Shown: piece by piece, positions 1 through 11,275 of the stretch | Numbering within the stretch: position 1 is the stretch's first letter | How the letters are laid out: each line of letters begins with the position of its first letter | NCBI GenBank assembly: GCA_026014495.1 | Contig: JAOZIF010000044.1 | Coordinates: forward strand, 1-11,275 | DNA length: 11,275 nucleotides | From: Candidatus Bathyarchaeum sp. | GTDB taxonomy: Archaea > Thermoproteota > Bathyarchaeia > Bathyarchaeales > Bathyarchaeaceae | Direction of reading: 5' to 3' | The notes under the pieces: model-generated | What the model was told of the DNA's origin: nothing | The model's database searches: none | Seen by the model: the letters and a program-made list of their open reading frames with translations, nothing else | Translations under genes and position numbers: made by a program

Positions 1-73
1 TAGCCCGGGGGAGATTCGAACTCCCGTCAGAGGCTCCAAAGGCCTCCATGATTGACCACTACACTACCGGGCT
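1..73 (-). tRNA. trnQ: tRNA-Gln (anticodon UUG), intronless
   Basis: Reverse complement folds as a cloverleaf: acceptor AGCCCGG/CCGGGCT, anticodon arm GAGGC-CT TTG GA-GCCTC, T arm GGGAG-TTCGAAT-CTCCC, discriminator A at position 1. The A1-U72 pair is typical of archaeal tRNA-Gln. Whether CCA is encoded cannot be seen (window edge). Confidence 0.97.
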
Positions 74-90
74 AAACAGTACGTTCTGTG

Positions 91-114
91 TTAATATTTT
101 CTCTTTAATATTAA
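91..114 (-). promoter_or_regulatory. Probable TATA box(es) for tRNA-Gln
   Basis: TTAATATT occurs twice (91-98, 105-112); 105-114 is the palindrome TTAATATTAA, about 30-40 nt upstream of the mature tRNA 5' end. Confidence 0.5.
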
Positions 115-144
115 GATTGACGTTCAACACTCAAAAAAATAAAA

Positions 145-295
145 GGCAACCTCAGTCTACGGCTCGTCTCCCAACTTTATTTTGGTTTGCAGTTTGCGGT
201 CGAGTTTAGTTTTGGGAAACAAAAATAACCAAGCCTTCGATTCGGTTTATTCCGTCTCTTTGGCTGATTTCTTGAATTTTTTGTTTGATACACAA
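145..295 (-). pseudogene. Degenerate single-TRAM-domain gene (archaeal RNA chaperone family)
   Basis: Manual translation from 295 gives LCIKQKIQEISQRDGINRIEGLVIFVSQN* (TAA at 206-208). A shifted frame gives QTKLDRKLQTKI, the original frame resumes with NKVGRRAV, and a further shift gives TEVA. This matches the archaeal TRAM pattern (I..i...GDGiariEGfVIFVp.t..Gd.v.ikI.kVgrrfA.aEv) with frameshifts, a stop and no recognisable N-terminus. Confidence 0.75.
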
Positions 296-319
296 GGCAC
301 CAAGAAAATAAAATGGGGT

Positions 320-610
320 TTACAGGACTGTTAGAGTCCCATATTTGCCTGAGTTAAGCTGAAGCACATCTCTAAAGGATTTGATGTATCCATTCTCGAT
401 TTTGATGCGGTCGCCAACATTAACTTGCTCAGTTTGCTCGTTCCATAGAGTCAAAGTTATTTTACCTGTTTCATCCTCTATTGTGGCGTCAGCAACTCTG
501 TAGGTTTCGTTAGTGTATCGTGAACGAACTTCGCGGACATCTGATTTTTCGACCACGTCTGCTTCAACATCTACTTTGCGCATTCCATCTCTTAATTCAT
601 TAATTTTCAA
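320..610 (-). CDS. ssb: Single-stranded DNA-binding protein, single OB fold (crenarchaeal SSB/RPA-like), 96 aa
   Basis: MKINELRDGMRKVDVEADVVEKS...DETGKITLTLWNEQ...GDRIKIENGYIKSFRDVLQLNSGKYG is the SSB OB-fold signature. TTG start with GGAGG RBS at 620-624. No C-terminal tail. Confidence 0.92.
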   Translation of the reverse strand: MKINELRDGMRKVDVEADVVEKSDVREVRSRYTNETYRVADATIEDETGKITLTLWNEQTEQVNVGDRIKIENGYIKSFRDVLQLNSGKYGTLTVL

Positions 611-715
611 ATATATATTCCTCCGTTTTGTACAATGCCGCCAAAAATGAACCCGCTGCCAAATAAGGACTTCGGTTGTTCTGTTTTGTTGGCGAAATGA
701 AGGAGTATTAATTCG

Positions 716-730
716 AATATAAGCTTTACC
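716..730 (-). promoter_or_regulatory. Probable BRE/TATA of ssb
   Basis: Minus strand reads GGTAAAGCTTATATT about 105 nt upstream of the ssb start, just downstream of the upstream gene's U-tract. Confidence 0.45.
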
Positions 731-758
731 GAATAGGCTTCAAGATTTTTTGGAACAT

Positions 759-792
759 AAAAAAAAGGATGAGGGAGCCCAAAAAGGTGCTC
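759..792 (-). terminator. Probable terminator of the Yip1-like gene
   Basis: Minus strand: bulged hairpin GAGCACC-TTTTT-GGGCTC followed shortly by a T8 tract. Confidence 0.45.
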
Positions 793-834
793 GTCTTTAG
801 CAGAGAGCAGGCTCTAGTCTTTAATCGATTCGTG

Positions 835-1959
835 CTATATTCCAAAGAAATAACTCAGGGCGAATCTCAAAGCGAAGGCGAGCACGGAGATTGTTGCAGC
901 TTTTCCCCATGGAATATCTTTCATGGTCTTCAATACAACTGCACTAAGAGCAGCTACCCAAATTTCTCCAGCATACAAAAGCACTGTTCCTACTTGGTAG
1001 ACTATGTTAGATAACCATGTAGCGCTGAAAGCAGCAACTTGGAGGTCATATTCTACGGGCATCGTCAAGATAGGAAGATAAGTGAAGATTAATGCACTTA
1101 TCAAAGTGTAAACCGCGGTAGCTATGAAAACGTGTCCTATAATCACAAAGAATGCGTTCCATTTGCCAAGGTCTTCTCCAAAAAGTTTTGCGACAATAAA
1201 TACAAGCCCTGACCACAAGATCCAGTTTATTCCAACCGAAAACGTAACTGAAAATAGAATGTATAATAGTGCGGTCTCAAGTCCTGCAGATTCTATTGGT
1301 GAAACATAATTTCTGAAAAACAGGCCATCAATTTTTAGCGTCAAATCTGACGAACTAGACCAGACAGCCATGAATTCGAGTCCTGTTATGTTTTGCCAAT
1401 CTGGAGAGCCAACCGAAATCCAACCTTGAGTTGAACCTACATTAAGAGTAATGTTTCCCCAGTCTTTGTTTGAAGGCAAAAGACTTCCCAAATCTGTTTC
1501 AAAGTAGCTAGCTTCGCTTCCTGAAAACAATTTCAGAGTTGCTGAACTTGCAGACAAACCGTCCTGATTGGTCATGTTTATCCAGAAGAACAATTCAGTG
1601 TAACCTGCTTCTGAGCAGTTGATGGAATCGATTTCTGACAGTTTTAGCCAAATGCTTGTTGATCCCATGACAGAAGAGCTGATGCTGTTGTTTCCCATTT
1701 GATAATTTGTCGCATCCAGCGAAATCGAGTCTGTGGCATCCCAGTCGTACTGACCGCTTAACGCCTCGGTCCAGTCGTCATCTTCTGGTGCCCTGACCTC
1801 GTATAACTGTTTATCATTGTAGACAAACTGTAAAACCACTGTTGAGGAGATTACAAGCAATAAAACTAGGAGTACTGCTTTGAAGTCTGGTTTTTCAACA
1901 ATTTTTTTGAAAGCTTTAATTGGCGAATATAGAACTTCAAGTATTTCTTTCCCAAACAA
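835..1959 (-). CDS. Yip1-family-like multi-pass membrane protein with an inserted ~175-aa extracytoplasmic beta-rich domain, 374 aa
   Basis: N-terminal 'ILEVLYSPIKAFKKIVEKPDF' plus a TM helix and four C-terminal TM helices resemble Yip1. The middle is Ser/Thr/Trp-rich with N-x-S/T sequons (NNS, NCS, NMT, NIT twice) and a PDWQNITGLEF motif. TTG start with GGAG upstream. Confidence 0.75.
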   Translation of the reverse strand: MFGKEILEVLYSPIKAFKKIVEKPDFKAVLLVLLLVISSTVVLQFVYNDKQLYEVRAPEDDDWTEALSGQYDWDATDSISLDATNYQMGNNSISSSVMGSTSIWLKLSEIDSINCSEAGYTELFFWINMTNQDGLSASSATLKLFSGSEASYFETDLGSLLPSNKDWGNITLNVGSTQGWISVGSPDWQNITGLEFMAVWSSSSDLTLKIDGLFFRNYVSPIESAGLETALLYILFSVTFSVGINWILWSGLVFIVAKLFGEDLGKWNAFFVIIGHVFIATAVYTLISALIFTYLPILTMPVEYDLQVAAFSATWLSNIVYQVGTVLLYAGEIWVAALSAVVLKTMKDIPWGKAATISVLAFALRFALSYFFGI

Positions 1960-2246
1960 CTATCGTATTCTCCACAAGATTATCATATCTGATTGCTAAA
2001 GAATTTCATGACCCTCCTAATAACTCTTGACATACGTCAGTAAATGAATAACAACAGCAGGTAGAGGATACAGCATACATCCGTGTAAATGTAAACAAGA
2101 TTGCCAAACTGCAGATTTAGGAAAAAGTTCATTAAGAGCCACCAAAAAAGGTAAGAATCAAGGGAAGATTGGTCAGTTAATGGCTTTAGCAAGTCTACAC
2201 GTTTTTGCATTACTGATGAGTGTTCGCAGAACTTTTTTTGTTGTGA

Positions 2247-2852
2247 TTGGCTTTGATTAAACGTTTGAGAGCTATAATTAAACGAATTCGATTGTACATC
2301 CAAATCACTGAGATGGGCCCAATAGCCAGAAGATACTTCGTGAAAAACGGGTTTGACGGCTCCATGACTATGCTGGGAATAATCGTAGGGGCATGGGTTG
2401 TGAATGTTACTCAACCAGAGATAATTGTAACCTCTGGTTTAGGTGCATGTTTGGCAATGGGAATCTCTGGATTATCCGGAGCATACATGACTGAAAGGGC
2501 TGAACGAAAACGAAACCTCAAGGATCTTGAATGCGCAATGGTGACAAAACTCAACGACTCTGTGATATCCGACGCCACAAGATTTGTTTCATTCTACGCA
2601 GCTGTTGTTGATGGAGGCTCACCAATTATAACCGCACTTATTTCGTTGTCGCCGTTCTTTCTTTTGCTACATGGGTTAATAGAAGTTCAAACTGCATACA
2701 CAGCATCTCTTGTAGTGACGCTGGTTACTTTGTTTATGCTAGGAATTTATCTAGGAAAAATAGCCAAAGAAAATGCGTTACTTTATGGAATACAAACACT
2801 GGTTGCTGGAGTAGCAACGATATTGATTGCACTGTTGTTAGGCGCAGTATAG
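2247..2852 (+). CDS. VIT1/CCC1-family (archaeal short form) membrane protein, putative metal transporter, ~201 aa
   Basis: 'ARRYFVKNGFDGSMTMLGIIVG' and 'AMGISGLSGAYMTERAE' match VIT1/CCC1 helices 1-2; five TM segments. Start could be TTG 2247 or ATG 2312. Confidence 0.85.
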   Translation: MALIKRLRAIIKRIRLYIQITEMGPIARRYFVKNGFDGSMTMLGIIVGAWVVNVTQPEIIVTSGLGACLAMGISGLSGAYMTERAERKRNLKDLECAMVTKLNDSVISDATRFVSFYAAVVDGGSPIITALISLSPFFLLLHGLIEVQTAYTASLVVTLVTLFMLGIYLGKIAKENALLYGIQTLVAGVATILIALLLGAV

Positions 2853-2903
2853 CATCACGTGGAACAAGAACTCCGTTAAGAAAAAAAGTTCGGTGATGCT
2901 CTA
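2848..2903. terminator. Bidirectional terminator/hairpin between convergent genes
   Basis: Inverted repeat TATAGCATCAC (2848-2858) / GTGATGCTCTA (2893-2903), 10/11 complementary; inner GAACT/AGTTC; A7 tract at 2881-2887. Confidence 0.55.
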
Positions 2904-2911
2904 AAGCCTGT

Positions 2912-3208
2912 TTACATTCTAGCGGAGCTGTCTTGAGGAGTTTTTACTTCTTCAACGATTCTTTTGCCAGCAGCAACCTCGTCAATTGAGTGGATAGTAG
3001 CGCCAAATTCCTCTAGTTTCTTTTTGATGTCTTCAAAACTTATAGAGATTCCAGCAACGATAACTTTTGCGTTTTCTACTTGCTGGTCTATCTCATTTAT
3101 TATTATGTTTACGCCTTCCACGCCTTCAAGGTGACTGAGAGCCTCAGAAACTTCGACAACAGATGGTTGGTGCGGTTTTAAGACGTCTAATACAAGTCTT
3201 CGTATCAT
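2912..3208 (-). CDS. DUF211 family protein, 98 aa
   Basis: 'IRRLVLDVLKPHQP...EGVEGVNI...EID...GATIHSIDEVAAG' is the DUF211 signature. TTAAATA TATA-like box at about 3242-3249. Confidence 0.92.
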   Translation of the reverse strand: MIRRLVLDVLKPHQPSVVEVSEALSHLEGVEGVNIIINEIDQQVENAKVIVAGISISFEDIKKKLEEFGATIHSIDEVAAGKRIVEEVKTPQDSSARM

Positions 3209-3276
3209 TTTTGAACTTCGAGCTTATAGTCTTGGGGCGCATATTTAACTATTCCTCTAACTGCAGCAAAGAGCAG

Positions 3277-4341
3277 TTATCGTGCGTTGCGTATCCAAAA
3301 GGATATTTGTTCAATTGTTGGATATTCTTCTTTTGAGATTTTGCCTTGTTCAACATAAATTTTGGCGATTTCGCTTACTCTTCTACTAAGCTGAATCAAA
3401 TCCTGTTCTGCCAGTTGCTTTCTCGATTTTATTCCAGCTTCTATAAGCAGCTCAGCGTTGCTTGAGTCTACTGCTGGAATCATCATCAGTTGAGCTGATG
3501 CTTGTAGGTTTTCTGCCATCTCTTTTGATATTCGAGTTTTTTCTCCGATGACATCAGGGTCAGTTGTGAGGAAGTCGCCAACAGATGTTACACCTAGTGT
3601 CCTCAACTCTTTTCCCAAAGCTGGACCTATTCCTTTTATGTCCTCAGGATTATCAAGGCTCTTCAGGTTAGCTTGGTTTGGCACCATGTTGCCCTCGATT
3701 CTTTCAAGCCTAAGTTTAATTTCTTCCAGTTCCGCTCGCTGACTCTTCAAATCAGTAGCGCCTTCTTCGCTTATTCGTTTGACTCCAAGCATGACTGCTT
3801 CTTGTCGTTTTAGGTCAGCAGAAAGTTTTTCTCCAGTTTCAGCGGTCTTGGTTTCTAGGGTAGAAACTAGGTCTGAACTGATTTTTTTGACGGCTTTTCC
3901 TTGCTTTGTCAAAAGGTCTATTGTCTCTTTTTTGTCTTCTTTGAGGTCTGAGCTGACTGTGCTGAAGAACTTCTGGTTCACTTTTCTGCCGTATTCCATT
4001 TGGTCAACTAATTCGGTTACTGAGGTTTCTTGTGCCTTTCTGAGGGCAGCTAAGTTTCCGCCTACTTTGAGCAATAGTTTAACGATTTCAGGGTCTGGAG
4101 GTTGTTTTAGGTATATGATTATGCATGTGATTCCTAGAAAGATGAACGTGGTAGTTATTGATAGCCATAGATAGATTTCTACGCTTTGGGCGCCTGCTAT
4201 GCTCCCTAGTATGTAAGGGGTTACGATGGCTGCTGCGCCCTCATTTATGAGTAAGACAGCCATTGATAAAGAAGCCATTACAGTTAGGAAAGTTGCAAAA
4301 ATAAATATCCATACAATTATTCCTCTTTTTGAAATCATCAT
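3277..4341 (-). CDS. Membrane-anchored protein: 2 TM + coiled coil + C-terminal DUF4332-like helix-hairpin-helix domain, ~354 aa
   Basis: Two hydrophobic N-terminal helices and a long heptad-rich segment, then 'IKGIGPALGKELRTLGVTSV' and 'LMMIPAVDSSNAELLIEAGIKSRKQLA' HhH repeats. Start reassigned to ATG 4341 because the AGGTG RBS (4348-4352) overlaps the GTG used by the ORF track. Confidence 0.75.
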   Translation of the reverse strand: MMISKRGIIVWIFIFATFLTVMASLSMAVLLINEGAAAIVTPYILGSIAGAQSVEIYLWLSITTTFIFLGITCIIIYLKQPPDPEIVKLLLKVGGNLAALRKAQETSVTELVDQMEYGRKVNQKFFSTVSSDLKEDKKETIDLLTKQGKAVKKISSDLVSTLETKTAETGEKLSADLKRQEAVMLGVKRISEEGATDLKSQRAELEEIKLRLERIEGNMVPNQANLKSLDNPEDIKGIGPALGKELRTLGVTSVGDFLTTDPDVIGEKTRISKEMAENLQASAQLMMIPAVDSSNAELLIEAGIKSRKQLAEQDLIQLSRRVSEIAKIYVEQGKISKEEYPTIEQISFWIRNAR

Positions 4342-4522
4342 AACGTACACCTTATTTTCTGTCTATGCGATTATCCTGAAGGGTGGTTGTGTAGTGTTTC
4401 TTCTCAATTTTAGCTTTGAAAGTGTTATGAAGACACAATATGGATTGAAAATCCAAAGGTGCACTTCAGGTTTGTTTCATTTGATTAACAGAAGACAGCA
4501 TATTTGAGAAAGAATAGAGGGG

Positions 4523-4553
4523 GGCACCCAAACAAAAACCAGTCTAAAGTGCC
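4523..4553 (-). terminator. Possible terminator hairpin downstream of the HMGCS fusion gene
   Basis: GGCAC...GTGCC inverted repeat with a U-rich loop and pyrimidine-rich tail, 30 nt after the stop codon. Confidence 0.3.
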
Positions 4554-4583
4554 ACAAAACTTCAATTAAACAAGACCATAACT

Positions 4584-6092
4584 TTACAGTCCATGCTTAA
4601 GTCGTCTATAGGTGTGGTAATCCACATACTCTAAATGCTCATTATCAATCTGGTGATTAACCGTGAACTTTTGGCGCCGCTTCTTCTCCAATATCTGGCT
4701 AGTGGTCATGAACGAGTATGCATCGCTTCCAGCCCCAGATCCGTAACTGACAAGAACTATCCGCTCATCAGGTTTAGCAATATCTAAAACAGCAGCCAAG
4801 CCAATAGGTGAAGACCCAGAGTAGGCGTTTCCAAATTTGGCAACTTTTAGGCTTGGCAGGTATTGTTCTTCTTTGAATCCTAATTGTTTTGCAACCTTAA
4901 CTGGGAACCGAAGGTTTGGTTGATGGGGAACAAAGTAATCTATGTCGTCAAGGTTTAACTTTAGTTGTTCCATGAGGGTTTTACAAGATTTTATTACATG
5001 TTTAAAGTAAGCAGGCTCACCGGTGAATCGTCCACCATGTCGTGGGTATGCTTGCATGTCTCTTCTCCAAAAGTCTGGCGTGTCTGAGGTACAGGAGTAC
5101 CATCCTTCCATTTCAGCGATGACATCATGCATGCCAAAGATGAATGCTGAGCCGCCAAAGCCTACAAAATGGTCTAATTCGCCGCCCAGTTCGTTTCTGG
5201 GTGCAGCTTGAGAGTTGTCTGCTCCTATTGCCATAGCGTAGTCTGTGTTGGTTTTTGGGTAATAGACAAGTGACGCAGCATCTTTGAACATGCTTGTGGC
5301 TGCTTTGCATGCAAACTCGGTGTCGATGGCATCTACGCTTTGTAGTCCTGTTTTTTCTTCTTTGCCAAGCTTTAGAACCTGTGCTACTTTGGATGCAATT
5401 GGGTTAACAGCGTATGGATTTGATTCTGAGCCAACGTATACTTTGCCAATTAATGTTTTATCTACTCCAGAGTGAATTAACGCCAGTTTTCCAGCGTCTA
5501 CTGCTGCAGTAACTGCGTCTTCATCAATGAAGGGCACAGAGCGTTCCATATTTCCTTCTTTAATTCGGAATTTTGAGGTGTAAACTCCGTATCCAACGAT
5601 TCCGGGGGTTTCATACTCTTTTGTGGGTTTATGAATCTCATATTTTTGGTGCGGGTAGTAGCCGTCGGCAACCGTGAAAGCAAGAGAAATCGTAGGAATA
5701 ACATCGCTTTCTCCAACGGTGTGTCTTCTTCTGAATCGTGGGACAACGTTTTTTCCATCAAAACATGAAACGTCAGTTTTTCCGTCTTGTATCAAGAGGT
5801 CGGTTAGTCTTCCTGGGACTCTAGTTTTTCCATCATGAAATGATACGAGACCGTAAATGTATGAACCCATCTTGATAAACCTGTTAGTGGGTTGGTTAAC
5901 AAGAGTGGAGACTTCAAGGGTACCCTGGTCATAGAAGTAGTCTATGGTCTTCATTTTTCCGAAACTTTTTCTTCCGCAGCTTCCACAGTAGTTTTTGCCT
6001 CTGAAGTATTCTTTTCCGCACAGAGTACACTGGCTGGCTCGTAGTCTGTCTCCGATATAGGAGACCCTTCTTTCGATAGGTTCGCTGCTCAT
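4584..6092 (-). CDS. hmgB: DUF35 (Zn-ribbon + OB fold) fused to archaeal-type HMG-CoA synthase, 502 aa
   Basis: Start at ATG 6092 (GGAGA RBS, 1 nt after the thiolase stop). N-terminal CTLC-x10-CGSC Zn ribbon and 'PRFRR' OB-fold strand = DUF35. From about 5606: GIVGYG, GSESNPY (Glu223), EFACKA (Cys262), PHQPN (His390), GNAYSGS, SYGSGAGSDA = archaeal HMGCS with an intact triad. Confidence 0.92.
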   Translation of the reverse strand: MSSEPIERRVSYIGDRLRASQCTLCGKEYFRGKNYCGSCGRKSFGKMKTIDYFYDQGTLEVSTLVNQPTNRFIKMGSYIYGLVSFHDGKTRVPGRLTDLLIQDGKTDVSCFDGKNVVPRFRRRHTVGESDVIPTISLAFTVADGYYPHQKYEIHKPTKEYETPGIVGYGVYTSKFRIKEGNMERSVPFIDEDAVTAAVDAGKLALIHSGVDKTLIGKVYVGSESNPYAVNPIASKVAQVLKLGKEEKTGLQSVDAIDTEFACKAATSMFKDAASLVYYPKTNTDYAMAIGADNSQAAPRNELGGELDHFVGFGGSAFIFGMHDVIAEMEGWYSCTSDTPDFWRRDMQAYPRHGGRFTGEPAYFKHVIKSCKTLMEQLKLNLDDIDYFVPHQPNLRFPVKVAKQLGFKEEQYLPSLKVAKFGNAYSGSSPIGLAAVLDIAKPDERIVLVSYGSGAGSDAYSFMTTSQILEKKRRQKFTVNHQIDNEHLEYVDYHTYRRLKHGL

Positions 6093-6093
6093 T

Positions 6094-7296
6094 TTAGTTT
6101 CTCCCCAGAATGTGTATGTATGATTTTGTGCCAAAGCCTTCTAACTCTGAAACACAACCCAGTTTAGGAGCTTCTCCGTCCAAGTGGACTTGTCGGCTAT
6201 CAGCTTTTCCTTGTAACTGTTTGAAAATTTCAAAGATTTGTGCGCCGCCAGTTGCACCTAATGGATTTCCGTCGGCTTTGAGGCCTCCATTCAAGTTTAC
6301 ATAGAGCTTTCTGCCGCCTATTTCGTAGAAGCCCTGATAGTCTTCGCAGCTTTTGTGTATGTCAAGCCATGATTTTCCTCTTTTACAAAAGCCTAAGTCT
6401 TCTAGAGATAGCATCTCAAGTAGTGTTGATTGGTCATAGAGTTCAGCTATTTGAATTTCGGTTAAGTCAACGTTAGCCTGTTTGAGGGCTGTTTGCATGG
6501 CTAAGGTTGTTGCTACAAATCCTGTTCTGTCTTCTCGTGAGGGAAATGTGATGTAGTCAGTGGCTGAAGAGGAAGCCAAGACGTAAACAGGAATATCGGA
6601 GCATTTTTTGGCGGCTTTTGGGCTTGCCAGAATTAAAGCTGATGCGCCGTCAGAAACTGGGGCAAAGTCGAAGAGCCCCAATGATTTGCAATGATTACCC
6701 CGCGCTTTTATGACTTGCTCGACGGTTATTGGGTTCTTGTATTGGGCTTGGGGGTTTTTTGTGGCGTTTTTGTGGTTTTTTACTGATATTTGGGCAAGTG
6801 CAGTGTAAAGTTTTTCGAGTTGTTTTCCTTTGATGCCATATTTTTTGGCGTATCCGTTGAGTAGTAGTTCATGGTTTGCTTCGGGTGTGCAGCCTGCGTA
6901 GTAGCTCCATGGGTCTTCTAGGAGCATTAGGTCGTCTCTGATTTTGTCCCAGCGGTCAGTCATTTTTTCCATTCCGCCAACTAGGACGAGGTCATATTTT
7001 CCTGATTGAATTGCGTGGCAGGCATTTAGTAGTGCGGAGCTAAATGATCTGGTTTTTTCCATGGGGACATGAAGTTCTAGGAGTTCAGAGAAGAATCCTT
7101 CTTCTAGCCCGATTTTGTTTGTGACTTGGAGAAAATAGTCGGAAAGGTAGCAGGCATTCAAGTCTTTTCGTGTTATGCCTGCAGAGTCTAGTGCTTGGAG
7201 TCCAGCTTCTTCGATTAGAGATTCGGGGTCTCTTTCGTAGTGTTCTCCAAATTTTGTCCTGCCGACTCCTATGATGGCAGGGTTTTGTGAGTTCAT
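6094..7296 (-). CDS. Thiolase-fold protein (archaeal/SCP2-type acetyl-CoA acetyltransferase homolog) lacking canonical catalytic residues, 400 aa
   Basis: AIIGVGRTKFG, GGMEKM, NHKNATKNP.AQ, APVSDGASALIL, EDLGFC and NLNGGLKA.G.PLGATG are thiolase-family motifs. The CxS nucleophile, HDCF and GHP motifs read RSFSS, YDQS and GNP. Confidence 0.9.
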   Translation of the reverse strand: MNSQNPAIIGVGRTKFGEHYERDPESLIEEAGLQALDSAGITRKDLNACYLSDYFLQVTNKIGLEEGFFSELLELHVPMEKTRSFSSALLNACHAIQSGKYDLVLVGGMEKMTDRWDKIRDDLMLLEDPWSYYAGCTPEANHELLLNGYAKKYGIKGKQLEKLYTALAQISVKNHKNATKNPQAQYKNPITVEQVIKARGNHCKSLGLFDFAPVSDGASALILASPKAAKKCSDIPVYVLASSSATDYITFPSREDRTGFVATTLAMQTALKQANVDLTEIQIAELYDQSTLLEMLSLEDLGFCKRGKSWLDIHKSCEDYQGFYEIGGRKLYVNLNGGLKADGNPLGATGGAQIFEIFKQLQGKADSRQVHLDGEAPKLGCVSELEGFGTKSYIHILGRN

Positions 7297-7307
7297 AAGT
7301 TCAACGT

Positions 7308-7348
7308 CCTCTAAGGAAGTGTATTTCTGGATGTACCCTCCTTTAAAG
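7308..7348 (-). promoter_or_regulatory. TATA box (CTTTAAAG, 7341-7348) and GAGGA RBS (7308-7312) of the thiolase/HMGCS operon
   Basis: Position and sequence fit archaeal promoter/RBS spacing upstream of ATG 7296. Confidence 0.5.
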
Positions 7349-7483
7349 AGTTGCCCTTTTCTGGGATGAAAAAAACGTTGTGTATGTTCATTTTTAGCTG
7401 TTTTTGGCGGTTTTTAGCGTCCGTATGCAATTGGGAAGGAATCAAATCATTTATCTGCAAGCCAAGTGTATTCGTAGAATATC

Positions 7484-7924
7484 TTGGTGGCGTTTGTGTT
7501 GGCTACTCAATTTGCTGCCCTCATTATGGATACGTTGCTTGAGCAAACAGGGTTAGAGGACATTATTTTGTCCATAATTTCGTTTGTCATAATCTTTGCT
7601 ATCATGACCGTGATTTTTTATGTGTCAGGTAATGCCGTGGTTGGAAGAAAGAGGGTCAGCTTAAAGGATGCTTTTTCAATTTCTGTTCTTGGAACTCTTG
7701 TTTTGATTGTGTGTCTTTCGGTTTTTAGTTTAGAACTCGCATTGCTGATGTCGGTTATTGCATGGCTGCTTTTAGTCAAGTACTACTATGAAACAGGTTT
7801 TGTGGGTGCATTTGCTGTAGGCATAACTTCTGCGTTTGTTTCACTTGTTGTTTTAGAGGTTTTAAGTTGGGTTTTGGGTATTCCGCTGGTTTTTGATTGG
7901 CTGTCTGTCTTTGTTATGGGCTAA
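7484..7924 (+). CDS. Hypothetical integral membrane protein, 4-5 TM (start TTG 7484 or ATG 7526)
   Basis: Continuous hydrophobic helices with short charged loops (VVGRKRVSLKDAF; YYETGF). It fills the gap between divergent and convergent genes. No family recognised. Confidence 0.8.
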   Translation: MVAFVLATQFAALIMDTLLEQTGLEDIILSIISFVIIFAIMTVIFYVSGNAVVGRKRVSLKDAFSISVLGTLVLIVCLSVFSLELALLMSVIAWLLLVKYYYETGFVGAFAVGITSAFVSLVVLEVLSWVLGIPLVFDWLSVFVMG

Positions 7925-7947
7925 TTATGCTCCAAGCGGAGCTTGTG

Positions 7948-8196
7948 TTATTGTGTTTTTTGTTTGAATTGCTCGGTTATTATCATGGTTGTTGTAAGGA
8001 AAACGTCAGGTAGTACTCGAAGTTTTTCTGTTAAGAATTTGTCCATGTCTGAGATGTCTTTGATGTTTATTTTTATTACAGCATCGTTTTCTCCGATGAC
8101 AAGGTTTGCTTCGATTACTTCTTTGAATTCTGAGATTTGTTTTAGAAATTCTCTTTCTGAGCCTGATTTTACTGTGACTAAAATGTATGCAAGCAA
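7948..8196 (-). CDS. Stand-alone Lrp/AsnC ligand-binding (RAM) domain protein, 82 aa
   Basis: 'LAYILVTVKSGSE...EVIEANLVIGENDAVIKI...LRVLPDVFLTTTMI' fits the AsnC C-terminal domain; no HTH. TTG start with GGTGA RBS at 8203-8207. Confidence 0.9.
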   Translation of the reverse strand: MLAYILVTVKSGSEREFLKQISEFKEVIEANLVIGENDAVIKINIKDISDMDKFLTEKLRVLPDVFLTTTMIITEQFKQKTQ

Positions 8197-8298
8197 ACTT
8201 ACTCACCAACCATGTCTTAGTTGAAGTGTTACTTTGGGAGAACTTAACTTTTTGGATTTACGTTTAGTGGTGTGCTTGGTTTTTTGCAGAAAAGGTAT

Positions 8299-8330
8299 TT
8301 TTCAACAATGTTCTGCTATTAGTATCCTAA
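8299..8330 (+). repeat. Direct repeat copy 1 (32 bp)
   Basis: TTTTCAACAATGTTCTGCTATTAGTATCCTAA; 30/32 identical to 8914-8945. Confidence 0.9.
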
Positions 8331-8476
8331 ATATGATTGTTGAATCTGGGGGAGTGGTTTCGCGTAGGCAGGCGTGAATTTCCACATTTATTGTGTGTGC
8401 ATGCAGAGTCGCAGAACTATCATGAATTGTAGGTTTTTTAACAGTGGATTAATCTAAAGTTGTTTTATTTGTCAGG

Positions 8477-8671
8477 TTATGCACCTTTTTTGAGCCAAGG
8501 ACGGTAGGTTGGTTTTGACTCCTCATGGTAGTATTCTCTGGTTCTATCTTCTTTTTTAGTTACTTTTTTGTTACACCAAGGGCAGTCCTTTGGCAGTTTT
8601 GCACCCAAGTCCCACTGCAACTGGGTTAGGCTGACGTTGTGGTTACATTTCGGACATTGTTTAATTACCAA
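8477..8671 (-). CDS. Zn-finger microprotein (CPKC-x20-CPWC), ~64 aa
   Basis: Two CxxC knuckles and a charged tail. GAGGGGGGA RBS-like sequence 6 nt before TTG 8671, so the start is probably 8671 rather than 8695. ATTAAATA TATA-like box at 8741-8748. Confidence 0.7.
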   Translation of the reverse strand: MVIKQCPKCNHNVSLTQLQWDLGAKLPKDCPWCNKKVTKKEDRTREYYHEESKPTYRPWLKKGA

Positions 8672-8913
8672 AAATAATCCCCCCTCACGTTTCAAATCAA
8701 GCTCAAATAACTAGTCAATTAAATGCAGTAGGCTGCAAGCTATTTAATCAACTCGGTTAGTGAGTTTTTTGTAAATATTTGGTGTTTACCTCGGATGTGT
8801 CAGATAACATGAATTATTTCCAAGTTCTTTGCGCCCAACCAACATGCACCACAACAAGAGGAATGAAGGACAAAAATTAGTGCGGATACAAAAAAACATT
8901 CTAAAAAAGCTAG

Positions 8914-8945
8914 TTTTCAACAATCTTCTGCTATTAGTCTCCTAA
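8914..8945 (+). repeat. Direct repeat copy 2 (32 bp), overlapping the stop codon of the beta-helix gene
   Basis: TTTTCAACAATCTTCTGCTATTAGTCTCCTAA; 615 bp from copy 1. Confidence 0.9.
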
Positions 8946-10495
8946 TATGTGCGGTGTTTTTTGGTTAGTTTTTGTTTGCAGAGTGTTATTGCTAGAGTTG
9001 TTGTGATGAGTATGGGCAGTATTATCCATGATTGGAATTCTGGGATTGTGGTGGGTTGTGTGAGTGGGTGGTTGTCTTGGTTGTTTTCGTTAATGATGTA
9101 GGGTCCTGTGCCGTTGTAGTTGCTCCAGTAGTTTCCTGTTGTGCCGTTGTCCCATCGGTCTGTTGCGGGTTCCATGTCGGGTAGTGTTCCTGCAAGTGGG
9201 TCGTTGGTGTAGGTTGCTTGTTGGGTGTTGTTGAAGTTGTTTTGGTAGATTGTGTTGTTGGAAAAAACTGGAATTGTGTAATCGAGTATTATGCCGTAGT
9301 CGCTGTTTTGTTGTATTGTGTTGCCAACGATTGTGTTGTTAAATGCAGTGTCGAGGTTTATGCCGTTTTGGTTGTTTGTTACGGTGTTGGCGTGGACGGT
9401 GTTGTCATTTGATTCGTGTCCCCAGAGTTTTATGCCGTCTTGTGTGTTTTGTGTTACTGTGTTTTCGGAGATGATGGCTCTTCTGGAGTCGTAGAATAGT
9501 ATGCCGCTTTGTTGGTTGCCTGTTACGGTGTTTGCTGTGACTAGTGTGTGTTCAGAGTTCCACGAATTAATGCCGTCTTTGTTGTTTGCTGTTATGATGT
9601 TTTTGGATATTGTGTTGTTGCTGCAGATTTCGTATGGCGCAAAGAGCACGATGCCGTAGTCGTTGTTTGTGATGTGGTTGTTTGTTATCAAGCAGTTGCT
9701 TGTTGCGACTAGAAGTATGCCTTGGCTGTTTTGGGTTAGTGTTTGGTTTTGGACGGTTATGTTTGTGCAGTTAACTAGAGCCACATATGCGGCGTTTGAG
9801 GGCACGGTTTTGTCTTTTTGGTTGACCCAGTATACGATTGGTTTGCCGTTTATTGTGTTTGAGGTGTCGATGTCGTTGGTGAAGTGTGTCATTTGAACTG
9901 ACGTTTCGCAGTTGACCCACAGGTTGTATGTGTTGTCGATTAGCTGGTTGTCCCTGAAAGTGTTGTCTGGTGAGTGGTTGATGTAAACGCCGTAGGTGTT
10001 GTTTGCGAACGTGTTGCCCAAAATGTTGTTGCCGTCTGACATCATGCCAAGGGTTATTCCATGGTTGTTGTCGGTTAGGGTGTTTGCAGAAACTGTGATG
10101 CCACTGCAGCCATCCATTGAGTTTCCGTAGGTGAATTGTATGCCATGGCTGAAGTTTTTGATGTGCAGGTTCTTTATTTCTACGTTGTTTAGCTCTTGGA
10201 GCCAGATGCCTGTGAGGGTTCCGTTTCCTTGAAGTGTGTAGCCTGCCCCGTCAACAACTATGTTGTTACAAAAGATTACGATGCTTCCTGTTATGTCTGC
10301 CGTGAACGTGTAGGTGCTGCCGCTACGCTGAATATGTTCTGTCCCTGTCACGTCTCCTGTTGCGGTGATTTCGATTGTGTGCTCGGGAACTGAGGCAGGA
10401 AAAAAGTTGGCAGAAACCAAGCAAACAGACTGCAAGTTAACAAATAACAAAAGGAGTATTGAAAGTATAATAAATGAAGAGAATAGTTTCTTCAT
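8942..10495 (-). CDS. Secreted right-handed parallel beta-helix (NosD/CASH-like) surface protein with PEF-CTERM-like sorting tail, ~517 aa
   Basis: Start at ATG 10495 gives a signal peptide MKKLFSSFIILSILLLLFVNLQSVCLVSA. Also 'IVVDGAGYTLQG', many N.I..N..GI repeats, 'WDNGTTGNYWSNY...DNHPL', and C-terminal IPEF + TM + basic tail. Numerous N-glycosylation sequons. Confidence 0.9.
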   Translation of the reverse strand: MKKLFSSFIILSILLLLFVNLQSVCLVSANFFPASVPEHTIEITATGDVTGTEHIQRSGSTYTFTADITGSIVIFCNNIVVDGAGYTLQGNGTLTGIWLQELNNVEIKNLHIKNFSHGIQFTYGNSMDGCSGITVSANTLTDNNHGITLGMMSDGNNILGNTFANNTYGVYINHSPDNTFRDNQLIDNTYNLWVNCETSVQMTHFTNDIDTSNTINGKPIVYWVNQKDKTVPSNAAYVALVNCTNITVQNQTLTQNSQGILLVATSNCLITNNHITNNDYGIVLFAPYEICSNNTISKNIITANNKDGINSWNSEHTLVTANTVTGNQQSGILFYDSRRAIISENTVTQNTQDGIKLWGHESNDNTVHANTVTNNQNGINLDTAFNNTIVGNTIQQNSDYGIILDYTIPVFSNNTIYQNNFNNTQQATYTNDPLAGTLPDMEPATDRWDNGTTGNYWSNYNGTGPYIINENNQDNHPLTQPTTIPEFQSWIILPILITTTLAITLCKQKLTKKHRTY

Positions 10496-10515
10496 GTTAA
10501 ACGCCTTAACTAACC

Positions 10516-10531
10516 TATTGTGCACACAATA
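10516..10531. promoter_or_regulatory. Palindromic candidate operator TATTGTG-CA-CACAATA upstream of the beta-helix gene
   Basis: Perfect 7-2-7 inverted repeat between a TTTTAT TATA-like box (about 10536-10541, minus strand) and ATG 10495. Confidence 0.5.
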
Positions 10532-10593
10532 ACCCATAAAACATTTTTTGTAAAGGTTTCTTGACCAAAAAACGCAAACACAACAAAACACTA

Positions 10594-10645
10594 GTCAAAA
10601 AAATTTGACAAAACAACACAAGTGCTCAACGTTTACAAAAGTTGA
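10594..10645 (-). terminator. Probable terminator of the microprotein operon
   Basis: Hairpins TCAAC-N10-GTTGA (10626-10645) and GTCAAA-N4-TTTGAC (10594-10609) followed by U-rich sequence on the minus strand, directly after the RHH stop. Confidence 0.45.
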
Positions 10646-10649
10646 TAGC

Positions 10650-10814
10650 TTATGGCGCAGTTTCACCTATTTCCACTAGTCTGTGTCTGACTGATTCTGC
10701 GACAAATTCGGTTATGCTTCTGTAACCCAGTTCGTTTCTGTTTTTGATTACAGTTTTCACTTTTTTGTACAATCCTGATGGTAGGTTTACTGAATCGTAG
10801 CCTTTAACGGGCAT
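10650..10814 (-). CDS. Ribbon-helix-helix (CopG/Arc/MetJ-like) protein, 54 aa (not in ORF track)
   Basis: MPVKGYDSVNLPSGLYKKVKTVIKNRNELGYRSITEFVAESVRHRLVEIGETAP: beta strand SVNLP, helix A, G-Y-x-S turn, helix B EFVAESVR. Perfect GAGGTGA RBS at 10821-10827. Confidence 0.88.
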   Translation of the reverse strand: MPVKGYDSVNLPSGLYKKVKTVIKNRNELGYRSITEFVAESVRHRLVEIGETAP

Positions 10815-10829
10815 AGGTTTTCACCTCTT

Positions 10830-10973
10830 TTATGGGGAGTGAGTGATTGTTTTTCCACATTTGGGACAATGAATGTGGCACAGAGAATTTTGAGCATCAA
10901 AACCTGAAATGACGGCGTCTTTTTTAGGCAGAACATATCCGCAGTGACGGCACACATAAGAGTTTTTAGGCAC
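10830..10973 (-). CDS. Zn-finger microprotein (CRHC-x24-CPKCG), 47 aa (not in ORF track)
   Basis: MPKNSYVCRHCGYVLPKKDAVISGFDAQNSLCHIHCPKCGKTITHSP. GTG start with GGAGG RBS at 10982-10986; tight packing with both neighbours. Confidence 0.8.
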   Translation of the reverse strand: MPKNSYVCRHCGYVLPKKDAVISGFDAQNSLCHIHCPKCGKTITHSP

Positions 10974-10977
10974 CAGT

Positions 10978-11130
10978 TTATCCTCCGTAAAACCTTACGA
11001 TTGCATTTGTTGCTTTTTTTGAGAAGCCATGCGCTCTTAGTTGTTTACGAAGAGTTTCAAGTTCTTTGTCGTGTGTTATTGTTGTTTCTGGAAATAGGTT
11101 AGGTGTTATAGTGGTTTTTTTCGTTTTCAA
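10978..11130 (-). CDS. Hypothetical 50-aa protein (not in ORF track)
   Basis: MKTKKTTITPNLFPETTITHDKELETLRKQLRAHGFSKKATNAIVRFYGG. TTG start after an AAGGGGGA RBS; helix-turn-helix-like amphipathic C-half; its last codons contain the RBS of the next gene. Confidence 0.65.
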   Translation of the reverse strand: MKTKKTTITPNLFPETTITHDKELETLRKQLRAHGFSKKATNAIVRFYGG

Positions 11131-11138
11131 TCCCCCTT

Positions 11139-11168
11139 TATCTCATGCATATCTCATCCATATCTCAC
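11139..11168. repeat. Three tandem TATCTCA(T/C) repeats with 11-bp period, candidate operator
   Basis: TATCTCAT-GCA-TATCTCAT-CCA-TATCTCAC starting at 11139, 11150 and 11161. Confidence 0.85.
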
Positions 11169-11169
11169 A

Positions 11170-11190
11170 AGTGATTTAAATCTTTTCACT
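11170..11190. promoter_or_regulatory. Palindromic TATA element GATTTAAATC (11173-11182), possibly shared by divergent promoters
   Basis: TTTAAA reads the same on both strands; flanked by AGTGA/TCACT; about 30 nt from TTG 11212 and about 45 nt from TTG 11130. Confidence 0.6.
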
Positions 11191-11211
11191 CCTTCACAAA
11201 AAGGAACCAAC

Positions 11212-11275
11212 TTGAAATGGAAAACGGTGCAACTACCCGAAGACCTTGTAGACCGCGTAGATAACGCTGTAAAAC
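11212..11275 (+). CDS. Second ribbon-helix-helix-like protein, 5' part only (runs off the window)
   Basis: MKWKTVQLPEDLVDRVDNAVK...: RHH beta strand (TVQLP) plus helix A (EDLVDRVD). TTG start with AAGGA RBS at 11201-11205. Confidence 0.72.
   Translation, partial: MKWKTVQLPEDLVDRVDNAVK

Follow-up and report, generated by a model that had tools for sequence, protein, structure and literature searches.

The window, that is, the whole 11,275-nt stretch of DNA analyzed, carries two coupled genes on its minus strand. The first (6094..7296, P0001) encodes a 400-aa protein with thiolase N and C domains, and the second (4584..6092) encodes a 502-aa protein in which a DUF35 domain is fused to the N-terminus of an HMG-CoA synthase (HMGCS). 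At the junction (6090..6106, minus strand), read directly from the sequence, GGGGAG (6106-6101) precedes the TAA stop codon of the thiolase-fold gene (6096-6094), and the ATG of the fusion gene (6092-6090) follows after 1 nt. This ATG was taken as the start because 26 orthologues all share the same first residues, MSSEPIERR. The first-pass annotation thus placed both genes correctly except for the start of the second one, which it had set at TTG 6134. The three components that it had named, thiolase, DUF35, and HMGCS, are all carried by the coupled pair and are encoded together, as in the archaeal 6ESQ-type complex. No metabolic context was evident from the genes within the window.

Residues 1-175 of the fusion protein (DUF35 domain and linker; 5568..6092, minus strand) are homologous to DUF35: a family profile matched 6esq_E with an E-value of 3e-8 over the Zn ribbon and the first part of the OB fold. 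The family profile was needed because Pfam alone did not call the domain, giving only a weak match to zf-ChsH2 (E 0.026). The four Zn-ribbon cysteines (C22, C25, C36, and C39; about 5976-6029) were invariant. Residues 176-502 (4584..5567, minus strand, including the stop codon) represent an archaeal HMGCS with 6esq_I as the best structure match (E 2.5e-77). Over the full domain, the score with NF003274 was 363 bits, above the curated cut-off of 244, while that with TIGR00748 was slightly under the cut-off (333 vs. 353); the assignment to archaeal HMG-CoA synthases was made via NF003274. The tetrad E223 (5424-5426), C262 (5307-5309), H390 (4923-4925), and N422 (4827-4829) was invariant, which agrees with the earlier claim of DUF35 fused to an HMGCS with intact catalytic residues. 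Neither a second HMGCS nor an NphT7-like KAS III was found in the genome with PF08541 and P0002, which matched the window gene alone; the fusion gene was the only HMGCS/KAS-III-type gene found. The AF2 model of the fusion (26 close homologues) had a pLDDT of 38.7, and its domain arrangement was unreadable.

The closest solved relative of the thiolase-fold protein was 6esq_A, the thiolase of the Methanothermococcus thermolithotrophicus complex (E 1e-46). The AF2 model (pLDDT 92.5; TM 0.89-0.92 to 6et9_C) indicates that the thiolase fold is intact and nearest to that of the complex thiolase (6et9/6esq). The catalytic residues of 6ESQ-type thiolases, i.e., the Cys of CxS, the His and Cys of the HDxF loop, and the His of GHx, were absent. 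In the former nucleophile loop (residues 79-89, M-E-K-T-R-S-F-S-S-A-L; 7030..7062, minus strand), a four-residue deletion takes out E-A-A-C together with the nucleophilic Cys and leaves T-R-S-F-S-S-A. R83 of this loop (7048-7050) was present in 86 of the 88 members of the dead family, and all 31 active relatives had a Cys in the deleted columns. The HDCF loop was replaced by Y287-D-Q-S (6427..6438, minus strand), with Y in 85/88, Q in 86/88, and S in 86/88 members, whereas the active thiolases had H, C, and F in 31/31. The GHP histidine was replaced by N344 (G-N344-P; 6265..6267, minus strand; N in 86/88 vs. H in 31/31 active thiolases). According to the alignment with relatives, the C-terminal catalytic loop HNxGG became E384-L-E-G-F-G-T-K (6124..6147, minus strand).

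All four catalytic positions were therefore replaced, as the first-pass annotation had supposed, and the protein is presumably catalytically inactive. One of the lost residues, the His of HDxF (His284), was shown experimentally to be essential in the archaeal complex (PMC12960953). The over-cut-off flag of NF004720 does not tell live from dead thiolases, being passed by Cys-less copies of Thermoplasmata; therefore, motifs were inspected residue by residue.

The thiolase-fold gene is under strong purifying selection: its dN/dS was 0.077 (191 pairs), compared with 0.059 for the fusion gene. The 400-aa frame was intact in 80 genomes, and 129 of the 400 positions were at least 95% conserved. Identity among Bathyarchaeia was 68–87%, similar to that of the intact C58-like paralogue (66–84%). 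The four remodelled catalytic loops were better conserved than the remainder of the protein (35/60 vs. 94/340 positions at the level of at least 95%; p = 8e-6), and the loop domain at residues 113-146 was likewise rewritten and conserved. The pair was syntenic in 77/77 informative Bathyarchaeia loci, i.e., those whose contig extends far enough, and such recurrence is not due to chance. The dead thiolase with the fusion is a trait of the sampled Bathyarchaeia loci with a single origin, not a local peculiarity.

In the phylogenetic tree, the thiolase-fold protein of the window was placed inside the archaeal ACATs, and the dead clade was monophyletic (SH-aLRT 100) with a long stem of 0.69. Its sister clade consisted of B24-type thiolases from uncharacterised Bathyarchaeota (L088-L096), which adjoin the same DUF35::HMGCS fusion in the same gene order. 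Unlike the window's protein, these thiolases retain CAS, HDCF, GHP, and HNIGG; another difference is the loss of the fourth Zn-ribbon Cys from their DUF35. The topology shows that the dead thiolase arose once, from a live fusion-associated thiolase. The series from the canonical operon through fusion plus live thiolase to fusion plus dead thiolase provides natural controls for experiments.

Operons with the order HMGCS, Cys-less thiolase, and DUF35 were also found in Thermoplasmata, including Thermoplasma and Ferroplasma MAGs and one Thermogymnomonas isolate. Like the window's protein, the operon thiolase of these uncharacterised systems lacks the nucleophilic Cys and the GHP His, and an intact thiolase/DUF35 pair is encoded elsewhere in the genome. 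In contrast to the window, the three genes are separate and unfused, and the replacements are different (T/S for Cys, HDSY, and GNP/GDP/GYP). The loss of Cys in Thermoplasmata was independent of that in Bathyarchaeia and convergent with it.

The search for other active thiolases revealed two separate intact thiolase/DUF35 pairs in the source genome, on contigs C58 and C57, the latter within a beta-oxidation-type cluster. A C58-like copy was present in about 30 of the 41 genomes of the window's order, and an intact extra pair was found in 5/5 genomes from four other families, with motifs checked. B24-type genomes had one single thiolase-fold gene in 14/14 cases. The extra thiolases are thus distributed complementarily: nearly all genomes with the dead thiolase have intact pairs, and those of the live type have none. 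The proposal of the first-pass annotation that acetoacetyl-CoA comes from elsewhere gains support both from the two intact pairs and from the lack of another thiolase in the lineages with fusion and live thiolase; we infer that acetoacetyl-CoA is supplied in trans by a separate intact thiolase. In two near-complete genomes carrying the dead pair, G053 (97%) and G148 (95%), no other thiolase-fold gene was found with three profiles; 3–5% of these genomes is missing.

The archaeal complex of thiolase, HMGCS, and DUF35 is said, in a 2018 report by Voegeli, to channel acetoacetyl-CoA. The closest solved relatives of all three window components are those of the 6ESQ complex, and the window's pair preserves the adjacent position of the genes as well as the Zn ribbon and the tetrad of HMGCS. 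It differs from the 6ESQ complex in three respects: the Cys and the residues of HDCF and GHP are missing from the thiolase, HMGCS carries DUF35 as an N-terminal fusion, and the gene order is thiolase followed by DUF35::HMGCS instead of HMGCS, thiolase, and DUF35. Channelling of acetoacetyl-CoA from the resident thiolase is therefore unexpected.

Tripartite thiolase-superfamily complexes with one of the two thiolase-fold subunits dead are described in a 2026 publication: Pseudomonas fluorescens ACAT/HMGS-DUF35, with PhlACB and MucABC (PMC12960953). Among these systems, HMGS is also found fused to DUF35. They are, however, a mirror image of the window's pair: HMGS is devoid of the E-C-H-N tetrad and ACAT, with its Cys kept, is the catalyst, whereas the window encodes an intact HMGS and a dead ACAT and so does not belong to this type. 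In addition, they are bacterial and operate outside the mevalonate pathway. The first-pass annotation regarded the combination of dead thiolase and DUF35::HMGCS as undescribed; no description was found in the literature that could be searched, and the bacterial mirror image is published. We rate the combination as a variant of an already known complex.

A thiolase fold without the nucleophilic Cys is also known from the steroid aldolases Ltp2 and Sal, which have a DUF35 partner (Ltp2-ChsH2 and Sal-Shy), and from the SCP2-thiolase-like protein of T. brucei (TbSLP); in all three, Tyr replaces His in the HDCF loop (PMC12329534). These are distant sequence relatives of the window's protein (6ok1, E 1e-14; 5ab4, E 3e-6). 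Tyr287 of the latter corresponds to the catalytic Tyr in the YDxF/Y motif of Ltp2 and Sal. Each of these aldolases relies on another catalytic residue as well, Tyr344 of Ltp2 or Cys304 of Sal, which is missing, the partner positions being occupied by Asn344 and Gln289. Together with the position inside the archaeal ACATs, this excludes the protein from the Ltp2/Sal aldolases.

HMG-CoA synthase catalyzes the first committed step of membrane-lipid synthesis. The initial step of isoprenoid lipid synthesis is endergonic, and archaea in general are described as overcoming it by means of the thiolase/HMGCS/DUF35 complex. The window's thiolase-fold protein has lost every catalytic residue but shows the conservation of a functional enzyme, so that it most likely acts as a partner without catalysis of its own. 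We therefore consider that the thiolase-fold protein is probably a pseudoenzyme, serving as a structural and CoA-site partner of HMGCS, with acetoacetyl-CoA made in trans. The operon would then encode a variant of the archaeal complex, presumably formed by the thiolase-fold protein and the fusion, in which HMG-CoA synthase would be the sole catalytic part. The dead thiolase would be retained because, without DUF35 and a partner of thiolase fold, archaeal HMGCS could not build the shared CoA-binding site and be active or soluble, and the former thiolase active site would be filled or re-shaped by conserved charged and polar residues. Acetoacetyl-CoA would be produced by an intact thiolase/DUF35 pair (here those of C58 and C57) and would diffuse freely to the active site of HMGCS. 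According to PMC12960953, which cites Voegeli 2018 on this point, archaeal HMGS by itself is inactive and ACAT by itself is insoluble; this would explain why a dead partner is retained.

Several facts count against this explanation. The hyper-conserved remodelled loops would not obviously be needed by a pure scaffold, and the abandonment of channelling for an endergonic step needs explanation. Genomes G053 and G148, in which no thiolase-fold gene was found besides that of the dead pair, and the His-to-Tyr replacement shared with Ltp2, Sal, and TbSLP also count against it.

Alternatively, the remodelled pocket (R83, S131, P138, Y287, Q289, S290, N344, E384, E386, and K391) binds a ligand or performs new chemistry, which we regard as possible but unlikely. 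It may be a site where CoA, acetyl-CoA, acetoacetyl-CoA, or HMG-CoA acts as a regulator or is parked as a substrate, or may catalyze a Cys-independent reaction of an acyl-CoA, e.g., a Tyr-based aldol or retro-aldol conversion of the kind known from Ltp2/Sal, or a decarboxylation like the weak one of TbSLP. Nowhere is the protein more conserved than in its remodelled loops, which are invariant, the loop domain 113-146 is also rewritten and conserved, and a long stem branch followed by slow evolution is what a shift in function would be expected to leave behind. The YDxx motif also has parallels in Ltp2 (YDHF), Sal (YDCY), and TbSLP (YDCF), none of which has the nucleophile, and the first two operate with a DUF35 partner. 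However, the protein is not related to Ltp2/Sal by descent, as follows from the E-values (6ok1, 1e-14 vs. 6esq, 1e-46) and the tree, and the second Tyr of Ltp2 and the Cys of Sal are replaced by Asn and Gln, respectively. The two positive and two negative new charges suit a salt-bridge plug equally well, and gene neighbours hint at no substrate. Quite different replacements accompany the Cys losses in Thermoplasmata, which speaks against a single new chemistry common to both groups. In a further reading, likewise unlikely, the dead thiolase would be no passive scaffold but a subunit put to new use: its invariant Arg/Tyr/Gln/Asn/Glu/Glu/Lys pocket would bind a CoA ester or convert it, for instance by holding the carboxylate or keto group of HMG-CoA or acetoacetyl-CoA, by controlling entry to HMGCS, or by Tyr-based aldol-type chemistry.

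Thus, a resident thiolase is catalytically gutted yet strictly conserved in the sampled Bathyarchaeia lineages and, independently, in Thermoplasmata: either HMGCS can do without channelling and requires no more than a partner of thiolase shape, or that partner has taken on a new function. Each alternative matters for membrane making in these abundant sediment archaea, for the origin of pseudoenzymes inside metabolic complexes, and for the design of engineered mevalonate modules. If the subunit was repurposed, the entry into the mevalonate pathway in Bathyarchaeia differs from the published channelling model, and genomes without another thiolase may obtain the C4 unit by a route that involves no thiolase.

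It is improbable that the complex is self-sufficient, producing acetoacetyl-CoA and HMG-CoA from acetyl-CoA alone by means of a nucleophile at another position or of a mechanism not yet recognised. Such activity would account for G053 and G148, although their 3–5% incompleteness weakens the argument, and within the order to which the window belongs C93 and C381 are largely retained (73/78 and 75/78, respectively). In other branches of the dead clade (L097-L102), however, they are replaced by Tyr and Leu, so that neither is a family-wide nucleophile, and the relocated Cys considered in the first-pass annotation is unlikely. Moreover, the acid/base Cys and both His are gone too, and the relatives with a live thiolase manage without a second one (14/14), while almost all genomes of the dead type keep one. 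Finally, the loss of every catalytic residue might suggest a decaying pseudogene or an assembly artefact without function, which is extremely improbable and is refuted by the conserved, translationally coupled synteny, the frame intact in 80 genomes, the conservation of 129/400 positions, the low dN/dS, and the confident AF2 model.

The window comprised all of contig C170 (11.3 kb), part of a Bathyarchaeia assembly of 2.19 Mb (completeness 93%), with Candidatus Bathyarchaeum tardum as the nearest named relative (thiolase gene identity 85%). Two minus-strand genes took up positions 4584-7296: gene A (gene call at 7296-6094), encoding a 400-aa thiolase-fold protein (P0001), and gene B, encoding a DUF35::HMGCS fusion. 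We placed the start of gene B at the ATG at 6092-6090 and not at the listed TTG at 6134, because the N-terminus MSSEPIERR did not vary among 26 orthologues. Only one base separated this ATG from gene A's TAA stop codon (6096-6094), and GGGGAG was read from the sequence 5' of the ATG (6106-6101); the pair was thus correctly described in the first-pass annotation as a translationally coupled two-gene operon.

Thiolase N- and C-domains were matched in P0001 (Pfam, NCBIfam), while all equivalog cut-offs were missed. Its nearest solved relative was 6esq_A (E 1e-46), the thiolase chain from the thiolase/HMGCS/DUF35 complex of Methanothermococcus thermolithotrophicus, and a confident AlphaFold2 model (pLDDT 92.5) superposed best on that chain, too (6et9_C; TM 0.89-0.92, rmsd 2.1 Å). 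Archaeal thiolases (ACATs) are defined by three motifs, CxS, HDxF and GHx, and the H284A substitution in HDxF abolished HMG-CoA formation (PMC12960953). All three motifs were absent from P0001: a 4-residue deletion removed E-A-A-C, including the nucleophile, leaving T-R83-S-F-S-S-A in the nucleophile loop; the HDCF loop was Y287-D-Q-S, GHP was G-N344-P, and the C-terminal HNxGG loop was E384-L-E-G-F-G-T-K. At the replaced positions, Cys, His, Cys, Phe, His, Asn and Gly were present in 31/31 catalytically intact relatives.

Residues 176-502 of the fusion corresponded to archaeal HMG-CoA synthase (NF003274, 363 bits vs a cut-off of 244; 6esq_I, E 2.5e-77) with an invariant E-C-H-N tetrad (E223, C262, H390, N422). 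Residues 1-175 weakly matched the Pfam DUF35 zinc ribbon; their 26-orthologue profile matched the DUF35 subunit of 6ESQ with E 3e-8, and the four zinc-ribbon Cys were invariant in these orthologues. Both halves of the first-pass description, a thiolase without catalytic residues and DUF35 joined to an HMGCS with intact catalytic residues, were therefore borne out. No second HMGCS or KAS-III-type gene was found in the genome besides gene B, and a single HMG-CoA reductase was encoded on a different contig; gene B is therefore taken as the housekeeping mevalonate enzyme. Two further thiolases of this genome, both with complete catalytic sets, were each followed by their own DUF35 gene: one pair at C58:6501-7673 and 7676-8074, the other on contig C57 in a cluster that also encodes 3-hydroxyacyl-CoA dehydrogenase, enoyl-CoA hydratase and acyl-CoA dehydrogenase.

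Other Thermoproteota (L103, L104, L106) and one lineage of the window's own order (L149) had the canonical order HMGCS, thiolase, DUF35, and their thiolase was intact. In Candidatus Bathyarchaeota archaeon B24 and its relatives, the thiolase, followed by DUF35::HMGCS, keeps CAS, HDCF, GHP and HNIGG; the window type has the same fusion, but its thiolase is dead, i.e., devoid of catalytic residues. In the maximum-likelihood tree, dead thiolases formed a single clade (SH-aLRT 100), whose stem was long (0.69) and whose sister was the B24-type thiolases (joint clade support 100); the intact C58-like copies in these genomes were placed elsewhere, among archaeal and bacterial thiolases. The fusion thus came first, and catalysis was lost once, in a thiolase already adjoining it. 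In B24-type fusions (L088-L096), the fourth zinc-ribbon Cys was lost (C-x2-C ... C-x-V-E-G-R, residues about 20-41), unlike in dead-thiolase lineages, where all four were kept.

The nucleophile Cys was missing in 46 of the 138 full-length 50%-cluster representatives nearest to P0001. One Cys-less family came from Thermoplasmata (Thermoplasma and Ferroplasma MAGs among them), where the thiolase belongs to canonical HMGCS > thiolase > DUF35 operons: in about 65/80 loci (L155-L235), Cys was replaced by T/S/G/N, HDCF by HDSY/NDSY, and GHP by GNP/GDP/GYP, and intact thiolase/DUF35 pairs were located elsewhere in such genomes (L236, L242, L246). This loss is independent and convergent; together with two further degenerate operon thiolases in other Thermoproteota (L105, L107), it shows that HMGCS-resident thiolases lost catalysis several times. 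The "thiolase-like protein" ST0096 of Sulfolobus tokodaii (PDB 4YZO), which as aligned to P0001 (E 1e-34) has Ser at the nucleophile position and keeps GHP, may be another archaeal Cys-less thiolase.

C58-like orthologues (identity 66-84%), with DUF35 always next, were present in about 30 of the 41 genomes of the order, and intact thiolase/DUF35 pairs (motifs checked) in 5/5 dead-type genomes of four other families. B24-type genomes contained exactly one thiolase-fold gene, the live copy beside the fusion, in 14/14 searched. Extra thiolases with the dead type vs a single live one in the B24 type give the strongest support for a dead partner with catalysis in trans. Archaeal HMGS (HMGCS) is inactive alone and ACAT insoluble alone, as stated in a passage of PMC12960953 citing Voegeli et al. 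2018, which suggests that HMGCS structurally needs a thiolase-shaped partner, even a non-catalytic one. We consider it fairly probable that the thiolase-like subunit is a pseudoenzyme partner: HMGCS would retain it for structural need although it no longer catalyses, and acetoacetyl-CoA would be supplied by a separate thiolase/DUF35 pair.

The pattern had exceptions: genome G045 had, besides the dead thiolase, only a bacterial-type thiolase, and no other thiolase was found with three profiles in G053 (97% complete) or G148 (95% complete). These last two carried the dead thiolase and the fusion (G053:C71, L152; G148:C2, L151) but no clear 3-hydroxyacyl-CoA dehydrogenase. Only a C58-like thiolase was found in G021, G085 and G093, members of family f3 in the window's order (95-98% complete), where the fusion HMGCS was not matched at E 1e-10. 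In the phylum sample, family f12 (43 genomes of about 1.6 Mb, most of them closed) gave no match to archaeal-type HMGCS at the same threshold; its members presumably use a different HMGCS type.

Conservation of the pair across Bathyarchaeia was evident: orthologues of P0001 (identity 68-87%) occurred in 80 genomes, and the fusion directly followed in 77/77 loci on contigs reaching far enough. The replacement residues were near-invariant (R83 in 86/88; Y287 in 85/88; Q289, S290 and N344 in 86/88; E384 and E386 in 84-85/88). The four former catalytic loops were more conserved than the remainder of the protein (35/60 vs 94/340 positions; p = 8e-6), loop domain 113-146 was rewritten and fixed, and the His-to-Tyr change of the HDCF loop is also seen in Ltp2 and Sal, two thiolase-fold aldolases without the Cys, and in trypanosomal SLP. 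Because a pseudoenzyme partner does not explain these features, a remodelled pocket binding a ligand or performing new chemistry was considered; it seems rather unlikely, since P0001 is not related to Ltp2 or Sal by descent, the replacements in Thermoplasmata are quite different, and the new charges, two positive and two negative, could equally form a salt-bridge plug. A relocated nucleophile is improbable, because C93 and C381 were not retained across the dead clade. Gene decay is ruled out by the near-invariant replacements and by pairwise dN/dS of 0.077 for the thiolase-like gene (191 pairs) vs 0.059 for the fusion gene; the thiolase-like protein is maintained.

In the literature searched (Voegeli 2018 not covered), we found no account of an intact HMGCS fused to DUF35 with a dead thiolase next to it. 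The nearest published case, from Pseudomonas fluorescens, is the mirror image: there, a dead HMGS is fused to DUF35 and ACAT is live (PMC12960953), whereas here ACAT is dead and the DUF35-fused HMGCS intact. The pair is a variant of the known complex and not a separate kind of system.

Regarding neighbouring genes, a VIT1-family transporter (2247-2852, plus strand), a DUF211 protein (2912-3208, minus strand) and a DUF4332/helix-hairpin-helix protein (3277-4350, minus strand) had no evident connection with the operon. A 549-aa Asn/Thr-rich NosD/right-handed beta-helix protein (8942-10591, minus strand) that carries a signal peptide at its N-terminus and a membrane anchor at its C-terminus is likely a surface protein; its gene explained why GC and AT skew were strong at 9-10 kb.
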